From IMG/VR virus record IMGVR_UViG_3300045988_047527: DNA of 42,227 nt; one strand, given 5' to 3'. Source of the DNA: a virus. Position numbers and translations under genes: made by a program. The first letter of the stretch is position 1. The number at the start of each line of letters is the position of its first letter. A model generated the notes under the pieces. The model saw only the letters and a program-made list of their open reading frames with translations. It was not told the origin of the DNA and did not search any database. This document shows, piece after piece, positions 1-42,227 of the stretch.

Positions 1-1
1 C

Positions 2-394
2 TGGGTGTACGGCGACGCCGAGGTGTACGGCGACGCCAGGGTGTACGGCGACGCCAGGGTGTACGGCAACGCAGAGGTGTACGGCAACGCAGAGGTGTAC
101 GGCAACGCCGAGGTGTACGGCAACGCCAGGGTGTACGGCAACGCCGAGGTGTCAAAAATTGGTTCTATATTTTGGATCGGGGCTGTTGGCTCTCGAAACG
201 ATACAGCAACATTTTTCCGGTGTACGGATGGAGTTGTTCGGGTTACCTGCGGCTGCTTCTTTGGAAATCTTGATGAGTTTGCGAAGAAGGTCCGTAAGAC
301 TCATGGGGATAACGACCATGCAAAGGTCTATATGTTGGCTATTGACATGGCAAAAATCCGTATTAGCACTGAAAAGGAGAAAACAGAAGAATGA
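2..394 (+). CDS. Hexapeptide-repeat (beta-helix type) protein, C-terminal part; continues from 41928-42227 across the junction
   Basis: The frame is open from base 2. It encodes VYG(D/N)A(E/R) six-residue repeats, then a Cys-containing C-terminal domain (FFRCTDGVVRVTCGCFFGNLDEF). Stop is TGA 392-394. The joined product would be about 217 aa. Confidence 0.8.
   Translation, partial: WVYGDAEVYGDARVYGDARVYGNAEVYGNAEVYGNAEVYGNARVYGNAEVSKIGSIFWIGAVGSRNDTATFFRCTDGVVRVTCGCFFGNLDEFAKKVRKTHGDNDHAKVYMLAIDMAKIRISTEKEKTEE
5..148. repeat. 18-bp tandem repeat array (8 units, GTGTACGGC(G/A)ACGC(C/A)(G/A)(A/G)G), coding
   Basis: Read directly from the sequence. The units encode the hexapeptide repeat, and the first two units are identical to the last two units of the window. 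Confidence 0.95.
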
Positions 395-516
395 GAACAC
401 GAGAAGAGCGCCGCCAGAGGGCCCGAGAGGTCCGGTGGATGATCGGAGTAGGAGCAATGCTCTGCTTGACCTTCTGGGGCGGTATGGCATTTGCCTTTTG
501 GGTCATGGGGAAATAA
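391..516 (+). CDS. Small membrane protein, 41 aa (basic N-terminus plus one hydrophobic helix)
   Basis: ATG 391 overlaps the upstream stop (ATGA). Product is MRTREERRQRAREVRWMIGVGAMLCLTFWGGMAFAFWVMGK. It is below the ORF-track size cutoff and has no recognised homology. Confidence 0.3.
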   Translation: MRTREERRQRAREVRWMIGVGAMLCLTFWGGMAFAFWVMGK

Positions 517-531
517 ACGGAGGAAGAGAGC

Positions 532-2469
532 ATGCGAGAGATCAAGATTTTAACATTGAGCCTCAGAAATTTTAAGGGGTGCGAAACGCTGACGCTGGAC
601 TTTGGCGGCCAGTCCGCTTCCATCTATGGGGATAACGCCACAGGAAAGACTACGATCTATGACGCCCTGACGTGGCTCCTGTTTGGAAAGGACAGCCGGG
701 GCCGCGGCGACTTTGAGATCAAACCCCTTGGACCGGACAACAAAGTGAAGGACCATGCTGCCGTAACTTCTGTGGAGGCTGCACTGCTCACAGACGGGAT
801 CGAGACCAGGCTGAAAAAGACCTACTTTGAAAAGTGGTCCACAAAGCGCGGAAGTGCCACAGAAACCTATGACGGCAACACAAGCGAATATTTTGTGGAT
901 GAGGTTCCAGTCAAAAAATATGAATTTGAGCAGCGTGTCGGATCGATCGTGGACGAAGAGCTGTTTCGGGTCCTGACAAATGTATCTTGGTTCTGCGAGG
1001 GGCTGGACTGGAAGAGTCGAAGAAAAGCCCTGTTCCAGGTTTGCGAGGTCCCGGACGATAGGCTCATCATGGCGGAGAATCCGCAGTTTTCCAGCCTGCT
1101 TGACAGCGCGGGCGCACTGAGCTTAGATGACTACAAAAAGAAGCTAACTGCCCAGCGCAAGGCTCTCAATGGAGCCCGGAATACAGTCCCGGCCCGGCTT
1201 GACGAACAGCGGAGGATCATAGACTCCCTTTCGACCATGGATTTTGAGGAAGTCCGAGAGCAGAGGTCGGCGAAGTCTGCGCAGATGGATCAGCTTACGG
1301 GAGAACTGCTTAAGCTGGACCACGGGGCGCTCCTGGACAGCAAACGAAATGATCTAATCAGGCTTCAGAACGAGCTTTCCGCCCTCGTGAACGAGAACAA
1401 TGCTTACAGACAGAGCCAGACCTTTCCGGCAGAGGACAAGCGCCCTCAGATGCAGAAGGACCTGGATCGGGTACAGAGAGAAATGGTCCGATGGTCTCAG
1501 CTGGCCTCCAATGAAAAAGAGCTGATCCAGAGCCTGAACGAGCGGATTGAGAAATGCCGGGAGCGCTGGAAAGAAGAAAATGAGAAGCAATTTGATGGAG
1601 CGCAATGCCCTACGTGTGGGCAGGATCTGCCCCAAGCGCAAATGGAGGCAGCCCGCGGGAAATTTCTCCAGGAGCGTGAGCGCCGAAAAAAAGAGGCGGT
1701 GGAGCAGGCAGATCTTCTAAAGCGAGATTTAGGGGCGGCAGAGGCGCGCCGGGAGCGTTACATCCAGGATGCGGTAGACGCAGAGTGCGAAGCATCCCGT
1801 ATCTCAGATGAACTGTCTGCTTATGTCCCAGCCGCAGCGCCCACGATTGAAGATATGCCGGGTTACTCTGACAAACTCGGAGAGCTTCAAGGCGCGATCC
1901 TCGCCGCAAAAGCAGAGATCCAGGATATATCAAGCGAGACGTCTGCGATCCGGGAGGAGATCGGAAGAAAGATCCAGGCTCTGCGGGTCGAGGTAGACCA
2001 GCTTGATAGGGAGCTCGGCAAGGCCGGGACTCTGGAGTTTGCCAAGGCCAGAGAGACAGCCCTCCGTCAGGAGGCTCAGAGAGCCGCTGAGGAGATGGAG
2101 GCGATAGACAGGCGGCTGTTTCTCTGCGAGGAGTTTGCTCGCTTTAAGGTCCAATTTATTGAGAGCGGGATCAATCAAAAATTTGGACTGGCCCGGTTTC
2201 GCCTTTTCCGTGAACAGGTCAACGGCGGGCTGGATGATTGCTGCGAGGTCATGTACGATGGCGTCCCATACAGCTCCCTGAATAACGGGATGAGGATCAA
2301 CATTGGGGTCGATGTCATCCGCACGATCTCTGAACACTATGGGATCAGAGTCCCCCTTGTGGTTGATAATGCTGAGAGTGTAACAAGGCTTCTGGATGCT
2401 GGGACACAGGTGATCCGGCTTGTGGTCAGCGAGTCAGATCAGGAATTGAGGTGCGAATATGGCGCTTAA
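532..2469 (+). CDS. SMC/Rad50/SbcC-like AAA ATPase (phage recombination/repair)
   Basis: N-terminal Walker A (GDNATGKTT). Long central coiled coil with a CPTC zinc-hook-like motif (nt 1606-1617). C-terminal Walker B/D-loop-like PLVVDNAES. SD GGAGGAAG upstream of the start. Confidence 0.8.
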   Translation: MREIKILTLSLRNFKGCETLTLDFGGQSASIYGDNATGKTTIYDALTWLLFGKDSRGRGDFEIKPLGPDNKVKDHAAVTSVEAALLTDGIETRLKKTYFEKWSTKRGSATETYDGNTSEYFVDEVPVKKYEFEQRVGSIVDEELFRVLTNVSWFCEGLDWKSRRKALFQVCEVPDDRLIMAENPQFSSLLDSAGALSLDDYKKKLTAQRKALNGARNTVPARLDEQRRIIDSLSTMDFEEVREQRSAKSAQMDQLTGELLKLDHGALLDSKRNDLIRLQNELSALVNENNAYRQSQTFPAEDKRPQMQKDLDRVQREMVRWSQLASNEKELIQSLNERIEKCRERWKEENEKQFDGAQCPTCGQDLPQAQMEAARGKFLQERERRKKEAVEQADLLKRDLGAAEARRERYIQDAVDAECEASRISDELSAYVPAAAPTIEDMPGYSDKLGELQGAILAAKAEIQDISSETSAIREEIGRKIQALRVEVDQLDRELGKAGTLEFAKARETALRQEAQRAAEEMEAIDRRLFLCEEFARFKVQFIESGINQKFGLARFRLFREQVNGGLDDCCEVMYDGVPYSSLNNGMRINIGVDVIRTISEHYGIRVPLVVDNAESVTRLLDAGTQVIRLVVSESDQELRCEYGA

Positions 2470-3070
2470 GGTCAAAGATAGAGCAAAGCCAAAACTGCCC
2501 CCGGTAGAGCCCGGCGTTTATCTCGCAGTCTGTGTGGGGGTCATCGACTTAGGAGAGCAGTATAGCGAGAAGTTCAAAAATTACCGAAATGAAGTCCAGT
2601 TTGTCTGGGAATTGGCCGGAGAAACAGTAGAGGTGGATGGAGAGCAAAAGCCGCGGCAGCTCTCCAGGACCTTCAGTGTTGCGGCCAGCAAAAAGAGCAA
2701 CCTTCGAGGATTCCTCGGCGGATGGAACGGCGTGCAGTACAGTGATGAACAGTTCCAGGATCTTGATTTGTTCGGACAGGCCGGGAGGCCCTGCCAACTC
2801 AATGTTGTCCTCAATGATACAGGAGAATACGCAAACGTGGACAGCGTGATCCCCCTCCCCAAAGGAGTTCCGGCCCCGCAGGCAGTCTCCCCTACGATAC
2901 TCTGGAATATGGATGAGTGGTCGGATGAGAAATTTTCTGCCCTCCCGGATTGGGTCCAGGAAAAAATCAAAAAGTCTACTCAATATCAGAAAGACCACAC
3001 CCCAACGGACTCGGTCGATTTTCCTGTGGAGACATCAGGGCCCCAGAGGGACGGGGGGTGCCCGATTTGA
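2459..3070 (+). CDS. DUF669-like phage protein (possible ssDNA-binding/recombination accessory)
   Basis: Size, the N-terminal motif PGVYLAVCVGVIDLGEQ, and synteny between an SbcC-like ATPase and an MBL hydrolase resemble the DUF669 family. SD GAGGTG. Start overlaps the upstream gene. Confidence 0.5.
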   Translation: MALKVKDRAKPKLPPVEPGVYLAVCVGVIDLGEQYSEKFKNYRNEVQFVWELAGETVEVDGEQKPRQLSRTFSVAASKKSNLRGFLGGWNGVQYSDEQFQDLDLFGQAGRPCQLNVVLNDTGEYANVDSVIPLPKGVPAPQAVSPTILWNMDEWSDEKFSALPDWVQEKIKKSTQYQKDHTPTDSVDFPVETSGPQRDGGCPI

Positions 3071-3774
3071 GGTTTATCCCCCTGGCAAGCTCCAGTCACG
3101 GGAACGCATACCTCCTGGATGATGGAAAGACGTGCCTCCTGATCGAGTGCGGGGTGAGTTACAAAAAGCTTCAACGCCTGACCGGCTTTGGAGTCTCCGG
3201 CATCATTGGATGCTTGATCTCACACGAACATCACGATCACGCCGGATGCTACGAACAGCTCATCAAAAGTGGCATTCCTGTCTATGCCAGCCGAGGGACA
3301 GCGGAGGCCCTTGAGTGTGACTTGTTCGAGATACTGGAAGACAGAGAGCGCGTAACGATAGGGAGCCTTGAAGTCCTCCCCTTCCCGACCTTTCACGACG
3401 CAGCAGAGCCGATGGGTTTCTTGGTTCGCAGCCAAAGTGACGGAGAAAAACTGGTATTTGCCACAGATACTGTAAATCTTGGCTATCAGTTCCCGGAGGT
3501 CAACATAGCGGCGATCGAGTGCAACTACGATGAGAACATCCTATCCAGGGCGGAACGGATGCCGGAAAAGGTGCGTCACCGGATCACAAACAGCCACATG
3601 TCCGTGGTCCGGGCATGCCTCTGGCTGGAGCGTCTGGACAAAAGCCGATTGAAGGAAGTTTATCTAATGCATCTCTCTGATGCATGTTCCGATGAGCGCA
3701 ATTTTCATCGGATGGCACAATGTGCGGTGGGCAGCTCCGTCAGAGTAATGATCTGCCCAAAAGAAAAGAAGTGA
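3067..3774 (+). CDS. MBL-fold metallo-hydrolase
   Basis: Carries the HxHxDH motif (ISHEHHDHAG) and further metal-ligand His/Asp residues. TTG 3067 overlaps the upstream TGA (TTGA). The longer track ORF starting at 2950 lies inside the previous gene. Confidence 0.85.
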   Translation: MRFIPLASSSHGNAYLLDDGKTCLLIECGVSYKKLQRLTGFGVSGIIGCLISHEHHDHAGCYEQLIKSGIPVYASRGTAEALECDLFEILEDRERVTIGSLEVLPFPTFHDAAEPMGFLVRSQSDGEKLVFATDTVNLGYQFPEVNIAAIECNYDENILSRAERMPEKVRHRITNSHMSVVRACLWLERLDKSRLKEVYLMHLSDACSDERNFHRMAQCAVGSSVRVMICPKEKK

Positions 3775-3828
3775 CTGGCGGGGGGGGCTGGATGGCTCTG
3801 GTCCCTCCCATAGAAAGCGGGTGATAGG

Positions 3829-4266
3829 ATGGCGGGACGCCCGAAGGAGGGCATCGAGTTCTCAGGATGGGCGGCGGACGTATTTGAAGACCCAAAGATA
3901 GACAAACTGATCGACGGCCAGGGTGCGGCTGGATTTACGATCTACTTCTATCTTTGCCAAAGGGCTTTCGGGCTCCACGGATACTTTTTGCCATGGACCT
4001 GCGATGATGCCGCGAGCACCGCGAGAAGGATAGGCGGCGGAGTTGGGTCAAAGACAGTACAGGATACTGTTGGGCTGTGCTTGCGTATTGGCTTGTTTGA
4101 CCGCATGCTGTACGAGGGGCACGGAATACTTACGAGCAGGGGTATTCAGCGGAGCTTTGTCCCGGCGCTGAGGCGTCGGAGGGTAAAGTCTGTCATAGCC
4201 GATTATTGGCTTTTGGATGCCGACGAGAGCGCCGGTCTGGTTTTCATACCCAAAAATGAGCGGTGA
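3829..4266 (+). CDS. DUF4373-like (Lin1244/Lin1753 N-terminal type) replisome-organiser protein
   Basis: N-terminal pattern FSGWAADVFEDPKIDKLIDGQGAAGFTIYFYLCQ is typical of phage DnaD-like initiator N-domains. An ori-like repeat cluster follows the gene. Confidence 0.55.
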   Translation: MAGRPKEGIEFSGWAADVFEDPKIDKLIDGQGAAGFTIYFYLCQRAFGLHGYFLPWTCDDAASTARRIGGGVGSKTVQDTVGLCLRIGLFDRMLYEGHGILTSRGIQRSFVPALRRRRVKSVIADYWLLDADESAGLVFIPKNER

Positions 4267-4270
4267 CCGC

Positions 4271-4346
4271 CATTTGTCGCTTGCAAATGCCCATTTGCGT
4301 GCTGCAAATGACACATAGGATAGGATAGGTATAGGAATAGGATAGG
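4271..4346. promoter_or_regulatory. Candidate origin of replication: two tandem CATTTG-N-CAAATG hairpins plus six ATAGG iterons
   Basis: Hairpins at 4271-4289 and 4292-4310. ATAGG copies at 4315, 4320, 4325, 4331, 4337 and 4342. The cluster is non-coding and lies between the replisome-organiser and loader-like genes. Confidence 0.4.
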
Positions 4347-4468
4347 TAGCACTCTAAAACCTATAGTCCCTACTTCTAACGGGGGGCGTTCTACCGGAAA
4401 TCTATCGATAGAAGAAGAGAGATCGCCTCAAGAACTGCCCGCCCCCACCCATTTAGGAGAAAAAACTG

Positions 4469-4882
4469 ATGGAATACAACGATGTTGAAAAGTTGTTCAG
4501 TCTACTGGAGCATCTTTACCAAGGGAAGAAAAAGTCAAGAGATAAAGTGACGGTCGCCATCTGGCATGAAGTGTTTAAGCCGTGGAGTTATGAGCAGGTC
4601 AGGGATGCAGTGATCAGGAGGTCCAGGGAAAAGAAGTTCATGCCGGACCAATCAGAAATCGCTGAATATCTCCCAAGGGCCGATGGAGGGTCTAAAATGG
4701 GGAGGCCCCGGCCGCCGAGCGAATGGGAGAGAAGGTGCCTGGAACAGTCGATCAGGTGGCAGGAACAGTGGCACGAGGACCTGCAAAGGCGCGGCCTTCC
4801 AACGATGCGAGAGGCATTGGAGCGCGGAATGTCCCTTCCGGAATGGAGGGCAACGTTGATAGAAGCTGGAGTGTGGAAATAG
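4469..4882 (+). CDS. G39P-like replicative helicase loader/inhibitor domain protein (tentative)
   Basis: The N-terminal pattern LFSLLEHLYQGK...VAIWHEVFKPWSYEQVRDAVIRRSREKKFMPDQSEIAEYL resembles the SPP1 G39P family. SD AGGAGA. Confidence 0.4.
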   Translation: MEYNDVEKLFSLLEHLYQGKKKSRDKVTVAIWHEVFKPWSYEQVRDAVIRRSREKKFMPDQSEIAEYLPRADGGSKMGRPRPPSEWERRCLEQSIRWQEQWHEDLQRRGLPTMREALERGMSLPEWRATLIEAGVWK

Positions 4883-4885
4883 AAG

Positions 4886-5194
4886 ATGAGAGCAGATACA
4901 AACGAATTGATCTCGCTGGAAGATACGGTTCTAAGCGAGGGTCTAGAAGCACTTAAAGAGCGCCGCCGTCTAAGAACGATCACTGCTGAGCAGGAAATGG
5001 CAAAGAGAGGAGCCATGATCTATGAGTACGACCGGAGAAAAAGAATGGCGGAGGGCACCGAAAGGCTGGCAAGGTGGTACGCAGATCTCCGCAAAAATAT
5101 CGAAGCCGCCCAAAACCGCTACAGGAAAGAGCGGACCCTTGAGGCAGCTGACATGTTATCGGATGTTCTGGATGGGATGGTAAGACATGCATGA
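4886..5194 (+). CDS. Hypothetical protein (charged, helical)
   Basis: ORF of 102 aa, co-directional and tightly packed with its neighbours. No motif recognised. Confidence 0.5.
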   Translation: MRADTNELISLEDTVLSEGLEALKERRRLRTITAEQEMAKRGAMIYEYDRRKRMAEGTERLARWYADLRKNIEAAQNRYRKERTLEAADMLSDVLDGMVRHA

Positions 5195-5510
5195 AAATCC
5201 ATGTTGGACCTGTCAGAAAGCATGCGGAGGTTGCTCCTGGAGCCGCAGCTTTTCTCCGGTGCCGGGCTGGAGGGCCAACAAAACGAAAAAACGAGGACAG
5301 GGCGGCACAAAGGGCGGCTACATAGAGAGCTACTACATAAGGTCGTGTCCGGAGTATGATCCAGAGCCAAAGCGGGATATCCCGGAAGAGAAAGGCGGCC
5401 AAAGGCTCAAATATGATATCGACAAGGTGATGTTGTTGACCAGGGCCGGAATGACAGAGGCGCAGGCCGGAGGTCGATTTATGTCCCGCTCAGCTGAAGA
5501 TCAAGTTTGA
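5187..5510 (+). CDS. Hypothetical Cys-containing protein
   Basis: ORF of 107 aa with N-terminal CWTCQKACGGC. Start overlaps the upstream gene end. Confidence 0.5.
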   Translation: MHENPCWTCQKACGGCSWSRSFSPVPGWRANKTKKRGQGGTKGGYIESYYIRSCPEYDPEPKRDIPEEKGGQRLKYDIDKVMLLTRAGMTEAQAGGRFMSRSAEDQV

Positions 5511-5555
5511 AATCGATGACGGGAAATGCCCGCCGGAGGGAGAGGAGGACACCTG

Positions 5556-6140
5556 ATGGACATTGAGAAACTTAAGCGTTGCCTAAAATGTTGTGCCGAT
5601 GATAACTCAAAGGCGTGTAATAAATGCGAATTAGAATATGGCGAAGAAGAATGCCAAAACCTTTGTGGATATGCCGCCACCGCCCTCTCCACGCTCCAGG
5701 CCGAAAACGAGAAGCTGCGGGACGAAGTAGAGCGGCAAAGGAGGAGCGCAGACAATAGGCAACACCTCTATGAAAATGCAGAACAGGCATACATGAAAGT
5801 TCTGGCCGAGCTGGAGCAGGCGAAGCGGGAGCAGAGCAGAATCCCAGAAGGTTATGCCCTGGTCAAATTAGAATTACTGGAGGAACTAGATAACTTCCGG
5901 GACCTCGGCCCCATTGACCGCCTCCGGGAACTCAAAAAGGCTGACGATGAGGGGCGGTGCGTGGTGCTGCCATTCAAACCTCCGAGATGGGTTTATGTGT
6001 GCAGTACACGCTTCCCAAAACCGGCACAAGCCCATTATGCAAGCGCCATCAATGTTTTGCAGGATATGGACAAAGGGTGTGTATTTGGAGATACCCAAGA
6101 AGAAGCAGCGGCCGCACTACGGAGGGAGCAGGATGGATAA
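5556..6140 (+). CDS. Hypothetical protein with Cys-rich N-terminus and coiled coil
   Basis: Internal ATG 5556 is preceded by GGAGGGAGAGGAGG. The N-terminus contains CLKCCADDNSKACNKCELEYGEEECQNLC. Confidence 0.55.
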   Translation: MDIEKLKRCLKCCADDNSKACNKCELEYGEEECQNLCGYAATALSTLQAENEKLRDEVERQRRSADNRQHLYENAEQAYMKVLAELEQAKREQSRIPEGYALVKLELLEELDNFRDLGPIDRLRELKKADDEGRCVVLPFKPPRWVYVCSTRFPKPAQAHYASAINVLQDMDKGCVFGDTQEEAAAALRREQDG

Positions 6141-6393
6141 TTATTTCAGTTCAAAAGACATTCTCGACAAGGCCATTGGAACTGATGCCTATTTCCAAAT
6201 CAAATCTATTCTTTTTAGCCTGAAAGCCGCCGACGTTGCGGAGGTCAGGCACGGGAGATGGATTTTTGAACCTGGAAAAATCCCGTATTGTTCGGAGTGC
6301 AAAAAGTACAGCGACGATGGAGACAAGGGTGCTACTTTCTGCCCGTGGTGCGGCGCTCGCATGGGCGAGGAGGACGAGCATGAGGCTGATTGA
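6133..6393 (+). CDS. Small zinc-ribbon protein
   Basis: ATG 6133 overlaps the upstream stop. CSEC...CPWC motif. The remainder of track ORF 5914-6393 overlaps the previous gene. Confidence 0.5.
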   Translation: MDNYFSSKDILDKAIGTDAYFQIKSILFSLKAADVAEVRHGRWIFEPGKIPYCSECKKYSDDGDKGATFCPWCGARMGEEDEHEAD

Positions 6394-6604
6394 TGCAGAT
6401 AAATTACCACTTGATATTATGCCGGAGGATGTAGATAAGGCCCCCACCATCGACGCCGTGCCTGTGGTCAGGCGCCAAGAATGTAAACATAAAAATACAA
6501 CAGCTTGCCCAGCTTATGATGCCCCATTCATGCGTACCAGTTTGCGGATTAAGTTTTGTAGTGAGGGCAAGCGGAAGGAGGGCGACCATGTACGGAATAA
6601 CTGA
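6380..6604 (+). CDS. Hypothetical protein
   Basis: ATG 6380 (product begins MRLIDADKL) overlaps the upstream gene end. 74 aa. Confidence 0.45.
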   Translation: MRLIDADKLPLDIMPEDVDKAPTIDAVPVVRRQECKHKNTTACPAYDAPFMRTSLRIKFCSEGKRKEGDHVRNN

Positions 6605-7205
6605 CAAGAAAATTACCCATATCATCGATGAAGCATATAATTTTCCTACGAAATATCCATGTAGCACATGCGACCATGGATGGGGCAGCTTGGGCACAGA
6701 AGGAATAAAATCATGTCACGAAACATGCCAGGAATTACAGGCGTGGGAAGCTGCAAAACGAAAGGAGGAGGCCAACATGGACAAGCCGAGAATTTGTGAG
6801 GTGCTGGGTGACGAATTTGAAAAAATCTGTGAGGCAGTACATAACGAATGGTGGGAAGAGAAGAAACGCCAGGGAATTGATGACCATCCCGATATGCTCC
6901 CGTACCAAGAACTGCCGGAGAATGTCAAAGAGTATGACCGCGTGACTGTACGACGTGTTTTGGAGGCACTGGGCATCAAGTATCCACGCAAGCCCCACTT
7001 CACCCAGCAGGAGGTGGAATCAGCAAAGATAATTAGCGTGCTGTTCCCCGAAGCAACACACATTGAGCGGTTGCGAGGCAGTAAAGTTTTAGGCATAACT
7101 GGAGCCGAAGATGGGTGGATTGCAGATATTGAAAGCTCGCTATTTCCAGAAATCAAGTCAGGTCAGTCCGTCACCCTTGACGAGATCATCGGAGGTGTGG
7201 AATGA
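6588..7205 (+). CDS. RyR-domain-containing phage protein with Cys-rich N-terminus
   Basis: SD GGAAGGAGG before ATG 6588. The segment ICEAVHNEWWEEKKRQGIDDHPDMLPYQELPENVKEYDRVTVRRVLEAL matches the bacterial/phage RyR domain pattern. Confidence 0.6.
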   Translation: MYGITDKKITHIIDEAYNFPTKYPCSTCDHGWGSLGTEGIKSCHETCQELQAWEAAKRKEEANMDKPRICEVLGDEFEKICEAVHNEWWEEKKRQGIDDHPDMLPYQELPENVKEYDRVTVRRVLEALGIKYPRKPHFTQQEVESAKIISVLFPEATHIERLRGSKVLGITGAEDGWIADIESSLFPEIKSGQSVTLDEIIGGVE

Positions 7206-7483
7206 GCGAAGAAAATTTTGCAGTGCCAGACGAATATTTGGTCAGCGTTTTTGGAGATCGGCCAGACATGGTCCAACACCCGCCCCACTACACCGCCGGG
7301 TCTGTCGAGTGCATAGACGCGCTAGAGAGCATGGTCATGGGATACCAGGACACAGTGCAGGCCGGTCTGGCATGGCAGGCGGTCAAGTATATCTGGAGGT
7401 CTCCGCTCAAAGGAAATCAAGCACAGGACCTGGACAAAGCACTGTTTTATCTGAATAGGCTGAGAGAGAAGGTGAAGGAATGA
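7202..7483 (+). CDS. DUF3310 family protein
   Basis: The pattern PPHYTAGSVECIDALE...AVKYIWRSPLKGNQAQDLDKALFYLNRL matches the DUF3310 signature. Confidence 0.7.
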   Translation: MSEENFAVPDEYLVSVFGDRPDMVQHPPHYTAGSVECIDALESMVMGYQDTVQAGLAWQAVKYIWRSPLKGNQAQDLDKALFYLNRLREKVKE

Positions 7484-7782
7484 ACGTTATCGAAAACGAC
7501 GTTCGAGCCCTGGTGGACAAGGAGCTTACCGCCGCCAACGAGCGGTTCCCGCAGTTTCATTCGGCGCATGAGGGATATGCGGTGATTCTGGAAGAAGTGG
7601 AAGAGTGCGAGGGCGAATTTGATGCCATGCAATATTGCCTGAATTGCTTATGGAGACAAACAAAGTGCAACGTTCCAACAGAGCCAAAAGAACTACAAAA
7701 CGCCGCAGTCCGACTTGCCTGCGAGGCCATCCAGGTTGCGGCCATGTGCCGGAAGTTTATGGGGATGGAGGGCGGACAATGA
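7480..7782 (+). CDS. Hypothetical protein
   Basis: ORF of 100 aa with an ATGA overlap with the upstream gene. Confidence 0.5.
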   Translation: MNVIENDVRALVDKELTAANERFPQFHSAHEGYAVILEEVEECEGEFDAMQYCLNCLWRQTKCNVPTEPKELQNAAVRLACEAIQVAAMCRKFMGMEGGQ

Positions 7783-7934
7783 AAGAGTACAAGCTCCAAG
7801 TCCCTGATGATACGGTTGGCATATCAATCACGACTTTTCGACAGACGAAAAATAAGAAGCTGTTTTCCAGAAGCTTTAATGTCGAAGCTGCTTTAGAGAC
7901 CTACATCCTTGACTTAATGGACGAGGAGGGATAG
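7779..7934 (+). CDS. Hypothetical small protein
   Basis: ATG 7779 overlaps the upstream stop. 51 aa. Confidence 0.4.
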   Translation: MKEYKLQVPDDTVGISITTFRQTKNKKLFSRSFNVEAALETYILDLMDEEG

Positions 7935-7937
7935 CCC

Positions 7938-8183
7938 TTGAACGAGTTCCCGGAGAGGCTGAGGAGAATGAGAGAGAGGAACCGCTTGAGCCGATATAAA
8001 CTCTCTGATTTATGCGGGATATCGCCTGACCAAATCAGAAGGTATGAACTTGGAGAGAGAAAGCCTGGAGCGGATGCACTAGAGGCAATAGCTGACTATT
8101 TCGAAGTATCAACAGATTACCTGCTTGGTCGGACAGATTATCCGTGTGTAGTTAAACCTTTATCGTCTCATAGAAGAATTTGA
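7938..8183 (+). CDS. XRE-family helix-turn-helix transcriptional regulator
   Basis: TTG start after GAGGAGGG. Typical HTH_3 pattern LRRMRERNRLSRYKLSDLCGISPDQIRRYELGERKPGADALEAIADYFEVSTDYLLGRTD. Confidence 0.8.
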   Translation: MNEFPERLRRMRERNRLSRYKLSDLCGISPDQIRRYELGERKPGADALEAIADYFEVSTDYLLGRTDYPCVVKPLSSHRRI

Positions 8184-8370
8184 TAATTCCTCCTTTTTGA
8201 GGAATCACAATCTGAATTTATGCGACAATGGGAGCATGGGGGCATACCCTGTGCTCCCTATCTCTTTCTCCTTCCTATACCCGGCAGTCGGCCTCCTGCT
8301 GCCGGGAATATATGCCTCTCCTCGCCGCATGAGGCGGGCGGTGGCACCAAAAAAGAAAAGGTGAAGAAGT

Positions 8371-9351
8371 ATGAATTTGATGCAGGGCGACTGCTTGGAA
8401 CTGTTGAAAGACATTCCAGACTGCAGTGTGGATATGGTGCTGACCGACCCACCGTATGGAGTAATAGAGAAAAGCACTCACGATTTGAAGGGGTGGACGG
8501 ACAAAAAAATCACTTGGGACATACCGCTCAGCGCCGATTTAATTTTGGGTGCATGCAATAGGGTTTTGCGGCCAAACGGAAAATGTGTATTGTTTTCGAT
8601 TGACCCATATACAACACAACTCATTTGTTCTGCGCCAAAATCTATGCCGTTTTCATATCGTGGCATATGGCTAAAAAATAATGCCGGAAATGTTCTTGGA
8701 TGCAAGAAAAATCTTGTAAGCTATTTTGAGGACATTCTTATTTTCTCAAAAAACAGCGGGTTTGCTTTCTATGACTTTGAAAATACAAATCCGTTAAGGA
8801 ATTGGTTCAGGCAAGAATTCCAAAGGGCCAACATCTCGTCAAAAAAGTGCAAAGAACTTCTTGGCAACCAAATGTACTCACATTATTGTACTGACGGATT
8901 TCAGTTTTGCATTCCCACAAGAGAAAACTATAAGAAGTTGCAAAGTACCGGTTTTTTTCAGCGTGACTATGAAGAAATAAAAAGCGAAAATGACGAATGG
9001 GTTGCAAAAACCAAATCAAAACGCAAAGAGTATTATTTGAAAATGAATGAAAAATATCCGTCGGTATTTAATTTGCGGGACGGCCAAAAATCTAAGCCCA
9101 ATGTGTTCTCATACAAAAAGGAAATCGAACGATTTCACCCCACTCAAAAGCCAGTCGCATTGTTGGAAGATTTGGTCAGTACATATAGCAATCCCGGCAA
9201 CGTGGTTTTGGATTTTACAATGGGCAGTGGTAGCACTGGCGTTGCCTGTGTCAACACGGGCCGAAAATTCATCGGCATGGAGTTAGACCCCGGATATTTT
9301 GAGACGGCTAAGCAGCGCATTAAGGAAGCGCAGAAACAAGTTGTGATGTGA
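8371..9351 (+). CDS. Site-specific DNA methyltransferase, beta class (DPPY; probably N6-adenine), orphan
   Basis: N-terminal motif IV (LTDPPYG) and C-terminal motif I (VLDFTMGSGSTGVAC). No adjacent restriction gene. Visibly AT-richer than its flanks. Confidence 0.9.
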   Translation: MNLMQGDCLELLKDIPDCSVDMVLTDPPYGVIEKSTHDLKGWTDKKITWDIPLSADLILGACNRVLRPNGKCVLFSIDPYTTQLICSAPKSMPFSYRGIWLKNNAGNVLGCKKNLVSYFEDILIFSKNSGFAFYDFENTNPLRNWFRQEFQRANISSKKCKELLGNQMYSHYCTDGFQFCIPTRENYKKLQSTGFFQRDYEEIKSENDEWVAKTKSKRKEYYLKMNEKYPSVFNLRDGQKSKPNVFSYKKEIERFHPTQKPVALLEDLVSTYSNPGNVVLDFTMGSGSTGVACVNTGRKFIGMELDPGYFETAKQRIKEAQKQVVM

Positions 9352-9404
9352 CCCGCACAGCGGATTACATACAGGCCCGCGGAAAGCCTGACCAAACCCG
9401 CAGC

Positions 9405-9422
9405 ATACCCCGAAAGGGGTAT
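9405..9422 (+). other. Perfect 7-bp hairpin with GAAA tetraloop between the methyltransferase gene and terS
   Basis: ATACCCC-GAAA-GGGGTAT, read directly from the sequence. No U-tract follows. Function unknown (terminator or pac-region structure). Confidence 0.3.
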
Positions 9423-9486
9423 ATATACCGTGCCCTGTTGCACGAGACGGGGACGGGATCAAAAGTTTTTACATGAGGTGGTGAGC

Positions 9487-9882
9487 ATGGCTGCACGGCT
9501 GACGGATAAGCAGAAAAAGAAAATCATTGCTGACTATGTGCAGCTGGGCAGTTATAACGCTGTTTCGAAGATCAACGGTGTATCCGCTACCACGGTAAAG
9601 AACATTGTTTTGAAAAGTGCGGATTTTGTGGAAAAGTGTGAGCAGAAAAAAGAGGAGAACACCGCCGACATTCTGGCATATATGGAGAGCCGCCGAAAAC
9701 AGGTCTGTGACATTATAGAGATTGGTCTTGCTGTGCTTCCAGAGAAAATTCGGATGGCAAAAACAGCTTCCGAAGTTACAACGGCTTTGGGAACGCTGAT
9801 TGACAAATTTACGGCGAATACAGAGCCAAAGCAGGACATCCACCCTCTGTTGCGTGACATGTACGAATCGAGGAAACAATGA
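9487..9882 (+). CDS. terS: Terminase small subunit (HTH type)
   Basis: SD GAGGTGG before ATG 9487. N-terminus reads LTDKQKKKIIADYVQLGSYNAVSKINGVSATTVKNIV. Sits immediately upstream of, and overlaps, TerL. Confidence 0.65.
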   Translation: MAARLTDKQKKKIIADYVQLGSYNAVSKINGVSATTVKNIVLKSADFVEKCEQKKEENTADILAYMESRRKQVCDIIEIGLAVLPEKIRMAKTASEVTTALGTLIDKFTANTEPKQDIHPLLRDMYESRKQ

Positions 9883-11138
9883 GCCTTTCCACAAAGCAAA
9901 TAGATTTTCTGAATCGCCCATTTGACCGGACGCTGGATGTGGCGGAGGGAACGCCCAGAAGCGGTAAGACCACAGCCTGCATCCTCAGATTCTATGACTT
10001 CTTAAACACCTCCAAGGACAGTAATTTCTTGGTGGTCGGCGCATCACAGCAGCAAGCGTTTCGGCTGGTCATGGATGGAGACGGGAACGGTCTGACCCAT
10101 TTGTTTGGAAGACAGGCGCATTTGAAGCACGACGACCACGGCGACCACCTGGAGGCGCTGACCTGCGCCGGCCTGAAAAAAATCTACTACAAGGGCGGGG
10201 CCAAGGCAGACAGCGACAAGGCTATACGTGGTCTCTCTCTGGGCGGGGTATATTTTTGCGAGATCGACATCCTGCACATGAACATGATCCAGGAGTGCTT
10301 CCGCCGGACATATGCCGCACATATCCGATGGCACCTGGCTGACCTGAACCCACCCGCGCCCATGCATCCAGTTATTACAGATGTGTTCGATGTGCAGGAC
10401 ACTCGATGGACCCATTGGACAGTTGACGACAACCCAATCATCACGCCGGAGCGAAAAGAAGAGCTGCGCCGGACTCTGGAAAGAAACCCATATCTCTATC
10501 AACGGGACTGGCTAGGAGAGCGATGCATCCCGCAGGGCGTGATTTACTCTATGTTCGACCCCAAGAAACATGTCTTGCCTCGGCTGCCAGATGACGCCCG
10601 CCTCATTGAGATGTACTTTTCCGGAGACGGCGGCCTGACGGATGCCACGAGTGTGTCCTGTAATCTGGTATGCCGGACAAAGAAAGGGATTGCCCTGTAC
10701 CGTGTAGCAAATTGGTACTATGACGGCGGCAACAAGGCCATGAGCGTGCAGGCCCGGGAGCTGGCTGGAAAGTTCGCGCCATATTGCCGCAACCGCTGGA
10801 ATATGCGGGAGGACGCATGGTATATCGACCCAGCATGCAAGGCGCTGCGCAAGGAGCTGGAACTATACGGGATCGATGCACTCAACGCGGATAACAATGC
10901 GCATGATATACGTGGAAGCACCAAAGGAATCAAGGTCGGGATCGAGTACACACAAAACATGATCCAGGACGGGTGCTTCTTCCTGGTAGATGACGAAACA
11001 TACGGCCATATAGATTTCCTGAAAGAAATTGGAATGTACTGCGTGGATGAGCACGGGAACCCAGTAGACGCTTACAACCACGCAATGGATGAGCTGCGGT
11101 ACTCCATAAACCACTTTGTTAAACAGTACATGTATTGA
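9879..11138 (+). CDS. terL: Terminase large subunit
   Basis: Walker A (GTPRSGKTT), an ATPase N-domain and a C-terminal nuclease-like domain. 419 aa. Position before the portal gene. Confidence 0.9.
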   Translation: MSLSTKQIDFLNRPFDRTLDVAEGTPRSGKTTACILRFYDFLNTSKDSNFLVVGASQQQAFRLVMDGDGNGLTHLFGRQAHLKHDDHGDHLEALTCAGLKKIYYKGGAKADSDKAIRGLSLGGVYFCEIDILHMNMIQECFRRTYAAHIRWHLADLNPPAPMHPVITDVFDVQDTRWTHWTVDDNPIITPERKEELRRTLERNPYLYQRDWLGERCIPQGVIYSMFDPKKHVLPRLPDDARLIEMYFSGDGGLTDATSVSCNLVCRTKKGIALYRVANWYYDGGNKAMSVQARELAGKFAPYCRNRWNMREDAWYIDPACKALRKELELYGIDALNADNNAHDIRGSTKGIKVGIEYTQNMIQDGCFFLVDDETYGHIDFLKEIGMYCVDEHGNPVDAYNHAMDELRYSINHFVKQYMY

Positions 11139-12534
11139 GGGGGTGTACCCTACGGGATTTGTAAAGAACATTCTGCTCTACCTAGCTCAGAAGGTAGGGT
11201 TAGAGTTGCAGGACAAGCCCATATATCGGGATGATTACAGCGATATGGGGAATATCTCCGTGACAGCGGTCATTGCAAACAAGGTGGCAACATTAGCCAT
11301 GCAGGACAGCACCATCACCATTGAGGGAGAGAGCGCCCGAGCAAAATTTCTACAAGGGTTTCTGGACTACTACCTGGGTGATCGCATGGATGTGGCGGCG
11401 GAGGTGGCCCTGGGGACCGGGGACTGTATCGTCAAGCCATACACCGACGGAAAACGCCTGGGCGTGGACGTCGTTAAAAACGGGGACTTCGCTGTGTGCG
11501 AATCCATTGGAAACGATATTCTTTCCTGCATTTTGAAGGTCGGAGAGATCAAAAACGAGTCAGGCCTGTATCAGCGGTACGAGGTCCAAATGGTAAAAGA
11601 GGCGCAGACTGAGAGCGGGCAGGAAACCAGCGCGCTCATCATCCGCAACATCGCTTTTAAGGGCAATTCCGAAATTCCACTGGGTCAGGTGCCCGCCTGG
11701 AAGGACATCCCCGAGGAGCAGATTATCCCCAACGTAGACCGACCTCTGTTTGGCCGATACAAGTCGCCCACAGTCAACCGGGCGGATGTGAATGGTGTGA
11801 ACGGCGTGAAGATCACAGCCGGGGTGGACGGTCCCATGGCAAAGGCCGTGGAGGCGTATGAGCGCTTCAACCGGGAGTACAGCGCCAAGGAGACCATGAT
11901 CTTTGTCGACAAGACCTTGTTGGTAAAGGACGAAAACGGGAATGTGCTGCTCCCGCAGGAAAAACGGCGCTTTTTACAGATGATGCGCGGCGCGGGGGAC
12001 AACTCAACCCCCGGCAAGCTGATCCAGGAATTTTCCCCAGAGATACGGGGGGCGGACCTAGAGGTCGGTATCACCGTCAACAACAAGATGGTGGAGCTTC
12101 TGTGTGGGCTGTCTCCTGGGATATTGACACCGCCAACCACGTCCTATGCCACCGCCACAGAAATGCGGGCGGCTCTCAATTCCACCTTCGCGGTCATCAC
12201 CAAGTTCCGTCGGGCGCTGGAACACGGGACGGATGATCTGCTCCGGGCAGTGGATGTGATCGCGAACTACAATAATTTGGCTCCGATAGGGGATTGGGAT
12301 ACGCAATATGATTGGTCGGCCTCCTACATCGAGCAGCTGAACGAGCACTTCAACCAACTGACGGTGGCCGAGGGAATTGGAGCCGTGGACAAGGCAGAGG
12401 TCCGGGCCTGGATGATGGATGAGGACTACGAGACCGCAAAGGCCAGAGTGGAAGAGATCGCAGAGGAGACCGGGAGCCAGTACATGAAGGAGGCGGCTTT
12501 TCAGCCGGTAATCAATGAGCCGACTGCTGAATGA
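11116..12534 (+). CDS. Portal protein (start codon uncertain)
   Basis: About 470 aa, directly after TerL and before the minor capsid/head morphogenesis gene. Acidic C-terminus. Alternative starts are GTG 11143 or a TTG near 11206. Confidence 0.75.
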   Translation: MLNSTCIEGVYPTGFVKNILLYLAQKVGLELQDKPIYRDDYSDMGNISVTAVIANKVATLAMQDSTITIEGESARAKFLQGFLDYYLGDRMDVAAEVALGTGDCIVKPYTDGKRLGVDVVKNGDFAVCESIGNDILSCILKVGEIKNESGLYQRYEVQMVKEAQTESGQETSALIIRNIAFKGNSEIPLGQVPAWKDIPEEQIIPNVDRPLFGRYKSPTVNRADVNGVNGVKITAGVDGPMAKAVEAYERFNREYSAKETMIFVDKTLLVKDENGNVLLPQEKRRFLQMMRGAGDNSTPGKLIQEFSPEIRGADLEVGITVNNKMVELLCGLSPGILTPPTTSYATATEMRAALNSTFAVITKFRRALEHGTDDLLRAVDVIANYNNLAPIGDWDTQYDWSASYIEQLNEHFNQLTVAEGIGAVDKAEVRAWMMDEDYETAKARVEEIAEETGSQYMKEAAFQPVINEPTAE

Positions 12535-13684
12535 GTCCTGGCTTGAGGGTCTGCCAGACAACATCGTAGAGAACATGGAGGCCCTGAACAACTATGTAGT
12601 CCAGAGAATCTGTGAACGAATCCGAAAAATTGGAGATATTGGCGCGGCGGATGCTCACCGCCTAAAAACAGCTATTGAGTACGCTGGGGCAGACTTCAAG
12701 GCCATTGAAAAAGAAATAGCCCGCATTATGGGCATGAATCAGCAGGAAGTAGAAAAGCTGTTTGAGGAAGTAGCAGAGGAAAATGTAGAGTTTGCCAACA
12801 CCTACTACAAGGCCAGAGACATGGATGAGCTCCAGGGCTATCGATCCCGTTCGGCGCTGTTCTCATTCGTAGATGCCGCAAAGCGTCAGGCCCTGGACGG
12901 CACAGCCAATATCTCCAACACTTACATGATTGGCTTCAGACGTGGAAAGCAAACCATTCCGCTGCGGGAGTATTACATATCCACGATTGACCGGGCTATT
13001 ACCTATGTACAGACTGGAGTTGTGGACTATCAGAGCGCCATGCGCTCAACGGTCAAGGAGATGGCCCGGAGCGGTCTCCGCCGGCTGACATGGGAAAGCG
13101 GATACTCCCGCCGCCTGGATTCCTCCGCCCGCATGAATATCCTAGAGGGAGTGCGGAGGCTCAATAGCCAGATGATGGAGGAGACCGGACGGGAGTTTGG
13201 AGCCGACGGTGTGGAGATCTCCGCCCACGGCCTCTGCGCCCCCGACCACAGGGACATCCAGGGCAAGCAGTACAGCAAAGAGGAATTTGAGCGGCTGAAC
13301 CGGAGGCTGGAACGGCCCATTGGGACACTCAACTGTCAACACTTTGCAACTCCTATTGTTTTGGGGGTATCCAAGCCAGTCTATAGCCGAAAAGAGCTGG
13401 CAGATATCAACAAACGTTCCACAGAAGGAATTGAGTATAAGGGCCAGAAGATGAGCCGCTACGAAGCCAGCCAGAGACAAAGACAGATGGAGACCGCTAT
13501 CCGCTATGCAAAGGACGAGCGAGACGCTATGGTGGCCGCAGGGGACAAGTTGGGAGCCACGCAGGCCCGGAAGAAATCGGCAGCGCTGAGTGCAGAGTAC
13601 AAGAGGTTTTGCGAACAGGCTGGGCTCACACCCAGGCCGGAAAGGACGAGGTCCATGACGGGGCCAACGGTGCAGAGAGTCTAA
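12515..13684 (+). CDS. Minor capsid / head morphogenesis protein (SPP1 gp7 / Mu F-like)
   Basis: Assigned by synteny after the portal, size (389 aa), and the central segment ISAHGLCAPDHRDIQGKQYS, which resembles the conserved core of the family. Confidence 0.65.
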   Translation: MSRLLNESWLEGLPDNIVENMEALNNYVVQRICERIRKIGDIGAADAHRLKTAIEYAGADFKAIEKEIARIMGMNQQEVEKLFEEVAEENVEFANTYYKARDMDELQGYRSRSALFSFVDAAKRQALDGTANISNTYMIGFRRGKQTIPLREYYISTIDRAITYVQTGVVDYQSAMRSTVKEMARSGLRRLTWESGYSRRLDSSARMNILEGVRRLNSQMMEETGREFGADGVEISAHGLCAPDHRDIQGKQYSKEEFERLNRRLERPIGTLNCQHFATPIVLGVSKPVYSRKELADINKRSTEGIEYKGQKMSRYEASQRQRQMETAIRYAKDERDAMVAAGDKLGATQARKKSAALSAEYKRFCEQAGLTPRPERTRSMTGPTVQRV

Positions 13685-13748
13685 TGGTTAATATGAGAAA
13701 AACCATCAACTACCGATGAATACTCGGCGACTGATGGCTCATTCTCAG

Positions 13749-13931
13749 TTAGATTTCTGCACACTTAGCAATATCTGCGCGGATAAGGCTCTTGATATAT
13801 CCGGCTTTGCTGGGAACACTGTTCAATCTCTGAATAATGTCTTGTTCTGTGGTTTCCACCAACCGGACCGTCAATATCTTTGTGTGCGCCTTGTGATAAC
13901 GGTCCTGCGGAGTTTCTTTCCGTTCTTTAAT
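13749..13931 (-). CDS. Ribbon-helix-helix-like small DNA-binding protein, apparent ATT start (or start-codon pseudogene)
   Basis: 60 codons: IKERKETPQDRYHKAHTKILTVRLVETTEQDIIQRLNSVPSKAGYIKSLIRADIAKCAEI. This fits a beta-strand plus two-helix pattern. SD AAAGGGG lies 9 nt before ATT 13931. An in-frame TGA just upstream leaves no ATG/GTG/TTG until Leu20. Confidence 0.4.
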   Translation of the reverse strand: MKERKETPQDRYHKAHTKILTVRLVETTEQDIIQRLNSVPSKAGYIKSLIRADIAKCAEI

Positions 13932-13956
13932 GGGTATCGGCCCCTTTCAAAAGGTT

Positions 13957-13976
13957 GGGGCCGGTTCCCCGGCCCC
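13957..13976 (-). terminator. GC-rich hairpin between the two antisense small ORFs
   Basis: GGGGCCGG-4 nt-CCGGCCCC. On the minus strand it is followed by AACCTTTTG, a weak U-tract. Confidence 0.4.
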
Positions 13977-13983
13977 GTGGTGA

Positions 13984-14130
13984 TTACTGCTGGGAACCTG
14001 TGATATAGGCATCGATCAGCTTCTCCAGCTCGGCGGCGGTGTAAGTCTTATCCGGGTCTTGCTTCAAAATTCGGAGTAAGTCATACGCCATAGCCTTTTG
14101 AACATCCTTGCGCTCGTTTTCAGTAGGCAT
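13984..14130 (-). CDS. Hypothetical small protein, 48 aa
   Basis: ATG 14130 is preceded by GGGGG 8-9 nt upstream and by a near-consensus promoter. Product is MPTENERKDVQKAMAYDLLRILKQDPDKTYTAAELEKLIDAYITGSQQ. Below the track size cutoff. Confidence 0.45.
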   Translation of the reverse strand: MPTENERKDVQKAMAYDLLRILKQDPDKTYTAAELEKLIDAYITGSQQ

Positions 14131-14154
14131 TTAATTTTCCCCCTTTCTGATTAT

Positions 14155-14183
14155 AGTATATCATAGGTATATACCTACGTCAA
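14155..14183 (-). promoter_or_regulatory. Sigma70-type promoter TTGACG-17-TATACT with a perfect 14-bp palindrome in the spacer
   Basis: -35 at 14183-14178 and -10 at 14160-14155. Palindrome TAGGTATATACCTA at 14164-14177. It drives the antisense small-ORF pair. Confidence 0.55.
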
Positions 14184-14319
14184 GAGAAATTTCAAATTAT
14201 TTTGATAAAACCCGCACCTGCGGATTTTATACAACATTTGACCGGCCCGAAGTCGAGAAACTACGGGGCCACAGTGGAAGCGACCCACGAGAAAAAAGCG
14301 AAGTGGAAAAGGAGATACC

Positions 14320-14928
14320 ATGACAAGAGACGAAGTAAAGAGCATCATCAAGGACATTACCGACGAACAGCTCAATGGACTGATGGATCTGAATAGCCGG
14401 GACATCGGCAAGGCGAAGGGCAAGTCTGACGACCAGAAGGCCGAACTGGAAAGCCTGCGGACGCAGCTTGCCGAAAAGGACGAGACCATTGCCAATCTAG
14501 AAAAGGCCAAGGGCGATGCCGCCACCATACAGGCAGAGCTTGACAAGTACAAGCAGGCCGAAGCGGAGCGGGCCAAGGCGGAGAAGGAAGCTCAGATGGA
14601 TGCTATCCTCACGCAGACCGCAGAGAGCGCCCTGGAGGGCCGGGAGTTTGTCAACGAGTACACCCGCGCTCACTTCCTGGGGGAGCTGAAGAAGGCCATC
14701 CAGGACCCATCCAACAAAGGCAAGAAGCCCGCTGACCTGTTCTCCGACATGACCAAGGACGCGGACGGCGTGTTTAAGAACCCCCAGCACGAGCCTTTGA
14801 AAATCGCCGGAGTGACCAAGAGCGACACAAGCGGCAACATGACCAAGGACCAGATTATGAGCATCAAAGATGCGTCTGAGCGTCAAGCCGCTATTGCCGA
14901 ACATTTAGACCTATTTAGAAAGGATTGA
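14320..14928 (+). CDS. Scaffolding protein
   Basis: 202 aa, highly charged K/E/A-rich coiled coil, directly upstream of the major capsid gene. SD AAAGGAGA. Confidence 0.75.
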   Translation: MTRDEVKSIIKDITDEQLNGLMDLNSRDIGKAKGKSDDQKAELESLRTQLAEKDETIANLEKAKGDAATIQAELDKYKQAEAERAKAEKEAQMDAILTQTAESALEGREFVNEYTRAHFLGELKKAIQDPSNKGKKPADLFSDMTKDADGVFKNPQHEPLKIAGVTKSDTSGNMTKDQIMSIKDASERQAAIAEHLDLFRKD

Positions 14929-14935
14929 TAACATT

Positions 14936-16144
14936 ATGGCAGCAAAAGAGAATCTGACAAAAACCTCTGATATTCAGTCTACCGCACGTGTCATCGACTT
15001 TGTGACCCGCTTTGCCCGCAATTGGGAGCATCTGCGGGAGATTTTGGGTATCATGCGCCCCATCCGAAAGGAACCCGGTGCGATCCTGAAGAGCAAGACT
15101 GCCTCTGTTACCCTTCAGAGCGGGAACGTTGGAGAGGGCGAGGAGATCCCCTACTCCAAGGCTACAGTCATTGAGACCCCCTATGAGGAAATGACTGTGG
15201 AGAAGTATGCCAAGGCTGTGTCTATTGAGGCCATCAAGACCTATGGCTATGACGTGGCCGTTGGCATGACTGATGATGCGTTTCTGTATGAGCTTCAGGA
15301 CAACGTGACCAGACGCTTCTACGCTTACTTGAACACCGGCAAACTTGCCAGCTCCGAGACTACTTGGCAGAGAGCCCTTGCCATGGCGAAGGGCCTAGTA
15401 ATCAATAAGTTCAAGCAGATCCATCGGACCGTCACCAATGTGGTGGGCTTTGCCAACGTGCTGGACCTCTACGACTATCTGGGCGACGCCAACATCACCG
15501 TACAGACCGCCTTTGGCTTTCAGTATGTGCAGAACTTCATGGGTTTCTCCACCGTATTCCTGCTGTCTGACGAGGAGATCCCCCGCGGTCGCGTGATTGC
15601 CACCCCTGTGGAAAATATCGTCCTCTATTACGTGGACCCGTCCACCAGCGATTTTGCCCGGGCTGGTCTGGTCTATACCACGGACGGCGAAACGAACCTG
15701 ATTGGTTTCCATGTGGAGGGCAACTACCACACCGCCGTGTCTGAGAGCTTTGCCATCATGGGCATGACCCTGTTTGCGGAGTATCTGGATGGTATTGCGG
15801 TCATCGATGTGGACAGCACTCCCACCCTTGGGACGCTGACGGTTCAGAGCGCGGCGGGAACCGATTCCGGCGACACCAAACTGACTGTTACCCCGGCGAA
15901 GGAGACGGCGACCAATGTCTATAAATACAAGACCGATCCCTCTACGGCTCCGGTAGTTACTTACGGTCAGAGCGTACGAAACTGGACTACTTGGGATGGT
16001 GTGTCTGACATCACCGCCACCACTGGACACAAGATCACCGTGGTCGAGGCGGACAGCACCTATAAGGCGCAGAACGCCGGAAACGCCACTGTGGCCTCTA
16101 AGACGCAGAACGCCGGAAACGCCACTGTGGCCTCTAAGACCTAA
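14936..16144 (+). CDS. Major capsid protein with C-terminal Ig-like decoration domain
   Basis: 402 aa after the scaffold gene. The C-terminal roughly 100 aa are beta-rich (TLTVQSAAGTDSGDTKLTVTPAKE...). The protein ends with a duplicated QNAGNATVASKT. Confidence 0.85.
   Translation: MAAKENLTKTSDIQSTARVIDFVTRFARNWEHLREILGIMRPIRKEPGAILKSKTASVTLQSGNVGEGEEIPYSKATVIETPYEEMTVEKYAKAVSIEAIKTYGYDVAVGMTDDAFLYELQDNVTRRFYAYLNTGKLASSETTWQRALAMAKGLVINKFKQIHRTVTNVVGFANVLDLYDYLGDANITVQTAFGFQYVQNFMGFSTVFLLSDEEIPRGRVIATPVENIVLYYVDPSTSDFARAGLVYTTDGETNLIGFHVEGNYHTAVSESFAIMGMTLFAEYLDGIAVIDVDSTPTLGTLTVQSAAGTDSGDTKLTVTPAKETATNVYKYKTDPSTAPVVTYGQSVRNWTTWDGVSDITATTGHKITVVEADSTYKAQNAGNATVASKTQNAGNATVASKT
16069..16140. 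repeat. Perfect 36-bp tandem duplication at the 3' end of the capsid gene
   Basis: 16069-16104 is identical to 16105-16140 (GCAGAACGCCGGAAACGCCACTGTGGCCTCTAAGAC). Confidence 0.95.
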
Positions 16145-16161
16145 TGTGAAGGGGGGAAGGC

Positions 16162-16506
16162 ATGATGTGTGGCTATATCACCTATGACCAATATAAGGCG
16201 CTTGGGGGGGAAGCTAATGCATCCGCCTTCCCCCGCCTTGAAATTTTGGCAAGGAAAAAGCTGGATTACTGGACGCAAGAAAGAATCAAAGAATCAGATG
16301 AGGATATCCGTCTTTGTATGGTGCTCATCATTGATGCCATGAATAAGGTTAAAAGTGGGCTTGTCAATATAGCAAGTACCAGCAACGATGGCCTGACTGT
16401 CAACTATGCCTCCGCTAAAACAGAGGATCAAATGATGGGCTCTGTATATGACCAAATTGTGGAGATACTTCCCGTTGAATTGGTCAGCTTGGAGGTGGGC
16501 ACATGA
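16162..16506 (+). CDS. Head-tail connector (gp6-like) protein, putative
   Basis: Position and size (114 aa) after the capsid gene. Overlaps the next gene. Confidence 0.5.
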   Translation: MMCGYITYDQYKALGGEANASAFPRLEILARKKLDYWTQERIKESDEDIRLCMVLIIDAMNKVKSGLVNIASTSNDGLTVNYASAKTEDQMMGSVYDQIVEILPVELVSLEVGT

Positions 16507-16898
16507 CCCCTTTATTTCGTGAGACCGTGACTATCCTGAACCGACGAGCGCCGGAAGACGGGAACGGCCTGGATTTCTGGAAGAAAACCGTGCTGACCGG
16601 CTGTGTGTTTGTCCGTACCACCGTTAGAAGTGTTTCAGGTTCCGATGTATCTATAGGGCAGACGGTGACCGTCCGCATCCTGGAATCGCCGGATTATCAT
16701 CCCTACCAAGAGTGGAAGGGAAACATGAAGGGATTCACGGCCTCTGTCGGTGACATCGTGGTACATGGGAAGGTGACGGAGGACGTAAACCCGAACAATA
16801 TACGGGCATTGATGGGGAAATACGAGTCCATGACCGTCCGATCCGTCCGAGACAACACGGGACTCCCGCTTGGTCACATCCATTTGGAGGGCGTATGA
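16503..16898 (+). CDS. Head-tail joining/head closure protein, putative
   Basis: Assigned by synteny. ATGA-coupled. 131 aa. Confidence 0.45.
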   Translation: MTPLFRETVTILNRRAPEDGNGLDFWKKTVLTGCVFVRTTVRSVSGSDVSIGQTVTVRILESPDYHPYQEWKGNMKGFTASVGDIVVHGKVTEDVNPNNIRALMGKYESMTVRSVRDNTGLPLGHIHLEGV

Positions 16899-17290
16899 AG
16901 ATCAGTGTTGAGGTTTTTAATCCGAAGAAAACCTTCAAGCGCATTTTTTCGGATGATGTCAGGAAATACGCCCATACCCGACTGCACGCCTATTGCTCTC
17001 CCTACGTCCCAATGGACAGTGGTGCACTGGACCAGACGGTAGATATCACCCCTAACTACGTCCACTATAAATCTCCATATGCTCATTTTCAATGGGAGGG
17101 CAAGGTATTTGTAGATGAAAGGGGTAGCACTTACGCAAAACGGAGTACCAGCAAACACGCTACGGATAGACATCTAAAATACTCTCCAGACAAACACCCG
17201 CTTGCGACCTCACACTGGGAACAAGCTGCCATGAAAGCCAAAGGCGGCCAACTGGCGGAGGATATCGAACAGTACATCAAGAGGAAGTGA
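16895..17290 (+). CDS. Neck/tail-completion protein (minor capsid-like), putative
   Basis: Assigned by synteny. Contains PYVPMDSGALDQT, a motif typical of HK97 gp10-like neck proteins. Confidence 0.5.
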   Translation: MKISVEVFNPKKTFKRIFSDDVRKYAHTRLHAYCSPYVPMDSGALDQTVDITPNYVHYKSPYAHFQWEGKVFVDERGSTYAKRSTSKHATDRHLKYSPDKHPLATSHWEQAAMKAKGGQLAEDIEQYIKRK

Positions 17291-17294
17291 CTTT

Positions 17295-17732
17295 ATGGCG
17301 AACAAAAACAAGGAAATTTTAGAATTTCTGGAGCAATGCCCCGCCGTAAAGTCTTTTCTCTATTTCAACAGTTCAACGGACAAAGCTGGACGAGTCAGCG
17401 TCGAAACCGTGTACAGTGATGTATGGGAAAAGAGATTTGTGCGGAACTCTGGCATTAAGGTCTATGAGTTTGCTGTTGTGCAAATGCTTCCGCAGGATCA
17501 GGGGACGAGCGATATCAATGCGGAACAGGCGCAGTCTGTCCAAGACTTTATGGACTGGATCGATGAGCAGAACAGAGCCAAGAACTTCCCCAAATTTCAG
17601 GGGTGTCAAGTTTTGAGTATTGAAAATCTACAAAATATGCCGAATCTGGCGGGCGTAAACGAGGCGGGAACGGTCGCTAAGTATATGTTCCAGGTCAGAG
17701 TGAGGTACTACACAAAAGGAGTGAAAGCATGA
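17295..17732 (+). CDS. Tail-completion protein, putative
   Basis: Assigned by synteny immediately upstream of the major tail gene. 145 aa. Confidence 0.45.
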   Translation: MANKNKEILEFLEQCPAVKSFLYFNSSTDKAGRVSVETVYSDVWEKRFVRNSGIKVYEFAVVQMLPQDQGTSDINAEQAQSVQDFMDWIDEQNRAKNFPKFQGCQVLSIENLQNMPNLAGVNEAGTVAKYMFQVRVRYYTKGVKA

Positions 17733-18223
17733 AAGTATCTGAACTGATGGTCGGATATACGCCCGATGATGAATTTGAAGGGTTTGCCACGAATGATGAC
17801 TGGGTGCTTGCGGTCGGGATCGGAGAGACCACAAGTGAAAAAGACTACACTGTGGTACAGCAGGGTATTGCAGGACTTGACCCGCAGATGAACCCCGTGA
17901 CTCAGGACAAGCAGTACATCCGAACCGGCCTCTCTACTTCCAAAACTGGGACCCAGCGCACCTTTGCGATCACCGGAGACCGGTATATTGGAGATGCGTT
18001 CCAAGATTACTGCTTCGGTATCGGTATTGCCCACGGTGTAGGGCAAAAGGTAGTTGTTCCCTATGTTTATTTCTCTATTCTGACAGGCAAGGGAGAAAAG
18101 GGGACGGTTTCTATTATCGTCAATTCTGACGGCGGTGGAAACGCTGGCGAAAATTCTTCTATTTCCATCGACCTGCGGAGCGTTGGGACCGCACCTACTG
18201 AGTACACCTATTCTGCCGTATAA
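17729..18223 (+). CDS. Major tail protein
   Basis: 164 aa, strong SD AAAGGAG, positioned before the chaperone and tape measure genes. Confidence 0.65.
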   Translation: MKVSELMVGYTPDDEFEGFATNDDWVLAVGIGETTSEKDYTVVQQGIAGLDPQMNPVTQDKQYIRTGLSTSKTGTQRTFAITGDRYIGDAFQDYCFGIGIAHGVGQKVVVPYVYFSILTGKGEKGTVSIIVNSDGGGNAGENSSISIDLRSVGTAPTEYTYSAV

Positions 18224-18235
18224 GGAGAGAGCGAA

Positions 18236-18595
18236 ATGAACTATAAAGTTTCTATTCTCGGAAAGAATTACGATCTTCCTGCGCGGACGTTGGCAGTAGA
18301 TGAAAAAATCGAAGCTGTGGCAAAAATCGACCAGGAATACCGCAGCGGGGAGATCACCCGGCGGGAGGCCGTTCAGAGGCTGCATATGTTCGTTGATGAG
18401 CTTGCCCCTGGCTCTCTCCCTGATGTGGAAGAGGTGGACACCAACGATCTGATGAGGGCTTGTGAGGATATCATTACAGCCTATGATGCTCCGGCGCGAA
18501 AGGCCAGAATTGAAGCGAAGATGGCCGAAGCACGGGAGGCTCTGAATCGGCCCGAGTTACAGAAGCTCCTTGCCCTGTATAATTTGAAGAAATGA
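18236..18595 (+). CDS. Tail assembly chaperone, putative
   Basis: Position between the major tail and tape measure genes. 119 aa, acidic. Confidence 0.55.
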   Translation: MNYKVSILGKNYDLPARTLAVDEKIEAVAKIDQEYRSGEITRREAVQRLHMFVDELAPGSLPDVEEVDTNDLMRACEDIITAYDAPARKARIEAKMAEAREALNRPELQKLLALYNLKK

Positions 18596-19176
18596 GCCTG
18601 TATAGGGAGCCGCCTGAAAGCGTTACGGTCCAAGGAAAAGAATACCCCATTGAGACGGATTTTCGCCGGTGGATCGAGTTTCAGGGGATGCTCGTGGCTA
18701 AAGAGGATGACGTGAAGAAAGCGGAACGGCTCTGCGGATTTATGGAATCCCTGGGCCTTCCGCCCTCTCAAGAATCACTGGAAGCCATGATGGAATTTTA
18801 TTCGGCCGCCTCACAGGAAAAGCCGGGAGCAGGCAAAGCACGGTCCCAGGCATTTGATTTTGAACAGGACAGCGAGTTCATTTTCTCCGCTTTCTGGGAG
18901 TGCTATGGGGTCGATCTGAGCACGGTCAAATTGCATTGGTGGAGATTTAAGGCGCTGTTTAAGTCCTTGCCACAGGACTGTGAGATATGCCGCATCATGG
19001 GATATCGGACAGCTGATATGAAAGATGTCCCAAAGCACCAAAAGCAGTTTTATCGGGAGATGAAAGCGCGGTATGCCTTAAATGGCGGGAATCCCGCATA
19101 CAGGACCGAACAGGACATGAAGGACTATGTTAAAAGACGATACGAAGAAGCAAGAAGGCATATAGGCAAGAGGTGA
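18592..19176 (+). CDS. Gp15-family (A118-like) tail-assembly protein
   Basis: The N-terminus VTVQGKEYPIETDFRRWIEF resembles the bacteriophage Gp15 family. Lies directly upstream of the tape measure gene. Confidence 0.55.
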   Translation: MSLYREPPESVTVQGKEYPIETDFRRWIEFQGMLVAKEDDVKKAERLCGFMESLGLPPSQESLEAMMEFYSAASQEKPGAGKARSQAFDFEQDSEFIFSAFWECYGVDLSTVKLHWWRFKALFKSLPQDCEICRIMGYRTADMKDVPKHQKQFYREMKARYALNGGNPAYRTEQDMKDYVKRRYEEARRHIGKR

Positions 19177-19181
19177 GATAG

Positions 19182-21065
19182 TTGCCAAATGATGGGACTG
19201 TAAAGCTGGGCGTAGAGTTTAACAGTGATGATGTAAAAAAAGCGTTTGAAGGCCTGAAGCGTGAAGCTAGAGAAGTTGAAAGATCATTAAAAGAAGTAAA
19301 CAAAGCCCTCAAACTAGACCCTGGCAATACGGAACTAATTACAGAAAAGCAGAAATTACTTAGCTCAGCTATTGAAAACTCCAAAAAGCAAATATCTCTT
19401 CTTGCCAGCGAAATGCAGGAAACCGGCTCTTCTGAAATTGTGGAAAAGGATGCTGACGCATATCAAAGCCTAACTCGCACGCTATCTAGGACAGTAAGCC
19501 AGTTAAAGGGATATGAGAATCAACTTAATGATTTAGCAACGCAATCAGAAGCGGCAAGGGCGTCTATTCAAAATTCTTCTGGAGCTGCGGTAGAGCTATC
19601 CAATGAATTTCAGCAGGCAGAAAGAAACGCTGATGATCTTGAAGAAACGCTGGGAAGGATATCTGATGCTGCAAGATCCGCCCTCGATGGATTCCAGCAA
19701 GCAGAAAACGGGGCTGAGAGCCTTGAAGATGATCTTCAAGACGTTGCGGATGCGGCGGATAAAGCAGAAAAAGAACTGAATGACGTTGGAAATTCTACAG
19801 GTAGCGCAGGAGACGGTTTTACAGTCGCAAAAGGGGCTGCTGCTACTTTTGCTGGAACTCTTCTGACCGAAGTTGTGGATGCGGCACTTCAAGTCGCAGA
19901 AGCAATTTGGGACATGGATGAAGCCACCGAAGAGTATCGAGAGGCAATGGGACGCCTTAACACCGCATTTGAAACGGCTGGATTCAACGCAGAGATAGCG
20001 GATGAGGCGTACAGGGGATTTTATGAAATCCTTGGGGATACAGGGCAGGCAACAGAAGCCGCTCAGCTCTTGGCGCAACTGGCCACCAATGAGGAAGACG
20101 TTGCGAAATGGGTGGAAATTGCTGCTGGCGTATATGGTAAATTTGGCGAATCTCTCCCCATTGAATCCTTAATTGAGGCCGCAAATGAAACCGCAAAAAC
20201 TGGAGAAGTAACAGGCGCACTCGCTGACGCTTTGAATTGGGTCGGCATCAGTGAAGATGAGGTATCGGAGCAGCTTGCTAATATCAGCACCGAAACAGAT
20301 AGGGCTAGATACCTCATGGATCTGCTCTCTAGGACCTATAGCGATGCAGCAGAAAGTTTTTATGAAAACAATGAGGCAATAATTGCCTCAAGAGATGCCC
20401 AGGCGGATCTTGACGAGTCTCTTGGTGTTTTGGGCCAATCTGTTGCAGACTTAAAAGTGGCTCTAATAGATACCTTTGGACCAGCGTTAGGAGATCTCGC
20501 AAAAGGAGCGGCTGGATTCATCGATGGTATAGCGGGTGCTGTTAATACACTAGGAGATTGGTTTGATTGGCTGGGAGGAAAAGTCAAGGACTTCTTTTCC
20601 TTATTTGGAGGTAAAACAGGATTTAGCGGAGAAAGAGGCTCTGGTTTCGGCGGTGGCTCTTCCCGAATAAATAATGCCCCCCAAGTAGCCACCATGAGTG
20701 TTTCGGATGTGGGGGATGTTGCGGATGGTATTAGCGCAACTGCCTCCAAACAGGCTGCAATACCGGAGATAGCTAGCTTCCTCCGCACCAAATCGAGAGA
20801 TGCAGTGATTTCAGACATTGCAAATTGGATTCCGAGCGCGGCTCAGCGGGTAGAATCAATGAACTCCATGATGGTCCCCGCCTCCGTCTCAGCATCGGTT
20901 CCCCGGTCCCAGAGCGAACAGACCGAAAGCGGATCGGGCCGGACCGGCGGTGGGGAGCAGAGAGTAAAGTTGGATATCGGGTTTTATCCCAGAGAGGCGG
21001 CAAAGTTCCTCCGACCGTATATGAGGGGCGAAGACAAGCGCACAGGAGAAGATCTGGTGGAGTGA
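19182..21065 (+). CDS. Tape measure protein
   Basis: 627 aa, TTG start after GAGGTGA. Long helical/coiled-coil sequence with a Gly-rich C-terminal part. Canonical position. Confidence 0.8.
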   Translation: MPNDGTVKLGVEFNSDDVKKAFEGLKREAREVERSLKEVNKALKLDPGNTELITEKQKLLSSAIENSKKQISLLASEMQETGSSEIVEKDADAYQSLTRTLSRTVSQLKGYENQLNDLATQSEAARASIQNSSGAAVELSNEFQQAERNADDLEETLGRISDAARSALDGFQQAENGAESLEDDLQDVADAADKAEKELNDVGNSTGSAGDGFTVAKGAAATFAGTLLTEVVDAALQVAEAIWDMDEATEEYREAMGRLNTAFETAGFNAEIADEAYRGFYEILGDTGQATEAAQLLAQLATNEEDVAKWVEIAAGVYGKFGESLPIESLIEAANETAKTGEVTGALADALNWVGISEDEVSEQLANISTETDRARYLMDLLSRTYSDAAESFYENNEAIIASRDAQADLDESLGVLGQSVADLKVALIDTFGPALGDLAKGAAGFIDGIAGAVNTLGDWFDWLGGKVKDFFSLFGGKTGFSGERGSGFGGGSSRINNAPQVATMSVSDVGDVADGISATASKQAAIPEIASFLRTKSRDAVISDIANWIPSAAQRVESMNSMMVPASVSASVPRSQSEQTESGSGRTGGGEQRVKLDIGFYPREAAKFLRPYMRGEDKRTGEDLVE

Positions 21066-21072
21066 GACAATA

Positions 21073-21459
21073 ATGAGCTATATCTTTACATTGGATGGGA
21101 CTGGGTACAACGTTGGAGTAGAATCCATTTCCAGAAAAGCGAGAATTGCAGACGGCCAAAATTCAGATGATGCACTCTCAGGATACCATTGGCGCGATTT
21201 ACAAGGGACTTTTTACGACTATACAATGCAGATCTCTTCGGATGGAATGAGTAGGGAGGAATATGATTCTTTCTACGAAGCACTTACGTCCCCTGTTGAC
21301 AGCCATGCCGTAGTGGTTCCGTATGGACAAACCACGTTATCGTATGAGGCATATATCGAAATAGTGGAAGATGAAGTGGAGTATATGGATGATGGAACAT
21401 GCTGGGGAGGGCTGACCGTCACATTTTACGCCAGAGAGCCAAAGAAGGTGCCCACATGA
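21073..21459 (+). CDS. Distal tail protein-like, putative
   Basis: 128 aa immediately after the tape measure gene. ATGA-coupled to the next tail gene. Confidence 0.45.
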   Translation: MSYIFTLDGTGYNVGVESISRKARIADGQNSDDALSGYHWRDLQGTFYDYTMQISSDGMSREEYDSFYEALTSPVDSHAVVVPYGQTTLSYEAYIEIVEDEVEYMDDGTCWGGLTVTFYAREPKKVPT

Positions 21460-23705
21460 ATCAGATTCTTTACAACGGAAAACTATATTCGTCAAAGGAC
21501 ATCTTTTCCGGTAATGTTGGGATCTCCATGTCTCTAAAATCCTCGTCTTTGGAAGCGAATACCCTTTCCGCAGAGGTAAGGGATTCTGGAAATACATTTT
21601 CTAATTTTGCCAGAAACACTCCTCTTAAGTGGCTGTATGATGGGCTGCAAAAAGGTATTTTTTACCTTCAAGAGGTAGAGCGTATAGGCCCTGCACGTTA
21701 CAGCATGTACGCAACCTCGGCCATCGGAATCCTGACTGAAGGAATCCACTACGGGGGGATCTACAACGGGCAGACAGCTCAAACGGTGATCTCTGACATC
21801 TGTGGAACCATTCCTTTTTCGATTCAGAACAAATATAAGGATATCAAACTTTACGGGTGGCTCCCGGTATCTACACCAAGAGACAATCTGGTTCAAGTGC
21901 TTATAGCAATAGGTGCCTGGGTAAAAACGGATCTAAATGGGGTTTTGCGGATTGAAGGACTTTGGGACGGAATATCAGAGAACATCAATCAAGATTATCT
22001 CCTTAAAGGTTCAAAGATTTCGAAAACAGCAAAAATTACCCAGGTAGTGGTTACTGAGCATCAATATGTAGAGGGAGGAGAACAGACAAGTCTATTTGAA
22101 GGTGTCACAGCACAAGGAGATATTATTACATTTAGAGATCCCATGTATAGTTTATCGGCTCAAGGCTTCTCGATCCTCGAAAGAGGGAGCAACTATGCGA
22201 AATTATCAGGTGGGTCTGGAAAGCTTACAGGTCGAGCATACATCCATAATACACGAGAGATCGTGCGAGATGTAGCGGCGGCAGAAGAAGAGAATGTTAA
22301 GAGGGTAAAAAATGCGACCCTGGTATCACTTGTGAACTCTGCTTCAGTTGCAGACCGACTTGTAAACTACTTCAAATGGACGGAGACAATAGATTCCCCC
22401 GTAATATATCAAGGAGAAAGTTGCGGGGATTGTGTTACTGCATGGCATCCATACGAAAAAAAGAATGTCTCCGCTTGCCTGGAGTCTGCGGATATTGATT
22501 TTTCAAACACACTAAAGGCAACGGAAAAACTTCTGATTGGTTTTGCTCCTCCCCAATTCGAACAGAATCAAACATACGATAAACACGAAATTCTCACAGG
22601 CTCTGGGACCTTTACCTTCCCGGAAGGAACTACCTCAGCAAGAGCTGTATTGATTGGCGCGGGTGGTGCTGGTTTTGATGGGAGCCCGGGTGGAGATTCG
22701 ACCGAGACCTGGGAAGACGAAGAGATCAAGACGACCAGGATCAACCTGACTGCCCCCACCACCTCGGCAAGCGACTCCAGCAATGTGAGCAACAGAGGAG
22801 CGGGAACGCCCGGGAACGGAGGAGCAGGAGGTGCCGCCGGAACACCGGGAAAGGTGTATGAGGTGACATTCAGCCCAAGTAGTGGGTCCAGGATATCGTA
22901 TGCGTGTGGAGTCAAAGGCACTTCAAATGGAGCCCTCGGTGGAGCAACTACTTTCGGAAGTTATTCATCGAACAGTGGCAGCACGAGCTCTGCTGGCTAT
23001 ACGGACATCATAACCGGAATCACATACGCTAAGAGCGGTGACAGCGGAGCAGACGGCGGAAAAGGCGGTTCGGGTGCTGATGGCGAGAGTGTTGGCGACG
23101 TGTCAGGAGGAAAACAGGAACCTTCTGGCTCGGCAACCAGAAGCGATTCTGATACACAACGTGCTTCAAGTTCAAATATGTATATGGACATTGACGCGAC
23201 CGCAAATTTCTCCCTGGGAGCCGCCGGCGGAGGCGGGGCTGGAGGAAACTCCGGCAGCAATTCTGGAACTCCTGGGGGTGATGCAGAAGTCGGAAGTGTG
23301 CGCTTAAGCATCACAACAGGATACATAAACGCATTTGTGTACCCAAACAAGGGTGGAACGGGTGGAGACGGTGCGGATGGGGCTGATGCATCCGTCTATG
23401 GATGCTCTGGTTCTGGTGCCGGAGGAGGCGGCGGGGCCGGAGGGGATAGCTCTGCATCTTCAAATGTCTCAGCGCAGTATTACGTCTATAACATCACGAC
23501 TCAAACTAGAACTGATTTCAGTATCAACAATAATGCTGGCGGTGCCGCTGTTAGAAAAGGCGGAGCCGGTGGCAAAGGTGGAGCTGGCGCGGACGGCTGC
23601 ATCATCCTGTATTACGGCGTTACGACTCCGGTCCAGGACGGCCAGCTCAAGGACAAAAACGGCCTGATGCTGCTGGACAAGTACGGCAGACGGCTCATTG
23701 TATAG
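21456..23705 (+). CDS. Tail-tip/baseplate protein with glycine-rich C-terminal half
   Basis: 749 aa from ATG 21456. The N-terminal half resembles phage tail (Tal/endopeptidase-tail-like) proteins. The C-terminal half has many GGAGG / GxGGxG / GADG runs. Confidence 0.65.
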   Translation: MNQILYNGKLYSSKDIFSGNVGISMSLKSSSLEANTLSAEVRDSGNTFSNFARNTPLKWLYDGLQKGIFYLQEVERIGPARYSMYATSAIGILTEGIHYGGIYNGQTAQTVISDICGTIPFSIQNKYKDIKLYGWLPVSTPRDNLVQVLIAIGAWVKTDLNGVLRIEGLWDGISENINQDYLLKGSKISKTAKITQVVVTEHQYVEGGEQTSLFEGVTAQGDIITFRDPMYSLSAQGFSILERGSNYAKLSGGSGKLTGRAYIHNTREIVRDVAAAEEENVKRVKNATLVSLVNSASVADRLVNYFKWTETIDSPVIYQGESCGDCVTAWHPYEKKNVSACLESADIDFSNTLKATEKLLIGFAPPQFEQNQTYDKHEILTGSGTFTFPEGTTSARAVLIGAGGAGFDGSPGGDSTETWEDEEIKTTRINLTAPTTSASDSSNVSNRGAGTPGNGGAGGAAGTPGKVYEVTFSPSSGSRISYACGVKGTSNGALGGATTFGSYSSNSGSTSSAGYTDIITGITYAKSGDSGADGGKGGSGADGESVGDVSGGKQEPSGSATRSDSDTQRASSSNMYMDIDATANFSLGAAGGGGAGGNSGSNSGTPGGDAEVGSVRLSITTGYINAFVYPNKGGTGGDGADGADASVYGCSGSGAGGGGGAGGDSSASSNVSAQYYVYNITTQTRTDFSINNNAGGAAVRKGGAGGKGGAGADGCIILYYGVTTPVQDGQLKDKNGLMLLDKYGRRLIV

Positions 23706-23715
23706 GAGGGTAGAC

Positions 23716-23889
23716 ATGGCAACGATAGACGAACTGGATGCCCAGGTGGCACAGCTCAGGGCGGAAGTGGAGCAGCTGCGGGGGCAGATCGCCAGTGCGG
23801 GAGTCAATGCTCTGGCTGCGGCTCCCTCTGGCTATTACATGCTCAAATACAGCGGCGAAGAGATAGACACGAAACTAGGCAAGATTTGA
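23716..23889 (+). CDS. Small coiled-coil protein
   Basis: SD AGGAGGG before ATG 23716. Contains [21 protein letters not shown]. 57 aa. Confidence 0.45.
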
Positions 23890-25556
23890 TGGAGGTGATC
23901 GCTGTGCTCTATATGCAGGACTGGCATATTTGTGTCCCGGCAGATTTTTCGCTGGGGTTTGAGGGGGACAACAATGCCGTTACCCTGGAGATCAGCACAG
24001 ATCTGCCGGAAGGCTGGGACCTGAAGGTCGATGTGGCAAAAGATGGAGAGAAAAACATCATCCAGCTCAACCGCAGAGATAACGTCTACTATGCACTCCT
24101 CACCTCCTCCATGCTGGCGGATGATGGGGTCTACGAGATGCAGGTGCGGGGGACATTGGGAGATCAGGTCCGGCACAGCAATATTTTCCTATCCCATGTG
24201 CATAACTCCATCAACGCCACAGACGCCTTCCCCCCTCCCCTGCCCTCTGAATTTGAGCAAATGGAGGACAGGCTCACCAGCATCAACAATAATCCGCCCC
24301 AGCCCGGCGAGAATGGATACTGGCTGGTCTGGGACCCTGATGACATGGAGTACAAGGAGTCTGATATCCCTCTCCCCGCGGAAGGTGGGACTGTTGGGAT
24401 TACAGATTACAATAAGCTCAAAAACAGGCCCAGCATCAACGGCGTAGAACTGATCGGAAATAAAACATCAGACGAGCTCAAAATACCGGCAGGAGAAAAG
24501 GGCGAGAAGGGCGACCCCGGTCCAGAGGGGCCGGCTGGACCAAAGGGGGACCCGGGACCGACCGGACCGCAAGGCCCAGAGGGGCCAGTTGGCCTACAAG
24601 GGCCGAAGGGAGATACCGGCGAACAAGGCCCGGCCGGCGAGCAGGGACCTCCGGGAGAGCGTGGACCGGAAGGCCCCCAGGGTCCGAAAGGCGACCAGGG
24701 CGAGCAGGGAAAGCAAGGACCTAAAGGAGACCAGGGAGAACCCGGCCCGCAGGGACCCGCCGGAATAGACGGGACCTCATTTGTAGTGAGAGACCGCTTT
24801 GATACCCTGGAGGAACTGAAATCCGCCCACCCCATTGGTGAGCCTGGGGATGCTTATGCCGTGGGCTCGGAAGATGACAACACGATCTACATCTGGTCGG
24901 AAGACCTGATGAACTGGAAGAGCATCGGCAAGCTCCAGGGGCCAGCGGGACCGCAGGGCCCGAAGGGAGAGCAAGGACCAAAGGGAGAGCCCGGGGAACA
25001 AGGAGAGATCGGCCCGAAAGGCGATACAGGCCCCGCCGGTCCGCAGGGCGAGCAGGGTCCTAAAGGCGATAAGGGAGAGCCTGGGGAGACAGGTCCAAAA
25101 GGAGATGTGGGCCCAGAGGGGCCGCGAGGCCAGCAAGGCATCCAGGGCCCTCCCGGTGAGAAGGGAGACACTGGCGACCAGGGTCCAAAGGGAGATCAAG
25201 GAGAGCAAGGACCTGAAGGGCCTGCTGGAGCTCAGGGGCCCATTGGGCCAGAAGGTCCCAGAGGGGAACAGGGCCCACAAGGGGAGCCCGGTCCGAAAGC
25301 AGAGCCGTTTTCGGTGACCCTTACGGGATCTGGATGGGCTGAAAACGAGCAAACGGTGAGCCACGATAAGATTTTAACGGGTGCTTATTCCTACATCGTA
25401 TGTCCGGCTGAAGGATCATATATGGCTTATGCCACAGCTATTGTGAGGGCAAAGGATGTGGGCACAAACGGACAAATGACCTTTGTGTGTACGGAGACAC
25501 CCGAAGCGGACCTTGTGGTAAATATCCTTAGAGTGGAGGCGCAAGATGGTATTTAA
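23886..25556 (+). CDS. Collagen-like triple-helix repeat tail fibre protein (start uncertain: ATG 23886, GTG 23904 or ATG 23913)
   Basis: Two uninterrupted Gly-X-Y blocks: about 31 triplets at 24492-24770 and about 40 triplets at 24939-25298. An N-terminal globular domain carries the [14 protein letters not shown] motif common in fibre proteins. Confidence 0.85.
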
Positions 25557-27972
25557 CATGGTGGGCGGCGCAGGCGGTGGTATCAAGCTGGAGAGCATTG
25601 CCATCACGACACCGCCTGACAATATCACATATCTCCCCGGAGAGGTCTTTGACCCTGCGGGGATGGTGGTCACGGCGTCGTACTCCAACGGGGCCACCCT
25701 GACGGCTACCGGCTGGACCTACTCCCCCAGCGGAGCACTGCCGGAGGGGACGAGTGAGGTGGAGATCATCTACACCGAGGCTGGGGTAACAAAGACCGCT
25801 GTGCAGGCCATCACTGTGGAGCGTGGGACCATCTCTGTGCCCACGGTATCTGGGAGCCTTACATACAATGGACAAGCCCAGAGCCCTACCCTGACGGGAT
25901 ACGATGCAGACAAGATGGTCCTATCCGGCGACACGTCCGGCACGAATGCTGGGAGCTATACGGCGGTGGTCACCCCAACAGAGCAGTACAAGTGGGCGGA
26001 CGGAAGCACGGAGGCGAAGGATATCCAGTGGTCTATTGCTAAGGCCACCCCCAGCATCACGTTTGACCCGGCATCTGTGAGCCTGGATACCTCCACCACA
26101 TCTCAGGCGGTGGCTGTCACCTACACGGGGGACGGCACTCTGTCCGCACAGTCTGATAACTCCGGCGTAGCTACAGCATCCCTGGAGGGGACAACCCTGA
26201 CAGTAACAGGTGTGGAGACCGGCAACACGGCCATCCAGGTATCGGCCAGCGAGGGGACAAACTACACGGCGGCCAGCGCCTCTCTGAGCGTGGCGGTGCA
26301 GTTTGCGATTATCATTCCGGTGGTTCCAACACAGAGCGGAAGCCTGACATACAAACCATATACGTTGCAAACAGTATCATGGAACAACTACGACCCGGAT
26401 CAGCTGACCATTGGAGGGAGTGTCAAAGGCACCAATGCAGGGACTTACACCGCAACATTTACTCCTAAGCCCGGCTACCAGTGGTGGGATGGGACTACGG
26501 AGACGAAAAACGCGACGTGGACGATTAGGCAGGCGAACAACTCCGCTACTTTTTACCCAGATGGTACCCAAACACTAAATGCAAATAAAAGGTCTGTTAC
26601 CATTACTGTGACACCCCAATATGGAGAAATCAGCGCAAGCTGGATGGACCCAGACTATTCTCAATATGCTGATATTTCGGTAGACAACAGTTCGGCTGTT
26701 AGTGACGGATACTGCTACATCACAGTATCGGCAAAAAAGCAGGTTCCAGCGGAAATAGGCAAGATTGGTTATTATGTAGAAACCGAAGGATCTACTAATT
26801 ATGTCACAGTAAATTATGGAAAGTACGTTAAAATCGAATCCCTCACCTCCGTCTTCGGCGTCTCCTGGGACAGCTCCCAACCATCCACCGCCCTGACCCG
26901 TCTGACCAAAGCCAACGATCCCAACAAGCTGGTCACTGTTGACATCACAACCGAGCCAGTACCCGCAGTTGGGACAGGCTCAGGCTCCTCACCATTCGAT
27001 AACTATATGCCGTGGATGGGGATGGAGGAGTACAACATCATTAATACTTCTGGAAAAGTTTTAAACAAGAAAGGCGAATCTGGATTTACAAGGACAAACA
27101 TTAATGTGCCCGTAATGGTAAAAATCCCAGAGTTTTACTACAAAATCGAAAAGAGCGGAAGCATCTTCCGATATTACGTTGCGGATGGGCCAGTAGACGG
27201 ACTTTCTTTGCATCCGGGGAGCGGTGATAATTATTTGGCGAGGTATGAGGCCGGTGAAGCATCGTCAGGTACACTGGGGTTTATTCTTGCCAGCTATTCC
27301 GGTACGACCCCGAGTGTGAGCAAAACAAGAAGCACATTCCGGGATTACGCCAGAAACATGGCCTCCGGCTTCCAGCTCCGTGACATCGCCGCATGGTGCG
27401 CTTATGATTTGTTGTATCTGGTCGAATACGCCGATTGGGAGGGTCAAAAGAAGATAGCTCAGGGCCTCGTCAACAACCCATCAGTCAACAAAACTGGATT
27501 GACCGACGCCATGGTCTACCACACCGGAAGAGCAAACTCGAGTGATAATAGTGCGGTGCAGTACCGTTGGATTGAGAACCCGTGGGGGAATGTTCGGGAG
27601 TGGGTAGATGGAATCAACTTCCAAAACCGGACTGCTTATATCTGCACCGATCCTACCAAGTATGCTGACGACACCACCGCCAACTATACCTCCACCGGTG
27701 TCACTCTCAGCTCCACCACTGGCTGGATCAAAGGCTTGGGCCTATCCACCGATTTTCCGTGGGCCTATCTACCTAATGAGCCCGGAGGTAGTTCGACTAC
27801 CTACATCCCGGACTATATGTACTCCGGCGGCGGCTGGCGTGTGCTTAATGTCGGAGGTTCCTATAGTAAGCGCTTGAATGGCGGTCAGTTTTACTTCGAC
27901 GCGAGTAACACGTCATCGGACAAGAACTCCGACCTCGGCGCCCGTCTCCAGTTCCGGGAGGTGAAATCATGA
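25546..27972 (+). CDS. Receptor-binding tail protein: Ig-like and MBG-like repeats plus a C-type-lectin/FGE-sulfatase-like C-terminal domain
   Basis: N-terminal Ig-like module. Two MBG-like modules ([13 protein letters not shown]...GTNAGSYTA and SGSLTYKPY...GTNAGTYTA). A Big_2-like module. C-terminal [12 protein letters not shown] motif and GGSYS...LGARLQF tail. Confidence 0.7.
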
Positions 27973-28322
27973 GAGTAAGAGGCGATAACGACCCCGGCAC
28001 GTTCTCCATTGAGGCCATGCCCAATAAACCCGGATGGTGTCTGGTGCGGTTCTATGAGAATGTCGAAGAATACCATGAGCAGTTGGACGAGACCACCATC
28101 ACGGGCTGGGAGTATGACGAATATCACCTGGAACAGCCCACCATCTCCCGGGAGGATATCGAGGGCAACCTTGAGGTCTATCTGAGAGCGGCGAAAGAGG
28201 CCGAGGTCACCCCAGAGAGCCGCCTGGAGGATGTGGAGCAAAACAAGGCAGACAAGCAGGAGGTCGCCGCAGTATGGGACAGCATGGCGGCGGCGTACCA
28301 GGAAGGGGTGCAGAGCGCATGA
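27969..28322 (+). CDS. Hypothetical acidic protein
   Basis: 117 aa, SD GGGAGGTGA, ATGA-coupled on both sides. Confidence 0.5.
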   Translation: MRVRGDNDPGTFSIEAMPNKPGWCLVRFYENVEEYHEQLDETTITGWEYDEYHLEQPTISREDIEGNLEVYLRAAKEAEVTPESRLEDVEQNKADKQEVAAVWDSMAAAYQEGVQSA

Positions 28323-28762
28323 CAACCAAAGATTTGGTCCTCAGCATAATGAGGTCCCAGGGTGCGGCAGACGCCCTTGACCTGCGAAGCCGGGCCTCCG
28401 ATCTTGACGGCACAGCAATCATTGCCGAGGAGAGCAAGACCCCCGTATTTGACCCGGAAAAGGACTACTCAGGATGGCCCATCGGGGCCCCGGTGAGGGA
28501 CGGTGAGCAGCTGTATAAGCTCCTCCAGCCCTACAACGCCTCCACATGGCCTGACCAGAGGCCGGCGGACCTCCCTGCCCTGTGGTCTATCTGCCACACC
28601 AAAGACCCCTCCAAGGCAAAAGAGTGGCTGGCACCCAACGGCACCAGTGGCATGTACATGTCTGGGGAGTGCTGCGTGGATGGCGGCGTAGTATATCGCT
28701 GCCTGACGGACAACACCGTACATAGTCCAACAGATTACCCGCAGGCGTGGGAAAGGGTATAA
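28319..28762 (+). CDS. Hypothetical protein with possible carbohydrate-binding (CBM5/12-like) aromatic motifs
   Basis: ATG 28319 overlaps the upstream stop. The repeated pattern YKLLQPYNASTWPDQRP and YRCLTDNTVHSPTDYPQAWERV resembles CBM5/12 aromatic motifs. Confidence 0.4.
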   Translation: MTTKDLVLSIMRSQGAADALDLRSRASDLDGTAIIAEESKTPVFDPEKDYSGWPIGAPVRDGEQLYKLLQPYNASTWPDQRPADLPALWSICHTKDPSKAKEWLAPNGTSGMYMSGECCVDGGVVYRCLTDNTVHSPTDYPQAWERV

Positions 28763-28768
28763 AAAATC

Positions 28769-28798
28769 CCCCCCTGTACGGATAGGAATACAGGGGGG
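28769..28798. terminator. 10-bp GC-rich hairpin at the end of the tail/fibre operon
   Basis: CCCCCCTGTA-10 nt-TACAGGGGGG. The A-run lies upstream rather than downstream, so the U-tract falls on the minus-strand reading. Possibly a bidirectional terminator. Confidence 0.4.
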
Positions 28799-28927
28799 AA
28801 ACATCCGATTGTCGAAAAAAGGGGGTAACCTTTTCAGAGTTGGTCGGATGTGGCGTTATTATAGCACATCAAAATAGGGCCTGCAAGAGGAGAGCAAAAA
28901 TTTTGTCGAAATGGAGATACTTACCTG

Positions 28928-29254
28928 ATGGACGATAAATGCTTGATTGACCCACAGAGGGATTGCCTTGGACTCCAAAAGGCAAACATGCTGGAGCGGC
29001 AGATGGAGAAAATGCAGGAGCAGGCAAGAGATACCCACAATAAGCTGTTTGACCGAATAAGAGACCTGGAAAAAGCGGAAGCAGCCAGGAACGAGCAGTA
29101 CGAGAACATCATGGGGAAACTGGACAAGTTGATCGCTTGGCAGGAGGCAGAACAAGCGGCCCCAAAGAAGAGATGGGATTCCATCAAGGATAAGGCCGTC
29201 TGGGCTGTATTGGCCGCAGTGATTGCTTTCCTGCTGGGAAGGATCGGCCTATGA
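28928..29254 (+). CDS. XhlA-like lysis-associated membrane protein
   Basis: N-terminal Cys pair, central coiled coil and C-terminal TM helix (AVWAVLAAVIAFLLGRIGL). First gene of the lysis cassette. Confidence 0.55.
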   Translation: MDDKCLIDPQRDCLGLQKANMLERQMEKMQEQARDTHNKLFDRIRDLEKAEAARNEQYENIMGKLDKLIAWQEAEQAAPKKRWDSIKDKAVWAVLAAVIAFLLGRIGL

Positions 29255-29595
29255 GCACGCAGATGATCCTGGCCGTTGTATCGGCGTTCTCGCTGGCCTG
29301 CGTGTTCTGTCTGGGGCTGTGGTGGCTGTCCACCCACCGGTCCAAAAGGGGGTGCATGGAGACCATGAAAGCCGCCGTCTGGCTGTGCCTGTTCAATGGC
29401 TGCGCCTGGGTGTGGTGCTCCTATCTGCTGGCCTATCTGGGTCGTGAGCAGATCGCAGAACAGCTATCTGGGAAAGCCGTCACAGAGATCATTGCCGTGA
29501 TCCTGGCTTACGCCATCAAATCACTGGTGGAGAATCTGAGCAAGAATAATAATTGGCCCGATAAGGCCAGAAAGGATGAAACGACCCATGAATGA
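29251..29595 (+). CDS. Holin-like membrane protein
   Basis: 114 aa with two to three hydrophobic helices and a charged C-terminus. ATGA-coupled. Confidence 0.5.
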   Translation: MSTQMILAVVSAFSLACVFCLGLWWLSTHRSKRGCMETMKAAVWLCLFNGCAWVWCSYLLAYLGREQIAEQLSGKAVTEIIAVILAYAIKSLVENLSKNNNWPDKARKDETTHE

Positions 29596-29908
29596 ACTGA
29601 CCAACTATCTGCCCATGCTGCTGGCCCTGGTGCTGGCGCTGACCCTGGTGACCAACATCATCGTACAGGTGCTCAAGAGCCTGCTGTACGATATGCTCCC
29701 CACCAACCTGCTGGCCTTCCTGGTGGCCGCGGTAGTGACGGTGGGGGCGGGCTTCGGCCTGTGGTCCTATTACCGCTTTGCCATCACCGGCTGGATGATC
29801 GTGGCGCTGATCGCCCTCATCTTCCTGGTAGCCTTCTCCGCAATGTTCGGTTATGACAAACTGATGCAGCTGATGGAGCAGGCGGGGTGGATCAAGGCAC
29901 AGAGGTGA
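29576..29908 (+). CDS. Holin
   Basis: 110 aa with three predicted TM helices, directly upstream of the endolysin gene. Alternative start is ATG 29588. Confidence 0.65.
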   Translation: MKRPMNELTNYLPMLLALVLALTLVTNIIVQVLKSLLYDMLPTNLLAFLVAAVVTVGAGFGLWSYYRFAITGWMIVALIALIFLVAFSAMFGYDKLMQLMEQAGWIKAQR

Positions 29909-29919
29909 GGAGGCGCACT

Positions 29920-30603
29920 ATGGCAACCGCTGAAAAGATATTGGAGATCGCCCGGTCGCAGATCGGGGCCAAAGAATCCCCGGCCAAGAGTGATAATGTG
30001 AAATACAACACTGCCTACTATGGCAGGGAGGTATCCGATGGCAAACACCCCTGGTGCGCCGTGTTCGTCTGGTGGGTGTTCCGGGAGGCCGGGGCTCCCG
30101 AGTTGTACTACGGCGGCGGAGAGACCGCCTACTGTCCCACGCTGATGTCCTTCCACAAGAAGCAGAAGGTGACTGACTACCGGCCAGGAGACATCGTGTT
30201 CTTCAACTTCTCCGGCAGAAGCTCCGCCGGACATGTTGGCATCTGCGAGAGCTGGGACGGGACCTACATCACCACCATTGATGGCAACACCGGAAGCGCC
30301 AGTGAGGACAACGGAGGGGCGGTACTGCGCCGCCGGAGACACAAGAAATTCATTGTGGGGGCATATCGCCCCGAATATCAGGAGGATGATGATATGACTC
30401 AGGATCAGTTTAACAGCTTTATGGACAACTATTTGAAAGCGAAAGCGAAGGAACCGGCCAGCGACTGGGCAAAGCCGTTTATTGATACGGCAATCGATGT
30501 CGGAGCTATGACCGATGTGGGCGGGACGATCGAGCGGCCCAAGTCGTGGATGACCCGTGAAGAGCTGTCCGTGGTGGTTGCAGCGCTGGCAAGGAAGGGA
30601 TAA
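29920..30603 (+). CDS. CHAP-domain endolysin
   Basis: SD GAGGTGAGGAGG. Catalytic Cys context (KHPWCAVFVWW) and His context (AGHVGI...TIDGNT). The C-terminal part is a probable cell-wall-binding region. Confidence 0.85.
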   Translation: MATAEKILEIARSQIGAKESPAKSDNVKYNTAYYGREVSDGKHPWCAVFVWWVFREAGAPELYYGGGETAYCPTLMSFHKKQKVTDYRPGDIVFFNFSGRSSAGHVGICESWDGTYITTIDGNTGSASEDNGGAVLRRRRHKKFIVGAYRPEYQEDDDMTQDQFNSFMDNYLKAKAKEPASDWAKPFIDTAIDVGAMTDVGGTIERPKSWMTREELSVVVAALARKG

Positions 30604-30619
30604 AGAAAGGACGTGGAGC

Positions 30620-30880
30620 ATGGGCGGAAAAGTGAAGCTTCCTCCAGAATTGGCTGACCTTTTACGCTCTGATCTGGAACGTGCAATTTACGAGGCGGCC
30701 CTGCACCGGGACGATGATTTGATTGCCAGACGCTGTATTATTGAAAAATCAGCACAAGTCGATGTTGCGGCTGAGTTGGGCTGGGATAGGTCAACAGTGT
30801 CTCACCACCTTTCGTACATAATGGATGAAGTGAAGCGGTCCGCAAGTAGAATTGCACAAAAAGAAGGAGTCGGGAATTGA
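30620..30880 (+). CDS. Small sigma-70 region-4-like HTH DNA-binding protein
   Basis: The pattern DLIARRCIIEKSAQVDVAAELGWDRSTVSHHLSYIMDEV resembles sigma region 4 / DUF1492-type phage regulators. 86 aa. Confidence 0.5.
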   Translation: MGGKVKLPPELADLLRSDLERAIYEAALHRDDDLIARRCIIEKSAQVDVAAELGWDRSTVSHHLSYIMDEVKRSASRIAQKEGVGN

Positions 30881-30897
30881 CCCGGCTCCTTTTTATT
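30866..30897 (+). terminator. Rho-independent terminator
   Basis: GGAGTCGGG-6 nt-CCCGGCTCC followed by TTTTTATT. Confidence 0.6.
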
Positions 30898-30905
30898 GGT
30901 ATAAT
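30877..30905 (+). promoter_or_regulatory. Near-consensus sigma70 promoter TTGACC-17-TGgTATAAT
   Basis: -35 at 30877-30882. Extended -10 at 30898-30905. The 12-mer TGTGGAAACCCA begins 5 nt after the -10. Confidence 0.6.
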
Positions 30906-31060
30906 TCGGCTGTGGAAACCCACCGTCTACTGTCGAGTTTTATCCGCCTTTGTAGATGGTGTGCGGTTAAAAAAGACGGTTGCCTGACCATCCCGCGAGA
31001 GCGGAAAGGAAGGCGAAATATGTAGCCTCGCGGGAAATAATTCCTCGGGAGGTGATACAT

Positions 31061-31159
31061 ATTACTTTGACTTTCACCTTTGCAGTTTTGGGTGCCATTG
31101 GCTCCATTGCAAGCATTGTGTCCCTCGTGCTCTATGTGCACGATAGAAAGAAGAAGTGA
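31061..31159 (+). CDS. Small hydrophobic peptide (29-32 aa) with Lys-rich tail; candidate type I toxin
   Basis: SD GGGAGGTGA at 31047-31055. The frame ends at TGA 31157-31159. Product is (M)TLTFTFAVLGAIGSIASIVSLVLYVHDRKKK. The only available starts are ATT 31061 or TTG 31067. Confidence 0.4.
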   Translation: MTLTFTFAVLGAIGSIASIVSLVLYVHDRKKK

Positions 31160-31253
31160 GCCGTCTGCTGCAACAGAACGGCTCATGGATGTTTGAGGGC
31201 TAAGCCCTCGGCCCTGTAAGTCTTATGTATGTGGCAACCGTCTGGGTTTCCAC
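31140..31253 (-). ncRNA. Predicted antisense RNA overlapping the 3' end of the small-peptide ORF
   Basis: Inferred from the minus-strand consensus promoter (TSS near 31253) and the hairpin at 31184-31158, which is followed by a U/C-rich tract. Ends are approximate. Confidence 0.3.
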
Positions 31254-31259
31254 ACTTTT

Positions 31260-31287
31260 ATTATACCCCAAAGAAAACGAATGTCAA
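31260..31287 (-). promoter_or_regulatory. Consensus sigma70 promoter TTGACA-16-TATAAT (leftward)
   Basis: -35 at 31287-31282 and -10 at 31265-31260. The 12-mer TGTGGAAACCCA begins 5 nt after the -10, matching the geometry of the + strand promoter at 30877. Confidence 0.6.
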
Positions 31288-31323
31288 CTATGCAGAGTAA
31301 CGAAGTTACGTCGTTACGTATTT

Positions 31324-31356
31324 CACATAAATCCCACATAACTCCCACACAACTCC
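31324..31356. repeat. Three tandem 11-bp repeats CACA(T/C)AA(A/C)TCC
   Basis: CACATAAATCC, CACATAACTCC and CACACAACTCC, read directly from the sequence. One helical turn per unit. Confidence 0.9.
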
Positions 31357-31389
31357 CGCATGGATGCCACCCATGCGGGCTTATTTTAT
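31355..31389 (+). terminator. Rho-independent terminator
   Basis: CCCGCATGG-7 nt-CCATGCGGG followed by CTTATTTTAT. Confidence 0.7.
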
Positions 31390-31487
31390 GCGACAATATA
31401 TCCATGGAGGACGTGGGGAACAAGGGCTGTACACGTCGCAGTCCTCCTCACGGACTCCATTATTTTTATACAAAGGACGTGTGATAT

Positions 31488-31649
31488 ATGACTCCGGTAG
31501 AAAGGCTGGTGGCCGCCGGCATCCGACCGGACTGTGCCGCCGAGAGTGTGATGTGGTATCAGGCCCAGGGGGATGACTATGGGCTCCAAAAATACTTGGA
31601 TGAAATAGAAGCGAGGAAGGAGGCGCTGGACAATGGCCGGATTTCCTAA
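31488..31649 (+). CDS. Hypothetical small helical protein, 53 aa (cargo cassette gene 1)
   Basis: ATG 31488 with AAGGA upstream. Overlaps the next gene by 17 nt. Below the track size cutoff. Confidence 0.4.
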   Translation: MTPVERLVAAGIRPDCAAESVMWYQAQGDDYGLQKYLDEIEARKEALDNGRIS

Positions 31650-32121
31650 TTATACATACCCCGCTTATGGCGGATACAACCCAGTAACTCCGTTTGCGCC
31701 TGCTCCACAGATCTACCAGCCTATGCAGCAGCCCTCTCCGCAACCCGTACAGGCCGCACAGACGGTTGGGAATACAAACACACAGCCTAACTTTTTCTGC
31801 CGTCCTGTGGCCTCCCGAGAGGAGGCGCTTGGGGTCCCGGTAGACTTTATGGGTGCTCCAATGTTCTTCCCGGACCTTGCCCATAATGTGGTCTACATGA
31901 AACGATTCAATACCAACAGCGGTGCAGCTGATGTGTTCGAGTTTAAGCTCGATGTACCCAGAGAAAAACAGCAACAAGCCCCTGCGCAGGTGGCGGCCTT
32001 TGCTCCACTGGACGAGTTTATAGACATGAAGGACACAGTGCAAAACCTAAAAGATGAGGTGGACAGACTGAAAAAGCCCGCTGGAAAGGCAGTGAAAAAG
32101 AATGATGCCTCCGATGAATAA
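31633..32121 (+). CDS. Hypothetical protein with P/Q/Y-rich N-terminus (cargo gene 2)
   Basis: 162 aa, SD GGAAGGAGG. N-terminus is MAGFPNYTYPAYGGYNPVTPFAPAPQIYQPMQQPSPQP. Central part is globular; C-terminus is a charged coiled coil. Confidence 0.6.
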   Translation: MAGFPNYTYPAYGGYNPVTPFAPAPQIYQPMQQPSPQPVQAAQTVGNTNTQPNFFCRPVASREEALGVPVDFMGAPMFFPDLAHNVVYMKRFNTNSGAADVFEFKLDVPREKQQQAPAQVAAFAPLDEFIDMKDTVQNLKDEVDRLKKPAGKAVKKNDASDE

Positions 32122-32338
32122 TCCCATGATGGCTATGCTCCAGATGGCACGGAACGGCGGAAATCCCATGCAAATGCTCCAGCAAATGGCTGGGCAGAAC
32201 CCACAGGCCGCCCAGGCTATGCGGCTCATCCAGGGGAAAAACCCGCAGCAGCTCCGCCAAACTGCGGAGAACATGGCAAAGCAGAGAGGGACCTCAGTTG
32301 AGGAGATCGCAAGACAGCTTGGGATTCCGATGAAATAA
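32102..32338 (+). CDS. Hypothetical Met/Gln/Pro-rich small protein (cargo gene 3)
   Basis: 78 aa, beginning MMPPMNNPMMAMLQMARNGGNPMQMLQQMAGQNPQ. Overlaps the upstream gene end. Confidence 0.5.
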   Translation: MMPPMNNPMMAMLQMARNGGNPMQMLQQMAGQNPQAAQAMRLIQGKNPQQLRQTAENMAKQRGTSVEEIARQLGIPMK

Positions 32339-32444
32339 AATAGCGCACTCTTTATCAGTTTTCGGGTCTTGATAAAAACCGCTCTTTGGAAACATCCGGG
32401 GAGCGTACGGCCCCGATGTAATAACTGATAAAGGAGTATATACA

Positions 32445-33206
32445 ATGGATAACGATTTTGCGACTGGCTATGCGCTGGGCAGCGATTCCAACGGCGGAAA
32501 CTGTAACAACGGCGGCTTCTGGGGCGGTGACGGCTGGTGGGCTATCATCATCTTTGCCATGATCTTCGGCTGGGGCCGCGGTGGTTTCGGCGGCTTCGGT
32601 GGTGGCGGTGCCAGCACTGATCCCGGACTCCAGGGCCTTGCCACCCGCGCAGATGTAAACGAGGCCATTGCCTTCAACGGTGTGGAGCGCGGCATCTCTG
32701 CTATCCAGCAGGGCATCTGTGACAGCACCTATGCCCTGAACAACAGCATCACCAGCGGCTTCAACAACACCAATGTGGCTCTGCTTCAGGGCTTCAACGG
32801 TGTCCAGTCTCAGATGTGCAATATGGCCGCTCAGGCTCAGGATTGCTGCTGCCAGACCCAGCGGGCCATCGATGGTGTGAATTACAACATGGCGACCAAT
32901 ACCTGCGCCATCCAGAACACCATCCAGGGCAGCACCCGCGATATCCTGGAGAATAACAACTCCAACACCCGCGCCATTCTGGACTTCCTGACTCAGAGCA
33001 AGATCGATTCCCTCCAGGCGGAGAATCAGTCTCTCAAGCTGGCTGCCTCTCAGGCCAACCAGAACAGCTACCTGACCGCTACTCTGGATGCCCAGACCTC
33101 TGAGCTGATCCGCCGGATCAACCCCATGCCTGTGCCCGCCTATCAGGTGCCCGCCCCCTATCCCTACTGCGGGGCCTATAACAATGGCTGCGGCTGTGGC
33201 TGCTAA
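32445..33206 (+). CDS. Hypothetical membrane-anchored Gly/Cys/Asn/Gln-rich protein (cargo gene 4)
   Basis: 253 aa, SD AAAGGAG. One TM helix (WWAIIIFAMIFGW) flanked by Gly runs. CCC motif. C-terminus is YCGAYNNGCGCGC. Followed by its own terminator. Confidence 0.7.
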   Translation: MDNDFATGYALGSDSNGGNCNNGGFWGGDGWWAIIIFAMIFGWGRGGFGGFGGGGASTDPGLQGLATRADVNEAIAFNGVERGISAIQQGICDSTYALNNSITSGFNNTNVALLQGFNGVQSQMCNMAAQAQDCCCQTQRAIDGVNYNMATNTCAIQNTIQGSTRDILENNNSNTRAILDFLTQSKIDSLQAENQSLKLAASQANQNSYLTATLDAQTSELIRRINPMPVPAYQVPAPYPYCGAYNNGCGCGC

Positions 33207-33257
33207 ATTGCATCAAAATCGAGGCAATTAACTTTCCGGCTCTGCCGTGACTATTTC

Positions 33258-33294
33258 GGGGCGGTGGGCTGAGTGTCTGCCGCCCCTGATTTTT
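33258..33294 (+). terminator. Rho-independent terminator inside the cargo cassette
   Basis: GGGGCGG-15 nt-CCGCCCC followed by TGATTTTT. The SD of the next gene follows directly. Confidence 0.6.
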
Positions 33295-33304
33295 GGAGGT
33301 AATT

Positions 33305-33700
33305 ATGTCTTGTAAACCTGTATGCAGACTCTGTGACCGGCTTGTGATCTCTCAGGCGGTCGCTTTTACCGGCGGGAACCTGGAGATCAACCTGCCTGCT
33401 GGCGCCTACAACAACGGAGAGAAGTATTGCGTGGTCGTGGCTCAGGCCATCCCCGACACCACTACCATCAATGCTCCGGTATATTTTACCATCGGGACCG
33501 GGACTACTCTCTATCCCATGACAAAGCGGAATTGCGCTCAGGTCACCGCCTGTGGCATCCGTACCCGGACCAAATACTCTCTCTGTGTCGTTACTACCCC
33601 AACCGGAGGTTCGTTCCGTATGCTGGGCACTCCCTGCTGCTCCCCCAGCAACAACCTAACCAGCATTGACGGGGGCGCTGCTCCCGCCCCTACGGCGTAA
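33305..33700 (+). CDS. Hypothetical Cys-rich beta-rich small protein (cargo gene 5)
   Basis: 131 aa from ATG 33305 after GGAGGT. Nine Cys, including N-terminal CKPVCRLC and C-terminal PCC. Alternating beta-strand-like segments. Confidence 0.65.
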   Translation: MSCKPVCRLCDRLVISQAVAFTGGNLEINLPAGAYNNGEKYCVVVAQAIPDTTTINAPVYFTIGTGTTLYPMTKRNCAQVTACGIRTRTKYSLCVVTTPTGGSFRMLGTPCCSPSNNLTSIDGGAAPAPTA

Positions 33701-33712
33701 GGAGGGATCAAA

Positions 33713-34501
33713 ATGAAACGATCCACACGGATGATGCTCATGTCCAGTGGCAGCAATCGCCGCTACAACGATGGACGCAGCTATGAAAACTACGATGTTG
33801 ATGATAAATTCCGTGACCGCCGTGGCCGGGAGCACTATGACAACGGTCGGTATGCGCCCCGTTCTGAGATGATGGAGCCGAATGACCGGGGATATCATCG
33901 ATATTCTGATGGCCGTTTTGCCCCTCGCAATGATGGTGGGACGTGGGTGGAGAGCAACTACTGGGATGACCGCATGACGGGCCCTCAGTCCCACTATGGC
34001 TATCCATACTATATGCCTCCGGCCTATACTGATAGACGGGAGATGACTAGGCCCATGAATAAGATAGGATTCGCCATTTCTGGTGAGGGTGAAATGAAGA
34101 CCCCCAGGGAGTTTGAGCAGGACTACCGCATGAACGAAATGGAATACCGGAGAGGTGGAGAGCGAATGAGTGGCTATGGAGCCGCTTCCGGGCACATGCC
34201 CTTCGACCGCCGCATGGCGGAGGAATGGACCGCCAATATGGAAAATGAGGACGGCACAAAGGGGCCTCATTGGTCGTTTGAGCAGGCCAAGCAGGTCATG
34301 GCCCAGCGCGGGATCGAGTGCGACCCTGCGGAGTTCTGGGCCGCACTCAACATGATCTACAGCGATTACGTCAAGGTCGCCAAAAAGTTCAACGTGGGGA
34401 GCAATATCGACTTCTATGTGGACATGGCGAAAGCGTTCCTGGACGACAAGGACGCCGGACCGGACAAGCTCGCTAAGTATTATCAGTATGTCGTGAGATG
34501 A
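33713..34501 (+). CDS. Hypothetical protein: R/Y/D/G-rich disordered N-half plus conserved-looking C-terminal domain (cargo gene 6)
   Basis: 262 aa, SD AAGGAGGG. C-terminal segment MENEDGTKGPHWSFEQAKQVMAQRGIECDPAEFWAALNMIYSDY. Followed by a strong terminator. Confidence 0.7.
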   Translation: MKRSTRMMLMSSGSNRRYNDGRSYENYDVDDKFRDRRGREHYDNGRYAPRSEMMEPNDRGYHRYSDGRFAPRNDGGTWVESNYWDDRMTGPQSHYGYPYYMPPAYTDRREMTRPMNKIGFAISGEGEMKTPREFEQDYRMNEMEYRRGGERMSGYGAASGHMPFDRRMAEEWTANMENEDGTKGPHWSFEQAKQVMAQRGIECDPAEFWAALNMIYSDYVKVAKKFNVGSNIDFYVDMAKAFLDDKDAGPDKLAKYYQYVVR

Positions 34502-34504
34502 CAG

Positions 34505-34534
34505 ATCCGCCCTCAGAAATGGGGGCGGATTTTT
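34505..34534 (+). terminator. Rho-independent terminator ending the cargo cassette
   Basis: ATCCGCCC-loop-GGGCGGAT followed by TTTT. Confidence 0.7.
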
Positions 34535-34554
34535 CCACCACCTTTTCCACCACC
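34531..34554. repeat. Two perfect tandem copies of TTTTCCACCACC (candidate integrase arm-type sites, left arm)
   Basis: Read directly from the sequence. The same motif recurs at 34767-34790 on the other side of the tRNA-like core. Confidence 0.5.
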
Positions 34555-34612
34555 TTATGGCTTGAAATAGTCTATTTTAGTCATTTAGAGCTTTGCTCTT
34601 AGAAATGGAAAA

Positions 34613-34658
34613 AGCCCCGAAAACCCTTTAAAATCAAGGCTTTCGGAGCTTTTTTCTT
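34613..34658. terminator. Long hairpin with T-runs on both strands, abutting the tRNA-like fragment
   Basis: AGCCCCGAAA...TTTCGGAGCT pairs at 9 of 10 positions, with an inner CCTT/AAGG stem. TTTTTTCTTT follows on the + strand and TTTTTCC on the - strand. Confidence 0.55.
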
Positions 34659-34703
34659 TGGTACGGCCGAAGGGACTCGAACCCCCAACATTCAGAACCG
34701 GAA
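34659..34703 (-). other. attP core candidate: 3' portion of a tRNA (anticodon loop to CCA; anticodon CCG, Arg-like)
   Basis: The minus strand reads TTCCGGT-TCTGA-ATGTT-GGGGG-TTCGAGT-CCCTT-CGGCCGT-A-CCA. This covers the anticodon loop, the 3' anticodon stem, the variable loop, the T-arm with GTTCGAGTC, the acceptor 3' strand and CCA. No matching 5' half lies upstream. Confidence 0.6.
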
Positions 34704-34751
34704 GCAGTATATCATAAAACCATATAACCCTTGTGGCTCTAAGAGATTTCT

Positions 34752-35864
34752 TTATGACATTTCTCTATTTCCACCACCATTTCCACCGCCTATTGATCTA
34801 GTCCCATCCAATAAGGCGATACCATTATGGAGTGTTGAGCTGTCTCTGTGGGTGTAAATATTGGCGGTCATCTGAATGTCAGAGTGTCCCATGAGCTCTT
34901 TTGCCACATTGAGAGGGACACCAGCTTTTTGCAAATCGGTGCAAAAAGTGTGACGCAGACAATATGGGGTGAGATCTGGAGCTACCACAGATTCTACGAT
35001 TCGATTCCGCTCGGTCTTTGCGCCTAAGTATAAGTCTAATTCTCTTTTGAAGCCAGTCCAAAGGCGGCGCAGGCTGTTCTCATTCTGAAAGTTCCCAGCC
35101 CCGGTTGGGAATACAGGAGCGAAGGAATTTTTCTTGGCGTTCTGAAGCCTCCAAAGAAGGTCTGAATGGATCGGTATGTCCCGGACGCCGGAATCCGTCT
35201 TTGGACCTTTGATAGCCTGAGAGCCGCTTTCTTTTGCCGCGTGGACATGGATCTCATTATTTGCAAAATCCACATCAGCCCAAGTAAGGGCTGCCGTCTC
35301 CCCAGGACGCATTCCGGTATAGAGTAGGGTAAGAACCCACAGTCCAGCTCGGTGATGCTCAGCTACAGCAAGAATAGCTGCTCGCTCTTCGTCCGTTATA
35401 GAGCGCCGCTGGTGCGTCTGAACATGGGGCAGCTCTAGGAGCTCAGCTGGATCGTATGGAATAAGGCGTGACTGTCTGGCCCTCTTAAGCATTTCCTGCA
35501 TGACCATTCGCAGCTTCTTTACATGGGATGCGGATCTCCCCGCTTGCCCATTTAAAATACGCTGGAGGTGTACGTCCTTCACATCCTTGAGCTTCATGGA
35601 GCCGATGGCAGGCTTGATATATCCGTTGAACTTTTCATCGTACATACCAAGGGATTTCTTGGTCAGCCCCTTCGGGTCCTTATAGGTCGCTTTCCACTGC
35701 TTATACCATGCAGTCACAGTCATCGAACCGCCAATGGCTTCCTCCCCACGTTTGGCTGCTGCCAGCTTTTCCGCCAGCTTAGTCATGGCTTCAAGCTCTG
35801 TTTTCCCTGTTGCCTCGTACTTCTTTCCATTGTACCGGGCGGTCTTTCTGATATATTCGCCCAT
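34752..35864 (-). CDS. int: Tyrosine-type site-specific integrase
   Basis: C-terminal catalytic motifs (LRHTFCTDL and MGHSDIQMTANIYTH). N-terminal SAM-like domain. ATG 35864 lies 8 nt after AGGAGG. Adjacent to the tRNA-like attP core. Confidence 0.9.
   Translation of the reverse strand: MGEYIRKTARYNGKKYEATGKTELEAMTKLAEKLAAAKRGEEAIGGSMTVTAWYKQWKATYKDPKGLTKKSLGMYDEKFNGYIKPAIGSMKLKDVKDVHLQRILNGQAGRSASHVKKLRMVMQEMLKRARQSRLIPYDPAELLELPHVQTHQRRSITDEERAAILAVAEHHRAGLWVLTLLYTGMRPGETAALTWADVDFANNEIHVHAAKESGSQAIKGPKTDSGVRDIPIHSDLLWRLQNAKKNSFAPVFPTGAGNFQNENSLRRLWTGFKRELDLYLGAKTERNRIVESVVAPDLTPYCLRHTFCTDLQKAGVPLNVAKELMGHSDIQMTANIYTHRDSSTLHNGIALLDGTRSIGGGNGGGNREMS
34767..34790. repeat. Two tandem copies of ATTTCCACC(A/G)CC (candidate arm-type sites, right arm; inside the int 3' end)
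   Basis: Read directly from the sequence. On the minus strand they encode the GGGNGGGN C-terminus of the integrase. Confidence 0.5.
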
Positions 35865-35964
35865 TGACAACGCCTCCTATTCTGATAAAATAGAAGGGCA
35901 GATTGCCGACCATAGCTTCTGCCCCCCTTCCCTGCCCGGTGTTGGTAGCGCCGGGTGGGGATTT

Positions 35965-36789
35965 TTATTTATCAAGTTCCTTTATGTCTTTTGCTGTATG
36001 CTTGGAAATTGCAGATTTCCCTGTTTTCTCCTCTAGTTCTTGCCGGGCGTTTTTGGCGATGGCACCACCTTGTTGTGCAACCTTTTTGCTTGGCTCGAGT
36101 CCTTGTGGGTTGGTAGCTCTTGAAATTTCGGTTGTGGATACTTCCGCAAGCATATTAAGGACTAATTCAGTATTTGTCATATTGTCCCGGAGGCTTTCCT
36201 TTTTCAGTCCCTTGTATGCTTTATATTCCCCTGTAGTCATTCCAGCCCATGCTTTTGTTAATTCGTTGGTGAGAATTGCATACTCTAAGTCTTTAATCCC
36301 GGCCCGGTCCCACTCATCGGTAAGCTCTTTGCGAAATTCAATAGATTTAAGCCGTTGTGTGATCCATTTGTCGGAATACCCTTTTTTCTTGTAATTATAA
36401 AGGGCCCTTTGAATTGCCAATTCAGGATCAGCTGTTTCGTCTAAACGCTGGCTACCTACCATGGCAAGCCATTGTTTGAAAGGCTCTGCTTTAGGAGATG
36501 ATATAGACTGGATAATTCTCAACATTCCTTTTGTGTCGGTTGCTTGTACACGTCTAGATTTTCCATCAGCAGCCGTCATTGTAACCAGGGTACAAATTGT
36601 ACCCCAGTTCAAATTTAATTCTGGGTCTCTGGATTTCATCTTTTTAATATACTGTTTTACATCTGCACTATCGGTTAACGCCTCTACAACATCTTGGATT
36701 GAAAAATACCATTCCTCTTTTTCAGAATCCCAAGCTGTTCTGATTTCCTTACTTTCAAACAACTTGATTGCTGTCTTTTTATCTCCCAT
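35965..36789 (-). CDS. Bro-N domain / DinD-like (DNA-damage-inducible protein D family) protein
   Basis: N-terminal Bro-N-like region (FESKEIRTAWDSEKEEWYFSIQDVVEALT). C-terminal DinD-like region (LRDNMTNTELVLNMLAEVSTTEISRA...GGAIAKNARQELEEKTGKSAIS). Confidence 0.7.
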   Translation of the reverse strand: MGDKKTAIKLFESKEIRTAWDSEKEEWYFSIQDVVEALTDSADVKQYIKKMKSRDPELNLNWGTICTLVTMTAADGKSRRVQATDTKGMLRIIQSISSPKAEPFKQWLAMVGSQRLDETADPELAIQRALYNYKKKGYSDKWITQRLKSIEFRKELTDEWDRAGIKDLEYAILTNELTKAWAGMTTGEYKAYKGLKKESLRDNMTNTELVLNMLAEVSTTEISRATNPQGLEPSKKVAQQGGAIAKNARQELEEKTGKSAISKHTAKDIKELDK

Positions 36790-36837
36790 ACAATTATCCT
36801 TTCTAGTTTCTCATCCTCGCCCACTCGGGCGGGGCTT

Positions 36838-37074
36838 TTATTTCCCCCAAAGCCTAAAGAACCCCTTCTTCCTCTTCTCTCTCCTGTCCAGCTCTGCGTT
36901 GATCTGCTCAGTCTGCTGGATGATATGCCGCAGCTCCTCCTCTGACAGTTCCCCCTTGCGGGATTTGGCGTACATCAGAAACGCACGAGCTTCAGCACAG
37001 AACGAGTCATCGTCCAGGGACTTGATTCTCTCTACGGTCCATGAGGTGATATTTTCGGGGGTGAGATGGTTCAT
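36838..37074 (-). CDS. Hypothetical protein, 78 aa (alternative GTG start 37131 adds a hydrophobic N-terminus)
   Basis: ORF in the lysogeny-side operon. Charged helical C-terminus. Start codon unresolved. Confidence 0.4.
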   Translation of the reverse strand: MNHLTPENITSWTVERIKSLDDDSFCAEARAFLMYAKSRKGELSEEELRHIIQQTEQINAELDRREKRKKGFFRLWGK

Positions 37075-37091
37075 ATTGATAAGACTCAAAG

Positions 37092-37340
37092 CTAAGACTC
37101 CCAATGATAACCGCAAGATTGACACACGCACATACTTTTATGTGTAGTTGTTGTTTTATATCTCTTTGGACGAAATAGTTTTACAATGATGGCTGGGACG
37201 GTAAAAATAAGCCACTTAATTGGAAGCCAGTACCACCCAACAAAAACCCACCAAAGAATACTTCTGTGTTTCGTTTTCAGGTTCGTCTCGGAAACCATCT
37301 GGACGTTAACATTTTCACTCCCGCATTTCGGACATACCAT
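37092..37340 (-). CDS. Zinc-ribbon membrane protein
   Basis: N-terminal CPKCGS and C-terminal CQSCGYHW flank a Trp-rich TM region (ILWWVFVGWYWLPIKWLIFTVPAIIV). SD GGAGAA. Confidence 0.6.
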   Translation of the reverse strand: MVCPKCGSENVNVQMVSETNLKTKHRSILWWVFVGWYWLPIKWLIFTVPAIIVKLFRPKRYKTTTTHKSMCVCQSCGYHWES

Positions 37341-37386
37341 TTTTCATTCTCCTCTCTATCTTTTCCGCCCTCTGGCGGCGGGGTCT

Positions 37387-37812
37387 CTAGAAATATAGTT
37401 CGGTCGCCAAATTCCCATAGGTGTACCAGCAGACGGCCTTCTTCACGAAGTCCTCGGTCACACCGAAATACTCTGCTAAGTCCCAAAACTCCGTGTGTCC
37501 CTCCGCAACGGCTTCATCGAGGTCAACAACTGGTATCATTTCCTCGATTGCCCACTTGTCTGCCCTGTGCTCGTGCTTCTGCCGGACATCATGGGCCGCC
37601 CACCGGTTATAAAACGCCCCGGTTTTACAATGCCCAAGCTCATGGGCCAAATGGACACGTTTGCTGGCCTCATCTTCCAACACGCCGTAGTCCATTCCGA
37701 TATAACACCGCCTGTCCGTCTGTACACACATGGAGCCATTCTCCGGGATGCTGAGATACATAATGGGAATGTCTGAATCCTGCGCCTCTTGAAACAGTTT
37801 GGCAGTCTCCAT
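37387..37812 (-). CDS. ImmA/IrrE-family metallopeptidase
   Basis: HEXXH motif (HLAHELGHC). Start overlaps the repressor stop (TAATG), as in ImmR/ImmA pairs. Confidence 0.85.
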   Translation of the reverse strand: METAKLFQEAQDSDIPIMYLSIPENGSMCVQTDRRCYIGMDYGVLEDEASKRVHLAHELGHCKTGAFYNRWAAHDVRQKHEHRADKWAIEEMIPVVDLDEAVAEGHTEFWDLAEYFGVTEDFVKKAVCWYTYGNLATELYF

Positions 37813-38180
37813 TATTTCTTCTCCTTTTCCGCCTCCTCCCGGAGTTTGACCATCTGGGCGAAGCGTTTTACTTCATCATACATGGCGTCGGTGATTTCAC
37901 CGTCGCCCCCAAACAGGGCAAATTTAATATCATCGTCGCTGACAGCGCGCTCACCCTCCTGGGTGGGCGCTTTTTTTGTGTCAGTTCCTAAAAGGTACCC
38001 AACAGAAACAGCAAAATAGGCGGCCATCTTATCAGCGTTTTTGGCTGAAAGTCCATTTTGCCTACCCATTTTCAAATCTGTCAAAATACTTGGTTGTATC
38101 CCAATATCCTTACACATCCTGTACCCTGACACATTCTTTTCTTTGCACAGAGATATAATACGATTATATAAATCCGACAT
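37812..38180 (-). CDS. XRE/CI-type phage repressor (ImmR-like)
   Basis: ATG 38180 after GGAGGG. N-terminal HTH_3 (RIISLCKEKNVSGYRMCKDIGIQPSILTDLKMGRQNGLSAKNADKMAAYFAVSVGYLLG). Coupled to the ImmA-like gene. Confidence 0.85.
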   Translation of the reverse strand: MSDLYNRIISLCKEKNVSGYRMCKDIGIQPSILTDLKMGRQNGLSAKNADKMAAYFAVSVGYLLGTDTKKAPTQEGERAVSDDDIKFALFGGDGEITDAMYDEVKRFAQMVKLREEAEKEKK

Positions 38181-38237
38181 ATAAGGCCCTCCATATTTGT
38201 GCATAGTGACAAATATAGAGTTCCGTACCAAATCATC

Positions 38238-38266
38238 TTGACTATTACCGAAATCCGTGGTAATAT
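38238..38266 (+). promoter_or_regulatory. Candidate rightward (lytic) promoter TTGACT-17-TGgTAATAT
   Basis: -35 at 38238-38243 and -10 at 38261-38266. The spacer contains ATCCGTG (38253-38259). Confidence 0.5.
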
Positions 38267-38316
38267 TTAAGCATGGTCATACGGAAATCTATAAATATCC
38301 TCTTCTTGACACCTAG

Positions 38317-38345
38317 AGTATATTACACTTTTCCGTAAATGTCAA
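38317..38345 (-). promoter_or_regulatory. Candidate leftward (repressor) promoter TTGACA-17-TATACT
   Basis: -35 at 38345-38340 and -10 at 38322-38317. The spacer contains TACGGAA (complement of 38331-38337). Confidence 0.5.
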
Positions 38346-38497
38346 CAACACGATATAGGGAGGGTAGAGCAGTTAATTACTAAAAGTTGTGGAGAGGGGG
38401 TGAAGTCGAAATTAGCTGGAACGAAGTTAAAGAGTTCATATTGATTTTTTGCTATGCAGCAAATGTTGGCACGTTATTTTTTTTGAATATCAGATTC

Positions 38498-38920
38498 TTA
38501 AAAAAACTTGGCAACAAGAACTGTGGCAACAATCGCCAAGAGGCCGATGACGATAGAACTGATCGTGTTGATTTTCGACCACTTGAGGCTTTGGTGCTCA
38601 ATGTCGCTCTTAGTTTTGGCTGCATGAATTTCATCTGGTTCGTTGCGTTTATCCTGCTCCGATAAAAAAGCCAATCCTTTTGGCGGGATAACATGGTTGA
38701 TGATTTCAGGGTGCATTTTCCCATCAAGTGTACGAAGTTCCTGCTCATGTCCATTTCCATCAATATATGTCGTTCGTCCGCGAATATATCCCTCTTTAAT
38801 GCAGTCGGATAATAGTTCAAGCTCTTCATCACTTGCGTTAAATGATGGCTCATATCCGCTTTGTACCTTACGGATCATTTCTTTCATGGCGTTTCTGTAA
38901 TCTTGGTTAGAAGAAATCAT
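38498..38920 (-). CDS. YjcQ-like (winged-helix-like) protein with C-terminal membrane anchor
   Basis: SD GAGGTGA before ATG 38920. The segment SFNASDEELELLSDCIKEGYIRG resembles the YjcQ family. C-terminal TM helix is ISSIVIGLLAIVATVLVAKFF. Lies in an AT-rich island. Confidence 0.5.
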   Translation of the reverse strand: MISSNQDYRNAMKEMIRKVQSGYEPSFNASDEELELLSDCIKEGYIRGRTTYIDGNGHEQELRTLDGKMHPEIINHVIPPKGLAFLSEQDKRNEPDEIHAAKTKSDIEHQSLKWSKINTISSIVIGLLAIVATVLVAKFF

Positions 38921-38983
38921 AGTTTCACCTCAGCACAAGATTACCATAAGTAGTAATGCGCGTAAAGAGAGGAGGAAGATAAT

Positions 38984-39217
38984 TTGGCAAAACTTAGTGA
39001 ATTTGGAAAGGACATCAGCAAGCGGTTGATTGACCTGAGCAAACCACAGACCTGGTTGATTGAGGAAGTCCGAAACAAGACCGGCCTGTACTTTGACGAT
39101 TCTTATATGTACAAGATTAAAACAGGTCAGCTCTCCACGCCTAAGATTGTCCAGGCCATCAGGGATATTTTGGAGATTCAGGATTGCAATCAGGATACCA
39201 GCGCAGAAGCACAATAA
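38984..39217 (+). CDS. Cro-like / HTH early regulator
   Basis: TTG start after GAGAGGAGGA. 77 aa with an HTH-like segment (TWLIEEVRNKTGLYFDDSYMYKIKTGQ). Divergent from the lysogeny genes. Confidence 0.55.
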   Translation: MAKLSEFGKDISKRLIDLSKPQTWLIEEVRNKTGLYFDDSYMYKIKTGQLSTPKIVQAIRDILEIQDCNQDTSAEAQ

Positions 39218-39287
39218 ACCGGACTATTCCATAAAAATGGAAAAATAATCCGCCCCGGACGGGGCGAGGCACGAGAAAGGAGGAGCC

Positions 39288-39551
39288 ATGCAAAGAAGAG
39301 AGACCCAGCGAACAGAAAGTGCGCTGGGCAAAGAGATAGCTGAAAAGCGTCGGCTGCTGTATGAGAGACACGGCGGGATCATGTCCCCTGTAGACGTGGC
39401 ACGGGAGATGGGATATTATCCAAAGCCATCCAGCGGGGACCGATGGGCCCAAGAACACGATGTTCCAGCCGTCCGCCTTGGAGCAAGAAAGCGAGGCTAT
39501 GAAACAGATCTTGTGGCTAAGGCAATCGTACAGAGCCGTGGGATGGTATAA
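39288..39551 (+). CDS. Hypothetical protein, possible excisionase-type HTH
   Basis: SD AAAGGAGGAG. The segment MSPVDVAREMGYYPKPSSGDRWAQEHDVPAVRLGARKRGYETDLV resembles MerR/Xis-type HTH proteins. Confidence 0.4.
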   Translation: MQRRETQRTESALGKEIAEKRRLLYERHGGIMSPVDVAREMGYYPKPSSGDRWAQEHDVPAVRLGARKRGYETDLVAKAIVQSRGMV

Positions 39552-39662
39552 GGATGCCCCCGCCCGTGGTGGCACACGGGAGAGGGCGAGAACCGATGAC
39601 CAGTGAAATCATCCTGTCCCTTGTATTGTAACACGAGGGCGGGAGGAATACAAGGAGGAAAT

Positions 39663-40568
39663 GTGAGACAGCTAAATGTTGATCCCGAATTTCGGGATAA
39701 GATACCACCCTTGTCAGCAGACGAGTTTTCCAAACTGGAAGAAAATATCGTCACTGATGGGGAGGTCCGAGAGCCGCTTGTGGTGTGGCACAACACCATC
39801 ATTGATGGGCATCACCGTTACAAAATCGTCCAGAAACACCCGGAAATCCCATTCAAGGTTAAGCAGATGGACTTCCCTGATAAGTGGGCGGCTATTGTTT
39901 GGATGTGCCGGAACCAGTTGGGACGGCGGAATATTACCAGAGAACAGCGCGATTACCTTCTATCTCAAGAGTACGAGGCGCAGTGCAAGACGGTTGGTGG
40001 AGACGGCTCAAACCAGTACGAGAAGAAAGAGCAATTAGATGAAAACCATCAAATTGCAAAAGGAGACACAAGAGCTGCAATAGCGAAGTCTCATAACATT
40101 TCTCAATATGAAGTTCAAAAGGCTGTTGAGTTTGGCCGTGGCCTGGACGCTGCCGAAAAGGTTTCTCCCGGCATCAAAGAGGCCGTCCTTTCCGGCTCTG
40201 TAAAAGCCCCAAAGTCTGTTATCTCTGAAATCCGCAATGCCCCAGAGGAAAAGAAACGCGAGGCCGTGGAGGCTATCAAGAAGGGCGACACGGACACCGC
40301 GAAGGCGATTCTCCGCCCTATCCCAAAGGTTGAGCCGGAGGAACCGCCAGCCCCGTTCACAGTTTCGGAGTTTCAGGAGCTTATCCATACAGCTATCAAG
40401 GCCCTGGATGCTTCTTTGAAACAGCATATGGTTCTTGTCCATCGGGAAATGCTTGATATTCCGTCTGGGCGTGACGCTGCTATGAAGGAACTGGACAGGG
40501 GAATTGAGGTCATCGAAAAATACAAAAACATGATAAGGATGGTGAGCGAGAATGGCACAGAAAATTGA
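39663..40568 (+). CDS. ParB-like nuclease domain protein
   Basis: GTG 39663 after AAGGAGGAAAT. N-terminal ParB/Srx motif (EPLVVWHNTIIDGHHRYKI). C-terminal helical/HTH region. Confidence 0.8.
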   Translation: MRQLNVDPEFRDKIPPLSADEFSKLEENIVTDGEVREPLVVWHNTIIDGHHRYKIVQKHPEIPFKVKQMDFPDKWAAIVWMCRNQLGRRNITREQRDYLLSQEYEAQCKTVGGDGSNQYEKKEQLDENHQIAKGDTRAAIAKSHNISQYEVQKAVEFGRGLDAAEKVSPGIKEAVLSGSVKAPKSVISEIRNAPEEKKREAVEAIKKGDTDTAKAILRPIPKVEPEEPPAPFTVSEFQELIHTAIKALDASLKQHMVLVHREMLDIPSGRDAAMKELDRGIEVIEKYKNMIRMVSENGTEN

Positions 40569-41334
40569 AGTCCAGCTTTTAGACCTTAACACAAAGGACA
40601 TTCTGATTGATGACCTCGGTCAAAGAGATGTAAACCGGAGACGGGCACAGTTCAACAAGATCATGCGTACATTCGACCCGAATCTCATCCAGCCTATCAG
40701 CGTTGCGCTAATTGATGGAAAGTATTACTGCTTTGACGGCCAGATGACTATGAAGGTCTTAAAGGCCAGAAACGCTGGTCGTGACCTCTGCGTAAAGTGT
40801 CGGGTCTATAACGGAATGACAAAGATGGACGCAGCTAATATGTTCATCAATCAGCGCGGCACTACTAGCAGAGTAACCCTGACAGACAAAATCAGAGTCC
40901 TTGGTAACTACGGAGATCAGAAATCCATCGACTTTCAGCGAATCACAGAGAAAAACGGGCTGGAAATTTCCTGGACTGGGAATAAGGCAAAAAATGCGGT
41001 GATTGCCGTTTCTACCATTTGGAACGAGTTTCTTACTTTCAATGATAACGAGTTATATGGATGTTTCATTCGAGTAATTAAGCAATCTTGGAATGGAGAC
41101 CCCTCCGGCGCTCAGGCCCAAATCCTTCGTGGACTTGGACTGTTCATGAGGACATACAAAGGGCAGTTTAAAGAGGATATCCTAATTGAGAAACTGTCAA
41201 AGAAAAATCCGAATGATATCGCAAGAGATGCACAAGTGGATAGGACATCTGGAGCTAGAAAATACGCTGTCCAGATTTTGCTAGCTTACAACTTCGCGCA
41301 GAGAGAGGCCAACCGGTTGCCAAATCTCCTGTAA
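40552..41334 (+). CDS. Second ParB/DGQHR-like fold protein (DUF-type)
   Basis: The segment PISVALIDGKYYCFDGQMTMKVL resembles the ParB N-terminal/DGQHR core. Start overlaps the upstream gene. Confidence 0.45.
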   Translation: MAQKIEVQLLDLNTKDILIDDLGQRDVNRRRAQFNKIMRTFDPNLIQPISVALIDGKYYCFDGQMTMKVLKARNAGRDLCVKCRVYNGMTKMDAANMFINQRGTTSRVTLTDKIRVLGNYGDQKSIDFQRITEKNGLEISWTGNKAKNAVIAVSTIWNEFLTFNDNELYGCFIRVIKQSWNGDPSGAQAQILRGLGLFMRTYKGQFKEDILIEKLSKKNPNDIARDAQVDRTSGARKYAVQILLAYNFAQREANRLPNLL

Positions 41335-41464
41335 ATAAAAGATGCCCCGCCAGATGCCGGAAACATCTGACGAGGCTACCAGACCTGACTGATACGGCAA
41401 TCAGGCTTGATAGAACAACTGTACTACTTTTTTGGTTCTCTGTCAAGCCGGAAAGGAAAATTTT

Positions 41465-41662
41465 ATGAAAAAAACACTTGACGAGAACGACAGCATTAAG
41501 GACCTTGGAACGCAGAGCCGGAATTCTAGGATGCACATGAACAATCTAGAACGGGATCATTACGGTGTTGATGTGCCGGAGCTGCTTAAAACGGTTCGGA
41601 ATTTGGCTGATGTCATGGCAAGAATCCTAGATCAGGAGGCTAGAAATGAAAACTCCAAATGA
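41465..41662 (+). CDS. Hypothetical small protein
   Basis: ATG 41465 after AAAGGAAA. 65 aa. Confidence 0.45.
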   Translation: MKKTLDENDSIKDLGTQSRNSRMHMNNLERDHYGVDVPELLKTVRNLADVMARILDQEARNENSK

Positions 41663-41843
41663 GATTGTTCGCCGCATCACCCAGCAAGCTATGGAGCGGC
41701 ACCGGCTCTCACAAAGGGGCCTTGCCCATGAAATCGGCTGTGGCGATGGCTCTATCGCAAAGCTCCTGGACGAGCAGGAGGTTCGTCTCACTCAGGAGCA
41801 GTGGTTTTATTTGATGACGTTGGGAGGAAAACAGCTTGCGTGA
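41646..41843 (+). CDS. Small HTH-like protein
   Basis: SD GGAGG. The segment ERHRLSQRGLAHEIGCGDGSIAKLL resembles an HTH. Confidence 0.5.
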   Translation: MKTPNEIVRRITQQAMERHRLSQRGLAHEIGCGDGSIAKLLDEQEVRLTQEQWFYLMTLGGKQLA

Positions 41844-41847
41844 CTGG

Positions 41848-41931
41848 ATGCTCGTGGGCGCATACGCCTGCATTATTGTAGCAATGGCGCTGATAATTTG
41901 GGACATATGGGATAGGAGAAGGAAGAAATGA
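41848..41931 (+). CDS. Very small membrane peptide, 27 aa
   Basis: Product is MLVGAYACIIVAMALIIWDIWDRRRKK. Its stop overlaps the start of the hexapeptide-repeat gene (ATGA). Confidence 0.3.
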   Translation: MLVGAYACIIVAMALIIWDIWDRRRKK

Positions 41932-42227
41932 AGAAATATGAGCTTACCTCTGATACGAAAATTGTTTTTGGACACATCCTATATCGCATCAAGGCGCTTT
42001 CCTCGTTTGGGTGTGTTTCCGCTGGAGATTTAGGAGGTTTTTTGGAAAGCGAGAAAAACCTAAGCCAAAATGGCGACGCCTGGGTGTACGGCGACGCCAG
42101 GGTGTACGGCGACGCCTGGGTGTACGGCGACGCCGAGGTGTACGGCGACGCCAGGGTGTACGGCGACGCCGAGGTGTACGGCGACGCCTGGGTGTACGGC
42201 GACGCCGAGGTGTACGGCGACGCCAGG
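41928..42227 (+). CDS. Hexapeptide-repeat protein, N-terminal part (open to the end of the window; continues at base 2)
   Basis: ATG 41928. 100 codons without a stop. N-terminal domain followed by (W/R/E)VYGDA repeats. Confidence 0.8.
   Translation, partial: MKKYELTSDTKIVFGHILYRIKALSSFGCVSAGDLGGFLESEKNLSQNGDAWVYGDARVYGDAWVYGDAEVYGDARVYGDAEVYGDAWVYGDAEVYGDAR
42084..42227. repeat. 18-bp tandem repeat array (8 units), coding; the same array as 5-148
   Basis: Read directly from the sequence. Exactly eight 18-bp units run to the last base. Confidence 0.95.

Follow-up and report, generated by a model that had tools for sequence, protein, structure and literature searches.

We report a 350-bp cassette, carried by a gut-bacterial prophage, that probably represents an autonomous and mobile module of the type I toxin-antitoxin (TA) kind, in which a 32-aa membrane-peptide toxin is combined with a convergent antisense RNA (sRNA). 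The toxicity of the peptide and the antitoxin action of the sRNA are inferred from sequence. The window, i.e., the whole stretch of 42,227 nucleotides that was analysed (IMG/VR virus record IMGVR_UViG_3300045988_047527), belongs to a temperate siphophage of gut Clostridia of the Oscillospiraceae type, and the module occupies the accessory region between the lysis cassette and the integrase. Directly before it lie two holin-like ORFs, a CHAP endolysin and a small HTH gene (30620-30880, with weak HTH matches only); the -35 box of the peptide promoter sits in the loop and 3' arm of the terminator hairpin of this gene (30866-30897). The best reading appears to be a new type I TA-like family with par/Fst as its nearest layout, and each structural element of this reading is supported by comparative sequence evidence. 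The elements are, in order along the window:

30866-30897, plus strand: terminator hairpin of the upstream HTH gene, GGAGTCGGG / CCCGGCTCC followed by T5 (read directly)
30877-30905, plus strand: peptide mRNA promoter, TTGACC (30877-30882), 17 nt, TG-n-TATAAT (TATAAT 30900-30905); 11/12 matches plus extended -10
30911-30922, plus strand: mRNA 5' end, TGTGGAAACCCA, the 5' strand of a 5' domain, identical to the sRNA 5' end
30921-30961, plus strand: leader helix P1, CACCGTCTAC / GTAGATGGTG (RNAalifold and pair counts)
30974-30984, plus strand: second segment common to the sRNA, AGACGGTTGCC, the 3' strand of the 5' domain; perfect repeat with 31233-31243
30991-31035, plus strand: leader helix P2, TCCCGCGAG / CTCGCGGGA (RNAalifold and pair counts)
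31017-31024, plus strand: P2-loop segment AATATGTA, complementary to TACATATT (31056-31063, start-codon region)
31047-31055, plus strand: Shine-Dalgarno sequence (SD), GGGAGGTGA (read directly)
31061-31159, plus strand: peptide ORF, ATT to TGA (31157-31159), (M/I)TLTFTFAVLGAIGSIASIVSLVLYVHDRKKK, 32 aa, one transmembrane (TM) helix and a basic KKK tail
31148-31253, minus strand: antisense sRNA, ~105 nt, consisting of hairpin SL1, a single-stranded spacer of ~20 nt, hairpin SL2 and terminator
31156-31186, both directions: bidirectional hairpin, GTGAGCCGTCTG / CAGAACGGCTCAT, serving as sRNA terminator and holding the peptide stop codon
31195-31209, minus strand: sRNA SL2, GAGGGCUUAGCCCUC
31231-31253, minus strand: sRNA SL1, the 5'-terminal hairpin, GUGG.AACC[CAGAC]GGUU.CCAC
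31260-31287, minus strand: sRNA promoter, TTGACA (31287-31282), 16 nt, TATAAT (31265-31260); 12/12 matches
31355-31389, plus strand: intrinsic terminator in the direction of the peptide mRNA, 100 nt past the sRNA start (terminator scan)

A search for relatives, as proposed in a preliminary description of this DNA, was carried out with patterns and HMMs and recovered more than 100 distinct versions of the module from viral contigs, Oscillospiraceae/Clostridia genomes and gut metagenomes. The viral and genome scans yielded 84 full modules (51 distinct, 28 clusters), to which the metagenomes add at least 57 distinct modules (at least 120 loci). The flanks are unrelated between module clusters, tandem arrays occur in two loci (L132, L127), and in one viral contig a pair of diverged modules was found. 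Apparently chromosomal copies were found beside the SRP RNA (L140), a ZTP riboswitch (L102) and malK-I (L137). Cultured carriers include Hominicoprocola fusiformis CLA-AA-H188, Evtepia gabavorous KLE1738, Faecousia intestinalis CLA-AA-H192 and Ruminococcaceae bacterium AM07-15.

Both convergent near-consensus promoters of the preliminary description were present on direct reading and in the scan; the TG of the extended -10 was likewise present, at the corrected position 30897-30898, the element thus starting at 30897. Across the family, the mRNA-side promoter has at least 9/12 matches in all 106 distinct modules, its -10 ending 6-7 nt before GTGG, and the sRNA-side promoter at least 10/12 in 103 of 105. 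Because the same layout and strong promoters recur in homologous modules with unrelated flanks, the architecture is beyond chance. As had been described, TGTGGAAACCCA stands 5 nt past each -10 (30911-30922 on the plus strand, 31254-31243 on the minus strand). These are its only copies in the 42 kb with one mismatch allowed (0.23 expected), and 2 of 100 shuffles reached two copies. The identical initial transcribed sequence is no promoter feature but the 5' strand of a hairpin domain that both RNAs carry. The inverted repeat around it is real and larger than had been claimed: it comprises a 25-nt arm of 80% identity (30898-30922 / 31243-31267), a perfect 11-mer, AGACGGTTGCC (30974-30984 / 31233-31243), and a 13-mer of 85% identity (31055-31067 / 31218-31230).

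The SD, the in-frame ATT 31061 and TTG 31067, and the stop codon TGA 31157-31159 are all where they had been placed. ATT 31061, 8 nt past the SD, is supported as the start, since same-class relatives have ATG at the equivalent codon (L287, L284, L289, L193, L231), and ATG and ATT/ATA swap at one codon within a peptide class. In the family, 61 of 61 peptide variants are 27-34 aa long and combine a hydrophobic core with a K/R tail. A GGAGG-type SD precedes the start, in most cases by 8-10 nt; the start codon is AUA/AUU/AUC/ACG in ~80% of the variants and ATG, at exactly the AUH position, in 11 of the 61. The earlier view of the small ORF as a genuine coding sequence is borne out by its kept length, TM helix with Lys tail, SD and pN/pS of 0.39. 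This value, indicating purifying selection, was obtained from 120 pairs of the largest peptide class, in which the differences by codon position were 880/621/1227, an excess at the third. The peptide gene was broken by an IS200/IS605 insertion in one locus (L087) and showed an apparent frameshift or truncation in three others (L301, L196, L237), as expected if the gene is costly. Gene callers miss these peptides because they have only ~30 aa and mostly AUA/AUU/AUC/ACG starts.

The mRNA leader comprises 150 nt and, by comparison within the family, two covarying helices, P1 and P2. P1, placed where the sRNA hairpin carries its loop, was 94% paired with 6 of 9 pairs changed on both sides; P2 was also 94% paired, with 5 of 8 pairs changed on both sides, and none of 500 shuffles equalled the pairing of P1 and P2. 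P2 corresponds to the leader stem noticed earlier (30991-30999 / 31027-31035), and its loop is kept as a GCGGAA(A/T)GGA(A)GGCG type. A local helix (30914-30920 / 30977-30983) was 98.7% paired in 26 leaders, varying on one side only and showing no compensatory changes. The pairing between the P2 loop and the start region, which is used in MFE folds, might act as an anti-start element or pseudoknot. The complementarity is conserved, at 75.5% paired across the family, but 4-8 of 500 shuffles were equally good, and a comparison of cognate with non-cognate pairs was non-significant (p=0.14). The two CCTC motifs that had been thought to mask the SD have no consistent partner in the family leader alignment; the P2-loop pairing with the start-codon region might be the better candidate.

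The leftward transcript, also anticipated, is predicted to be a structured sRNA of ~105 nt with a conserved consensus promoter, ending at the central hairpin. It was compared by alignment-free folding; MAFFT plus RNAalifold recovered the terminator only, since the middle hairpin varies too much in sequence to be aligned. The four-part fold occurred in nearly all of 46 sequence variants, and the middle region had a mean z of -2.05 in 84 variants, among which 61 distinct hairpin sequences occur; the predicted fold is thus kept while its sequence varies. The SL1 sequences of L295 and L064 were judged by eye to be consistent with compensatory changes. About half of the modules have a 5' extension of 19-45 nt, so that SL1 is not at the 5' end there.

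The central hairpin (9 predicted pairs, 3 with compensatory changes) was retained as the leftward stop, its span being corrected to about 31156-31186. The U-tract of the sRNA terminator is the complement of 31147-31155, which are Lys codons, and read directly the U-tail is weak in the mRNA direction. The rightward terminator past the sRNA promoter, already noted in the preliminary description, likely forms the 3' end of a ~480-nt read-through mRNA. Such a terminator is enriched family-wide: it was found within 200 nt in 33 of 50 distinct modules, compared with 7 each for the reverse strand and for shuffles, and is absent in the other 17. The sRNA therefore overlaps the mRNA at least at the last codons and the terminator, and over its entire length if the mRNA reads through.

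Database searches left the module without a name. Rfam at gathering scores did not match it in the whole window, nor did Rfam at E up to 10 match module, leader or sRNA in 30700-31600 (30900-31300 on both strands), and a tRNA/tmRNA scan found none. When single peptides and an alignment of 32 members were compared with Pfam, NCBIfam and PDB sequences, all matches were of the composition type and sub-threshold (Gram_pos_anchor; one Hol_Tox, E=0.17; one DUF6556 below its cut-off), and at E up to 1 none of 32 peptides of the family matched a type I toxin family of Pfam. A protein database of 5.8 billion clusters contained 12 unnamed ORF calls lacking Pfam domains. Searching 50,697 phage records with the window peptide (tblastn, E up to 10) yielded nothing, with a short query and the low-complexity filter on. 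BLAST against annotated phages and plasmids, with either the DNA or the peptide of the module as query, left the module itself unmatched, the single match covering only the downstream region of RAGATH-31 and the next gene. RAGATH-31 (31406-31458, downstream of the module) is the sole Rfam match nearby.

From these elements we propose the following mechanism. Sequence comparison supports a strong promoter for an mRNA whose structured leader of 150 nt is followed by a GGAGG SD and 32 codons for a TM helix with Lys tail, and a convergent consensus promoter for the ~105-nt sRNA, which ends at the stop-codon hairpin of the peptide ORF. The peptide would be a membrane-damaging toxin whose synthesis would be kept very low by the near-cognate AUU start and by the P2-loop/start-region pairing. 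The central hairpin would terminate poorly towards the mRNA side, and much mRNA would then cross the whole sRNA gene to 31355-31389. With this read-through 3' part the sRNA would pair perfectly, and the long duplex might lead to decay of the RNase III type, as in RatA/txpA and SR4/bsrG. Control of this kind would depend on read-through, because the sRNA is complementary to the mRNA only in the 3' overlap and elsewhere has the identical sequence.

Since both RNAs begin with the same hairpin domain, the mRNA 5' end can also pair with its own read-through 3'UTR (11 + 12 bp), and tentatively a hok-like fold-back might protect or lock the mRNA while the sRNA competes with it. In MFE and centroid folds of the 479-nt transcript both 5' segments pair with the 3'UTR. 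Differences between the mRNA and sRNA copies ran 16:3 towards wobble-compatible ones, the loci having been found by leader and terminator probes and not selected on sRNA sequence, and in several lineages both copies carry the same deviation from consensus. These predictions may fit a fold-back as well as a purely local 5' hairpin in each RNA. Two further pairings with the start region were marginal in cognate versus non-cognate duplex energies, i.e., that of the sRNA spacer (p=0.03) and that of the 3'UTR (13-nt repeat 31055-31067 / 31218-31230; p=0.056). An sRNA that opens a repressive fold-back could activate rather than repress. A joint reading, which we regard as conceivable though rather doubtful, is that the sRNA is a structural copy of the mRNA 5' domain and its rival for the read-through 3'UTR, and that, with toxin synthesis gated by the AUA/AUU/AUC/ACG starts, the module senses disturbed translation initiation. 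If true, Firmicutes would have a fold-back lock of the hok kind with the antitoxin as competitor, a new regulatory design for type I TA, and killing would hinge on start-codon fidelity (IF3 activity), with triggers such as phage attack or stress.

Other explanations were weighed against the TA-like reading. The peptide might be a small phage membrane protein, e.g., a modulator of lysis timing, an antiholin or a superinfection-exclusion peptide, whose dose is tuned by a cis-antisense RNA. The place of the module directly after the holin-like ORFs, the endolysin and the HTH gene would suit such a role, as would sub-threshold matches of one member to a phage holin family and of another to Hol_Tox. 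However, the module is autonomous, with its own promoters and terminators and with unrelated or apparently chromosomal flanks, and it occurs in tandem arrays and in an IS-disrupted copy; as these are hallmarks of TA-type selfish modules and not of parts of a lysis cassette, we consider a lysis-related or exclusion function unlikely. It is quite improbable that the ORF is untranslated and that the locus encodes two non-coding paralogues, one long and one short, with a common 5' domain and a function at the RNA level, e.g., binding a common protein. Most ORFs do lack a canonical start codon, the leader with its near-invariant unpaired stretches is better conserved than the peptide, and the 5' domain is common to both RNAs, but 61 of 61 variants stay open for 27-34 codons with GGAGG always upstream and a K/R tail, 11 of them have ATG at the AUH position, and the third-position excess and the pN/pS of 0.39 also speak for translation.

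An even smaller probability is assigned to a riboswitch-like leader that senses a ligand or factor and controls the small ORF, the antisense RNA being secondary. The two covarying helices, the highly conserved loops and linkers (GUGUACGGUUAAAAAGACGGUUGCC; GCGGAAUGGAGGCG) and the alternative pairings around the start codon are features that such a leader might have; against it, there was no Rfam match at E up to 10, the regulated gene would be a 30-aa hydrophobic peptide with no metabolic link, and the promoter and fold of the sRNA are conserved as much as the leader. The 25-nt imperfect inverted repeat around 320 bp could also recall the recombination sites of an invertible DNA switch, a possibility we regard as close to negligible: junctions of a flipped isoform were absent among 301 fetched loci (one junction pattern was unmatched and the other matched only the normal promoter of L013), no invertase gene adjoins, the sole recombinase tested in the window being the integrase, 3.4 kb off, and the repeats are strands of transcribed hairpins with substitutions that obey RNA-pairing rules.

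Under the type I TA-like reading, the nearest architecture is par/Fst-RNA II, in which convergent promoters likewise share one bidirectional terminator, and not txpA/RatA or bsrG/SR4, which the preliminary description had named. The par locus of Enterococcus faecalis pAD1 (Fst / RNA I - RNA II) combines convergent promoters with a bidirectional terminator and 5' intramolecular helices; fst starts with GUG, and the helices of the toxin mRNA hide its 5' end and ribosome-binding region (PMC7472228). The local leader helix 30914-30920 / 30977-30983 of the module may be a counterpart of the helix that hides the 5' end. With par/Fst and the par-like loci of Firmicutes the module has in common the convergent promoters, the single bidirectional intrinsic terminator, a ~30-aa peptide with a hydrophobic core, a charged C-tail and a non-AUG start, and an occurrence on both mobile elements and chromosomes. 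The differences are that the direct repeats of par (DRa/DRb) provide complementary 5' parts, by which the antitoxin covers the start site, whereas the inverted repeats of the module provide identical 5' parts; no direct repeat joining leader and sRNA gene was found in the window. Moreover, RNA II has ~40 nt and the module sRNA ~105 nt and three hairpins, the module peptides match neither Fst_toxin (Fst/Ldr) nor any other Pfam family and have a Lys tail in place of the acidic or mixed tail of Fst, and, unlike in par, the starts are mostly AUA/AUU/AUC/ACG.

The type I toxins of Clostridioides difficile prophages have 30-56 aa, a hydrophobic N-terminus, a Lys-rich C-terminus and convergent antisense RNAs (PMC6563280); CD2517.1-RCd8, CD0956.2-RCd10 and CD0977.1-RCd11, among others, show long complementarity and presumed RNA decay (PMC6563280, PMC7699646). 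The module resembles them in its location in a Clostridia prophage, peptide length, both peptide termini and convergent antisense RNA. However, neither tblastn (50,697 phage records) nor DNA searches revealed homology to the C. difficile toxins or to phage homologues, the leader and sRNA structures differ and are conserved as a family of their own, and near-cognate starts and a shared 5' domain are absent from the descriptions of the C. difficile systems in PMC6563280 and PMC7699646. In Bacillus subtilis, txpA/RatA, bsrG/SR4 and yonT/SR6 each have a convergent sRNA of ~100 nt that can pair with the toxin mRNA in its 3' part (PMC6563280, PMC5848175). These systems and the module share a prophage location, a small membrane peptide and a convergent sRNA of ~100 nt, and RNase III-dependent decay is to be expected. 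The txpA/RatA and bsrG/SR4 type has a 3'-3' overlap of ~75-120 nt and separate terminators, whereas the sRNA terminator of the module is the stop-codon hairpin and the overlap is extensive only if the mRNA reads through; the toxins show no homology to the module peptide.

As in hok/sok (E. coli R1) and aapA1/IsoA1 (Helicobacter pylori), a 5'-3' pairing is predicted for the full-length module mRNA. In hok and aapA1, a long-distance 5'-3' lock keeps the toxin mRNA inert and stable, and the processed mRNA is bound by the antitoxin at its 5' leader. In the module, the mRNA 5' end would find its 3' partner in the antisense sequence of the antitoxin itself, so that sRNA and mRNA 5' end would compete for one site; in addition, the module host is a Firmicute and its peptides are unrelated to those of hok and aapA1.

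If confirmed, the modules would constitute a large type I TA family that has so far escaped notice, carried by both the prophages and the chromosomes of Oscillospiraceae and related Clostridia (dominant gut bacteria that have been little studied genetically), and could provide a marker, possibly also a counter-selection or stabilisation tool, for these Clostridia. The alternation of AUG and near-cognate codons at one position of a toxic-peptide gene would make a weak-start throttle of expression directly testable, and the antitoxin, set against the 5' domain of its own target, would be a test case for RNA mimicry.

The window is a temperate siphophage; two holin-like ORFs come after its genes for large terminase, portal, major head, tape measure and tail. 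Because the lysis genes and a small HTH ORF precede the module and the integrase follows it, the module occupies what is classically the accessory ("moron") region. The features of this part of the window are as follows.

29887-30603: CHAP endolysin
30620-30880: small HTH ORF, between endolysin and module
30877-30905, + strand: peptide-mRNA promoter, TTGACC-17-TATAAT with TG at 30897-98 (11/12; read directly and by scan)
30911-22, + strand, and 31254-43, - strand: 12-mer TGTGGAAACCCA, exactly 5 nt after each -10
30921-30 / 30952-61, + strand: leader helix P1, with compensatory changes
30991-99 / 31027-35, + strand: leader helix P2, with compensatory changes
31047-55, + strand: SD GGGAGGTGA
31061 (ATT) and 31067 (TTG), + strand: in-frame candidate starts, with stop TGA at 31157-59
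31287-31260, - strand: promoter of the antisense sRNA, TTGACA-16-TATAAT (12/12; read directly and by scan)
31355-89, + strand: intrinsic terminator in the peptide-mRNA direction
31406-31458, + strand: RAGATH-31 RNA (RF03101), 75.2 bits against a gathering score of 71.8
34752-35870, - strand: integrase

The convergent promoters, both 12-mer copies, SD, candidate starts, TGA and terminator lie where the preliminary description had located them. The inverted repeat reported there is present and larger than described, comprising a 25-nt arm, a perfect 11-mer AGACGGTTGCC (30974-84 / 31233-43) and a further 13-mer segment with 85% identity (31055-67 / 31218-30); apart from a 51-nt stem-loop, which separates the first two segments in the left copy, the left and right copies are equal. 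In the 42-kb window the 12-mer occurs only in its two module copies, even with one mismatch allowed (0.23 expected). The RAGATH-31 RNA, between the terminator and a 53-aa ORF starting at 31488, is an element separate from the module; it also adjoins a window-type module in the homologous locus L048. The upstream HTH gene has a terminator hairpin (30866-30897) whose loop contains the -35 hexamer of the peptide promoter, and in another locus (L137) the sRNA -35 is likewise within the loop of a terminator hairpin. Two downstream + strand accessory ORFs encode products of unusual composition: a 253-aa Gly/Cys/Asn-rich product (32445-33206; phrog_16490, unknown function) and a 135-aa Cys-rich product (33293-33700).

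The search of relatives for the 12-mer, as had been proposed, was done by an exact-pattern scan of viral contigs for the -10 and 12-mer and returned near-identical as well as clearly diverged modules. Further probes were the sRNA 5' end, the peptide tail plus terminator, two leader sequences and an nhmmer profile; pattern probes and profile gave 84 full modules, 51 of them distinct, in 28 clusters. When one genome per species was scanned for a 19-mer, 62 stretches matched, and those confirmed by nhmmer were mainly from genomes of Oscillospiraceae, Ruminococcaceae and Clostridia; 19-mer matches in Proteobacteria and other phyla were as numerous as expected by chance. Isolates with the module are Hominicoprocola fusiformis, Evtepia gabavorous, Faecousia intestinalis and Ruminococcaceae bacterium AM07-15. 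In metagenomes a leader probe found at least 120 loci, many labelled human gut, which contributed at least 57 additional distinct full modules; no copies were found in annotated phage and plasmid collections. Flanks differ between clusters, and some contigs carry tandem copies (L132, 43-1232; L127, 2346-2904), the L132 array having two full copies and one sRNA-only copy within 1.2 kb, while the viral contig IMGVR_UViG_3300045988_058281 carries two diverged modules (L006 and L065). An IS200/IS605-type element lies within the peptide ORF of L087 (8328-9852), splitting ...LSLIYQ|I..., with 92-aa TnpA-like and 403-aa TnpB-like ORFs assigned by reading translations; L056 has the same ~1.8-kb gap between leader and sRNA parts, which we assume to be the same insertion. 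The peptide ORFs of L301, L196 and L237 are apparently frameshifted or truncated. One large subgroup has a 'drum' RNA (RF02958) on the sRNA's own strand, immediately upstream of it (L020 7963-8073; L018 8469-8579; L026 762-872; L113 6075-6185), and in L018, L020 and L113 an RT-2 RNA (RF03077) lies ~5 kb off.

The RNA from the leftward promoter folds alike in nearly all of 46 sequence variants: a 5'-terminal hairpin SL1 (GUGG.AACC[CAGAC]GGUU.CCAC), a spacer of ~20 unpaired A/C/U-rich nt, a second hairpin SL2 whose sequence varies between lineages, and a terminator hairpin followed by UUCUUCUUU. Its middle region out-folds shuffles (mean z -2.05 over 84 variants, which have 61 different hairpin sequences), and of 105 distinct modules 103 have an sRNA promoter scoring 10/12 or better. 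The identical initial transcribed sequence of the preliminary description is common, with 4-7 nt from the -10 end to GTGG in about half of the modules, the window included; it is absent as such in the remainder, where the -10 lies 19-45 nt upstream of GTGG. In the window the sRNA is predicted to extend from ~31253 to ~31148 (~105 nt). Of the last codons of the peptide ORF (31145-31159), AGA AAG AAG AAG are complementary to the sRNA U-tract and the stop codon falls within the terminator stem; therefore, the basic tail (Arg-Lys-Lys-Lys) and the terminator constrain each other.

The 61 distinct peptide variants, which form at least three sequence classes, all have 27-34 codons with a hydrophobic core and a K/R tail; this retained length, the differences by codon position in the largest class (880/621/1227) and its pN/pS of 0.39 argue for translation of the ORF and for purifying selection on it. 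The start codon stands mostly 8-10 nt after GGAGG and is ATA in 26, ATT in 15, ATG in 11, ACG and ATC in four each and GTG in one of the variants. Within the window's class, five loci (L287, L284, L289, L193 and L231) have ATG, in contrast to L211, L120 and the window, and as these relatives carry ATG exactly where the window has ATT, the comparison settles the start at 31061, bearing out one of the two starts first suggested. Judged from this exchange and the codon distribution, near-cognate initiation is a family trait. Searches of Pfam, NCBIfam and PDB gave no matches for the peptides beyond sub-threshold ones of composition type, and in public protein sets they are represented by just 12 ORF calls, unnamed and mis-started. 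In the diverged, ATG-starting L003 (~9386-9723) the usual TGA is lost through an additional A ahead of the terminator, and by hand translation the ORF would continue through the terminator to ~41 aa; either a genuine extension or an error of assembly could account for this.

In the leader, P1 and P2 are each 94% paired (0 of 500 shuffles as good), and the stem first described as 8 bp is present as P2, with 9 bp. Two unpaired stretches, GUGUACGGUUAAAAAGACGGUUGCC and GCGGAA(A/U)GGA(A)GGCG, are near-invariant in the window (30962-30990, 31001-31015) and all relatives; the latter includes an SD-like GGAGG ~40 nt upstream of the real SD. Their conservation exceeds that of the peptide, and the search for a pairing partner found none.

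The shared 12-mer is the 5' strand of SL1, and the mRNA has the same hairpin domain as the sRNA, with P1 and a linker inserted in the loop. The inverted arrangement of the repeat copies gives the two RNAs 5' parts that are identical instead of complementary. Complementarity to these parts is offered solely by the antisense of SL1, which is present as RNA only if the peptide mRNA continues past the central hairpin. Such read-through is favoured by several observations. The hairpin has a good U-tail in the sRNA direction only (UUCUUCUUU versus GGAUGUUUG), and of 50 distinct modules 33 have a terminator in the mRNA direction within the next 200 nt (opposite strand, 7; shuffles, 7); in one large group the terminator is immediately adjacent to the SL1 complement, with G-U pairs that fit the mRNA strand only. 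Furthermore, in the predicted fold of the 479-nt transcript 30911-31389 both 5' segments pair with the 3'UTR (MFE and centroid, z -5.2).

A hok-like fold-back of the peptide mRNA would fit two further results. Among loci found without selecting on sRNA sequence, the copies differ in 16 cases by mRNA U/G opposite sRNA C/A, which is wobble-compatible with 5'-3'UTR pairing, against three differences of the opposite type and six transversions; and in ~10 lineages, by eye from the pair list, both copies share the same departure from consensus. Yet GUGGAAACC (30912-20) can also pair locally with GGUUGCC (30978-84), and pairing in this 5' helix reaches 98.7% over 26 leaders, where wobble changes are confined to one side. 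Local hairpins in each RNA, more strongly constrained in the sRNA, are a possible explanation instead of fold-back, as is a protein partner common to both RNAs, and we give fold-back about an even chance.

The architecture, conserved promoters, folds, coding constraint and mobility of the module are established, and the type I toxin-antitoxin (TA)-like interpretation holds, toxicity and antitoxin action being what we infer. The analogy with Firmicutes systems that have been characterised (PMC6563280, PMC7472228) suggests that the peptide is a membrane toxin and that its AUU start throttles translation. Pairing of AAUAUGUA (31017-24, P2 loop) with UACAUAUU (31056-63), which occurs in both predicted folds with weak family-wide support, is possibly an additional throttle. 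A duplex comparison found no conserved complementarity between sRNA and start region, so that control through the 3' overlap appears to be the only route offered by the sequence: by the same kind of analogy, abundant sRNA would pair with the read-through 3' part and lead to duplex-dependent decay, and, tentatively, the mRNA 5' end might compete with the sRNA for the same 3'UTR site.

The closest layout is that of par/Fst-RNA II, which likewise has convergent promoters, one bidirectional terminator, a ~30-aa peptide and 5' intramolecular helices; however, the module lacks both the direct repeats that give 5' complementarity there and the second defining feature, an Fst-type peptide. The likeness to txpA/RatA and bsrG/SR4 drawn originally concerns the 3'-overlap logic, which is shared only if read-through occurs. 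In peptide design and habitat the type I toxins of C. difficile prophages are closest, although homology is not detectable. In the literature searched, whose coverage is incomplete, we found neither a type I TA described for Oscillospiraceae or Ruminococcaceae nor a paper that connects near-cognate starts to type I toxins. We file the module as type I TA-like: its layout resembles that of par, its 5' domains are inverted (mimic) and its starts across the family are predominantly AUH/ACG. Such a class is as such expected in prophages; new and testable are the size of this unannotated family, its start-codon pattern and a possible mimicry or fold-back mechanism.
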